Assembly (NCBI GenBank): GCA_964016885.1
Contig: OZ024753.1
Location: forward strand, 13,640,001-13,704,000
DNA length: 64,000 nt
Direction: 5' to 3'
From: Eledone cirrhosa
Taxonomy: Eukaryota
Under the pieces are notes generated by a model. The model was not told the DNA's origin and did not search any database. It worked only from the letters and a program-made list of their open reading frames with translations. A program made the position numbers and the translations under genes. This document shows, piece after piece, positions 1 to 64,000 of this stretch. Position 1 is the first letter of the stretch. Each line of letters begins with the position of its first letter.

Positions 1-157
1 CGGACGCCATGCTTTCCAGCATAGTTACGTCCCTTTACGATCTGAGTTCAAATCCCGCCGAGGTTGACTTTGCCTTTCATCCTTACGGGATCGATAAAAT
101 AAAGTACCAGTAATGCACTGGGTAATTGCTGGCCTTGTGCCTAAAGTAGAAACAATT
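1..157 (+). mobile_element. tRNA-derived SINE, family A (cut by window edge)
   Basis: B-box-like GAGTTCAAATCC followed by GCCTTTCATCCTTACGGG.TCGATAAAATAAAGTACCAG (resembles the Meta/Sauria-type central domain) and a TGGCCTTGTGCCTAAA tail; about 17 copies in the window. Confidence 0.85.
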
Positions 158-654
158 ATCATAAAGAAGAGGTTTCTTGTGTGTTTTATTGATAGAGATA
201 TCCAATCTTATCATGAGGAGCGATGTAAAATGGAGTATCTTGCCGTCCAGTCTAGGAATCGAACCCACAGCCTTCTTATTTTGAGTTGAACACTCTATGT
301 ATGTGCGTGTGTTTGTATGTATGTATGTAGAGTTTGACAACAGGTCGATATATGTATGTATATGTGTGTATATACATCACTCAGTCAAACGACCAGATTT
401 CAACCCCAACATTTACAACACCGGCACTAATGTTTACAGCAACAACAGCTTCAGAATGAATTGAAATTAACATTTACATTTACAACAACAGCATCAAACG
501 ATAAAAAAACACAGACAAACAAAAAAACTCAAAATAACAACACACACACGCACGCAACATCAACTGCCACCACCACCACCACCACCACCGCCGCCACCGC
601 CGCCATCACCATCACCAGCGACCGGTCCTTAAGAAAACAACTTTCATAATAATA

Positions 655-800
655 ATTTTTTCTGCTTTTGGCACGGATCCAGCGACTGGTCCAGCGCATT
701 ACTGGTACTCTCTTTTGTTGACTCCGTGGGGTTGAAAGGCAAGGTTGACCTCGGCGGGATTTAAGCTCAGAGCGTGGAGAGCTATAACTCTATGTTGTAA
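655..800 (-). mobile_element. SINE family A, diverged
   Basis: Reverse complement of the family A core (ACTGGTACT...AAAGGCAAGGTTGACCTCGGCGGGATTT). Confidence 0.7.
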
Positions 801-907
801 AGCAATAATAATAATACTGGACTGTAGTACGATCGGCTTCAACTATACAAACTCTTGAAGGTCATCAGTTGACATAATCTTGTAATCTTGTATCAGTAAT
901 GACGGTA

Positions 908-941
<34 letters not shown>

Positions 942-1061
942 AGCGTGTGTGTTTGTTTGTATGTATGAGTGTTGCTGTGTGCGCGCGTATGTATGCGCGT
1001 GTGTGTATGTCGTACGTATAAGTGTCAATAAGTGAGTTTTTTTTTTTTTTCTTTTTGCATG

Positions 1062-4000
1062 GGGACATAGAAATAATCGGGCTGGATGCCCGATCGCGCA
1101 GTTAAACCACTGGGAGTGAAGAACCCCTAGCCCTTGTCAGGGCATTCTTCTAGGAGAAGGCATCTCAGGAAACTGGGTTAACTCCGACATAAAACCTGCG
1201 GCTCAGTAGTTACCGATGATGTTGATCTTTTCTTCTTTTCGGGTTATAGCTACTGTCGCTCAGAGAGTGGGATTGGCTCAGTGCACAGTCTTTCCTCACT
1301 TTAAAAATATTCGTCACGCACAGGCATTGCACGAGTGCATTAATAATTATTAATAGTGTATTATTATTATTGTTACTATTATTATTACCTTTTTTTTTTT
1401 TTTTTATTTTTTTTTTCCAATTCAATGATGTTCCAGAACAGTATAAAAGAGATAATTGGCAATTTAGGTTCTGGAACAAAAAAGATAATTGGCAATAAGG
1501 GCAGGGGCCCCAGGTTATCACAGCCTGGGCCCGCTCGTCATCGTGCCATTGTAATAGAGCCAAACAAGGCATTTAGTCTTGGCTGCTGGAACGTACGGAC
1601 GCTGCTTGACAGGGATTCCTTGGAGCGTCCTGAACGAAGGACCGCTCTTGTTGCAAAGGAGCTTCGACGTTACGATCTGGACATCGTGGCTTTATATGAG
1701 ACTAGGTTAGCTAGAGATGGTCATCTTACAGAATTTTGTGGAGAATATACATTCTTCTGGAAAGGAAGAGATGAAGGAACCAGAAGAGAGGCTGGGGTAG
1801 GATTTGCTGTTAAGACTGTTCTTGTGAATAAATAAGAATTCCCAGTAGGGATTAGTGAGCGACTTATGTCCATGAGAATTCCGCTGGACAAAGGAAGATA
1901 TGTGACCCTGGTGAGTGTGTATGCTCCAACTATGAATTCTGTCGATGAAGAAAAAGTGTCCTTTTACCATGCCTTGAAAGGTGTTTTAAGAAATATCCCT
2001 CAGGCAGACAAAGTCATCGTGCTTGGTGACTTTAATGCTAGAGTGGGTAGGGATTTTAACACATGGAATGTAATCGGAAGGCATGTGGTGGGAAAGTGTA
2101 ACAACAATGGTATGCTCCTGCTGCAGATGTGTGATGAGCTGGATCTGTGTGTTACCAACACCATGTTCCAACATAAGAACAAATTCAAGACCACATGGAT
2201 GCATCCTGCATCTAAGGAATGGCATCTTTTGGACTACGTCCTAGTCAGGATGCGTGACAGATAGGATATGCAGTGTGTTCATGCTCTTCGTGGAGCTGAG
2301 TGCTGGACAGACCACCGCCTGGTACACGCAAAAGTTAAACTAATCACTAAACGTAAAATCCGGGCTCCTGGTGTTGCCCTGCCCAAAAGATTGAATGCTG
2401 CTCGTCTTAAGGATAAAAATGTGAAGAGGACATTGGAAGAAGAGATGCAGGTTGCAGATCTTGGTGAGGATTGGCCGACCCTTAAAAAGTCGGTTTATGA
2501 TGTAGGCAGGCGTGTTCTGGGATTGGTGCAGAGAAAACATCAGGACTGGTTTAATGAGAATGATGTACATATAGAAGACTTGTTGGCTGATAAGAGGCGT
2601 GCTCTGTCGCGCTACTTGACGGCAAAACCACAGGAGAGGAATACGTTGCATGAGGAACTCAAGGATGTAAAATCACGTGTTAGGCGGAGTCTTTCTCAGA
2701 TGAAGGATCAGTGGTGGAGTGAGAAGGCTGGTGAGATACAAACTGCGTCAGATTCCAATAACACAAAGCTGTTGTACAGTCTCTTGCGTGAGGTTTATGG
2801 ACCGTCTTCTTCTCTGGTGACACCGCTTCGCAGTAAGAGCACTTTGATCATCTTTTGAATCTGTCGTCAGTGAAGATTTCCTCAGTCTCATTCCAGAAAG
2901 TCCTGTGAAAGTAGCTCTCGCAGAACCTCCGACGGTTGTGGAGGTTGCAGTGGCTATCTCGAAGCTGAACAGTGGAAGGTCTCCAGGTATGGATGGCATA
3001 CATGCTGAGCTCCTACAATATGGTGGTGAGAGACTCCTGCAACATCTTCACTCTTTGTTTGGCAGGATATGGGCTAATGAATCTGTACCTGAGGACTGGA
3101 GAGATGCAGTAATGGTGGTCTTGTACAAGGGAAAGGGTAACAGGAATGATTGTGGGAACTACAGAGGTATATCATTGCTTTCTGTCGTAGGGAAAGTTTT
3201 ATGTAGGGTGCTTCTGGACCGTCTGCTGACACACATTGCAGATTGTGTTCTTCCTGAAAGTCAATCTGGTTTTTGTGCTGGACGCGGCACTACTGATATG
3301 ATCTTCTCAGCTAGACAGCTCCAGGAGAAGTGTATGGAACAAGGTTTGGATCTGTATCAGGTTTTTGACGATCTGACAAAAGCTTTCGATAATGTTAACC
3401 GAGATGCATTATGGAAGGTTCTCCAGAAACTTGGTTGCCCTGATAAGTTCCTTGCTTTAGTTAGGTCTTTCCATGACGACATGATGGCTTGGGTTAATGT
3501 CGGAGCCTATCTCAGTAAAAAATGGAGTGAAGCAGGGGGATATTCCAGCACCGACCCTGTTTGCCATATACTTTGCAATGGTTTTCTGTATTGCATTCAG
3601 GAATTGCGAGCATGGTGTTAACATCAGGCACTTTGCTGCAAAGACAAAAGTATTTACATCAATCATAAGAGACCTCTTGTATGCAGATGATTGCGATCTT
3701 GTAGCGCACACAGTGATATGCAGCACATTTTGAATGCATTTTCTGACGCTTGCACTGCCCTAGGATTGACTGTCAGTCTCAAGAAAACCGTCATGTACCA
3801 ACCTGCTCCTGGTAAGCAGTACACTGAACCAAATATCTATGTGTATGGTAAACGACTTGGAGTGGTTGATCAGTTTGTCTACCTGGGAAGCACTGTCAAT
3901 CGATACAGCAACCTTGACAGTGAAATCTCACTCAGGATTAGGAAAGCAAGTGATGCTTTCGGAAAGCTAGAAAGGCGACTCTGGGGTTGGCGAGACATAT

Positions 4001-5012
4001 GCAGGAGGACAAAGGTAAAGGTGTACAAGGCACGTGTGCTCTCTTGTCTTCTTTATGCCTGCGAGACCTGGGTCACCTATCGACACCACCTTATGCAATT
4101 GGAGCGTTTCCATCAGATGTGTCTCAGACGGATCTATGGCGTTCACTGGAGGGACCACATCAGTGCTGTCGAGATTTTGGAAAACTCTGTGTGACAGTAT
4201 AGAAGCTCTTGTGCTTAAGCAACGACTCCGTTGGAGTGGTCACCTTGCCAGGATGAAGGATTCTAGAATACCAAAACAACTCTTTTATGGAGAGTTGGTT
4301 AAAGGAAGACGACCGCCACATAAACCAAAAAAGAGGTATAAGGATTCCTTGAAAGCCTCTTTGAAAGACGCTAACATCTCTGTTGATACATGGGAAAATA
4401 TTGCTGCTGATCGTAATAAATGGAGAAAGACTGTATATGAGGGAAAAAGTTGCCTTTGACGCATCTCGAATCGCATACGAGAAAGTAAAGCGGGATGTGA
4501 GGAAGAGCATTGCTGTTGCACTTCCAGACGGCGAGGGTCCTCCTATGGTGCTGACATGCAGCGTATGTGCGAGACTCTGCCTAAGCAAAGCTGGACTCAA
4601 AAGTCATCTTCGCAGTCATAAAGTAAGACCAGTGGTTGACTACCAGGCTGCTGTTGGAGATGCTACTCATCATGCTTGCCAAACATGTGGTAGAGAATGT
4701 AAATCAGCACGAGGGCTCAAGCGACATGGTTACCGACTCTGTGCAAGACATTTTAGATCATTGGCTGGGCTAAAAAGCCACATTCTATCGCAGCGCTGTT
4801 AGTTGCTATCGTGTGTGTGTGTGTAGATATGTTTGTGTGTGTATATATATATGTATATTATTATTGTTGTTGTTGTTGTTATTATTATTATTGTTATTAA
4901 TGTATATGTGTGTATATATATATATTCCTTTTTTTAATTTTTATTTTCTTTATTAATTTTTTTTTCCTCCTCGTGCAATAGCCATACTCGATAACGAGGG
5001 GGCAGCCATCAT
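1062..5012 (+). mobile_element. Near full-length RTE-clade LINE (family 1), disrupted: APE endonuclease + RT + three C-terminal C2H2 fingers (partly deleted)
   Basis: CWNVRTL, DIVALYETRL, VSVYAPT, GDFNARVG, HLLDYVL, TDHRLV (EN); NYRGISLLS, ESQSGF, DLTKAFD, GVKQG, LLYADD, RLRWSGHLARM (RT); in-frame stops at ~1833 and ~2262 plus frameshifts; 3' end GCCATACTCGATAACGAGGGGGCAGCCATC + (ATGT)n. Confidence 0.95.
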
Positions 5013-5049
5013 GTATGTATCTATGAATGTATCTATGAATGGATGGATG

Positions 5050-5435
5050 GGTTGTGTGTATGTGTCAGTTTGTGTATATGTGTGTCAGTTTGTGTATGTC
5101 AGTTTCTGTATATGTGTGTGTCAGTTTCTGTATGTGTCAGTGTGTTTATGTGTGTGTCAGTTTATGTGTGTGTCAGTTTGTGTGTGTTTATGCGTGTATG
5201 TCAGTTTGTGTGTGTGTGTGTCAGTTTGTGTTAGTTTGTGTGTATATGTGTGTGTGTGTGTGTCAGTTTCTGTATATGTGTCAGTTTATGTGTATATGTG
5301 CGTGTCAGTGTATGTGTGTTAGTTTATGTGTGTATGTATGTTAGTTTGTGTGTATGTGTATATGTGTGTTAGTTTGTGTGTCTGTGTGTGTGTTAGTTTG
5401 TGTATGCTAGTTTATGTTGTGTACATGTGTGTGTC
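5050..5435. repeat. Degenerate (GT)-rich repeat with TCAGTTT spacers
   Basis: Recurring TGTGTGTCAGTTTGTGT units. Confidence 0.85.
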
Positions 5436-5702
5436 GGTGTAGGAGTATTTTCTAAAGTTCCCATGAAATGTCATCTCCTCATTTTCTATATTTTCTTCCT
5501 GTATTTATTTATCTGTCAATATTTCCCTAAAGTTATTGTCCGTCCCTATTCCTTCACCCTTTCTCCTATTATATATACACCCATCTCTCTCTAAACTGCT
5601 CCCTATTTCCTATCATTTAATGTGTAACCACAAAAGTCAGTCGCCCCCCTCCCCCCCATCTCTCTCTCTCTCTCGCTCTCTTGCGCTCTCTCTACATATA
5701 TA

Positions 5703-5891
5703 GTTGTTTCTACTTTAGGCACAAGGCCAGCAATCACCCAGTGTATTACTGGTACTTTATTTTATCGACCCCCCGTAAGGATGAAAGGCAAAGTTAACCT
5801 CGGCAGGATTTGAACTCAGACCATAAAGGGCCGTAACTCTATGCGTCAAAGCATGGCGTCCGACCCTCTACCGATACTGCCAATCCACCGC
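5703..5891 (-). mobile_element. SINE family A
   Basis: Full reverse copy, head GGCGGTGGATTGGCAGTATCGGTAGAG. Confidence 0.85.
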
Positions 5892-5924
5892 CATATATAT
5901 ATATAATATAGACAATATAATATA

Positions 5925-6200
5925 GACAATACACCCCCACACCCTCCCACTGCAAGGTGGTCGTGGAGGTTCCACGGCAAAAAAGCACCCAGCCCACACT
6001 GTAAAGTGGACGTGTAGGTGCCACGGAAAAAGCACCCAGCACTCACTGTAAATGAGGTTGGTGTTAGGAAGGGCTTCCAGCTGTAGAAATCAAGCCAAAA
6101 TCAGTTCCTGTATGAGCAAGGCATGGTCAACCGACCAGACACTGCTCACAACAGGGAAGAACGGATGTAAAACAGTGATGATGAAGATGATGATGATGAT
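5925..6200 (+). mobile_element. 3' UTR fragment of RTE family 2
   Basis: Near-identical to 26480-26770; (GAT)n tail. Confidence 0.8.
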
Positions 6201-6247
6201 GAATGTATATGATGTTGTATAGTATATTTGGAAATATACAGTATGTT

Positions 6248-6464
6248 TAACCCTTTAATGTTCAAACCGGCCAGAATTCTCTCACCTCTTTCTGTTGAAA
6301 CTGGCTGTAACTGGTCACTCAAATTGATGTTAAGGTATTGTTCTCAAAATAAATACTTTCAAAATCTCATAGATTCGATATTATGTGGGATAATTATGTG
6401 AGGTTAAGCCTTTACCATGAAAATATAATAGTATATATAGAGTAATGTGAATGGTAAAGGGTTA
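6248..6464. mobile_element. piggyBac-type MITE (TTAA-CCCTTT...AAAGGG-TTAA)
   Basis: TTAA target sites and short TIRs; related copies at 18187-18412, ~37020-37224, 38703-38910, 39744-39966, 46683-47101, 57335-57749. Confidence 0.8.
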
Positions 6465-6550
6465 ATTAAAAACATTTTGAAGACCATACGCTATCATTTT
6501 TAAAGTAGTGACTATGTCACTTCTTTTTTTCGGTAAGAGAAGGGAGAGAA

Positions 6551-6589
6551 GCTGACAGTCTGTTTCACGCTGTTGGCGATCATCAGAGC
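6551..6589 (-). ncRNA. Minimal type I hammerhead ribozyme motif
   Basis: Minus strand gct-CTGATGA-t-cgc-caaca-gcg-t-GAAA-cag-a-ctg-TC-agc; GUC cleavage triplet; self-complementary stem III. Confidence 0.7.
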
Positions 6590-6903
6590 AACGTACTCCC
6601 CGCCTTTGCCGAGAACTACAGAAGCTGGATTCTTATAGAATTACAGTAATAATTAGGAGCTGATTATACAGAGTGATTGCCGGTCCAGCAAAATTAGGTA
6701 TTAGGATTCATCATCATCATCATCATCATCATCATTTTACGTCCGCTTTTCCCTGCTTGCAAGGGTGGGACGGGTCCTATTCAGCAGGATCTCTCCATTT
6801 GTTACTTATCTATCTCAATATCTATTTATCTACATCTCTTTGCCTATGGCTATATCATGTTTATATATATGTGTGTGCATGTGTATATTTGTGTATGTAT
6901 GTA

Positions 6904-6941
<38 letters not shown>

Positions 6942-6977
6942 AGAATATTTTTGAAACGGCAAGTGGGTTTGAAATTA

Positions 6978-7192
6978 TTAGAAATGTAAGCTATCGCCGT
7001 ATTTTGACTAAAGAAATTAAAGAAATTATTTAGCCTGATAGTGGGGTTAAGAACCCTCGGAGAAATGGAAAAAGATGAGTATTGACGTACGTCAATACAC
7101 ATCTTTTTCCATTTCTCCGAGGGTTCTTAACCCCACTATCAGGCTAAATAATTTCTTTAATTTCTTTAGTCAAAATACGGCGATAGCTTACA

Positions 7193-7200
<8 letters not shown>
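6978..7200. repeat. Near-perfect ~220-bp palindrome between (TA)n tracts
   Basis: Arms of ~110 bp centred on GACGTACGTC (~7085-7094); mirrored ORFs in the track. Confidence 0.95.
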
Positions 7201-7261
<61 letters not shown>

Positions 7262-7660
7262 AGAAGGTAGTACAGCATAATCGAAGCTCTGGTTGTGGGC
7301 AAGCTAACGAATGCTGTCGGGAAGTGAAGTCAAAAGCACTCAATAAGGAACTTTACCTTAGAGTTATAACATTACGTTTAGACAGCTATGCAAATTGAAG
7401 CCAGCGACTGAAAAGCGAGCCGCTAGGACCAGAACAACGAAAAAAACCGACTCGGGGATATATATATATATATATATATATATAGATATATGTGTGTATA
7501 ATTAAAGAAATGACAATGTAAAAACACTATCATATTAGTATCACGCTTAGGAGGAAACACACACTCATAATCTATCTAAAGAATGGGAAATCATAAAGAA
7601 TGACTGATGTATTGATAAAATACTGTATTTTACTTCCTAGAAAATATTTTCCTATATATA

Positions 7661-7995
7661 TGGAGGCACATGGCTTAGTGGTTAGAGCATTGGCCTTGCA
7701 ATCGAAAGGTTGTGAGTTCAATTCTCAGACCGGGTGATGTTTCCTTGAGCAAGACACTTTATTTCACATTGCTCCAGTTTACTCAGCTGTAGAAATGAGA
7801 TGATAGGACTGGGGTCCATATCATTCCACTGCAAAGTGGTCGTGGAGGTGCCACGGCAAAAAATCACCCAGCACTCACTGTAAATGAGGTTGGTGTTAGG
7901 AAGGGCATCCAGCTGTAGAAATCAAGCCAGAATCAGTTCCCGTCCCACCTTTGCAAGCAGGGAAAAAGCGGACGTAAAATGATGATGATGATGAT
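7661..7995 (+). mobile_element. tRNA-SINE family B (CORE-like domain, RTE-type 3' end)
   Basis: A box TGGCTTAGTGG, B box GAGTTCAATTC, CCTTGAGCAAGACACTT core, GGAAGGGCATCCAGC, (GAT)n tail; copies at 10435-10845(-), 19874-19983(+, truncated), 44511-44815(+). Confidence 0.85.
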
Positions 7996-8189
7996 ATCTC
8001 CACACAATACCTGCTCTTGAATAAGAACAGTCAACTATATGGTTCTTCTCCTGTTGCTATTATAATCACTTTTTCTCCACAATAAAAGAACACATACAAC
8101 CTGAGGACCCTTTTTGCTCGATAGAGTTGGTAACTCAGAGATCAGAGAGTCGCTCCAGGTAGAACCACAACTTCTCCGAATTGAGAGAT

Positions 8190-8610
8190 CATCATCATCA
8201 TCATCATCATCATCTTCGTTTAACGTCCATCTTCCACGCTAGCATGGGTTAGACGGGAGTTGTGCCACTTGAGGCAAGGTTGTCCGGGTGACCGTGTCTC
8301 GCTCATATAGGACTATCTGGCAGGCTTTCTACGGCTGGATGCCCTTCCTAACACCAACCACATTTACAGTGTAGTACTGGGAACTTTTTACCCTGTTACC
8401 TACACGGCCACATTACAGCGTGGACTGTGTTTTATTTATTTATTTATTTTTTTATCATGACACCTACATGATCTCGATCTCATTATCTCATTTATTTGGA
8501 CTGGATGTTGTGGTACCAACTTTACAGAGAGAGGGTGGTGTTGGTGGGAGGATAGGGTAGCGGTAGTGGATTGGGGTGTATATTTGGTTAGGTGCCTACT
8601 GACTGTAGGT
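8190..8610 (-). mobile_element. RTE family 2 3' UTR fragment
   Basis: Matches 41818-42200 and 35575-36170; (CAT)n on + strand. Confidence 0.8.
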
Positions 8611-9104
8611 TCCATCCATCATTGCTATGATACTGCACACGTGGTTAGAATGTCTAAGGGAAGAATCGCTGGACAGATTTTTTTTACAGGCAAAAATCAA
8701 CCAGCAGGAGACCCAGAGGTAGACCCTGAGCAAGATGGTTGGATAACATCCATGAGCTTGGCTGGTTTCACTTGGGGATCTAGCTGGATCAGTTGGAGAT
8801 GGTTTCACCTGAAAGAACCCACTGGAAGAAGTGTTTGAGGGCTCTGCCCCTATGACCCTCCCATGAATAAGTAGATCTTGTGTTTGTATGTTACAAATAC
8901 CATCTTAATAACGATTTTTATGTTTGGCACAAGGCCAGCAATTTATGTAGAGTGGAAAATTGATTATAAATAAAGTACCAGTACATTACTGGTACTTTAT
9001 TTTATTGATCCTGAAATGATGAAAGGTAAAGTTGACCTCAGTGGGATTTGAACTCCGACCGTAGAAAGCCATATCAAATACCACAAAGCATTTTACCTAT
9101 ACCT

Positions 9105-9857
9105 AAGTATATCTTGCTCCATGTATTTTTACACGGTATATCTTGCTCTGTGTATATTTACACAGTATATCTTGCTCTGTGTATTTTTACACAGTATAAC
9201 TTGCTCTGTGTATTTTTACACAATATTTCTTGCACTGTGTAGTTTTACACAGTATATCTTGCTCTCTGTATTTTTACACGGTATATCTTGCTCTGTGTAG
9301 TTTTACACAGTATATCTTGCTCTGTGTAGTTTTACATGGTATATCTTGCTCTGTGTATTTTTACACAGTATATCTTGTTCTGTGTATTTTTACACAGTAT
9401 ATCTTGCTCTGTATTTTACACAGTATATCTTGCTCTGTGTATTTTACACAGTATATCTTGCTCTGTGTATTTTTACACGGTATTTCTTGTTCTGTGTATT
9501 TTTACACAGTATATCTTGTTCTGTGTATTTTTACACAGTATATCTTGTTCTGTGTATTTTTACACAGTATATCTTGCTCTGTATTTTACACAGTATATCT
9601 TGCTCTGTATTTTACACAGTATATCTTGCTGTGTATTTTACACAGTATATCTTGCTCTGTGTATTTTACACAGTATATCTTTCTCCATGTATTTTTACAT
9701 GGTATATCTTGCTCTGTATATTTTTACACAGTATATCTTGCTCTGTGTATTTTTACACAGTATATCTTGCTCTGTGTATTTTTACACAGTATATCTTACT
9801 CTGTATTTTTACACGGTATATCGTGCTCTGTGTATTTTTACACGGTATATCTCACTC
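9105..9857. repeat. ~27-30-bp minisatellite (TATATCTTGCTCTGTGTATTTTTACACAG), ~25 copies
   Basis: Direct tandem repeats; unit contains CTGTGT/ACACAG inverted pair. Confidence 0.95.
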
Positions 9858-10434
9858 TATTTAACCTGTTTGTTTCACTACAACTGTCATGCAGAATGGG
9901 TTTTTGGATTCATTTGCTCCACATACCTGATAATCACGACACCAATTATGTATTCTTTACTTAACACTGCTTTATATAATTAAATGGTTAAATATTCTTT
10001 ATAAAGTAACTCAGTGGCTTCATTAAATACAATAAAGTACTACAATGAGAACAACAACAATATTTTAAGGCTATCTTCCTTGCTAAAGCAGGAGTTAGTC
10101 TTGCTGACCCTATAACAAGCTTCTCCACTTTGTCTTATTCGCCGTCTCCTCCCATCTCACCAATCCTCAGGCTTTACCTCAGTCATCATCTCCAGTCATG
10201 TCATACTTAGTTTTCCTCTTACAGCTATCGCGTCAGTTTTTGGCTGCACAGGCACCAGATACCATGATAATCACACAGTTCAAATTACATGTTTATTCAT
10301 TAAAAACTACTTTATATAATTACATAGTTAAACATTCTTCAGTAATTTGTTTGCTTCATTAGGTAGGTCAAGTACATTTAGTTCAGTAAATTGTACATGA
10401 GCAAATGGATTGAAATTGGTTGAAAGATATAGTG

Positions 10435-10845
10435 TCATCATCATCATCATCATCATCATAGATCCGCTTTTCCCTGCTTGCAAGAGTGGGACGGGAACTG
10501 ATTCTGGCTTGATTTCTACAGATGGATGCCCTTCTTAACACCAACCTCATTTACAGTGAGTGCTGGGTGCTTTTTTTCCATGGCACCTGTACGGCCACTT
10601 TACAGTGTGGGCTGGGTGCTGTTTTGCCGTGGCACCTCCATGACCACTTTGCAGTGAAATGATAGGGACCCCAGTCCCTATCATCTCATTTCTACAGCTG
10701 AGTAAACTGGAGCAATGTGAAATAAAGTGTCTTGCTCAAGAAAACAACACATCAGCCGGTCTGAGTATTGAACTCACAACCTTTCGATTACAAGCCCAAT
10801 GCTCTAACCATTGGGCTTGTAATCGACTAAGCCATGTGCCTCCAC
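10435..10845 (-). mobile_element. SINE family B, long form
   Basis: Reverse complement of 7661-7995 with both AAAAGCACCCAG units. Confidence 0.85.
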
Positions 10846-11505
10846 ACACAGTATATCCTTCAACCAAGGAATACATGACCAAAAAAATCAATTGCAGAAG
10901 TGGTAGGCTTATATTTTGATAATTTTCACCAACTTCAAATTTTATGTAAATATGGTTTGGATTTTTTGCCTATTTCTCAGACATAAAATAGTAAGGTTGG
11001 CTTATATTCCGTTGGTACGAACATGTGCAGCAAGCCACATCATGCATCAACTCCATCACTCACTTGGCAATCCCTGGCACTAGAGATCACAGCAGACCAA
11101 GGAAGACGTGGTTGGAGTGCGTGATGAGTGATTTGTATAAATGGAACTTGGCCGATGTCGATACTATGGACAGAAATTCATGGAGAGCGGCTGTGAGACA
11201 TGGCCTGGTGTTACCTACCTTGGAGTCCGGGATATGGATACTTGGATGGATCATCACTATCATTTTTACATCTGCTTATCCACGTAGGTTGGACGGAGTA
11301 TACTATATATGATAACTATTTAGACATTTAAAAATACGGCATTTTCTTTTTAAGTCTCTTTAGCTCTTCTGTTAGTATATTATTCTTGGGAAATATAATA
11401 TCTAAAATTTTTTATCAAATCATTTTGAAAATAATCAAGTAGTATAGTCATTTAACTAACTCTTTCATTATTCAGATAGTGTTTGGAACATAAAGGTTCT
11501 TACAT

Positions 11506-14500
11506 TATATTGGGATGGGCTAGTACTGGACTTGCAATATATTGGGATGGGCTAGTACTGGACTGGCAATATATTAGGTTGGGCTGGTACTGGACTGGCA
11601 ATATATTAGGTTGGGCTGGTACTGGACTTGCAATATATTAGGTTGGGCTGGTACTGGACTGGCAATATATTAGGTTGGGCTGGTACTGGACTGGCAATAT
11701 ATTAGGTTGGGCTGGTACTGGACTGGCAATATATTAGGTTGGGCTGGTACTGGACTTGCAATATATTAGGTTGGGCTGGTACTGGACTGGCAATATATTA
11801 GGTTGGGCTGGTACTGGACTTGCAATATATTGGGATGGGCTAGTACTGGACTTGCAATATATTGGGATGGGCTAGTACTGGACTTGCAATATATTGGGAT
11901 GGGCTAGTACTGGACTTGCAATATATTAGGTTGGGCTGGTACTGGACTTGCAATATATTGGGATGGGCTAGTACTGGACTTGCAATATATTGGGATGGGC
12001 TAGTACTGGACTTGCAATATATTGGGATGGGCTAGTACTGGACTTGCAATATATTAGGTTGGGCTGGTACTGGACTGGCAATATATTAGGTTGGGCTGGT
12101 ACTGGACTGGCAATATATTAGGTTGGGCTGGTACTGGACTGGCAATATATTAGGTTGGGCTGGTACTGGACTTGCAATATATTGGGATGGGCTAGTACTG
12201 GACTTGCAATATATTGGGATGGGCTGGTACTGGACTTGCAATATATTAGGTTGGGCTGGTACTGGACTTGCAATATATTGGGATGGGCTAGTACTGGACT
12301 GGCAATATATTGGGATGGGCTGGTACTGGACTTGCAATATATTAGGTTGGGCTGGTACTGGACTGGCAATATATTAGGTTGGGCTGGTACTGGACTTGCA
12401 ATATATTAGGTTGGGCTAGTACTGGACTTGCAATATATTGGGATGGGCTAGTACTGGACTGGCAATATATTAGGTTGGGCTGGTACTGGACTTGCAATAT
12501 ATTGGGATGGGCTAGTACTGGACTGGCAATATATTGGGATGGGCTAGTACTGGACTTGCAATATATTAGGTTGGGCTGGTACTGGACTTGCAATATATTG
12601 GGATGGGCTAGTACTGGACTGGCAATATATTGGGATGGGCTGGTACTGGACTTGCAATATATTAGGTTGGGCTGGTACTGGACTGGCAATATATTAGGTT
12701 GGGCTGGTACTGGACTTGCAATATATTAAGTTGGGCTAGTACTGGACTTGCAATATATTGGGATGGGCTAGTACTGGACTGGCAATATATTAGGTTGGGC
12801 TGGTACTGGACTGGCAATATATTAGGTTGGGCTGGTACTGGACTTGCAATATATTAGGTTGGGCTCGTACTGGACTTGCAATATATTAGGTTGGGCTGGT
12901 ACTGGACTGGCAATATATTAGGTTGGGCTGGTACTGGACTGGCAATATATTAGGTTGGGCTGGTACTGGACTTGCAATATATTAGGTTGGGCTGGTACTG
13001 GACTTGCAATATATTAGGTTGGGCTAGTACTGGACTTGCAATATATTGGGATGGGCTAGTACTGGACTGGCAATATATTAGGTTGGGCTGGTACTGGACT
13101 GGCAATATATTAGGTTGGGATGGTACTGGACTTGCAATATATTAGGTTGGGCTGGTACTGGACTTGCAATATATTAGGTTGGGCTAGTACTGGACTTGCA
13201 ATATATTGGGATGGGCTAGTACTGGACTGGCAATATATTAGGTTGGGCTGGTACTGGACTGGCAATATATTAGGTTGGGCTGGTACTGGACTTGCAATAT
13301 ATTAGGTTGGGCTGGTACTGGACTGGCAATATATTAGGTTGGGCTGGTACTGGACTTGCAATATATTAGGTTGGGCTGGTACTGGACTGGCAATATATTA
13401 GGTTGGGCTGGTACTGGACTGGCAATATATTAGGTTGGGCTGGTACTGGACTGGCAATATATTAGGTTGGGCTGGTACTGGACTTGCAATATATTAGGTT
13501 GGGCTGGTACTGGACTGGCAATATATTAGGTTGGGCTGGTACTGGACTTGCAATATATTGGGATGGGCTAGTACTGGACTTGCAATATATTGGGATGGGC
13601 TAGTACTGGACTTGCAATATATTGGGATGGGCTAGTACTGGACTTGCAATATATTAGGTTGGGCTGGTACTGGACTTGCAATATATTGGGATGGGCTAGT
13701 ACTGGACTTGCAATATATTGGGATGGGCTAGTACTGGACTTGCAATATATTGGGATGGGCTAGTACTGGACTTGCAATATATTAGGTTGGGCTGGTACTG
13801 GACTGGCAATATATTAGGTTGGGCTGGTACTGGACTGGCAATATATTAGGTTGGGCTGGTACTGGACTTGCAATATATTAAGTTGGGCTAGTACTGGACT
13901 TGCAATATATTGGGATGGGCTAGTACTGGACTGGCAATATATTAGGTTGGGCTGGTACTGGACTGGCAATATATTAGGTTGGGCTGGTACTGGACTTGCA
14001 ATATATTAGGTTGGGCTCGTACTGGACTTGCAATATATTAGGTTGGGCTGGTACTGGACTGGCAATATATTAGGTTGGGCTGGTACTGGACTGGCAATAT
14101 ATTAGGTTGGGCTGGTACTGGACTTGCAATATATTAGGTTGGGCTGGTACTGGACTTGCAATATATTAGGTTGGGCTAGTACTGGACTTGCAATATATTG
14201 GGATGGGCTAGTACTGGACTGGCAATATATTAGGTTGGGCTGGTACTGGACTGGCAATATATTAGGTTGGGATGGTACTGGACTTGCAATATATTAGGTT
14301 GGGCTGGTACTGGACTTGCAATATATTAGGTTGGGCTAGTACTGGACTTGCAATATATTGGGATGGGCTAGTACTGGACTGGCAATATATTAGGTTGGGC
14401 TGGTACTGGACTGGCAATATATTAGGTTGGGCTGGTACTGGACTTGCAATATATTAGGTTGGGCTGGTACTGGACTGGCAATATATTAGGTTGGGCTGGT

Positions 14501-16745
14501 ACTGGACTTGCAATATATTAGGTTGGGCTGGTACTGGACTGGCAATATATTAGGTTGGGCTGGTACTGGACTGGCAATATATTAGGTTGGGCTGGTACTG
14601 GACTGGCAATATATTAGGTTGGGCTGGTACTGGACTTGCAATATATTAGGTTGGGCTGGTACTGGACTGGCAATATATTAGGTTGGGCTGGTACTGGACT
14701 TGCAATATATTGGGATGGGCTAGTACTGGACTTGCAATATATTGGGATGGGCTAGTACTGGACTTGCAATATATTGGGATGGGCTAGTACTGGACTTGCA
14801 ATATATTAGGTTGGGCTGGTACTGGACTTGCAATATATTGGGATGGGCTAGTACTGGACTTGCAATATATTGGGATGGGCTAGTACTGGACTTGCAATAT
14901 ATTGGGATGGGCTAGTACTGGACTTGCAATATATTAGGTTGGGCTGGTACTGGACTGGCAATATATTAGGTTGGGCTGGTACTGGACTGGCAATATATTA
15001 GGTTGGGCTGGTACTGGACTGGCAATATATTAGGTTGGGCTGGTACTGGACCTGCAATATATTGGGATGGGCTAGTACTGGACTTGCAATATATTGGGAT
15101 GGGCTGGTACTGGACTGGCAATATATTAGGTTGGGCTGGTACTGGACTTGCAATATATTGGGATGGGCTAGTACTGGACTGGCAATATATTGGGATGGGC
15201 TGGTACTGGACTTGCAATATATTAGGTTGGGCTGGTACTGGACTGGCAATATATTAGGTTGGGCTGGTACTGGACTTGCAATATATTAGGTTGGGCTAGT
15301 ACTGGACTTGCAATATATTGGGATGGGCTAGTACTGGACTGGCAATATATTAGGTTGGGCTGGTACTGGACTTGCAATATATTGGGATGGGCTAGTACTG
15401 GACTGGCAATATATTGGGATGGGCTAGTACTGGACTTGCAATATATTAGGTTGGGCTGGTACTGGACTTGCAATATATTGGGATGGGCTAGTACTGGACT
15501 GGCAATATATTGGGATGGGCTGGTACTGGACTTGCAATATATTAGGTTGGGCTGGTACTGGACTGGCAATATATTAGGTTGGGCTGGTACTGGACTTGCA
15601 ATATATTAAGTTGGGCTAGTACTGGACTTGCAATATATTGGGATGGGCTAGTACTGGACTGGCAATATATTAGGTTGGGCTGGTACTGGACTGGCAATAT
15701 ATTAGGTTGGGCTGGTACTGGACTTGCAATATATTAGGTTGGGCTCGTACTGGACTTGCAATATATTAGGTTGGGCTGGTACTGGACTGGCAATATATTA
15801 GGTTGGGCTGGTACTGGACTGGCAATATATTAGGTTGGGCTGGTACTGGACTTGCAATATATTAGGTTGGGCTGGTACTGGACTTGCAATATATTAGGTT
15901 GGGCTAGTACTGGACTTGCAATATATTGGGATGGGCTAGTACTGGACTGGCAATATATTAGGTTGGGCTGGTACTGGACTGGCAATATATTAGGTTGGGA
16001 TGGTACTGGACTTGCAATATATTAGGTTGGGCTGGTACTGGACTTGCAATATATTAGGTTGGGCTAGTACTGGACTTGCAATATATTGGGATGGGCTAGT
16101 ACTGGACTGGCAATATATTAGGTTGGGCTGGTACTGGACTGGCAATATATTAGGTTGGGCTGGTACTGGACTTGCAATATATTAGGTTGGGCTGGTACTG
16201 GACTGGCAATATATTAGGTTGGGCTGGTACTGGACTTGCAATATATTAGGTTGGGCTGGTACTGGACTGGCAATATATTAGGTTGGGCTGGTACTGGACT
16301 TCCAAAATTTTAGGTTGGGCTGGTACTGGACTGGCAATATATTAGGTTGGGCTGGTACTGGACTTGCAATATATTAGGTTGGGCTGGTACTGGACTGGCA
16401 ATATATTAGGTTGGGCTGGTACTGGACTGGCAATATATTAGGTTGGGCTGGTACTGGACTGGCAATATTTTAGGTTGGGCTGGTACTGGACTGGCAATAT
16501 ATTAGGTTGGGCTGGTACTGGACTTGCAATATATTAGGTTGGGCTGGTACTGGACTGGCAATATATTAGGTTGGGCTGGTACTGGACTTGCAATATTTTA
16601 GGTTGGGCTGGTACTGGACTTGCAATATTTTAGGTTGGGCTGGTACTGGACTTGCAATATTTTAGGTTGGGCTGGTACTGGACTTGCAATATTTTAGGTT
16701 GGGCTGGTACTGGACTTGCAATATTTTAGGTTGGGCTGGTACTGT
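11506..16745. repeat. 32-bp satellite, ~164 units, with higher-order structure
   Basis: Unit ATATATTRGGWTGGGCTRGTACTGGACTKGCA; rare variants recur at 1152- and 2880-bp offsets. Confidence 0.97.
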
Positions 16746-16839
16746 AACCTATTGACTAAACATTAAACATTTGTTGAGGCTTCAGTTGAAAATATTTACC
16801 TGGTTAATTTGATTTGCCTGCAACAATATGGAATAAGAA

Positions 16840-17180
16840 ACGTGTGGTCTAGTGGTTAAGTGTTGTACTGGCTTCAATTCCTAGACAGGTGATGGCGCAT
16901 GCTCTAGTGGTAATGGTGCCAGAGTTACAATCATAATGGCATGGGTTTGATTCCTGGACTGGACTGTGTGTTGTGTTCTTGAGTAAAACACTTGATTTCA
17001 CGTTGCTCCAGTATACTCAGCTGAAAATGAGTACCAGCAGCAATAGCTCGGGATTTAACCCTGCAATGGACTGGCATCCTGTCCAGGGGTGAGTCTTGTA
17101 CTCTTAGTTGCATCATGCTACAGAAATGAGGAGAAACACCGGTCTGATGAGCCTTCGAGCTTCTGACAGATGTTAGATTC
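16840..17180 (+). mobile_element. tRNA-SINE family C (CORE-like plus V-like CTGCAATGGACTGGCATCCTGTCCAGGGG segment)
   Basis: tRNA-like head, TTCTTGAGTAAAACACTT, AAAATGAGTACCAG; copies ~38340-38620 and ~47640-47815. Confidence 0.7.
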
Positions 17181-17365
17181 GTAGACTGGGCTGTGCATTA
17201 TATGTTCATGATCCTGTACTCTACCGAGTGCATTTTATTGACAACAGCACTAAGGTGGTTGTCATGCCTTTGATACAACTATGAAAATCATAGGCAGTTT
17301 CTCTCTTTAAAAATATGATAAAATGGTTGAAGTGAGTTATATTTATGTAAGAACCTTCCATCATA

Positions 17366-17556
17366 ATTTGTTTCTATTTTTGGCACAAGGCCAGCAATTA
17401 TCCCAGTGCATTACTGGTACTTTATTTTATCGAACTCCATAAGGATGAAAGGCAAAGTTAACCTTGGTGGGATTTGAACTCGACCATAAAGGGCCGTAAC
17501 TCTATGCTGGAAAGCATGGTGTCCGACCCTCTACCGATACTGCCAACCACCACCCT
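17366..17556 (-). mobile_element. SINE family A
   Basis: Full reverse copy flanked by TCATAATTT direct repeats (TSD). Confidence 0.85.
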
Positions 17557-18186
17557 ATCATAATTTAATATAATTTAATATGAAAACATCAGCTTAATAA
17601 TAGGAAGTCATTTTACTGAACCCCTCCAAATTCTTGATTATGTTCAACGTTATTAAAATATCATAAGGCAAAGTTTCATTAGAAATACAGTAAGGAAAGG
17701 GTTACAGAGTAATAATATCCCCATGATGATGGTGATGATGATAACCAGAGGCATTCAATGTACTGAGAAAAAACAAAATTACCTACAAAAAAAAAAAATT
17801 CAGCCCCCACCAAAATTAAGTTCGCACCTAATAACTTAAACTTCCTTTCACTGTGTCCAAACAGCCCTACACAGGATGTGCTGGAGGGTGGAGGAGGTGA
17901 CAGGGGACCTAGGAAATAGGTTAAATATGACCTAATATTTAAATTAAATAATGTTTACAATGAATATTTTCTTCCAGTTGGATGTGATTTGTTGACTAAT
18001 GTAGAGAGTCACGCTATAAACTAACTCTTGAGAGCCAAATAATAGAGGGTGGGGGTGAGGAGTTGGACATTTGCTTAAATTCTTATAAGCAGGGGAGGGA
18101 GGTATCGGTAATTGTATAGTGTACATTTGTAAATATGGGGATTCTTGTTATGTTCTCTTTTTGTCATATATAATGTTTTTTTTTTT

Positions 18187-18412
18187 TAACCCTTTAGCAT
18201 TCAATTACTCTATATATACTATTATATTTTCATGGTAAGGGCTTTACCTCACATAATTATCTCACATAATATCGAATCTATGAGATTTTGAAAGTATTTA
18301 TTTTGAGAACAATACCTTAACATCAGTTTGAGTGACCAGTTACAGCCAGTTTCAACAGAAAAAGGTAGAGAATTCTGGCCGGTTTTGGCCGGTTTGAACA
18401 TTAAAGGGTTAA
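18187..18412. mobile_element. piggyBac-type MITE
   Basis: TTAACCCTTTAGC...AAAGGGTTAA. Confidence 0.85.
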
Positions 18413-18442
18413 ATGTAAAATAAAATTATTATTAGATTCTCC

Positions 18443-18632
18443 AAGGGCGGTGGATTGACAGTATCGGTAGAGGGTCGGACATCATTCTTTGCAGCATAGT
18501 TATGGCACTTTATGATCTGAGTTCAAATCCCACCAAGGTTAACTTTGTCTTTCATCCTTACGGGGTCGATAAAATAAAGTATCAGTAATACACTGGATAA
18601 TTGCTGGCCTTGTGCCAAAAGTAGAAACAGTT
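18443..18632 (+). mobile_element. SINE family A with 16-bp TSD
   Basis: TTATTAGATTCTCCAA on both sides. Confidence 0.9.
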
Positions 18633-19404
18633 ATTAGATTCTCCAACTGCTGTATCAATATGATTGTCACAATAAAATTCTGCCAGAGATAGATTAGCAA
18701 AATTTAATAAGCAGGAGGGTTGGAACGATTATTCAAGACCTGAGAGTAATCTGTTAGAGCAGGATTAATTATAATAGGTTAGGGCAGGATTAACTCTTTC
18801 CTGACTGTATTTCTAATGAAATACACTCTATTTTAATTAATTAATGAAAAATTTTGAGGGATTTTCTAAAATTATTAATCATTTCATTACCAAGTTAATA
18901 ACTTAACATAAGGTTTTTCTTATATAAAATTATGTTGGAAGATTTTAATTTAAATTGGAAACCTGTAAAATGGGTGACTTTATTTCATAGAATCAGAGAT
19001 GGTTTTGGCTGGGTTGTAAACAAAAGGGTTTATTATATGTTAGAGCAGGATTAATTATGAGAATTAAATAAGAGATTATCTCAATTAAAAATGCCATGAA
19101 ATAAACATTTTAAGGTAGAAAAATCAGAACAAAAGCAAAAATATATCTATGAAGTGATGTAACAAAAGAAATAGAAGGGATTATAGATGTCAGTAGAAAG
19201 GGGTGTAGGCAGGTGTCCTAGTGGTTAGGTAATCCGTTTGATTCCTTGATTGGGCAGCACATTGTGCCCGAGAGTACAACACTTTATTTCACATTGTTCA
19301 AGCATACTCAGCTGGCGAAACAAGATAGTTGTAATGACACAGGTGTCAAGCTGTATGGGTCTTTGCCTTTCCCTTGGACATTATATATATATATATATAT
19401 ATAT

Positions 19405-19864
19405 ATAGTAGCAGTAGCAGTACCCAGTGTTGCCTGGGTAAGTAAAATATCATCTGCTTTGATGAAAAGGTGTTGATCTTAGCAACTGCTTCTTGATGAC
19501 TCATCTATGGCCACACACAGGCCATGCGGGGGAGGGTGGTGATGACCTCTATCACTGAGAAACGCGGGTGACTGACGAAGGGGCATGCTGGGGGAGGGAG
19601 TTTCGAATTTGAACGAAATCGGTTGAAAAATGTGGGAGCTAGAGCCAAAAATCTTATTTTTCGATACCTAAAAAAGGTGACCCCCCCTATCGATTTTTAT
19701 CTGCAGAATGACCCCGGAATAAAAAAACGATACGCTGATATATAGAAAACACTCCCCGATGACTAATCTATGAGCCTGTAAAGTTTCATGAAAATCGGTC
19801 GTAAGATAGGTATTACACAGACACACAGACACACACACATACTTAATTTTATATATATACAGAT
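19405..19864 (-). mobile_element. Non-autonomous Helitron/HINE-like element
   Basis: TAGCAGTACCCAGTGTTGCCTGGGTA hairpin at one end; AAAGTTTCATGAAAATCGGT plus (ACAG/AC)n and TTATATATATACAGAT at the other, as in Lep1/DINE-type elements; sits between TA runs. Confidence 0.5.
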
Positions 19865-19983
19865 ATATATAGTGAAGGCGCATGGCTTAGTGGTTAGAGC
19901 ATTGGGCTTGCAATTGAAAGGTTGTAAGTTCAATTCTCAGACCGGGTGATGTGTTGTTTCCTTGAGCAAGACACTTTATTTCA

Positions 19984-20340
19984 CATCAGATAAAATACAA
20001 AGTTTGTTTTATAAATATTGACATATCCAGGAATGAGACCTTAACGGTTCAAGTTTTACCTGGATAGGGTAAACTTGAACCAGGTAAAACTTGAACCGTT
20101 AAGGTCTCATCCCTGGATATGTCAATATTTACAAAACAAGCTTTGTATTTTATCTGATGAGAGCGTACCAAAGTTTTGGTACCCTTGAAATATATATAAT
20201 AGAATAAATATGGTTTTATAAATATAGTTTCCATTTATTAATATCATTGATATTATACTTCAGAATATCTGTAGAGTGCTTCGAAACTGTTATAAATATA
20301 TTTGTTGAATTACCAACAAATTAAATATCCCTTTGCTTAT
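19984..20340 (+). mobile_element. Hammerhead-bearing non-coding element (HH family 1) with 80-bp 5' fold-back
   Basis: 19984-20063 is the reverse complement of 20080-20159; homologous to 54220-54478, 54920-55097, 55135-55495. Confidence 0.8.
20146..20206 (+). ncRNA. Type I hammerhead ribozyme motif
   Basis: tattttat-CTGATGA-gagcgtacca aagttt tggtaccctt-GAAA-tatata-TA-atagaata; 8-bp stem I; palindromic TA stem III. Confidence 0.8.
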
Positions 20341-20520
20341 CATCATCATCATCATCGTTTAACGTCTATCTTCCATGCTAGCATGGGTTTAGATGGGAAT
20401 TGTCCCACTTGAGGCAAGATTGGTCGTCTCGCTCGTATGGAACTGTCTGGCATATATATATATATATGTCTAACCCATGCTAGCGTGGAAAATGGACGTT
20501 AAACGAAGATGATGATGATG

Positions 20521-20556
<36 letters not shown>

Positions 20557-20559
<3 letters not shown>

Positions 20560-21832
20560 GGCCTTCCTAAAGTCAATGAAAACCATGACCGCAGGAAGGC
20601 ACTTTGCTCTAGCTCCCTCTAATATCCTCCTCAGCATCAGGATGTGACTGGTGGTTGATCTACCCTCTCTGAAGCCGTTCTGGTTGTCCCTGAGCTTCTT
20701 CTCCATCTCAGGCTGGATCCTGTTAAGAATCATCCTGTTGAGGGTCTTTGCCACAAGTGACATCAGTGAGATCCCCCGGTAGTTGTTGGTGTTAGAGAGA
20801 TCTCCCTTCTTTGGCACTGGGACGATGTTACCGATCCTCCACTGATTCGGGGCAACTCCTTTCTCCAGTGCCTCGTTACAGAACCCCAGGATGATATCAT
20901 CAAAATCACACCTCTTCATCACCTCTGATGCCACTCCATCTTCTCCATGAGCCTTGCCCTCCTTGATCCTCTTCTTGGCTCTCTGAAGCTCCTCTCTGGT
21001 GAAGGGCTCTGTCTCAACATCCAGTTCCTCAAACAGCCGCCTGATCTCCCCAGTGCTCTGGGCTGTGGAGGGTGGCTCTCCTAGTAGGGTCCTAAAATGG
21101 TCTAGCCATTTCCTCTTCCTATCCTCGGGCCCCGTTCCCTGGATCTGACTCGAACACCTTCTCTTCCTCCCTGTGATCTCGTTGATCATCCAGCTCTCCT
21201 TACATCCAGATCTGTCAACCGCTCTCTCCACACTTCTGATCTTCTCTATCAGTGCCTCCTCTCTGACCTCAGTGTAAGCGGTACAGAGCTCTTCCCTCAT
21301 CACCTCCAGTCTCCATCCTCTCCTCCGTAGGATCAGCATAGAATTGGTCCCTGGCAGCTTTCAGGTGTTCTCTGGCTGCACACACTTTTGGGTTTGCAGA
21401 GCTGACGTGCTTCCCTTTGTTCTTTTTCCTCGGCACCAGGGTTTCACTTGCTTCCGCCACTGCATTGGTGAAGTGCCCGTACCTCCTCGTCACATTCTCC
21501 TCAGTCCATCCAATCTCTCTCTCCTCTCTCTCTCCTCTGACTCTCCACACAGAGCACTAAACCTGTTTCTCACTTCCACTGTGAACCTCTCCTGTAGCTT
21601 ATCATCTTCCTTGAAAGCTCCCCAGTCATAAATTGTTCTCCGGGGCTGAGCCTTGCTCTTTCTTAAGCTCACGTGGACCTCACTCATAACAAGCCGGTGG
21701 TCACTCCCCAGTGTACTGAAATAGCTGTATGGTTCCGTGTTCAGAACACTATTCTGCCACTTTTTCCTCACCAGAATGAAATCAATCTGGGACTTGGACA
21801 GGTGCATATCTGAGATGTAGGTCCACATCTTC
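20557..21832 (-). mobile_element. Inverted 5' part (EN end to RT start) of RTE-X-like LINE (family 3)
   Basis: SQIDFILVRKKW, SDHRLV, NYRGISLMS, NQNGFREGRSTTSHI, FIDFRKA. Confidence 0.9.
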
Positions 21833-21834
21833 CC

Positions 21835-22328
21835 CAGATTCTTCCTAAATCGGTGTGGAAGTCGGACCTTCGTAGAGACCTGAAAATCCGCCTCTTCATT
21901 GCTGTAGTGGAGTCTGTGCTGCTGTATGGGTCTGAGACTTGGACACTGACCAAGAAACTCACTCAGATGGTGGATGGGTGCTACACGAGAATGCTGAGGA
22001 TGGCTCTGAACATTAATCAGTATACACTGAGGATGAAAAACTGAGCTGTATGGGAGCATCCCAAAAGTCAGCTCAAAAGTGACACAGAGGAGACTGTGGT
22101 TGGCTGGACATGCTCACCGACATCCAGAGTTGACATTGCACCCAGTGCTCCTGTGGGAGCCCCTACATGGACACACTAGAAGAGGAAGACCAAGGTTAAT
22201 GTATGTTGATGCCCTAAGGACAGACACTGGTCTGTTGGAGATGCAGGACATGGCAGCGATAATGAGGGACAGAGACCGCTGGAGAGATCTCGGGAATTTT
22301 ACCCGCCTTAGATAGATAGATAGATATA
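21835..22328 (+). mobile_element. 3' part of the same RTE-X-like LINE
   Basis: VESVLLYGSETWTLT, RLWLAGH, LLWEPLHG..RRGRP; (TAGA)n tail. Confidence 0.9.
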
Positions 22329-22488
22329 AATAAATATACACGGGTGTGTATGATTGTGTATAGATGATTATATTAATAAAAGGAATTCCAACTTTGTCTG
22401 ATTTACTCGTTTTATTTACAATCCTTTAAAATTTATAATGGTACTAGAATGAAATAGTATGGTGGAATATTAAATGTTAAGTGTTAAT

Positions 22489-22527
22489 TGAACAAGTACT
22501 TTCATGCTTTCGCAATCTTCAAATTCA
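22489..22527 (-). ncRNA. Hammerhead motif with C3-to-U core change
   Basis: tgaat-TTGAAGA-t-tgc-gaaa-gca-t-GAAA-gtac-TT-gttca; GNRA-capped stem II; palindromic AGTACT stem III. Confidence 0.55.
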
Positions 22528-22602
22528 TATTCTGCGTTGACAGTCAAGTTTGCAATTTTCAACTGTATATATATAGTGGAATATATATATATATATATAT
22601 AT

Positions 22603-22942
22603 ATAGGAAAAAGTATGACCCCGACGGCAGAGCTCAAGCCGTTTCGACGGCTATTTCTGGAAATAGCCGTCGAAACGGCTTGAGCTCTGCCGTCGGGGGT
22701 CATACTTTTTCCTATTTCTCACTCTACTACCCTAAGTATTGAGTACTCTGGTGCGTTATGGTCCATCTGGTTCCTTACCACAATTCCTTTGTTATTTAGC
22801 TCCTATCTCTGTAGTAGAGCACTTTCCGACTCTACCACGCCATATCCCGACTTTTCCACCCAGCTCAAGTTTCTTCACCCTAGCCCAGAATTAACCGTCG
22901 AAACGGCTTGAGCTCTGCCGTCGGGGTCATACTTGTTCCTAT
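22603..22942. mobile_element. PLE-like non-coding element in (TA)n: ~112-bp palindrome plus terminal direct repeat
   Basis: 22603-22714 palindrome; CCGTCGAAACGGCTTGAGCTCTGCCGTCGGGG repeated at ~22896-22940. Confidence 0.7.
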
Positions 22943-22980
22943 ATATATATATATATATTGGAATATATATATATATATTG

Positions 22981-23027
<47 letters not shown>

Positions 23028-23068
23028 CGAAACATAAGTCAATTGCATGAACTCATAATCCTTTATTT

Positions 23069-23124
23069 ACTGCTATATATATTTCGATGATAGCCATTGA
23101 ATGGCTATGACCTCATCAGGCAGT
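23069..23124 (-). ncRNA. Type I hammerhead ribozyme motif
   Basis: actgc-CTGATGA-ggtcatagccatt c aatggctatcatc-GAAA-tatata-TA-gcagt. Confidence 0.8.
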
Positions 23125-23487
23125 TAGTCAGTTCTTAGATATGCCAGCTCTGTGTTTATAGTGTTGAATATATATATATTCCAAGCTGTTTATTCATATT
23201 TTTGCTGGGTTAACCAATATATTTTGCCCTATTCTTTCTATTTATTTCTTATACTCCAGTTTATTATATAGCATGTCATATATACAACATATGGTATTTT
23301 ATTTTGTAAACCAATGTTCTTATGATTATCTTCCGTATTGTATACACTCACTTCTCTGATGTGCACTACATGGAAATGGTGTGTGTATGTGTGTGTGTGT
23401 GTGTGTCTATATATTTGTGTGTGTGTGTTTATATTATGTCATCCTAATCATCATCATCATCATCAACGTTTAACGTCTACCTTCCAC

Positions 23488-23880
23488 GTTTGTGTGTGTA
23501 TATATTTGTGTATGAATGTGTATGCATATATGTATGTGTGTATGTGTGTATGTATGTGTATGCATATATGTATGTGTGTTTGTATATATGTATGTGTGTA
23601 TGTATGTATATGCATATATGTATATGTATGTGTGTGTTTGTATATATGTATGTGTATGTATGTATGTATGTATGTATGTATGTATATACATGTATGTATG
23701 TATATACATGTATGTATGTATATACATGTATGTATGTATATACATGTATATATGTATATACATGTATATATGTATATACATGTATATATGTATATACATG
23801 TGTATATATATATATATATATACATGTATATATATATATACATGTATATATATATATACATGTATATATATATATACATG

Positions 23881-23912
<32 letters not shown>

Positions 23913-24096
23913 CATATATGTATATATATATGTATATATATACATGTATATATATATGTATATATATACATGTATATATATACATATATGTATATATATA
24001 TGTATATATATACATGTATATATATATGTATATATATACATGTATATATATACATATATGTATATATATGTATATATATATACATATATATATACA
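23488..24096. repeat. TA/TG/CA microsatellite
   Basis: Low complexity; source of YIYI ORFs. Confidence 0.95.
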
Positions 24097-26769
24097 CAAA
24101 AGCCTTCCCTAGTGAGGAATGTACATCCCAACATAGCTTAGTTGTCAGCGACCTCACGGTCAGAACTAGACGAGCCCTGAAACAGAGGCCAACCTGGAGA
24201 AGAAAGATCTGGAAGCTGAAAGTCCCCTCAACCAGTAACAGATTTAAAGATATTTTACTCAACGCCTACGACAGTAAAGAAGAACAGATAGAGACATTTA
24301 ATGTAGAAGAGAACTGGGAGTTCCTAAAAAATAACTTACTAGAGGCGACGGATGAGGTTTGTGGCTGGAGTAAGACCTCAAGCAGGAGGAGAGTGACTTG
24401 GTGGTGGAACAATAAGGTAGATGAAGCAGTCAAGGCCAAGAGACAGGCATGGAAAGAATGGAAGAACGGGGGGAGCAGGGTACATTACATAGAGACCAAG
24501 AGGGAAGCTAGGCGACAAGTATACTTAGCTAGGAGGGAAGCAGAGGATAGAAAATTCAAGCATGTTTTACAACGTGAGGACCAGAAACAGGAGGTATTCA
24601 AGATTGCGAGGCAGTGTGTCAGAGATAGTTGTGATGTCATTGGAGAGAAGTGTATCCGGAATGATAAAGGTGAGCTTGCCCTCACAAGTGCTGAGAAGAA
24701 AGATGCATGGAAGAGTCATTATGATAGATTACTAAATGAGGAGAATGCATGGGAAGAAGAGACCCTACCCCACGTAGACCCTATAGAGGGACCAGCAGTA
24801 CAAGTCAGCGGCAGCGTAGTAAGTAAGGCAATCAGAGATATGAAGATAGGGAAGGCAACCGGTCCATCGGGTATAGCTGCCGAGATGCTGAAGGCATCTG
24901 GGTCTGTAGGTCACACTATAACCACACGTATCGTTAACCAGGTAATACTAGAGGGGGCCATACCAAAAGATTGGTGCAGTAGCATCATTGTCAACTGCTA
25001 CAAAGGTAAAGGCGATGCACTAGATAGAGGAAACTATAGAGGCATAAAGTTGATGGACCAGGTCATGAAAGTAACAGAAAGAGTTATAGCACAGCTGATT
25101 AGGGACCGGGTGAATATAGACGAGATGCAATTTGGGTTTGTTCCAGGGAAAGGCACCACTGATGCGCTCTTCCTTGTGAGGCAATTACAGGAAAAGTACC
25201 TAGCTAAAAGTAAGCCACTCTACTTGGCATTTGTCGACCTTGAGAAAGCCTTTGACAGAGTTCCACGTGCAGTAATCTGGTGGGCTCTTAGAAAACTAGG
25301 AGTAGATGAATGGCTTGTGAAAGCGGTACAAGCTATGTATAGGGGAGCAGTCAGCAAAGTTAGGATTGGCAATGAGTATAGCGAGGAATTTAGCGTACAG
25401 GTTGGGGTCCACCAGGGCTCTGTTCTTAGCCCTCTCCTGTTCATCATAGTCCTGCAGGCAATAACGGAGGAGTTTAAGACCGGATGCCCATGGGAACTCC
25501 TGTATGCTGATGACCTCGCACTCATAGCTGAATCTATGGTAGAACTAGAGAATAAATTCCAAACCTGGAAGCAGGGACTAGAGAGAAAGGGCCTCAAAGT
25601 CAACATGACAAAGACTAAGGTCCTTATAAGTAGACGAGAAAACAGAACCCAGATCCCCTCAGGGAAATGGCCTTGCTCAGTATGTAGGAAAGGTGTAGGT
25701 AGGAACTCCATTCTTTGCCCCAAATGCAAACAATGGGTACACAAGAGATGTAGCGGGATCTCAGGAAGCTTAATTAAGAATGTAGGATTCACATGCAGCA
25801 GCTGTGCTGAAACAGCAAGCAAACAGCCACAGGAAACAAGTACCACCAATCTCTGGGAGGGCCCTGTAGAAACAGTAGACAGCTTCTGCTACCTAGGTGA
25901 CCGAATTAGCAACGGAGGTGGGTGCTCAGAAAGTACAATAACTAGGGTAAGAACGGGATGGAAGAAGTTTAGGGAACTACTACCACTGCTAGCTGCAAAA
26001 GGCTTCTCCCTCAGAATGAAAGGCAGACTGTATGATGCGTGTATCCGAACAGCGATGTTGCATGGTAGTGAGACCTGGGCGCTGAAGGTGGAAGACTTAC
26101 GTAGATTAGAGAGAAACGAAGCCTGCATGCTCCGATGGATGTGTAACAGTAATATACGTGAACGACAAAGCATAAATGAATTGAGAGAGAGACTGAGCAT
26201 AAGAGGAATCAAATGCTGCGTGCAGGAGAGGCGGTTACGCTGGTATGGACATGTGATGCGTATGAAGGATGACAGCTGCATAAAAAGGTGCAGAGCACTA
26301 GAAGTTGATGGAAACCGCGGAGTGGGGAGACCCAAGATGACTTGGGATGAGGTGATAAAAGCCGACCTTACCCAACTACACCTCTCAAAGTCAATGACAC
26401 ACGACCGTGACTTCTGGCGTCACGCAGTAATACAGGGTACCCGACCTCCCATGGGTACATGCTGAAGCATATAAACAATATGCCCCCCCCCCCCCCCACC
26501 GCAAGGTGGTCGTGGAGGTGCCACGGCAAAAAAGCACCCAGCCCACACTGTAAAGTGGACGTGTAGGCGCCACGAAAAAGCACCCAGCACTCACTGTAAA
26601 TGAGGTTGGTGTTAGGAAGGGCATCCAGCTGTAGAAATCAAGCCAGATCAGTTCCTGTATGAGCAAGGCATGGTCAGCCGACCAGACACTGCCCACAACA
26701 GGACAACCCGTCTAACCCATGCTAGCGTGGAAGAACGGACGTAAAACGGTGATGATGATGATGATGATG

Positions 26770-26770
<1 letters not shown>
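24097..26770 (+). mobile_element. 5'-truncated RTE-clade LINE (family 2); open RT ORF (~790 codons) with PHD-like insert and long 3' UTR
   Basis: [11 protein letters not shown] (EN end), [63 protein letters not shown]; ORF ends 26465; 3' CCATGCTAGCGTGG hairpin + (GAT)n. Confidence 0.95.
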
Positions 26771-30232
<3,462 letters not shown>

Positions 30233-30285
30233 TTACCGTCATTACTGATACAAGATTACCAGATTATGTCAACTGTTGACTTTCA

Positions 30286-31513
30286 AGACAAAAGTATTTA
30301 CATCAGTCATAAGAGACCTCTTGTATGCAGATGATTGCGATCTTGTAGCGCACACAGAGAGTGATATGCAGCACATTTTGAATGTATTTTCTGACGCTTG
30401 CACTGCCCTGGGTTTGACTGTCAGTCTCAAGAAAACCGTCGTCATGTACCAACCTGCACCTGGTAGGCAGTACACTGAACCAAACATCTATGTGTATGGC
30501 AAACGACTTGGAGTGGTTGATCAGTTTGTCTACCTGGGAAGCACTGTCAATCGATACGGCAACCTTGACAGTGAAATCTCACTTAGGATTAGGAAAGCAA
30601 GTGATGCTTTCGGAAAGCTGGAAAGGCGACTCTGGGGTCGGCGAGACATATGCAGGAGGACAAAGGTAAAGGTGTACAGGGCATGTGTACTCTCTTGTCT
30701 TCTTTATGCCTGCGAGACCTGGGTCACATATCGACGCCACCTTAAGCAATTGGAGCGTTTCCATCAGATGTGTCTCAGACGGATACATGGCGTTCGCTGG
30801 AGGGACCACATCAGTGATGTCGAGATTTTGGAAAGCTCTATGTGTGACAGTATAGAAGCTCTTGTGCTTAAGCAGCGACTCCGTTGGAGTGGTCACCTTG
30901 CCAGGATGAAGGATTCTAGAATACCAAAACAACTCTTCTATGGAGAGTTGGTTAAAGGAAAACGACCGCCACATAAACCAAAAAAGAGGTATAAGGATTC
31001 CTTGAAGGCCTCTCTGAAAGACGCTAACATCTCTGCTGATACATGGGAAAATATTGCTGCTGATCGTAATAAATGGAGAAAGACTGTATATGAGGGAAAA
31101 GTTGCCTTTGAGGCATCTCGAATCGCACACGAGAAAGTAAAGCGGGACGTGAGGAAGGGTATTGCTGTTGCATTTCCAGACGGCGAGGGTCCTCCTATGT
31201 TTCTGACATGCAGCGTCTGTGCGAGACTCTGCCTAAGCAAAGCTGGACTCGAAAGTCATCTTCGCAGTCATAAAGTAAGACCAGTGGTTGACTACCAGGC
31301 TGCTGTTGGAGATGCTACTCATCATGCTTGCCAAACATGTGGTAGAGAATGTAAATCAGCAGGAGGACTCAAGCGACATGCAAAAGTACACGAACTCCAA
31401 CCACAGCCGACTATTCCCAGTAAATGTTTTGGTTGCCGACTCTGTGCAAGACATTTTGGATCATTGGCTGGGCTAAAAAGCCACATTCGATCGCAGCACT
31501 GTTAGTTGCTATC

Positions 31514-31545
<32 letters not shown>

Positions 31546-31630
31546 GGATATGCTTATGTGCGTGCGTGTGTGTGTATATATATATGAATATGTATATTAT
31601 TATTGTTGTTGTCGTTATTATTATTATTGC

Positions 31631-31682
<52 letters not shown>

Positions 31683-31765
31683 TTTTTTTTTTTATTTTTT
31701 TTTTTATTTTTTTTTTTTTTTTATTGTGCAATGGCCATACTCGATAACGAGGGGGCAGCCATCAT
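30286..31765 (+). mobile_element. 5'-truncated RTE family 1 copy; intact C-terminal ORF with three C2H2 fingers
   Basis: Highly similar to 3640-5012; ORF ends 31505; same 3' terminus. Confidence 0.95.
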
Positions 31766-31778
31766 GTATGTATATATG

Positions 31779-31809
<31 letters not shown>

Positions 31810-32578
31810 GTATATATATATATGTATATGTATATATATGTATATGTATGTATATATATATGTATATGTATATATATGTATATGTATGTATATATATATG
31901 TATATGTGTATATATATGTATATGTATATGTATATATATGTATATGTATATATATGTATATATATGTATATGTATATATATGTATATATATGTATATGTA
32001 TATATATGTATATATATGTATATGTATATATATATATGTATATGTATATATATATATGTATATGTATATATATGTATATATATGTATATGTATATATATG
32101 TATATATATGTATATATATACACATGTATATATATGTATATATATGTATATATATACACATGTATATATATGTATATATATGTATATATATACACATGTA
32201 TGTATATGTATATATATATATATACATATGTATATGTATGTATGTATATGTATATATATATATATACATATGTATATGTATGTATGTATATGTATATATA
32301 TATATATACATATGTATATGTATGTATGTATATGTATGTATATATATATATACACATGTATATGTATGTATGTATATGTATGTATATATATATATACACA
32401 TGTATATGTATGTATGTATATGTATGTATATATATATATATACACATGTATATGTATGTATGTATATGTATGTATATATATATATATACACATGTATATG
32501 TATGTATATGTATGTATATATATATATATACACATGTATATGTATGTATATGTATGTATATATATATATATACACGTG

Positions 32579-32626
<48 letters not shown>

Positions 32627-32638
32627 TATATACACATG

Positions 32639-32672
<34 letters not shown>

Positions 32673-32807
32673 TATATATGTATGTATATATATATATATA
32701 TGCACATGTATATGTATGTATATATATACACATGTATATGTATGTATATATATATACACATGTATATATATATATATACACATGTATATATATGTATATA
32801 TATATAT
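31765..32807. repeat. TA/TATG microsatellite
   Basis: Low complexity. Confidence 0.95.
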
Positions 32808-32908
32808 AAACAACCATCTGGTTGTGGAACCAACCAACCAACCATCCGGAAACAAGATGGCGTAGGACAGAACAAAGGAGAAGCACAAAAACAAAGAAAA
32901 GAATCCCC

Positions 32909-32953
32909 TGTCACTGAAGAGGTCACAGAATGTGTGACGAAAGAACTTTGACA
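32909..32953 (+). ncRNA. Minimal hammerhead ribozyme motif
   Basis: tgtca-CTGAAGA-g-gtcaca-gaatg-tgtgac-GAAA-gaac-TT-tgaca. Confidence 0.7.
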
Positions 32954-33363
32954 ATATATAAACAACCATCTGGTTGTGGAACCAACCAACCAACCGGAAA
33001 TTTATAAATTCCTAAATTTATAAATTTATTATAATAAATTGAAGTGAAAGCAACTGGTGCGTGTGTTTCTTATTGGCAACATGACTCTCCCAAAGTATAA
33101 CAATATCGGTTTCAACACACGTTTTCAGATAAAGAATCTTGCTAAACAAATTCAGAAACGAAATATATATATATATATATACATGTATATATATATATAT
33201 ATATATTGTTATACTGTGGGAGGGTCATATTGCCAATAAGAAACACATGCACCAGTTGCTTTCACTTCAATTTATTATAATAAATTTATAAATTTAGGAA
33301 TTTATATATCTATAAATTTCTGGTTGGTTGGTTGGTTCCACAACCAGATAGTTGTTTAGATAT

Positions 33364-33408
33364 TGTCAAAGTTCTTTCGTCACACATTCTGTGACCTCTT
33401 CAGTGACT
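33364..33408 (-). ncRNA. Second copy of the same hammerhead motif
   Basis: Reverse complement of 32909-32953 with one stem I mismatch. Confidence 0.65.
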
Positions 33409-33534
33409 GGGGATTCTTTTCTTTGTTTTTGTGCCTCTCCTTTGTTCTGTCCTACGCCATTTTGTTTCTGAAACGAAATATATATATATATATATATATA
33501 TACATGCATATATATATATATATATACATGTATG

Positions 33535-33566
<32 letters not shown>

Positions 33567-33689
33567 GGGGTGTATGTATGTTATATAAGTCTGTGTGAAT
33601 CTGCTTGTCTCTCTCTTCTTCACCTTATCCTGGTAATGGGGGCAAACTCACCTATCATGTTATTTCTTGTATCTGGCCATCATATTACA

Positions 33690-34792
33690 CCACCACTAGC
33701 CCCTGTATATACTATTCTGACCCCACCCTGCCTCCATATTCTACCACCCCTACTAACCCCTCACCTTACTATCCACCCCTCCCCCCACTATCCCCTCTCC
33801 TTGCTACCCAGCCCACTCCCACCAACCCCCTCACCTTGCTACCCAGCCCTTCTCCCCACTAGCCCCTCATCTTGCTACCCAGCCCCCTCCCCTTGCTACC
33901 CAGCTGATTCCCACCAACCCCCTCACCTTACTATCCAGCCCTCCCCCCACTCTCACTTCATCTTGCTACCCAGCCCACTCCCACTAACCCTCTCAGCTTG
34001 CTACCCAGCCCTCCCCCACTAGCCCCTCACCTTGCTACGCAGCTCACTCCCACCATCCCTCTCACCTTGCTACTCAGCCCACCACCACCACCACCACCAC
34101 CACCTCCACCACCACCACCACCACCACCACCACCACCTCCACCACCACCTCTCACTACTACCCTCACTACCCCCCTCTCTACTACCCAACCCACCCCACC
34201 CTTATCTCTCATAAGTTTTGATAAAAAATAAATATATATAATTGTCAGTCATGTTTCATTTCCAGTTTCCATCAACAATATTGTGTGTGTGTGTGTGTGT
34301 TGAAGGAACTATCTTCCCCTTTATCACCACCACCACCTCCACCACCATCTCCACCAACCATCTCCACCACCATCTCCACCAACCATCTCCACCACCACCT
34401 CCACCCACATCTCCACCTCCACCCACATCTCCACCACCACCTCCACCCACATCTCCACCACCACCTCCACCCACATCTCCACCACCACCTCCACCCACAT
34501 CTCCATCACCCACCACCACCACCACCCACCATCTCCACCACCCACCATCTCCACCACCCACCACCACCTCCACCACCCACCACCACCTCCACCACCCACC
34601 ACCACCTCCACCCACCACCCACCACTACCACTACCTCACCACCACCTCCATTAACACCAACTCCACCATCACTTCCATTAACACCACCAACTCCACCATC
34701 ACTTCCATTAACACCACCAACTCCACCACCACCTCCATTAACACCACCAACTCCACTACCACCATCCACCTACCACCACCACCACCACCATC
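33690..34792. repeat. C-rich degenerate minisatellite and (CCA)n arrays
   Basis: CTTGCTACCCAGCCC units, then CCA repeats. Confidence 0.9.
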
Positions 34793-35034
34793 CTCCCGAC
34801 CAAAATTTATGACACCCCCTTTTATTTTACGTTTCTCTTTCAACAGATATACCTCTTGACCTCCATAAAACTCAAAAGGCTTTTAATTCTTTGTTTATTC
34901 TCAACTATATTTTTCAACTCTTTCCTTACCATATTTCTGACAAGAGGAAACCATATCACATTTATTCAGCTTTCAAATAGTTTTGAAAATAATCAAGAAT
35001 TTGGAGTAAAAGAACTAATTTTATTATTTTAAAA

Positions 35035-35515
35035 GGGCACGGTGGATTGGTAGTATCGGTAGAGTCGGACGCCATGCTTGCAGCATTGAGTTACGGCCCT
35101 TGCCATTCTGAGTTCAAATCCCGCCGAGGTTAACTTTACCTCTCATCCTTACAGGATTGATAAAATAAAGTACCAGTAATGCACTGGGTAATTGCTGGCC
35201 TTGTGCCAAAATTAGAAATAATTATTTTAAAAGGGTGGTGGATTGGCAGTATCGGTAGAGTCGGACGCCATGTTTGCAGCATGGAGTTACGCCCGTTTAC
35301 GGTCTGGGTTCAAATTCCACCAAGGTTAACTTTGTCTTTCATCCTTACGGGGTCGATAAAATAAAGTACCAGTAATGCACTGGGATAATTGCTGGCCTTG
35401 TGCCAAAAGTAGAAACAATTATTTTAAAATGGTGGATTAGCAGCATTGGACAACATGCTTTATGGCATCGTGTTACGGCCCTTTATGATCTGAGTTCAAA
35501 TCCTGCAGAGGTTCT
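35035..35515 (+). mobile_element. Tandem array of three SINE family A copies
   Basis: Head-to-tail copies each preceded by TTATTTTAAAA; third is truncated. Confidence 0.85.
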
Positions 35516-35574
35516 GAGATACCAAAAATGAATCCCTTTTTTTTAATGTAACTGTGAACACATGCCTAAAATCA

Positions 35575-36785
35575 TCATCATCATTGTTTAACGTCCATCT
35601 TCCATGCTAGCATGGGTGAGATGGGATTGTCCCACTTGAGGCAAGATTGATCGGGTGACTGTCTTGCTCATATAGAACTGTTTCTGGCAGGTTTTCTGCC
35701 TGTTAGTACCACAACATCCAGTCCACACTGTAAAGAGGTCGTGTAGGTGTCATGACAAAAAGCACCCAGTCCACACTGAAGTAGTCATGTAGGAGACACG
35801 GTAAAAAGGCTCTCAGTCCACACTGTAAATGTGGTTGGTGTTAGGAAGGCCTAACACCAACCACATTTACAGTGTGGACTGAGAGCCTTTTTACCATGTC
35901 TCCTACATGACCACTTCAGTGTGGACTGGGTGCTTAACACCAACCACATTTACAGTGTGGACTGAGAGCCTTTTTACCGTGTCTCCTACATGACCACTTC
36001 AGTGTGGACTGGGTGCTTTTTGTCATGACACCTACACAACCTCTTTACAGTGTGGACTGGATGTTGTGGTACTAACATAACTTGACAGAGAAAGGGTGGT
36101 GTGGGTGGAAGTGGGAGGATGGAGTAGGGGTGTATATTGGATTAAGAGGTGCCTACTGACTGTAGGTTTAACTTCTGTATTGCGTCGATCCAGTGACATT
36201 GTCTTAGAGAGGTGTAAGTGTGCAAGGTCAGTCTTTATCATGTCGCCCCAGATTTTTCTGGGTCTGCCTACTCCATAGCTTCCATCAATTTTGATCGCCC
36301 TGCACTTTTTTATACAACTGTCGTCTTTCATGCACATCACATGACCATACCAACGTAATCTCCTCTCAAATAAACTGCATCTGATCCCTCTTATTCCTAA
36401 TTTCTCACTTAGTTCTTTTGTTTTGCCGTTTGTGTATATTACACATCCAATGGAGAATGCTTGCTTCGTTCCTTTCCAATCTGCGCATGTCCTCTGCACA
36501 CAATGCCCATGTCTCACATTGCTGTTTGTATACAAGCATCATACAATCTGCCTTTCATTTTTCGAGAGAAACCTTTTGTGACCTACAGCGGTATTAGCTC
36601 TCTGAACTTTTTCCATCCCGTTCTATCTCTGGCTACTGTACTTTCAGAGCACCCTCTTCCACTGCTGATTTTGTCACCCAGGTAACGGAAAGTGTCTACT
36701 ATTTCTATAGAACCATCTGGGCAGTTGAAGAAGCTAGTATCCAGTGGGCACTTTCTACTTACTGCACCTGAGCATACAAACAGAA
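35575..36785 (-). mobile_element. RTE family 2 3' fragment with internal fold-back rearrangement
   Basis: [28 protein letters not shown]; inverted copy at 35702-35848. Confidence 0.9.
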
Positions 36786-37519
36786 ATATCCTCATAGATA
36801 CAGATATAGATACGCGCACATATACAAATACCAAATGCTAGTACAAATACCAAATGCTAGTACAAATACCAATACAAACCTAAACATGTATACCTACAAA
36901 TATAAGTCCCAATATATGAACAAAGACAAGGGTGGTGGGCTGGCGGTAATCGGCGGAGCGTTGGACAAGAAGCTTTACGGCATAGAGTTATGGCTCTTTA
37001 CGATCTGAGTTCAAATCCTTGGCTTAACCGGCCATATCCAGCCAGAATCCTCTCACCTCTTTCTATTGAAACCAGCCCTAACCGGCCACGCATACCAATG
37101 ATAAGGTATTGTTCTCAAAATAAATAACATAAAAATCTCATAGATTTTATATTATGTCAGATAAAGCTTTTCCTGCGGAAAATACAATAGTGTATATAGA
37201 ATAATATAAATGCTAAAGGGTTAAAAAAGAACCGATAATGAATATAAAGTTTATCATAGGATCCTTGTAAGGGCAACTCCTTCATTAAGTAGAGAAAATG
37301 ACCTTAAAATACTTGCTTCTGTTGTTGTTTCATTGAATGTAGATAGAATCACGCACATAGGCAGCTTTCTTGTAAATTGTTTCGATGTGTTATGGAGAAA
37401 GAAGGAATATGTTGATTAATTTGTTGACATTTCATCTACTGCTTACTAACGATCAAGGTTCGCCCTGAATTAATGAACATCTACAATCACATGACTGTCT
37501 GACTGTGTTGTTTGGCCTA

Positions 37520-37790
37520 TGACACAAGACAGATCTGCTAAATTTAGAGAATGGTGAAATGTGTATTGATATTGTGCATGAAAGATGAAGCAAGAAGAAG
37601 CTGAGAGAGAGAAAAACTGTGTGTATAATAGGAACCAGATGTTGCATACCATGGAGAAACTGGAAGAGGAGGAGCTAGGAAAATCTGGGATAAAAAGTTG
37701 AGAACTGATCTCAGAATCAGAGAATCTCACAGAAGAGATGCCAAAGAAAGGAAACGAGTAGAGGGAGGCTGTAGAAACATGGACAACTGG
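37520..37790 (+). mobile_element. Highly decayed RTE 3' ORF remnant
   Basis: Degenerate versions of LRWxGH and RGRPRKxW motifs. Confidence 0.4.
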
Positions 37791-39546
37791 ACATAAAACA
37801 ATGGTGGGGATGAAGAGACAGTCCTGATCTTGTGAATGATCATCTTCAATCATGTGAAGAGATTGGGTGTCTTATGATATAGTGTTTCTTACAAATAATT
37901 GTTTCTACTTTTGGCACAAGGCCAGCAATTATCCCAGTGTATTACTGGTACTTTATTTTATCGACCCCGTAAGGAGAAAGGCAAAGTTAACCTCGGCGGG
38001 GTGATGGTAATTGAGACTTGATATTGTTTACAAGAGAACTGAAATAGGGTAGAGGTGAAGGTCATGTCAAAAAGGAGAAGACAGTATTATGAGCACAAAA
38101 TAAATATAATTGTCACTTTATAGACATATGTAACAAGATACAGTATTGGTTTACCAGCTTATAGCTATTGTTTTGTTTACTCCAAATGTGTCATAATTAT
38201 ATTTTGAATGAACCAACTAGGAGAGAATTTCTACATGGTTGGTCACTTGATCTGCTAGAAATAGCAGCAAAATCTCCGTCTTGTGAAGGCACTTGATCTA
38301 ATGGTTAGGATGTTATATTCCTGATCATAATGTGTAAAGACACGTGACCTAGTGATAAGGGTTTTGGACTTACAATCATAATGTTGTGGGATCAATTCCT
38401 GGACTGGGTTGTGTGTTGTGTTCTTAAGCAAAATACTTCATTTCACGTAGCTCCTCCAGTATACTCAGCTGAAAATGAGTACCAGTAATAGCTTAAGGTT
38501 TAATCCTGCAGTGGGATAGGGGGGGGGGGGGGTTCTTGTACTCTCAATTGCTTAACATCATGGAAACTGGGATAAACACCAGTCTGGTGAGCCTCAGGGC
38601 TCGAGACAGACTTTAGATTCCTGATCATAAGGTTGTGGGTGGAGGTGTCTCAAGCAAAGAAATTGAATTTTCATTTCCTTAACTTTTTACATCCTGTAAT
38701 GATTAACCCTTCAGCATTTAAACTGGCCAAATCTGGCCAGAATTCTCTCACTTCTTTCTGTTCAAACCGGGTGCAACTGGCCATTCATACTGATGTTAAG
38801 GTACTGTTCTCAAAATCTTATAGATTCGATAACATGTGAGATAATTATGATATAAAGCCTTTACCATGAAAATATAATAGTAAATATAGAGTAATGTAAA
38901 TGGTAGATTTAAGCCGAACATATTTCTAAGTGAGTTGAAATGTTTATAATATCTTTACTAGTGGGCAGATCAATGTGATGCAATCACAGTGCTGTTTTGT
39001 ACTTTTGAAGAACACTTTGCTAATGTAATTTCATGTGATGCAGGACATTAAGAGTATATATTTGTGGAATACTCAGCCACGTAGATGTTAATTTTATGGG
39101 TTGGATGTTTAGTTGATCAAACATCTGAATACTAATTATTGAACTTGATGGGGGACGTATCAAGGGAGGAATGTAATTACATAAAGTTGATAAAATTATC
39201 TCCATTGAGATTTACACTTCGAGTCCTCAACCTGGTTGGGCTATCAAGTTAAACTGTTTTCCCCCCACTTTGAGTCCTCAACCAGGTTGGGATATCAAGT
39301 TAAACTGTTTTTCCCCTCACTTTGAGTCGTTTTCCCTTCACTTGTGTTACACATGAAAAAAAGAAAAGCCCCAACAAAATCAAGCAATTGACACTGTTTA
39401 TCATGTATGCTTGAGATAAAGTATTAACTTTTAAGTAGACGCCAAGGACCCCAGTATTTAGGGAGGAGTAAATGTAAGGAAATAGTAATGTTATCTCCAT
39501 AGTCGTGATTAAACATTACTGAAATGAAATACTCTTCAAGTTGGAT

Positions 39547-39592
39547 ATGAAAACATATTGTGTGGTTTTGATCTGTGTTTGGATATTTCCTT
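39547..39592 (+). CDS. Candidate signal-peptide exon MKTYCVVLICVWIFP
   Basis: AG at 39539-39540, ATG at 39547, basic then hydrophobic residues, phase-1 GTATGT donor at 39593; no other exon found. Confidence 0.2.
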
Positions 39593-40332
39593 GTATGTAA
39601 AGTGCTAGGAACCGAGTTGAATAAGATATTAAAACAACAACAAAGAAGAAAGAAACTACCGCTGTCAATCGTAATCGAGTATGACTTGACTTGGTTGTAT
39701 ACACCATGCTTTCACTAATGGTTTTAGGCATCCTCTTCAACCCTTAACCCATTAACATTTAAACCAGCCATATCCGGCCAGAAATCTCTCACCTCTTTCT
39801 GTCCAAACTGGCTCTAACTGGCCACTCATACTGATATTAAAATATTGTTCTCAAAATAAATAAAATCTGTCTCATAGATTCAATATTATGTGAAATAATT
39901 ATGTGAGGTAAAGCCTTTTCTGTGAAAATACAATAGTAAATCTAGAGTAATGTAAAGAAAGGGTTAATCCAGCAGAATATTAAGGATGTGCCAGCTGGAA
40001 GGAAAGAAAGCTACGTCAATGCTAGGTTGGTTCTTTCTTTATTGATTCTGAAAGGATGAAAGGATGAACTCAGAATATAGAGACTTGCAACCCATATCCA
40101 TTGAGCTAACGATTCTGTCATGTAGTTGATCTAGCATCACTCCTTCATAATCAGCCTATAAACTTTGTTTTATAAAACCTAAAAAAAGTATTCTGACTTC
40201 TTGCATTCAGTGAAAATCACTCTTGCCGTTCATCTTTTCAGTATTGATAAAAATAGTAACAGTTACTGAGTAGGACAGACTACCTTGTATCTCATCTAAC
40301 TCTGCGCATTCTAAGTTCAAATCCTGCTTCCC

Positions 40333-40880
40333 TCTGCCTGGAGTTATGACAGGAAGATCATATCAACAACGGAAAGACCAATGGAAACAGTGTTTCTTTG
40401 GTCCTATCTGGTCATAGGCTCATTTCTTCTGCCAGGAGTTATGACTGGGAGATAGCATCAGTAATGGAAAGACCAATGGAAACATTATTTCCTTGGTCTA
40501 AGCTGATTATCAGCTCCTTTCTTCTGCCTGGAGTTATGACTGGAAGATAGTGTCTCCAATTGAAAGACCAATGGAAACATTATTTCCTTGGTCTGAGCTG
40601 ATAATCAGCTCCTTTCTTCTGCCAGGAGTTATGACTGGAAGATAGTGTCTCCAATGGAAAGACCAATGGAAACATCATTTCCTTGGTCTGAGCTGATAGT
40701 CAGCTCCTTTCTTCTGCCAGGAGTTGTGACTGGAAGATCATAACAATGGAAAGACCAATGGAAACATTATTTTCTTGGTCCGATCTAATAATGAGCTCCT
40801 TCCTTCTAACAGGAGTTGTAACTGGCAGATCATATCCCTAATGGAAACATTATTTCCTTGGTCCGATCTGCCCATAGGCT
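40333..40880. repeat. ~95-bp tandem repeat, ~6 copies, hairpin-rich
   Basis: GCCAGGAGTTATGACTGGAAGA...AGACCAATGGAAACATTATTTCCTTGGTCTGAGCTGATAATCAGCTC. Confidence 0.9.
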
Positions 40881-41209
40881 TCTTTCCTTTCCCTTACATC
40901 CTATCAAGAATATGAAAATTTGAACCCCAGTGGGGGTTATTTGACCTGCCCTGCCCCCATCTCCTCTCCCAGCATCTAGCGTTATATAAACATTTTCATT
41001 TCCATCTCATCATTGGTTTTCTCAACTGAATAAAAAAAAAAAAAGAACTTAATTAATGAAAAAAAGAAAAAATTAAAATAAGCATTTATCATTGCATAAC
41101 TGGGTGCGTAATATTTAATGGAGGTTTGGATGTGTGTGAAAAATAAATTTTGTATGTTAGCTAAAGAAAATAATTTGTTTTTATGACTGAATAAATATTT
41201 ATTTTGTCA

Positions 41210-41450
41210 GTTTCTCTCTCTCTCCCCCTCTCTCTCTCTCTCCCTCTCTCTCTCCCTCCCTCTCTCCCTCCCTCTCTCTCTCTCCCTCTCTCTCCCTCTC
41301 TCTCTCTTTCTCTCTTTCTCTCTTTCTCTCTTTCTTTCTCTCTTTCTCTCTTTCTCTCTTTCTCTCTTTCTTTCTCTCTCTCTCTCTCTCTCCAGAGTGT
41401 TGACCAGATCATTATTTTTTACCAGCTCATGCATGTGCATAGGACCTTCT

Positions 41451-41493
<43 letters not shown>

Positions 41494-41524
41494 AGACACA
41501 GACACAGACACAGACACAGACACA

Positions 41525-41560
<36 letters not shown>

Positions 41561-41630
41561 GTGGAAGATAGACGTTAAATGATAATGATGATGATACATA
41601 TATACATACATGTATATATATATACATATG

Positions 41631-41661
<31 letters not shown>

Positions 41662-41815
41662 ATATACATACATACATGTGTATATATAATATATATATAT
41701 ATATATATACACACATACATACGTGTGTATATATACATACGTGTGTATATATACATACGTGTGTATATATACATACATACACGAGTATATATACATACAT
41801 ACATGTATATACATA
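41210..41815. repeat. (CT)n, (CA)n/(CAGACA)n and TA-rich microsatellites
   Basis: Direct reading. Confidence 0.95.
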
Positions 41816-41817
41816 TT

Positions 41818-44107
41818 CATCATCATCATCATCATCAACGTTTAACGTCCGTGTTCCACGCTTGCATGGGTTTGGACGGGGGTAGTCCCACTTGAGGCAA
41901 GAGTGATTGTCTTGCTCGCATAGGACTGTCTGGCAGGTTTTCTACAGTTGGATGCCCTTCCTAACACCAACCACATTTACAGTGTGGGTCTGGGAGGTTT
42001 TTACCGTGTTGCCTACACGGCCACATTACAGCGTGGACTGTGTGTTTTTTTGTCGTGACACCTACACGATCTCATTTGTTTCGGCCTCGATGGTGCGGCA
42101 CCAACATAACTTTACATAGAACGGGGTGGTGTGGATGGGGTGGTGGTGGTGGGACGGGGTGTATTTTGTTAGAGATGCCTACTGGCTGGAGTAGGTTTTA
42201 CTATATATTTAGGTAAGGCGGGTCTTCTCTGTTACTGAGTACCGCCAAAGGTCTCGGTCCAGTGACATTGTCTTGGAGAGGTGTAAGTGTGTGATGTCGG
42301 AGTTTATCAGCTCGTCCCAGGTTTTTCTAGGTCTGCCTATTCCGTGACTACCGTCTATCTTTATTGCCCTGCACTTTGTTATACAGCTATCGACTTTCAT
42401 GCGCATCACGTGTCCATACCAACGTAGCCTTCTCTCGAGTAAACATCTGATCCCTCTTATCTCTAATTTTTTCCTTAGTTCGTTTATGCTTTGCCGTTCA
42501 CGTATATTACTGTTACACATCCAGCGGAGCATGCAAGCTTCGTTCCTCTCTAGTCTGCGTATATCCTCTGCACACAATGCCCAGGTCTCACTGCCATGCA
42601 GCATTGCTGTTCGTATGCAGGCATCGTACAACCTGCCTTTCATTTTTAGGGAGAACCCTTTAGCAGCTAATAGTGGTATAAGCTCTCTGAACTTTTTCCA
42701 ACCAGTTCTGACTCTAGCTACAGTACTTTCAGAGCACCCTCCCCCACTGCTGATTTTATCGCCCAGGTAACGGAAGCTGTCCACTATTTCTATAGAACCC
42801 TCTGCGCAATTGAAAGAGCTAGTATTTTGTGGGCACTTGCTGCTACTTATTGCACCAGAGCACCGGCCACATGTAAAATCTATGTTCTTAGTTAGCTTAC
42901 CTGTGATCCCACTACATCTTTTATGCAGCCATACTTTGCATTTAGGACATAAAATGGAGTTTCTACCTACGCCTTTCCTACACACCGAGCACGACCATTT
43001 CCCAGAAGGGACCGCCGCCTTGTTTTCTTTCCTACAAACTAGTACTTTGGTCTTAGCCAGGTTAATTTTAAGTCCTTTTGACTCTAGGCCGTGCTTCCAT
43101 GTTTGGAATTTCTTCTCTAGCTCGGCCATTGATTCCGCTATGAGTGTCAGGTCGTCTGCGTATAGGAGTTCCCATGGGCAGCCTGTCTTGAACTCCTCTG
43201 TTATAGCCTGAAGGGCAATAATAAATAGTAGTGGGCTGAGAACAGAGCCCTGATGGACGCCAACTTTTACGCTAAACTCTTCACTATATTCGTTGTTAAT
43301 TCTAACCTTGCTGACTGTTTCTTTATACATGGCTTGTATAGCCCTCACAAGCCATTCGTCAACGCCTAGTTTTCTAAGAGCCCACCAGATAATGGAGCGG
43401 GGGACTCTGTCGAAGGCTTTCTCCAAGTCGACAAAAGCTAAGTAGAGGGGTTTACCTTTAGCTAGGTACTTCTCCTGTAGTTGTCGTACTATGAAAAGAG
43501 CGTCTGTGGTACTTTTGCCTGACACAAACCCGAACTGCATTTCATCTAGGTCAATTCTCTCTCTGATTAGTTGCGCTATTACTTTTTCCGTGACCTTCAT
43601 GACCTGGTCGATTAATTTAATGCCTCTATAGTTACTCCTATCTAGGGCGTCTCCTTTACCCTTATAACAGTTAACGATGATGCTGCTATGCCAGTCCTTC
43701 GGAACAACCCCATTCTGTACGACTTGGTTAACTATGCGGGTGACCATGGTGTGTCCCACCGTGCCAGATGCCTTCAGCATCTCAGCAACTATTTCCGAAG
43801 GCCCAGCCGCCTTACCCGTCTTCATATCCTTGATTGCCTTACTTATTATACTCCCCTCGACTAACACTGCTGGTCCCTCTATTGGGTCGATATGGGGGAG
43901 ACTGTCTTTCTCCCATTTATTCTCCTCATTTAGTAGCCTTTCATAGTGACACTTCCAAGCTACCTTCTTATCAGCGTCGGTGATGGCAAGTGTGCCATCG
44001 TCGTTTAGTACACACTTCTCCCCGACAATATCACGGTTTTCCTTGACGCATTGCCTAGCAATCCTGAACACCTCACGTTTTTGGTCATCGCGTTGTAGAA
44101 CATGCTT
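41818..44107 (-). mobile_element. 5'-truncated RTE family 2 LINE (second subfamily), open ORF 42209-44107
   Basis: Same motifs as the 24097 copy, including the PHD-like insert; clearly diverged at DNA level. Confidence 0.95.
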
Positions 44108-44165
44108 GTATATATATATACATACATACATACATGTGTATATATATATACATACATACATGTAC

Positions 44166-44198
<33 letters not shown>

Positions 44199-44253
44199 AA
44201 TATATGTATGTGTGTGTACGTATATATTATGAGGGGATTAGTACGTATATATT

Positions 44254-44454
44254 ATGAGGGGGGGGGGGGTGCTGAAAAATTCCTGGCATTAAAGGGTATT
44301 GAAAAAAAAGGTAGGGCTGTTACCTTTACAGAGGAGGAAGGACTGCTGCAATAAGTATGGATTTGAGAGGGAATATGTTGAATAAAATCACATTTAACTA
44401 ATTCTCCTGTATTTTCTTTTACCCAAAGCCAGGAACCTTTCAGCAACCCTTTGT
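44254..44454. mobile_element. mariner-type MITE
   Basis: GGGTGCTGAAAAATTCCTGGC...GCCAGGAACCTTTCAGCAACCC inverted ends with TA flanks. Confidence 0.7.
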
Positions 44455-44813
44455 ATGTATATGCATGGATATATATATTATATATATATATATTATATAT
44501 ATATATATATGGAGGCATATGGTTTAGTGGTTAGAGCATTGGCCTTGCAATCGAAAGGTTGTGAGTTCAATTCTCGGACCGAGTGATGTGTTGTTTCCTT
44601 GAGCAAGACACTTTATTTCACATTGTTCCAGTTTACTCAGCTGTAGAAATGAGCTGATAGGGACCCCAGTGGAGGTGCCACGGCAAAAAAGCACCCAGCA
44701 CTCACTGTAAATGAGGTTGGTGTTAGGAAGGGCATCCAGCTGTAGAAATCAAGCCAGAATCAGTTCCCGTCCTACCCTTGCAAGCAGGGAAAAGCAGATG
44801 TAAAATGATGATG

Positions 44814-44840
<27 letters not shown>

Positions 44841-44844
<4 letters not shown>

Positions 44845-45195
44845 AGGCAAAAGAGAATCAGTGTTGCGATGAAAGGAATCTATTGGACATATTACAATTG
44901 TTTCTTGGGTGACCAGCTCGAGGCAAGATCGATGTGGTGATCAAACCTGAGGAAAATCTGATTCGTAGAATCGATACGTATCCGAGGACCTTGCGATTTT
45001 CAGAGTCAGGTTTGCTCACCTTATCGATCATGCCTCGAGCTGGTTGCCTGAGAAACAATTGTAATATGTCCAATAGATTCCTTTTGTCGCAACACTGATT
45101 CTCTTTTTTCTGTGATATCATACTCTGCTCTATGAGGGCATAGAGTGCTCATACGACCTACCGCATACGGACGCTTTAAACATCCAAGACCAATT
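44841..45195. mobile_element. Fold-back non-coding element in (TA)n
   Basis: 44841-44950 inverted against 45005-45115; GAAACAATTGTA half-hammerhead; downstream pseudoknot. Confidence 0.65.
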
Positions 45196-45464
45196 ATATA
45201 TATATGTATGTGTGTGTGTATATATATGTGTGTGTATATCCATCATCATCGTTTAATGTCTGCTTTCCCTGCTAGCAGGGTCTACACGACCAAGTCGGTA
45301 CTAAAGTGGGGCTGCTGGCCTCCTAGACAGGCCAAGGAAATGCAATGCCTATGACCCTTTTTAGGGTCTCCAAAACTGGTTGGGAGTAGGAGGGAGGGAG
45401 GGATGTCATCAAAGTGCAGACCTGATCAAGTTTTTCTGTGAATGTACCATTCTTTAGAATTATC

Positions 45465-45780
45465 ATTATCATCCTTTTACATCTGTTTTTCCATGCTTGC
45501 ATCGGTTGGATGAAACTTTTCCAGAACAGCCTCCCTACACTTGTTGCTTTGTGATCTTCTCTGTGAGGTTTCAGCATCCTGTATTCAGTTGTAACTACTT
45601 CTGCCCAGGTCTTCTTTGGGTTTCCTTCCACTGCAGCTTCCTTCCAATGGAATCTCTTGGCATTCCACTGTCCTTATGCATCCCATGTTCATACCAGTAC
45701 AGTCTTACATACTCATACATCTGATTCTGAACCCTCTTATGTCTAGGTTTTCTCTCAGTTCATCCTTGCTTTATCTTTCA
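45465..45780 (-). mobile_element. Old RTE 3' end (ORF running directly into terminal hairpin)
   Basis: GNPKKTWAEVV...CCGATGCAAGCATGGAAAAACAGATGTAAAAGGATGAT. Confidence 0.65.
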
Positions 45781-45790
45781 TCCACTAGAC

Positions 45791-46272
45791 CAGCGTTTCT
45801 CAACCAGTGTTCCCCCAAAACCCTAGGGTTCTACAAGAGGTCACTAGGAGTTCTGTGAGAAACAGTAATAAACAATCTAATGCAATTTTTAGTAATTTTT
45901 GTTTAATTTCATATTTGTAATTTCACTAGACACATACGGAATATTGTTGGAAAATCCTTGGTTATTATAATAAAGGCTTCAACCTCTTATATTATTTAAA
46001 ACTAGGTCATTAACCGTAATAATTGTTTCTACTTTTGGCACAAGGCCAGCAATTATCCCACTGGTACTTTATTTTATCAACCCGTAAGGATGAAAGGCAA
46101 AGTTAACCTCGGTGGGATTTGAACTCAGATCACAAAGGGCCGTAACTCTATGCTGCAAAGCATGGCGTCCGACCATCTACCGATACTGCCAATCCATAAC
46201 CGTAATAATGGTATATAATAATTTTTATGCAGGGGTTCCCTGAGACATAAAAACTATTTCAAGGGTTCCATA
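45791..46272. mobile_element. hAT-type MITE fragment interrupted by SINE A (46020-46196, TSD TAACCGTAATAAT)
   Basis: CAGCGTTTCTCAACC end after a CTAGAC-type target; repeated GGGTTCC subterminal motifs. Confidence 0.6.
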
Positions 46273-47833
46273 AGATTTGGGGTACAGCTAGTCTGTTACA
46301 TGTAGAAAGAAACCCATTGTTATTAAGCTCCCTGATCTTTTTCCACCCTGTTCTTATTCTACTATATTTTCAAAGCAACCTCTTCTACTTCTAATTAGGT
46401 CAACATGACTATCATAATTTTTTTTTAATGACAGGGGATACACTAGTTATGTAACAAAAAAACAATAATTTTAGTTCAACAAAGGGGCTGGGGTGCAGGA
46501 GGGTTTATATGTTGTAAGGAATGTCAACCAGAGACCCTGTCTTTAGTGAGATGACAGTGACAACATTAATAATGATTTCAAACACTTCAGTTTATCAGAG
46601 AGAGAGAGAAAAAAAAAAACACTACTGACACTTTATAAACAGGTTTGGTGACACCATTTCATATATTATTAGTTTTTTCTTTTTAACCCTTTAGCATTTA
46701 CATTACTCTTTATATACTATTATATTTTCATATATAATAGTATATAAATAGTATATAAATTGTAAAATATATATACTATTATATTTTCATATATAATAGT
46801 ATATAAATAGTATATAAATAGTATATAAATTGTAAAATATATATACTATTATATTTTACCATGAAAATATAATAGTATATCTATAAGCTCTACCTCACAT
46901 AATTATATCACATATCATCATCATCATCATCATCATCAAAAGCGGACATAAAATGATGATGAATATCGAATGATTTGGTATTATTTGTTTTGAGAACAAT
47001 ACCTTAACATCAGTATCAGTGACTGGTTACAGCCGGTTTGAACAGAAAAAAGGTGAGAGAATTCTGACAGGGTACAGCCGGTTTAGATACTAAAGGGTTA
47101 AGTATCTTTGTATGTTTAACGCCTTTGTTATTTTTCTGATGAAAGACACTGCCTATCATATTCGAATAATTTCAAAGATATACAAGAATTGAGAGAGATT
47201 TGGTAATGTATCTAAGTTGGCAGTGAATTGGCAGAGTTGTTAAAACGTTGGACAGAATACTTTGTGGTATTTGTTCTGGATCACTGCTCTCTGAGTTCAA
47301 ATCCCGCCGAGGTTAACTTTGCCTTTCATCCTTACGGGATCGATAAAATAATTTACCAGTAATGCACTGGGGTCGAATTAATTGACTTTCTTCTTCCCTC
47401 CCGCAAATTGTTGGCCTTGTGCCTAAATCAGAAAGCATTTTTAACTTGGTATTTGGAATATCACTTACGAAAGGATCTTAAATTAAACTAAGATGGGAAG
47501 GTTTTTATATAAATAAATACACTTCCCCATTAGAAATAGGGAAGTGTATATATTTATATAAAAACCTGCCCATCGTAGATTTATGTAAGAACCTTTCTTA
47601 AGTGATATTCCTAACTCTGAGTATGACCATAATATCATGGGTTGTATGTTGTGTTCTTGAGAAAAACACTTCATTTCATGTTGCTCCAGTATACTCAACT
47701 GAAAATGAGTACCAGCAATAGATGGGAGTTTAAACTTGTGATGGACTGGCGTCCTGTCCAGGGGCGAGTATTGTACTCTGTCGCTTAATACCATGGAAAC
47801 CTTGATAAGTACCAGCCTTTAGACATTTTAGAC

Positions 47834-48104
47834 CAGGCAGGTCAAACTGAGGGCCACACATGACAACTAATTGCGTACATTACAACTAATTTTATGAAAA
47901 TAAATCATGCTCGTGTTGTAAAAACTTCTGTGCGGGCCGCAGGTGTGCTTGTAAAGGGCCGCATGTAGCCCGCGGTCTGCATGTTTAACATGTAGCCCGC
48001 GGTCTGCATGTTTAACATGTAGCCCGCGGTCTGCATGTTTAACATGTAGCCCGCGGGCTGCATGTTTAACATGTAGCCCGCGGGCTGCATGTTTAACATG
48101 CCTG
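47834..48104. mobile_element. hAT MITE with perfect 8-bp TSD TTTTAGAC
   Basis: TIRs CAGGCAGGTCAAAC / GTTTAACATGCCTG; subterminal 27-bp unit repeated ~5 times. Confidence 0.9.
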
Positions 48105-48399
48105 TTTTAGACTATTTCTAATGAAAGACACTGCCTATATTCAAATCATTTTTAAGATATTCCAGAATTTAGAATTCATTAAATAATATAACTAAGCTGA
48201 TATTTGGAGCATAACTTAAACCCTAACTTAACACTGGTTCTTACATAAAATTACCACCAAAGGTTTTTAGATAGCTGTTAAGCTGATATTTGGAGCATAA
48301 CTTAACAAAGGTTTTTAGATAGCTATTAAGCTGATATTTGGAGCATAACTTAACAAAAGTTTTTATATAAAATTACCACCAAAGGTTTTTATTTTTATA

Positions 48400-49648
48400 T
48401 TATAATGAAAATATTGAGTACAGTGCTCAGGTGCACTACAGCTCATTAAAAGTGTATGTATAGTACATAGGGTGATGTACAACCGTCAGGAAAATGAACA
48501 GTGCATGAGTCATGATATACACGTGTGCATGTGTATGGAAGGAGGGACATCAGGTGTAGATTTGGCGAATTTTGGGAAGCATGAGGGTTTTAAAGGATGC
48601 AGTGTCTCAGCAGCTAACAACTGACGCAGGCAGTTTGTTCCATGGAGGTTTTAAAGGATGCAGTGTCTCGACACTAACAACTGACGCAGGCAGTTTGTTC
48701 CATGGAGGTTTTAAAGGATGCCGTGTCTCGGCAGCTAACAACTGACGCAGGCAGTTTGTTTCAGCAACTTTAAGCGTGAAAAAATGTTTCCGAAAGTCAT
48801 GGGAGCTATGCTGTTTTCTGACTTTGTAGGCATGTCCACGTATGTTAGACACATGGAGATTAAAAGGGTTCTCAGGGCTGTTGTTGGCGAGATGGTTAAT
48901 AACTTTTGGTGGTGTTTACCAAGTCCATTGCCAGACATCGGAGCTTCAATGAATCGATGCCCAGGGAAGCAAAGCGTTCAGAGTATCGTAGGTGTCTGAT
49001 GGAGGGTATGCGCTTGGTTGCACGTCTCTGAACAGTTTCCAGGAGGTCAATGTTCTGAGCAAGATAGGGCTTCCAGACTGATGATACAGCTTTAAATAGA
49101 TAGCTGGAGAGCGGCTAACAAAGGTCTTGCTGAGTGATGCTAAGACGCCCTCGGCCTTCTTGACAATTTTAGAGATGTGCATTGTCCAACACAAATCGCT
49201 GCTGACAGTCATGCCTGGTCACGTTCACAAGAGGACTTCTTGATATCAGTGTTGTGGAGGGAGTATGTGGACGCTGGATTTTTCCTCCCAAAATGCATGG
49301 TGGTACACTTGTCCACAGCCAGCTTCAGTTGCCAGTCCGTGATCCATTGCTGCATTGTGTCCAGGTCTGATTGTAGGAAAGAGTTATAGATTTCAGGATC
49401 TGTCCTTTTGATTTCAAGGTACAGCTTGATGTCATCTGCATATTTCAGTACTGTGGCATTCTTTAAGTTGGCAGCTATGTCATTAATGTATGCAACAAAC
49501 AAAAGGGGACCAAGAACAGATCCCTGTGGTACACCAGATGACATATGGTGAAGAATGCTGTCCTTGAACCGTGACTACCTCTTTTCGGCTGAGAGTGAAG
49601 GATTTCAACCAGTTAAAAAGATCATCCTTCACACCCATTTCAGAGAGC
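48400..49648 (-). mobile_element. CR1-clade LINE 3' fragment
   Basis: SGVPQGSVLGPLLF, KYADDIKLY, DKCTTMHFG, RGHAYK, FFTLKV, WNKLP; 60-bp triplication at ~48590-48760. Confidence 0.92.
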
Positions 49649-49863
49649 TTTTAGATAGCTATAAACACTTTAAAAGCTTGTATCATAGAAGTAAGGGTGA
49701 TTTCAGGTGGGGTTTGTTATCATGAGTTGTCTTTAATCTGAACTAGTTGCTATCTCTTGTCTTCTGGGGTGTCTGTATGTATTGTATAATTTTTTTTCTC
49801 TTTCTCATCCCACCTGTATCTTACCCTCAATGTTATTTAATTTTTCATTTTTTTTAAATTTCT

Positions 49864-50083
49864 TATGTATGTATGTATGTATGTATGTATGTATGTATGT
49901 ATGTATGTATGTATGTATGTATGTATGTATGTATGTATGTATGTATGTATGTATGTATGTATGTATGTATGTATGTATGTATGTATGTATGTATGTATGT
50001 ATGTATGTATGTATGTATGTATGTATGTATGTATGTATGTATGTATGTATGTATGTATGTATGTATGTATGTATGTATGTATG

Positions 50084-50112
<29 letters not shown>
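49864..50112. repeat. Pure (TATG)n, ~62 units
   Basis: Direct reading. Confidence 0.98.
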
Positions 50113-50115
<3 letters not shown>

Positions 50116-50900
50116 CAGAAATAACAACACAATCGGTACTGTATATGGAAGGTATATATTAGGTTAACGCTTGATATAGCAGGAAGAGGGTCTTAAAGTT
50201 TCGGACGCTAGTCCTTCATCAGAAGAAAGAATGAGAAATAAAATAGATTGAGGAGACGGGCGGGATGGAATTGGAAAAAAATGTCTTTAGATAAAAATAA
50301 CAGGTCCATACATGTTGACATCTCTTGCAAAACTGTTGGTGTTGGCGTTTTGTGTATGATTTGTTTTAAAGAAAAGTGGATGATGGCGCGCGTCTACCTG
50401 AATTGGGGAAAAAAACGTTTTGTAAAAAGGGCTATACTTGTGCACGTGCGTAAGCGTGTGTTATTATGTCTGTACGAAGCTAAGAAGAAATGTGTGTGTA
50501 TATGTGAGTAAAAGTGTGTGTGCATGTAAGTACGAAGCTATGAGCAAAAGTATGTTAATATAAGAGTGTGTACACAGAGCAGTGAAGGGAAAGGTGGAGT
50601 GAGCATATATAGTTGGTCTGTATTAGTTGTAAGAGATGTTAATGATCAAGAGAAAGCGATAGGAATCTAGGGGTGTGATAATGGACAGGGTATTAGAGAA
50701 ATTGGGGAGGTGAGTTGAGTCCAAGAGGGGAATAGGACCTAAGGTGGTGAATTAGACTTTGTTCAGTCCTGGTGCGCAAGGCCTGTGATCCATGATGTAG
50801 GAACCAGGTGTACTCACCAGAGTACTTGATACTTTGGGTAGTAGAGTGGGTAATAAGAAAATGTTCAAGACCCCAGTCGTTACGGTCCACCTGGTTCATT
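50113..50900 (-). mobile_element. Penelope-like element 3' remnant (GIY-YIG C-terminus + 3' UTR + hammerhead)
   Basis: RTRTEQSLIHHLRSYSPLGLN fits the PLE GIY-YIG end pattern R..E..LI..L....P.GLN; hammerhead ~500 nt downstream; ends at a (CATA)n tract. Confidence 0.75.
50191..50226 (-). ncRNA. Minimal PLE-type hammerhead motif
   Basis: tctt-CTGATGA-a-ggac-tagc-gtcc-GAAA-cttt-aaga; stem III degenerate. Confidence 0.65.
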
Positions 50901-51672
50901 ACAACACTTCCTTCGTTATCTAACTCCTAAAAAGTTTAAAATGCTTTCTGATTTAGGCACAAGGCCAACAATTTGCGGGAGGGAAGAAGAAATTCGATTA
51001 AATCGACCCCAGTGCATTACTGGTAAATTATTTTATCGATCCCGTAAGGATGAAAGGCAAAGTTAACCTCGGTGGGATTTGAACTCAGAGAGCAGTGATC
51101 CAGAACAAATACCACAAAGTATTCTGTCCAACGTTTTAACAACTCTGCCATTTCACTGCCAACTTAGATACATTACCAAATCTCTCTCAATTCTTGTATA
51201 TCTTTGAAATTATTTGAATATCATAGGCAGTGTCTTTCATCAGAAAAATAACAAAGGGGTTAAACATACAAAGATACTTAACTCTTTAGTATCTAAACTG
51301 GCTGTTTAGTATATATCCTGACTAGTGTATATTTAGTATATATCCCTACTGGGGTCCTGAACTTTTATATATATATATATATATATCCAGGGGGTGTAAC
51401 TAGGAGTTACTGCAGGTTCACCTGGGAGAGCATATATGTGTGTGTGTGTGTGTGTGTGTATAAATATATGGGTGTGTATAAATATGTGTATATGTGTATA
51501 AATATGTGTATGTATAAATGTGTGTGTGTATAAATATGTGTATATAAATGTGTGTGTATATATATATATGTGTGTGTGTGTATAAATGTGTGTGTGTGTA
51601 TAAATATATATATATATGTGTGTGTGTGTCTGTATAAATATATATATGTGTGTGTGTATATGTGTGTGTATA

Positions 51673-52588
<916 letters not shown>

Positions 52589-52609
52589 TTATATATACAT
52601 ATATATATG

Positions 52610-54219
52610 TATATATAAACACACACACACACATATATAAACACACACACATATATAAACACACACACATATATAAACACACAGACATATGTAAACACAC
52701 AGACATATGTAAACACACAGACATATGTAAACACACAGACATATGTAAACACACAGACATATGTAAACACAGACATATGTAAACACAGACATATGTAAAC
52801 ACAGACATATGTAAACACAGACATATGTAAACATAGACATATGTAAACACAGACATATGTAAACACAGACATATGTAAACACAGACATATGTAAACACAG
52901 ACATATGTAAACACAGACATATGTAAACACAGACATATGTAAACACACAGGCATATGTAAACACACAGGCATATGTAAACACACAGGCATATGTAAACAC
53001 ACAGGCATATGTAAACACACAGGCATATGTAAACACACAGGCATATGTAAACACACAGGCATATGTAAACACACAGGCATATGTAAACACACAGGCATAT
53101 GTAAACACACAGGCATATGTAAACACACAGGCATATGTAAACACACAGGCATATGTAAACACACAGGCATATGTAAACACACAGGCATATGTAAACACAC
53201 AGGCATATGTAAACACACAGGCATATGTAAACACACAGGCATATGTAAACACACAGGCATATGTAAACACACAGGCATATGTAAACACACAGGCATATGT
53301 AAACACACAGGCATATGTAAACACACAGGCATATGTAAACACACAGGCATATGTAAACACACAGGCATATGTAAACACACAGGCATATGTAAACACACAG
53401 GCATATGTAAACACACAGGCATATGTAAACACACAGGCATATGTAAACACACAGGCATATGTAAACACACAGGCATATGTAAACACACAGGCATATGTAA
53501 ACACACAGGCATATGTAAACACACAGGCATATGTAAACACACAGGCATATGTAAACACACAGGCATATGTAAACACACAGGCATATGTAAACACACAGGC
53601 ATATGTAAACACACAGGCATATGTAAACACACAGGCATATGTAAACACACAGGCATATGTAAACACACAGACATATGTAAACACACAGACATATGTAAAC
53701 ACACAGACATATGTAAACACACAGACATATGTAAACACACAGACATATGTAAACACACAGACATATGTAAACACACAGACATATGTAAACACACAGACAT
53801 ATGTAAACACACAGACATATGTAAACACACAGACATATGTAAACACACAGACATATGTAAACACACAGACATATGTAAACACACAGACATATGTAAACAC
53901 ACAGACATATGTAAACACACAGACATATGTAAACACACAGACATATGTAAACACACAGACATATGTAAACACACAGACATATGTAAACACACAGACATAT
54001 GTAAACACACAGACATATGTAAACACACAGACATATGTAAACACACAGACATATGTAAACACACAGACATATGTAAACACACAGACATATGTAAACACAA
54101 ACACATATGTAAACACAAACACATATGTAAACACAAACACATATGTAAACACAAACACATATGTAAACACAAACACATATGTAAACACAAACACATATGT
54201 AAACACAAACACATATAAA
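52610..54219. repeat. 16/18-bp minisatellite GTAAACACACAGRCATAT in homogeneous blocks
   Basis: Blocks of GAC(18), GAC(16), GGC(18), GAC(18), AAAC(18). Confidence 0.97.
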
Positions 54220-54478
54220 CAACTTGAACCATTAAGATCTTGTTCCTGGATATGTCACTATTTATGAAACAAACTTTGTATTTTATCTGATGAGAACGTA
54301 CCAAAGTTTTGGTACCCTTGAAATATATATAATAGAATAAATATGGTTTTATAAATATAGTTTCCATTTATTAATATCATTGATATTATACTCCAGAAAG
54401 CTTGTGGAGTGCTTTGAATCAGTTATAAATATATATATTTGTTGAATTACCAACAAATTAAATATCCCTTTGCTTATA
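54220..54478 (+). mobile_element. HH family 1 copy
   Basis: Closely matches 20088-20340, same 3' end CCCTTTGCTTAT. Confidence 0.85.
54279..54339 (+). ncRNA. Type I hammerhead motif (HH family 1)
   Basis: Same fold as 20146-20206. Confidence 0.8.
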
Positions 54479-54512
54479 TATATATATATATATATAGTTT
54501 TAATATAGATGA

Positions 54513-54561
54513 GATTCTACAGGACTAGAACTGTTTCATTCTTGAGAAATCATCAGGAATC
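54513..54561 (-). ncRNA. Complete type I hammerhead motif in a 125-bp palindrome (54496-54620)
   Basis: gattc-CTGATGA-t-ttct-ca-agaa-t-GAAA-cag-ttctagtc-ctg-TA-gaatc; GUA site; damaged mirror copy at 54562-54605. Confidence 0.8.
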
Positions 54562-54693
54562 AGATTCTTGATGATTCCTCAACAGTTCTAGTCCTGTAGA
54601 ATCTCATCTATATTAAAACTTTTATACTCTGCTATGTATTGAGTACCTTACTTACTGTGGTTACCTCCGATTCAACCCGGAATAACTTACCTA

Positions 54694-54734
<41 letters not shown>

Positions 54735-54986
54735 ACTAGAAATTGATTGACACACACATATATATATATATATAAAATAAACATATGAAACAAACACAGG
54801 GAATAATTTGTAAAGTGTGTAATCTTTGAGCATATTCTCCAGTGGATATGGCGCATGTCTCTCGGACATGACACCCTTAATTTAATTTTGGATATATATA
54901 TATATATATATATATATATCCAGTGAATTTCCAACCGATAAGGTATGATTTTCATGGGTATGTCTTTATTTATAAAACAAACTTTG

Positions 54987-55051
54987 TATTTTATCTGATG
55001 AAAGCGTACCAATGTTGTCTTGGTTACCCTTGAAATATATATAATAAAATA
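54987..55051 (+). ncRNA. Type I hammerhead motif (HH family 1, copy 3)
   Basis: Stem I tattttat/ataaaata fully Watson-Crick; longer loop II. Confidence 0.75.
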
Positions 55052-55093
55052 AATATGGTTTTATAAATATAGTTTCCATTTATTTAATATCAT

Positions 55094-55138
<45 letters not shown>

Positions 55139-55295
55139 TTTTTTCTTTTTCTTTATCTCCGTCTTTTTCTAATTGTGCTTAACACTATGACTTATTAAAA
55201 CAATATAAACAATTCATTATCCAGACAGCCTCCAAAAGTAATGGTTGTATTTTAAAAGGGTACGTCAAAGCTATTTGTAAAACTGTTATATATTG

Positions 55296-55360
55296 TATTT
55301 TGTCTGATGAAGGCATACCATAATTTAATATGGTATCCCTGAAATATGTATAATGAAATA
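55296..55360 (+). ncRNA. Type I hammerhead motif (HH family 1, diverged copy 4)
   Basis: Stem II ataccata/tatggtat versus gtacca/tggtac (compensatory change); core intact. Confidence 0.78.
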
Positions 55361-56119
55361 AAGATGGTTTTATAAATATAGTTTCCATTTATTAATATCG
55401 TATATCTACTCCAAAAACTTGTCGAGTGCTTTATATCAGTTATAAAAATATTTACTTGTTGTATCCCAACAACTTTAAATAGAACTTTTGCATATATATC
55501 TATATATATATATAAATGAAAGGTATAGAAATTGTTTTAGCGAGAAGCTAACAGTATTCTATAACATATATGCGACTATGTCGTCAAGATGGGAAAAATA
55601 ATTAACGTAAGATGTAGGAAAAATAATTCAAACTCATCTCAAAAGAGAATCAGGATATAAATTCATCCACAGAATTTAGTGAAATCCAGGGAAAAATCCA
55701 TAGACCCTTAACTCGTGATAAAATAAAGTTTAAAACACCTATCCTTCAATTTGGAAAAACATCAAATGCTCTGTATAGTCTTATATATATATATATATAT
55801 ATTTATCTGTCATCCAGGGACAACAAATATTTCAGCAGTATCAATTCAACATCATCATCATCATTGTTGTCACCATCATCATGATCGCTGTAGGCCAGCA
55901 TCCTTACCATCATCATCATCATCATCATCACAGGCCAGCAGCCTTCTTAGCCACCACCACCCTGCCCTACAGCCCTGTGGTGATGATGTTCAGTGTTAGC
56001 AGCTATCTGACATTGACCTATAAGAAACACATCTGTTCACTGACCTCACTCATCACAAGATGTGTTCTTCCTTAACCCACCCTGCTATTTCTGGTGGGTG
56101 TAGGGCAGTGGGTGGAAGA

Positions 56120-57054
56120 TCTCTCCTTCTCCTTCACCCTCTCTTCCATCCTCTTTCTTTCTCTCTCCCACTCTTTCTCTCTCACACTCTTTCTCTCCCT
56201 CCTTCTTTGAATTACTCCATCTCTCTCATGCTCAACTTCTCTCCCTCCCCATCTCCTCCTCCCCTCCCCCACTCATCCCCCACTCATCCCCCCACTCCTC
56301 TCCATCTCCTCCCCTCGACCCCCCCAGCTCCTCCCCCGCTCCCCCCCTCCTCCCCCTCCTTCCCTGCTCCTCCTCCCCCCGCTCCTTCCCCACTCCTTCC
56401 CTTGCTCCTTCCCCCCACTCCTTCCCCATCTTCTTCCCCCATCCTTCCCCCTCTCCTTCCCCCTCTCCTTCCCCCTCTCCTTCCCCCTCTCCTTCCCCCC
56501 TCTTCTTCCCCATCTTCTCCCCCCTCCCTTTCTCTCTCTCTCCCTCTTCATTTCTCCCCCTCTCTTATACCCTCTCCCCCCACTCTCTTTTGCCCTATAA
56601 ATAGATGGTGCCCTATTTATGTGTCATGTGAGTGTGGGCGTGTGTGTGTGTGTATGTATGTGTGTGTGTGGGGTTGTTGTCTGTGTGTGTGTGTGGGTTT
56701 GTCTGTAAAGGGCTCTCACTCACCTATGACTAGATATTGCCCTATTTGTGTGTGCCCCCATGTGTGTGTGTATGTTCATGTGTGTCCATGTCCAGGTTTG
56801 TATATGTGCAAGTCTGTGTGTGTGTCCATGTGTATGTATGTATGTATGTGTTCATGTGTGTATGCATACAAGTGTCCATGTGTGTGTCTGTGTGTGTCTG
56901 TTTGTGTCCATGTGTGTATGCATATAAGTGTGGTTGTGCATCTGTATGTGTGCATCTGCATATGTCCATGTGTATATGTGTGAGTGCATCTGTATGTGTG
57001 CATATGTCCATGTGTATATGTGTGAGTGCATCTGCATGTGTGAGCATCCATGTG

Positions 57055-57085
<31 letters not shown>

Positions 57086-57110
57086 CCATGTGTATATATG
57101 TGTGTGTGGG
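56120..57110. repeat. Pyrimidine-rich (CCT/CT) tract followed by GT-rich degenerate repeat
   Basis: Direct reading. Confidence 0.9.
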
Positions 57111-57334
57111 TAAGAGATAAAAACCATTCCCATCTAAACCCATGCTAGCGTGGAAGATAGACGTTAAACGATGATGATGAGGATATGGATGGATGGATAC
57201 ACATACTCTCTCTCTCTCTCTCTGAGAGCTTCTGTATTTTCTGTCTACCTAATCTCACACCAGGCATTGGTAAACCTGAGGCTATTGTAGAAGACACTTG
57301 CCCAAGTTGTAAACCATGAGGTTTCTTAGGTGTT

Positions 57335-57749
57335 TTAACCCTTTAGCAATCACATTACTCTATTGGATTGGCAGTATCAGTAGAGGGTCGGACGCCATGC
57401 TTTCCAGCATAGTTACGTCCCTTTACGATCTGAGTTCAAATCCCACCGAGGTTGACTTTGCCTTTCATCCTTACGGGGTCGATAAAATAAAGTACCAGTA
57501 ATGCACTGGGTATTTGCTGGCCTTGTGCCTAAAGTAGAAACAATTACTCTATATATACTATTGTATTTTCATGGTAAATGCTTTCCCTCTCATAATTATC
57601 TAACATAATATCGAATCTGAGATTTTGAAATTATTTATTTTGAGAACAATACCTTAACATCAGTTTGAGTGTCCAGTTACAGCCAGTTTCAATGGAAAAA
57701 AGTAGAGAATTCTGGCTGGTTTTGGCCTGTTTGAACATTAAAGGGTTAA
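57335..57749. mobile_element. piggyBac-type MITE with nested SINE A (57363-57545, TSD ATTACTCTAT)
   Basis: TTAA ends; TSD on both sides of the SINE. Confidence 0.85.
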
Positions 57750-58636
57750 TGAGAGGAGCCCCAGTCCCATCATGTTGTTATTACAGTTCATACCTATGTA
57801 GGTTTAGCTGGACTCCTTCCTACATGGTTGTATCTCATAGGAGGTTTCCTGGGTGTTTTAATGATATTATGGTGTGAGATATCACACAAGGCCTAAATGA
57901 GGTTAAAGTGGAATCTGTCTGGGTTGTGGCATGGTGGTGGAATTAACAAGTGCTAGGTCCAAACCAGATTAACAATTCAAAACGGATGTGAAAACTTTGA
58001 TTATGATGATGATGATGATTGGTTCAATCAACTTTATCTATTTCTATGACATATCAGTTGAATTTGATAAAGAAATTCACCTAGCACATTGCTGATGAAT
58101 CATTTTAGCCCACTGTGTCAACATTTTAAATTCTTTAACCCTTTCATTACTATATTTCTAATGAAAGACACTGTCTGTCATTAACCCTTTCATTACTATA
58201 TTTCAAATGAACGACACTGTCTGTCATTAACCCTTTCATTATTATATTTCAAATGAACGACACTGTCTATGTCATTAACCCTTTCATTACCATATTTCTA
58301 ATTAAAGACACTACCTATGGTTTCCAGATAATTTGGAAATAAAATGATTTGGAGGGATTTAGTAATATAATTAGCCTTCTTGTTATTTATTTGCTGTTTG
58401 GGGCATAGCTTAAAGTTTCTTATATTAAAAAATTATGGAAATTTTTAGATAAATATAAACACTGTAAATATAGTTGGTGTTAGGAAGGGCATCCAGCCAT
58501 AGAAACCAAGACAGAAACAGTTCTGTATGAGCAAGACATGATCATCTGATCTGGCTTGTCTCACAACAGGACAACTCGCTTAACCCATGCTAGCGTGGAA
58601 AAATGGACGTTAAACAATGATGATGATAAACACCTA

Positions 58637-59630
58637 TAAGGGTTGGCTGAAAAGTTCATAAGCTGACCAAGATACTCTCATGGAATGACCAACTGAGGTT
58701 TATTTTTCAACATAGTCCCTGGAAAGAAACAATTCAGAAAAGAATCTTAATCTTTTCATTTGAGCAGATGAGGGTCGGGTTAAAGGTTGATAGACTGACC
58801 AAGATACTCTCATGGTTTGACCAAATGAGGTTTATTTTTCAACATAGTTTCTGGAAAGAAATAATGCGGTTAATAATAATAAGAATTGAAATTAATGCAT
58901 GCAAGATTTCACAGCTCTAGCATCATTCCTTCATAGACTGACCAAGATACTCATGGTATGACCAAATGAGGTTTATTTTTCAACATAGTTTCTGGAAAGA
59001 AATAATTGTTTCTACTTTAGGCACAAGGCCAGCAATTACCCAGTGCATTACTGGTACTTTATTTTATCGACCCCGTAAGGATGAAAGGCAAAGTCAACTT
59101 CGGCGGGATTTGAACTCAGATCGTAAAGGGACGTAACTATGCTGGAAAGTATGGCGTCTGACCCTCTACTGATACTGCCAATCCACTGCCAAAGAAATAA
59201 TTGTTTCTACTTTTGGCACAAGGCCAGCAATTATTCCAGTGTATTACTGGTACTTTATTTTATCGACCCCTTAAGGATGAAAGGCAAAGTTAACCTCGGC
59301 GGGTTTTGAACTCAGTCCGTAAAGGGACGTAACTGTGCTGCAAAGCATGGCGTCCGACCCTCTACCGATACTGCCAATCCACTGCCAAAGAAATAATGCA
59401 GTTTATTAAGAAGAATTAAAATTAATGCATGCAAGATTTCACAGCTCTAGCATCAATACTTCATAGACTGGCCAAGATACTCTCTTGGTTTGACCAAATG
59501 AGGTTTATTTTTCAACATAGTTCCTGGAAAAAAAATAATGCGGTTATTAATAAGAATTGAAATTAATGCATGCAAGATTTCACAGCCCTAGCATAATTCC
59601 TTCATAGTAAGCCTATGAACTTTTCAGGCC
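58637..59630. mobile_element. mariner-type MITE with internal tandem duplications and two nested SINE A copies (59000-59386, minus strand)
   Basis: GGCTGAAAAGTTCATAAGCT / AGCCTATGAACTTTTCAG ends; GACCAAGATACTCTCATGG unit x4. Confidence 0.75.
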
Positions 59631-59641
59631 ATGTATTTTAG

Positions 59642-60130
59642 GGCATACGTTAAGACGGGCGTTGCGGAAAGTGAAAGTAAATTTTTTGACAACAATGTGA
59701 ATTTTTTTTTTTTTTTTTTTTTACAGTGAAAGTTACGATACACACGCAATTGTATGGATTTCTTAATATATATATATGTGTGGGTGTGTATATATGTGTG
59801 TACACTGTGAATTTGTTTGTTTATTTACAACAGGTCTCTATAGTGATATGGTGTTAATTAGTATTGCGTGTGTGATTATTTTTTCTTTAGATAGATGTTA
59901 AACGATGATGACACAAACACGTATATATATACAAACACACACATATATATATACATACAGACACACATATATATACACACATATACACACCCACACATAT
60001 ATATATATTAAGAAATCCATACAGTTGCGTGTGTATCGTAACTTTCATTGTAAAAAAAAAAAAAAAAAAAAAATTCACATTGTTGTCAAATTTACTTTCA
60101 CTTTCCGCATCGCCCATCTTAACGTATGCC
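59642..60130. mobile_element. Mutator-like (MULE) MITE: ~160-bp TIRs, perfect 9-bp TSD GTATTTTAG
   Basis: GGCATACGTTAAGA...TCTTAACGTATGCC; TSD at 59633-59641 and 60131-60139. Confidence 0.88.
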
Positions 60131-60577
60131 GTATTTTAGTTTTAGGTAAATGTTTATAACATGATATTGTTGAGAAAGATTTTCTGTGTTTCTTCTCATA
60201 TCATTGCTGACATGTCAGAGGTTACCATCTATAACCTCACATAATTGAACAGAAATGTATGTTGAATAATGTGTATATTTACCACTGCACAACGTTTTCT
60301 CTTCTCACGTGTATAATGGTTTCTGAGTTAGGCACAAGGCCAGCAATTTTGTGGGGAGGGGAAAGTCGATTAAATAGTACACTCTGTAGAGTGGTTGTGT
60401 TCTGGAAATCAAACTGTCATAGAAAACCTGTCAAACAATGGGTCAAGAGGACGCATCAGTTTTGACGAGGCCATAACAACGTCGCTAATGTAGGTGTCAA
60501 TGAAATGCATCTAGTACAGCGGTTAGTGGTTAATTTTAGGAAGAGCATAGAAAACCTGCCCAACAATGGGTCTAGAG

Positions 60578-61658
60578 CAGGCATGTCAAACATGCGGCCC
60601 GTGGCTTGCATGTGGCTCTTTACAAGCAAACCTGTGGCCCGCACAAAGATTTTAACAGCGCTAGCATGTTTTATCTTTGTAATATAAAATGAAAAAAATA
60701 GTTGTAATGTACGCTATTAGTTGTCATGTGTGGCCCTCAGATAACACATATGTCACCCATGTGGCCCTCGGAGGAGCCCCAGTTGTCATGTGTGACCCTC
60801 AGACAACACGTGACCCATGTGGCCCTCAGACAACACACACGTGACCCATGTGGCCCTCAGACAACACATACGTGACCCATGTGGCCCTCAGACAACACAT
60901 ACGTGACCCATGTGGCCCTCAGACAACACATATGACCCATGTGGCCCTCAGACAACACATATGACCCATGTGGCCCTCAGACAACACATACGTCACCCAT
61001 GTGGCCCTCAGACAACACATACGTCACCCATGTGGCCCTCGGAGGAGCCCCAGTTGTCATGTGTGACCCTCAGACAACACGTGACCCATGTGGCCCTCAG
61101 ACAACACATATGTGACTCATGTGGCCCTCGGAGGAGCCCAGTTGTCATATGTGACCCTCAGACAACACATGTGGCCCTCAGACAACACATATGTGACCCA
61201 TGTGGCCCTCGGAGGAGCCCCAGTTGTCATGTGACCCTCAGACAACACATGTGACTCATGTGGCCCTCAGACAACACATATGTGACTCATGTGGCCCTCG
61301 GAGGAGCCCCAGTTGTCATGTGACCCTCAGACAACACATGTGACCCATGTGGCCCTCAGACAACACATATGTGACCCATATGGCCCTCGGAGGAGCCCCA
61401 GTTGTCATGTGTGACCCTCAGACAACACATGTGACTCATGTGGCCCTCAGACAACACATATGTGACCCATATGGCCCTCGGAGGAGCCCCAGTTGTCATG
61501 TGTGACCCTCAGACAACACATGTGACTCATGTGGCCCTCAGACAACACATATGTGACCCATATGGCCCTCGGAGGAGCCCCAGTTGTCATGTGTGACCCT
61601 CAGACAACACATATGTGAGCCATGTGGCCCTCGGAGGACCCTCAGTTTGACATGCCTG
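60578..61658. mobile_element. hAT MITE (same family as 47834) expanded by an internal minisatellite
   Basis: TIRs CAGGCATGTCAAAC / GTTTGACATGCCTG; TSD GTCTAGAG / GTCCCGAG; GTGGCCCTCAGACAACAC array at ~60720-61645. Confidence 0.9.
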
Positions 61659-61887
61659 GTCCCGAGGACTTTTCAGTTATAACGAGGCCATAACAATCTC
61701 ACTAATGTTGGTGTCACAACAAAATGCATCCAGTACAGTGGTTAGTGGTTAATTTTAGGAAGAGCATCCAACCATAGAAAACCTGCCAAACAATGGGTCT
61801 AGAGGACTTTTCAGTTGTGTCAATAATGACCAACAACCTCCCTAGTTTTGGTTCCAAGATAAAACATGCCCAGTACTTGGTGCAGAG

Positions 61888-63301
61888 CAGTGGTCGCCAA
61901 CCGGTGGTCCGCGAGAAAATTTTGGTGGTTCGTAGAAAAATTTTAATGTATTTATCTTTTTAAAAAAATTCATATTAGTTGTCCATGAGATTTAAAATTA
62001 TGAATTTAGTGGTCCATGAGATTTAAAATTATGAATTTAGTGGTCCATGAGATTTAAAATTATGAATTTAGTGGTCCATGAGATTTAAAATTATGAATTT
62101 AGTGGTCCATGAGATTTAAAATTATGAATTTAGTGGTCCATGAGATTTAAAATTATGAATTTAGTGGTTCATGGGATTTAAAATTATGAATTTAGTGGTC
62201 CTGGGATTTAAAATTATGAATTTAGTGGTCCTGGGATTTAAAATTATGAATTTAGTGGTTCATGGGATTTAAAATTATGAATTTAGTGGTTCATGGGATT
62301 TAAAATTATGAATTTAGTGGTTCATGGGATTTAAAATTATGAATTTAGTGGTTCATGGGATTTAAAATTATGAATTTAGTGGTTCATGGGATTTAAAATT
62401 ATGAATTTAGTGGTCCTGGGATTTAAAATTATGAATTTAGTGGTCCTGGGATTTAAAATTATGAATTTAGTGGTCCTGGGATTTAAAATTATGAATTTAG
62501 TGGTTCATGGGATTTAAAATTATGAATTTAGTGGTTCATGGGATTTAAAATTATGAATTTAGTGGTCCATGAGATTTAAAATTATGAATTTAGTGGTCCA
62601 TGAGATTTAAAATTATGAATTTAGTGGTCCATGAGATTTAAAATTATGAATTTAGTGGTCCTGGGATTTAAAATTATGAATTTAGTGGTCCTGGGATTTA
62701 AAATTATGAATTTAGTGGTTCATGGGATTTAAAATTATGAATTTAGTGGTCCATGAGATTTAAAATTATGAATTTAGTGGTCCATGAGATTTAAAATTAT
62801 GAATTTAGTGGTCCATGAGATTTAAAATTATGAATTTAGTGGTCCTGGGATTTAAAATTATGAATTTAGTGGTCCTGGGATTTAAAATTATGAATTTAGT
62901 GGTTCATGGGATTTAAAATTATGAATTTAGTGGTTCATGGGATTTAAAATTATGAATTTAGTGGTCCTGGGATTTAAAATTATGAATTTAGTGGTTCATG
63001 GGATTTAAAATTATGAATTTAGTGGTTCATGGGATTTAAAATTATGAATTTAGTGGTTCATGGGATTTAAAATTATGAATTTAGTGGTTCATGGGATTTA
63101 AAATTATGAATTTAGTGGTTCATGGGATTTAAAATTATGAATTTAGTGGTTCATGGGATTTAAAATTATGAATTTAGTGGTCCTGGGATTTAAAATTATG
63201 AATTTAGTGGTCCTGGGATTTAAAATTATGAATTTAGTGGTCCTGGGATTTAAAATTATGAATTTAGTTGTCCATGAGGTCTGAAAGGTTGGTGACCGCT
63301 G
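61888..63301. mobile_element. hAT MITE with ~42 copies of an internal 30/31-bp repeat
   Basis: TIRs CAGTGGTCGCCAACC / GGTTGGTGACCGCTG; unit GTGGTCCATGAGATTTAAAATTATGAATTTA. Confidence 0.85.
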
Positions 63302-63514
63302 ATGTAGACTATGAGAATTGTATGTAAGTGAAATTCAGCCTGTCTCTGGCTCATCTCTGACTTGGTGTGTGATGACCTTTCCAACCCTTGCTAACACTAG
63401 AAAATAGGTGTTAAATGATGATAATGGTGATGATGATGTATGAAGGAATGGTGCATGCTGAATAGTTGTGGTCCTGATATTATCATCAAAGCAACATATG
63501 GTCTAGCAGCAGTA

Positions 63515-64000
63515 ATGTGGTGGGTGGTGGCAGTGGTTTTGTGGGGTGATGGGTTGGTGTTGTTGTTGGTGGTGGTGGTGATGATGGGTTGGTGTTGTTG
63601 TTGTTGGTGGTGGTGATGATGGGTTGGTGTTGTTGGTGGTGTTGGTGGTGATGATGATGGGTTGGTGTTGTTGTTGGTGGTGATGATGGGTTGGTGTTGT
63701 TGGTGGTGGTGGTGATGATGGGTTGTTGTTGTTGTTGGTGATGATGGGTTGGTGTTGTTGGTGGTGGTGGTGATGATGGGTTGGTGTTGTTGTTGGTGGT
63801 GATGATGGGTTGGTGTTGTTGGTGGTGGTGGTGGTGGTGGTGATGATGGGTTGTTGTTGTTGTTGGTGATGATGGGTTGGTGTTGTTGGTGGTGGTGGTG
63901 ATGATGGGTTGGTGTTGTTGTTGGTGGTGATGATGGGTTGGTGTTGTTGGTGGTGGTGGTGGTGGTGATGATGGGGTGGTGGTGGTGGTGATGGGGTGGT
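63515..64000. repeat. (GGT/GTT/GAT)n compound repeat
   Basis: Direct reading. Confidence 0.95.

Follow-up and report, generated by a model that had tools for sequence, protein, structure and literature searches.

The window (the whole stretch of 64,000 nucleotides analysed here) contains four copies of a repeat with a type I hammerhead fold, and these copies are probably the non-coding 3' ends, made up of a pseudo-LTR and an optional tail, of a TA-targeting Penelope-like retroelement, for whose parent the Hydra type is our best guess. The features that favour a Penelope-like origin are a hammerhead near the 3' end, the occurrence of two 3' ends, and an inverted copy adjacent to the 5' end, whose outer end is clipped at 20 kb. 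The window itself is animal DNA rich in repeats: a SINE, frames for LINE-type reverse transcriptase (RT) and numerous runs of (TA)n and (CAT)n, a set that may be of octopus type.

The hammerhead of the first copy (20126..20224, + strand) was identified with a descriptor scan and with RNAalifold, which recovered from the four copies stem I, stem II and a previously unnoticed 12-bp distal stem I (20126-20137/20213-20224) closing an internal loop. Within this outer helix lie an 8-bp stem I (20146-20153/20199-20206) present in all four copies, the core CTGATGA (20154-20160), stem II with a C-C mismatch (20161-20186), GAAA (20187-20190), and a palindromic helix III (20190-20197). The second copy is a long form (54221..54474, +; core 54287, tail hairpin 54390, then (TA)n), the third a short form (54920..55098, +; core 54995) with a (TA)n run on each side, and the fourth a diverged long form (55134..55492, +; core 55304, tail hairpin 55408) with 78-81% identity to the other three over the ribozyme; positions 55134-55217 may or may not belong to this last copy. 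Overall, (TA)n lies directly at three of the four 3' ends and at two of the four 5' ends. The copy at 54.2 kb adjoins an 18-bp minisatellite of 1.6 kb (52623-54216).

An earlier note on this DNA had described four copies that keep CUGAUGA and GAAA, and all four cores, each on the + strand and each with stem II, GAAA, TA and the 8-bp stem I, bear this out. The pairing of stem I is also kept as described, its variation being restricted to G-U/A-U swaps in three pairs, and the predicted AUA cut site near 20198 falls after A20198, the NUH triplet (20196-20198) being AUA in all four copies. The G-C to A-U covariation reported for stem II is present at 20165/20182 and has its source in the one diverged copy; indeed, stem II has three pairs changed on both sides, all owed to the 55.2-kb copy, a result matched by 7 of 500 shuffles in a control that ignores relatedness. 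In the same copy all 11 stem substitutions keep pairing, as do 25 of 100,000 random placements. When the 31 pairs are considered in the four copies (124 cells), 96% are paired, against 37-52% in slid registers, and the five unpaired cells comprise three beside a bulge in the 54.9-kb copy and two that reflect single-copy decay, at 20132 in the 20-kb copy and at the equivalent of 20163 in the 54.2-kb copy. None of 13 core positions varies in the four copies, as against 29 of 43 positions in the upstream region. The proposal of selection on ribozyme structure is supported between subfamilies by the paired substitutions and the invariant core; selection on the fold would have acted on master elements, while individual copies, the one at 20 kb included, decay. 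Four sequences are too few for a covariation test of R-scape grade.

In addition, we searched for the pattern core-spacer-GAAA-TATRTATA, accepting matches with a stem I of at least 5 bp and a paired stem II. Both stems were present in 5/5 matches in the window, the fifth belonging to another family at 23119, compared with 0/100 matches in viral contigs and 0/5 matches from 100 Markov windows of 64 kb. A local Rfam scan of 20060-20336 returned no hammerhead family at E values up to 10, and for the whole window the best 150 of 342 rows were all microsatellite noise. The G10.1-C11.1 pair, which is usual although not universal, is absent from the family and replaced by G-U or A-U. Two other interpretations of the region were rejected: a second, degenerate hammerhead at 20270-20290, since this stretch is the tail hairpin described below, and the idea that the ribozyme sits within an intron (GT after CCAG, AG at 20262), since neither site is kept in all copies.

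Parts of this stretch are contained in ten public runs with seven organism labels; three of these runs, with shares of at most 0.13, were not counted as evidence. Contigs of four runs were aligned to 20045-20365, bearing in mind that contigs show presence, not absence, and the numbers placed (8,215 for run X1, 244 for X4, 6 for X6 and 246 for X7) also count contigs from the (CAT)n flank and do not measure copy number. The family is abundant in public runs. In X1 no core position carries a variant at 3% or more. Pairing is kept by the common variants at 20202 (G to A, 70%), 20161 (G to A, 48%) and 20194 (A to G, 17%), whereas a pair is lost with G to T at 20161 (9%) and with A to T at 20162 (3%). 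For 20166 T to C (13%) no partner change was listed, and the loose-end consensus has, by eye, a matching G at 20182 beside a bulge. A 28-nt box (20209-20236) and the C-C mismatch in stem II (20164/20183) are invariant in all four window copies, and coverage in each of the four aligned runs is greatest over the box; both may possibly serve protein or tertiary contacts.

The repeat ends in one of two ways. The earlier note had seen a similar 3' end in three copies, abutting (TA)n or (CAT)n, and three copies do end near 20337, but the (CAT)n is not a target sequence, as it is the tail of a separate 115-nt repeat present at three other places in the window. This neighbour, (GAT)n-tailed as read here, adjoins the long end of the first copy (20339..20452, -) and is 81-84% identical to the sequences at 8200, 35571 and 41822. 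The fourth copy to be considered, at 54.9 kb, stops at the equivalent of 20251, which is a second, recurrent 3' end and not a random one. In copy 1 the corresponding zone lies at 20236..20251, a zone that (TA)n follows in other copies, and in the public runs joints or loose ends fall at 20236-20245 and at 20333-20334, with TA runs after each. The two ends are thus located ~40-53 and ~139 nt past the predicted cut.

The extra 86 nt of the long form open with a hairpin that is found in the long form only and has the order RCTY, upper stem and loop, returning stem, a 2-nt bulge, GAGY and RCY (20257..20280 in copy 1, +), followed by the remaining tail to the long 3' end (20281..20338, +), where run X7 has loose ends at 20333/20334 and then TA runs. 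It is present in 3/3 long copies, in each case matched by no more than 1 in 2,000 shuffles, and in 0/98 viral controls. A loose descriptor of the hairpin fits 13 places in the window where ~1 is expected: four in the SINE repeat, one in a LINE frame and eight in short elements flanked by TA, which belong to five unrelated families. Among 16 unselected RCTY..GAGY-RCY matches, nine have an upper stem of at least 3 bp and a 2-nt bulge, and other bulge sizes account for 1, 0, 0 and 0 matches. Seven of the eight hairpins in TA-flanked elements lie at most 230 nt from a (TA)4 run at the element's end (background 19%), the exception being the 20-kb copy, where the (TA)4 run is found beyond the inserted neighbour. 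The folding energies of single hairpins are unremarkable (z -0.3 to -1.9), so that the evidence for the motif is covariation and not stability. The four SINE places (6058, 10544, 26606, 44717) correspond to an internal 49-nt repeat with a 6-bp upper stem, the fit of which could equally be chance or a related signal.

The same hairpin was seen by eye in four of six published Hydra consensi in the supplement of PMC8557442, namely after the ribozyme in Hydra-2_Amil, -2_Ajap and -1_Crog (with one mismatch) and twice at the start of -1_Ajap; in the sequences of that supplement it was not seen by eye in Hydra-1_Amil or -1_Obim. The first pair of the hairpin is G-C in these consensi and A-U in most window copies. 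Six 9-mers compared with the same supplement gave seven matches, four in Hydra termini and three inside other sequences.

Several TA-flanked elements of other families resemble the repeat in part. Another hammerhead family is represented by a single window copy (23022-23130, -; core 23119); it ends ~50 nt past the cut at (TA)n and has the same GAAA-TATATA-TA helix III with unrelated stems and the canonical G10.1-C11.1 pair. A third family forms a head-to-head fold-back at 54496-54690, with (TA)n on both sides, an intact hammerhead core on the left arm (- strand) that is deleted on the right, and a tail hairpin (54626) confined to the right arm. The TA-flanked mini-element at 22605-22940 consists of an inverted short arm followed by a partial tandem of 224 nt in which two tail hairpins (22721 and 22799) are spaced 78 nt apart, like the pair at the start of the published Hydra-1_Ajap consensus; no hammerhead core was found in it, and it is a candidate non-autonomous Penelope-type element. 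Another TA-flanked fold-back (44842-45195) carries a tail hairpin on its right arm at 45122; it also has a GAAA with a palindrome after it but lacks a clean CUGANGA. Finally, a TA-flanked 200-nt insert (7260-7457, -) has a tail hairpin at 7364 and no ribozyme, and adjoins a further TA-flanked fold-back (6942-7198).

Helix III had been described as TATATA, which holds for three copies but not for the one at 55.3 kb, where it reads TATGTA, and the helix is better defined as the octamer 20190-20197, including A15.1 and U16.1. This octamer is an AU-only palindrome with a monomer pair probability of ~0.001 in folding, and forcing 1-2 of its base pairs in the monomer costs 3.5-4.6 kcal/mol; as a self-duplex it is predicted to form 8 bp at -3.2 kcal/mol. 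Pairing of the core is incomplete in the monomer fold, and stem I is marginal in full-length folds (probability 0-0.38) and falls to 0 once the inverted arm is included, so that the 20-kb copy would be silent in read-through RNA. No cleavage is predicted for the ribozyme as a monomer; it would cut only when two units dimerise through the AU palindrome or when the protein of the element assists. Unconstrained dimer folds of the four copies gave no double hammerhead; such a fold, with an 8-bp helix III, was obtained only for the 23119 family. Known motifs with a palindromic helix III are described in PMC4209133 as poor cutters that act in vitro only as dimers, and protein-assisted cleavage and internal initiation on unprocessed RNA are described in PMC11167929.

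At 20 kb the repeat is preceded by an inverted arm (19984..20066, -), which runs from TATCCAGG to CTGATG and is clipped at the ribozyme core. The two arms (19981-20063 and 20080-20162) are 95% complementary, both begin a few bases from TATCCAGG, and they are joined through a turn (20066..20081, +) that is a 16-nt slipped duplicate of 20082-20097. They differ at 3 of 80 sites (20111, 20132 and 20140), with the common letter of the family on the left arm in each case; the differences are therefore private changes of the right arm, which indicates that the fold-back is real and aged. An assembly artefact was rejected, as these differences accord with family variants. On the outer side the arm meets a SINE-like repeat (19876..19986, +), a neighbour and not part of the element, which has what we take to be a tRNA-like head, although ARAGORN found no tRNA in it. 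Only the 5' part of this SINE is present, ending at CAT, and it is 92-94% identical to copies at 7664, 44513 and 10810 that run on for more than 150 nt. The claim that the arm stops at CATCAG and truncates the SINE through microhomology is supported in so far as the exact match ends at 19984 and CAT (19984-19986) is common to the SINE, but 3 nt is a modest overlap.

The position of this end raises the question of whether the ribozyme itself sets it, by cleavage or by a programmed stop at the core. The left arm does end exactly between the core and stem II, and the core is incompletely paired in the monomer, but a connection between fold-back and ribozyme, as the earlier note implied it, is not supported: the arm stops 39 nt before the cut site, on its upstream side, so that cleavage does not explain the end, and all copies extend across the cut, none of them starting at AUA. 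It is moreover a single case. Three other fold-backs, chosen for adjoining hairpin matches from 24 inverted-repeat rows, have (TA)n at the left outer end, which is where their short ends lie, and a tail hairpin 5-6 nt past the right arm, the one-sided-tail arrangement drawn for Penelope-like insertions in fig. 2 of PMC8557442. By this rule the left arm at 20 kb would be expected to reach the equivalent of 20251 and a TA run, whereas ~92 nt of the arm, the TA run and the 3' part of the SINE are all missing. The simplest reading, and in our view the likely one, is a single later deletion joined at CAT, which would account for all three losses at once. As an alternative, which we regard as plausible without favouring it, synthesis of the second strand was primed directly at the CUGAUG core, which is poorly paired, whereas a fold-back end set by the ribozyme is very improbable.

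The 5' ends of the family are less variable than random truncation would make them, and this counts against the preferred reading: both 20-kb arms, the 54.9-kb copy and the 54.2-kb copy start within ~12 nt of one another, i.e. at three of the four loci. Such ends would be expected of a free-standing, ORF-less mini-element of ~175 or 260 nt whose 5' end is fixed at TATCCAGG, which depends on a Penelope-type protein for mobilisation in trans and constitutes a family of its own. This explanation would also agree with the retention of a 5' hairpin (CCAGG ... CCTGG; 20080..20119 in copy 1, +, by folding), whose folding z is -3.8 in the 54.9-kb copy and only -1.2 in the 20-kb copy, with the 224-nt partial-tandem mini-element that carries the same tail hairpin at 22.6-22.9 kb, and with ~8 X1 contigs that cross the fold-back centre with five different spacer lengths, a hint that head-to-head joins recur at the 5' end. 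However, the 55.2-kb copy has 84 extra bases between (TA)n and TATCC, and the depth in X1 drops ~100-fold from 20144 to 20078, although divergence between subfamilies also explains the latter. Truncations could, in addition, be clustered by TAT microhomology with the target, and an autonomous element with internal initiation near the mRNA 5' end would produce the same fixed ends. We consider a free-standing mini-element rather unlikely.

The origin of the repeats as 3' ends of a Penelope-like element would involve the following steps. The GIY-YIG nuclease of the element would nick (TA)n, and the reverse transcriptase would begin within an uncut RNA, at either of the two sites that flank the tail hairpin, and copy towards the 5' end; uncut RNA is the likely template because the copies span the cut site. 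Copying would stop mostly near TATCCAGG, ~75 nt upstream of the core, which may represent the transcription start or a hot spot of TA microhomology. Priming from both nicked strands would then give two head-to-head copies, one short-ended and one tailed.

A different route to small non-coding units is that of the non-LTR retrozymes, in which tandem 260-nt units with dimeric hammerheads give rise to circular RNA that reinserts as monomers. The size of the unit, the type I hammerhead and the palindromic helix III fit the retrozymes described in PMC7229834, and solo monomers are described as common in such families in 10.64898/2026.07.22.740005. Against this, the window has no head-to-tail array, no joint from the long end to the 5' start is among those listed for the four runs (whose contigs show presence, not absence), the copies are not circularly permuted, and two 3' ends together with head-to-head arms are signatures of Penelope-like elements, which makes retrozyme monomers an improbable source. 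A partial tandem, i.e. a true pLTR pair, was likewise found neither in the four copies nor among the joints listed for the public runs.

A further point that stands against a Penelope-like element is that none of the copies comes with an RT or GIY-YIG gene. The earlier note had proposed to look for an upstream RT/GIY-YIG ORF in longer copies, and no longer copy was found in three collections, namely metagenome contigs, viral contigs and prokaryote genomes. The 150 longest of 305 non-repetitive frames of the window include no Penelope-type RT/GIY-YIG frame, and a search of its six frames for Hydra motifs (RWK, DKT, CxCX5C linker, no CCHH) gave two unconvincing matches far from the copies. The window copies are too short to hold such an ORF, and none was present when they were translated. 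In the Hydra consensi of the PMC8557442 supplement the ribozyme is located in the non-coding 3' region, so that short copies would hold no ORF. Motifs of the family were not found in that supplement, where the sequences are line-wrapped and a match can be missed, nor in the supplementary file of PMC13282606, which has no repeat library, and a literature search found no paper naming this repeat family or the bulged tail hairpin. Mobile-element frames in the window include LINE-type RT frames, of which two carry a PHD finger, as well as an HTH fragment of Mos1 type (23448-26462, 42212-44251, 20473-21360 and 52196-52588).

Taken together, these features could tentatively be combined into a bolder and rather unlikely proposal, in which the family would be a very abundant, ORF-less mini-Penelope with fixed ends and three RNA modules, namely the 5' hairpin, a dimer-dependent AU-palindrome hammerhead and the bulged tail hairpin. 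The RCTY-bulge-GAGY-RCY hairpin, found in at least five unrelated families of the window, would then be a general docking signal of Hydra-type reverse transcriptases that sets both start sites, and the unpaired core would be a possible second priming site. The practical gain lies in the tail hairpin, a covarying motif of 24-33 nt that flags TA-targeting Penelope-type ends without an ORF and would let unclassified repeats be assigned, and it is a candidate RNA signal for how such elements choose two internal start sites. As a ribozyme, the repeat is a new family of a known kind, one more of the class described in 2014, and its selected fold and copies spanning the cut raise again, in a second lineage, the question of what purpose such ribozymes serve.

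Covariation, a palindromic helix III, and solo and inverted copies have all been described for Penelope-like elements (PMC4209133, PMC8557442). The metazoan pLTR hammerheads reported by Cervera and De la Pena (2014, PMC4209133) are, as there described, of type I with a long helix II, a small palindromic helix III and a predicted dimer, and number in the thousands, mostly as solo motifs, with some pairs on opposite strands and with families that show compensatory changes, all of which is similar to the present case. In contrast to those motifs, the family described here has R10.1-U11.1, lacking the bulged base and the G-C pair that are usual there; it combines an AU-only octamer for helix III and the triplet AUA with a distal stem I of 12 bp and a C-C mismatch in stem II.

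The likeness to the Hydra clade, in the descriptions given by Craig et al. (2021, PMC8557442), extends to the (TA)n target, a hammerhead located tens to ~130 nt before the 3' end, short and long ends, presence in Octopus, and the bulged tail hairpin, which is visible by eye in the consensi and is not named in the cited passages of that paper. The T before GAA is shared with 18 of 26 Hydra rows there, many of which also lack G10.1-C11.1. On the other hand, helix III is AC...GU in 26/26 of these rows and AU...AU in the present family, the published ribozyme of Hydra-1_Obim is a different sequence, the tail measures ~86 nt here against the 30-40 bp described, and no ORF was found with the copies described here. 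Insertion at (TA)n also occurs in Naiad and Neptune and is therefore not diagnostic of the Hydra clade. In the part of the Octopus repeat annotation cited here, Penelope-like elements make up 6.83% of the genome and ribozymes are unmentioned (PMC13282606).

Animal non-LTR retrozymes, according to the descriptions in PMC7229834 and 10.64898/2026.07.22.740005, are also small and non-coding, with a type I hammerhead and an origin from the pLTR of Penelope-like elements, whereas the present repeats are dispersed and TA-flanked, with two ends and inverted arms, and no tandem arrays were seen. The Poseidon element PAc of Anolis (Frangieh et al. 2024, PMC11167929) differs in that its ORF is described as beginning in stem II, while no ORF follows the ribozyme here, but in the same account it shares with the present family two 3' ends flanking a stem-loop, copies that span the ribozyme cut, AT-rich targets, and priming from both strands.
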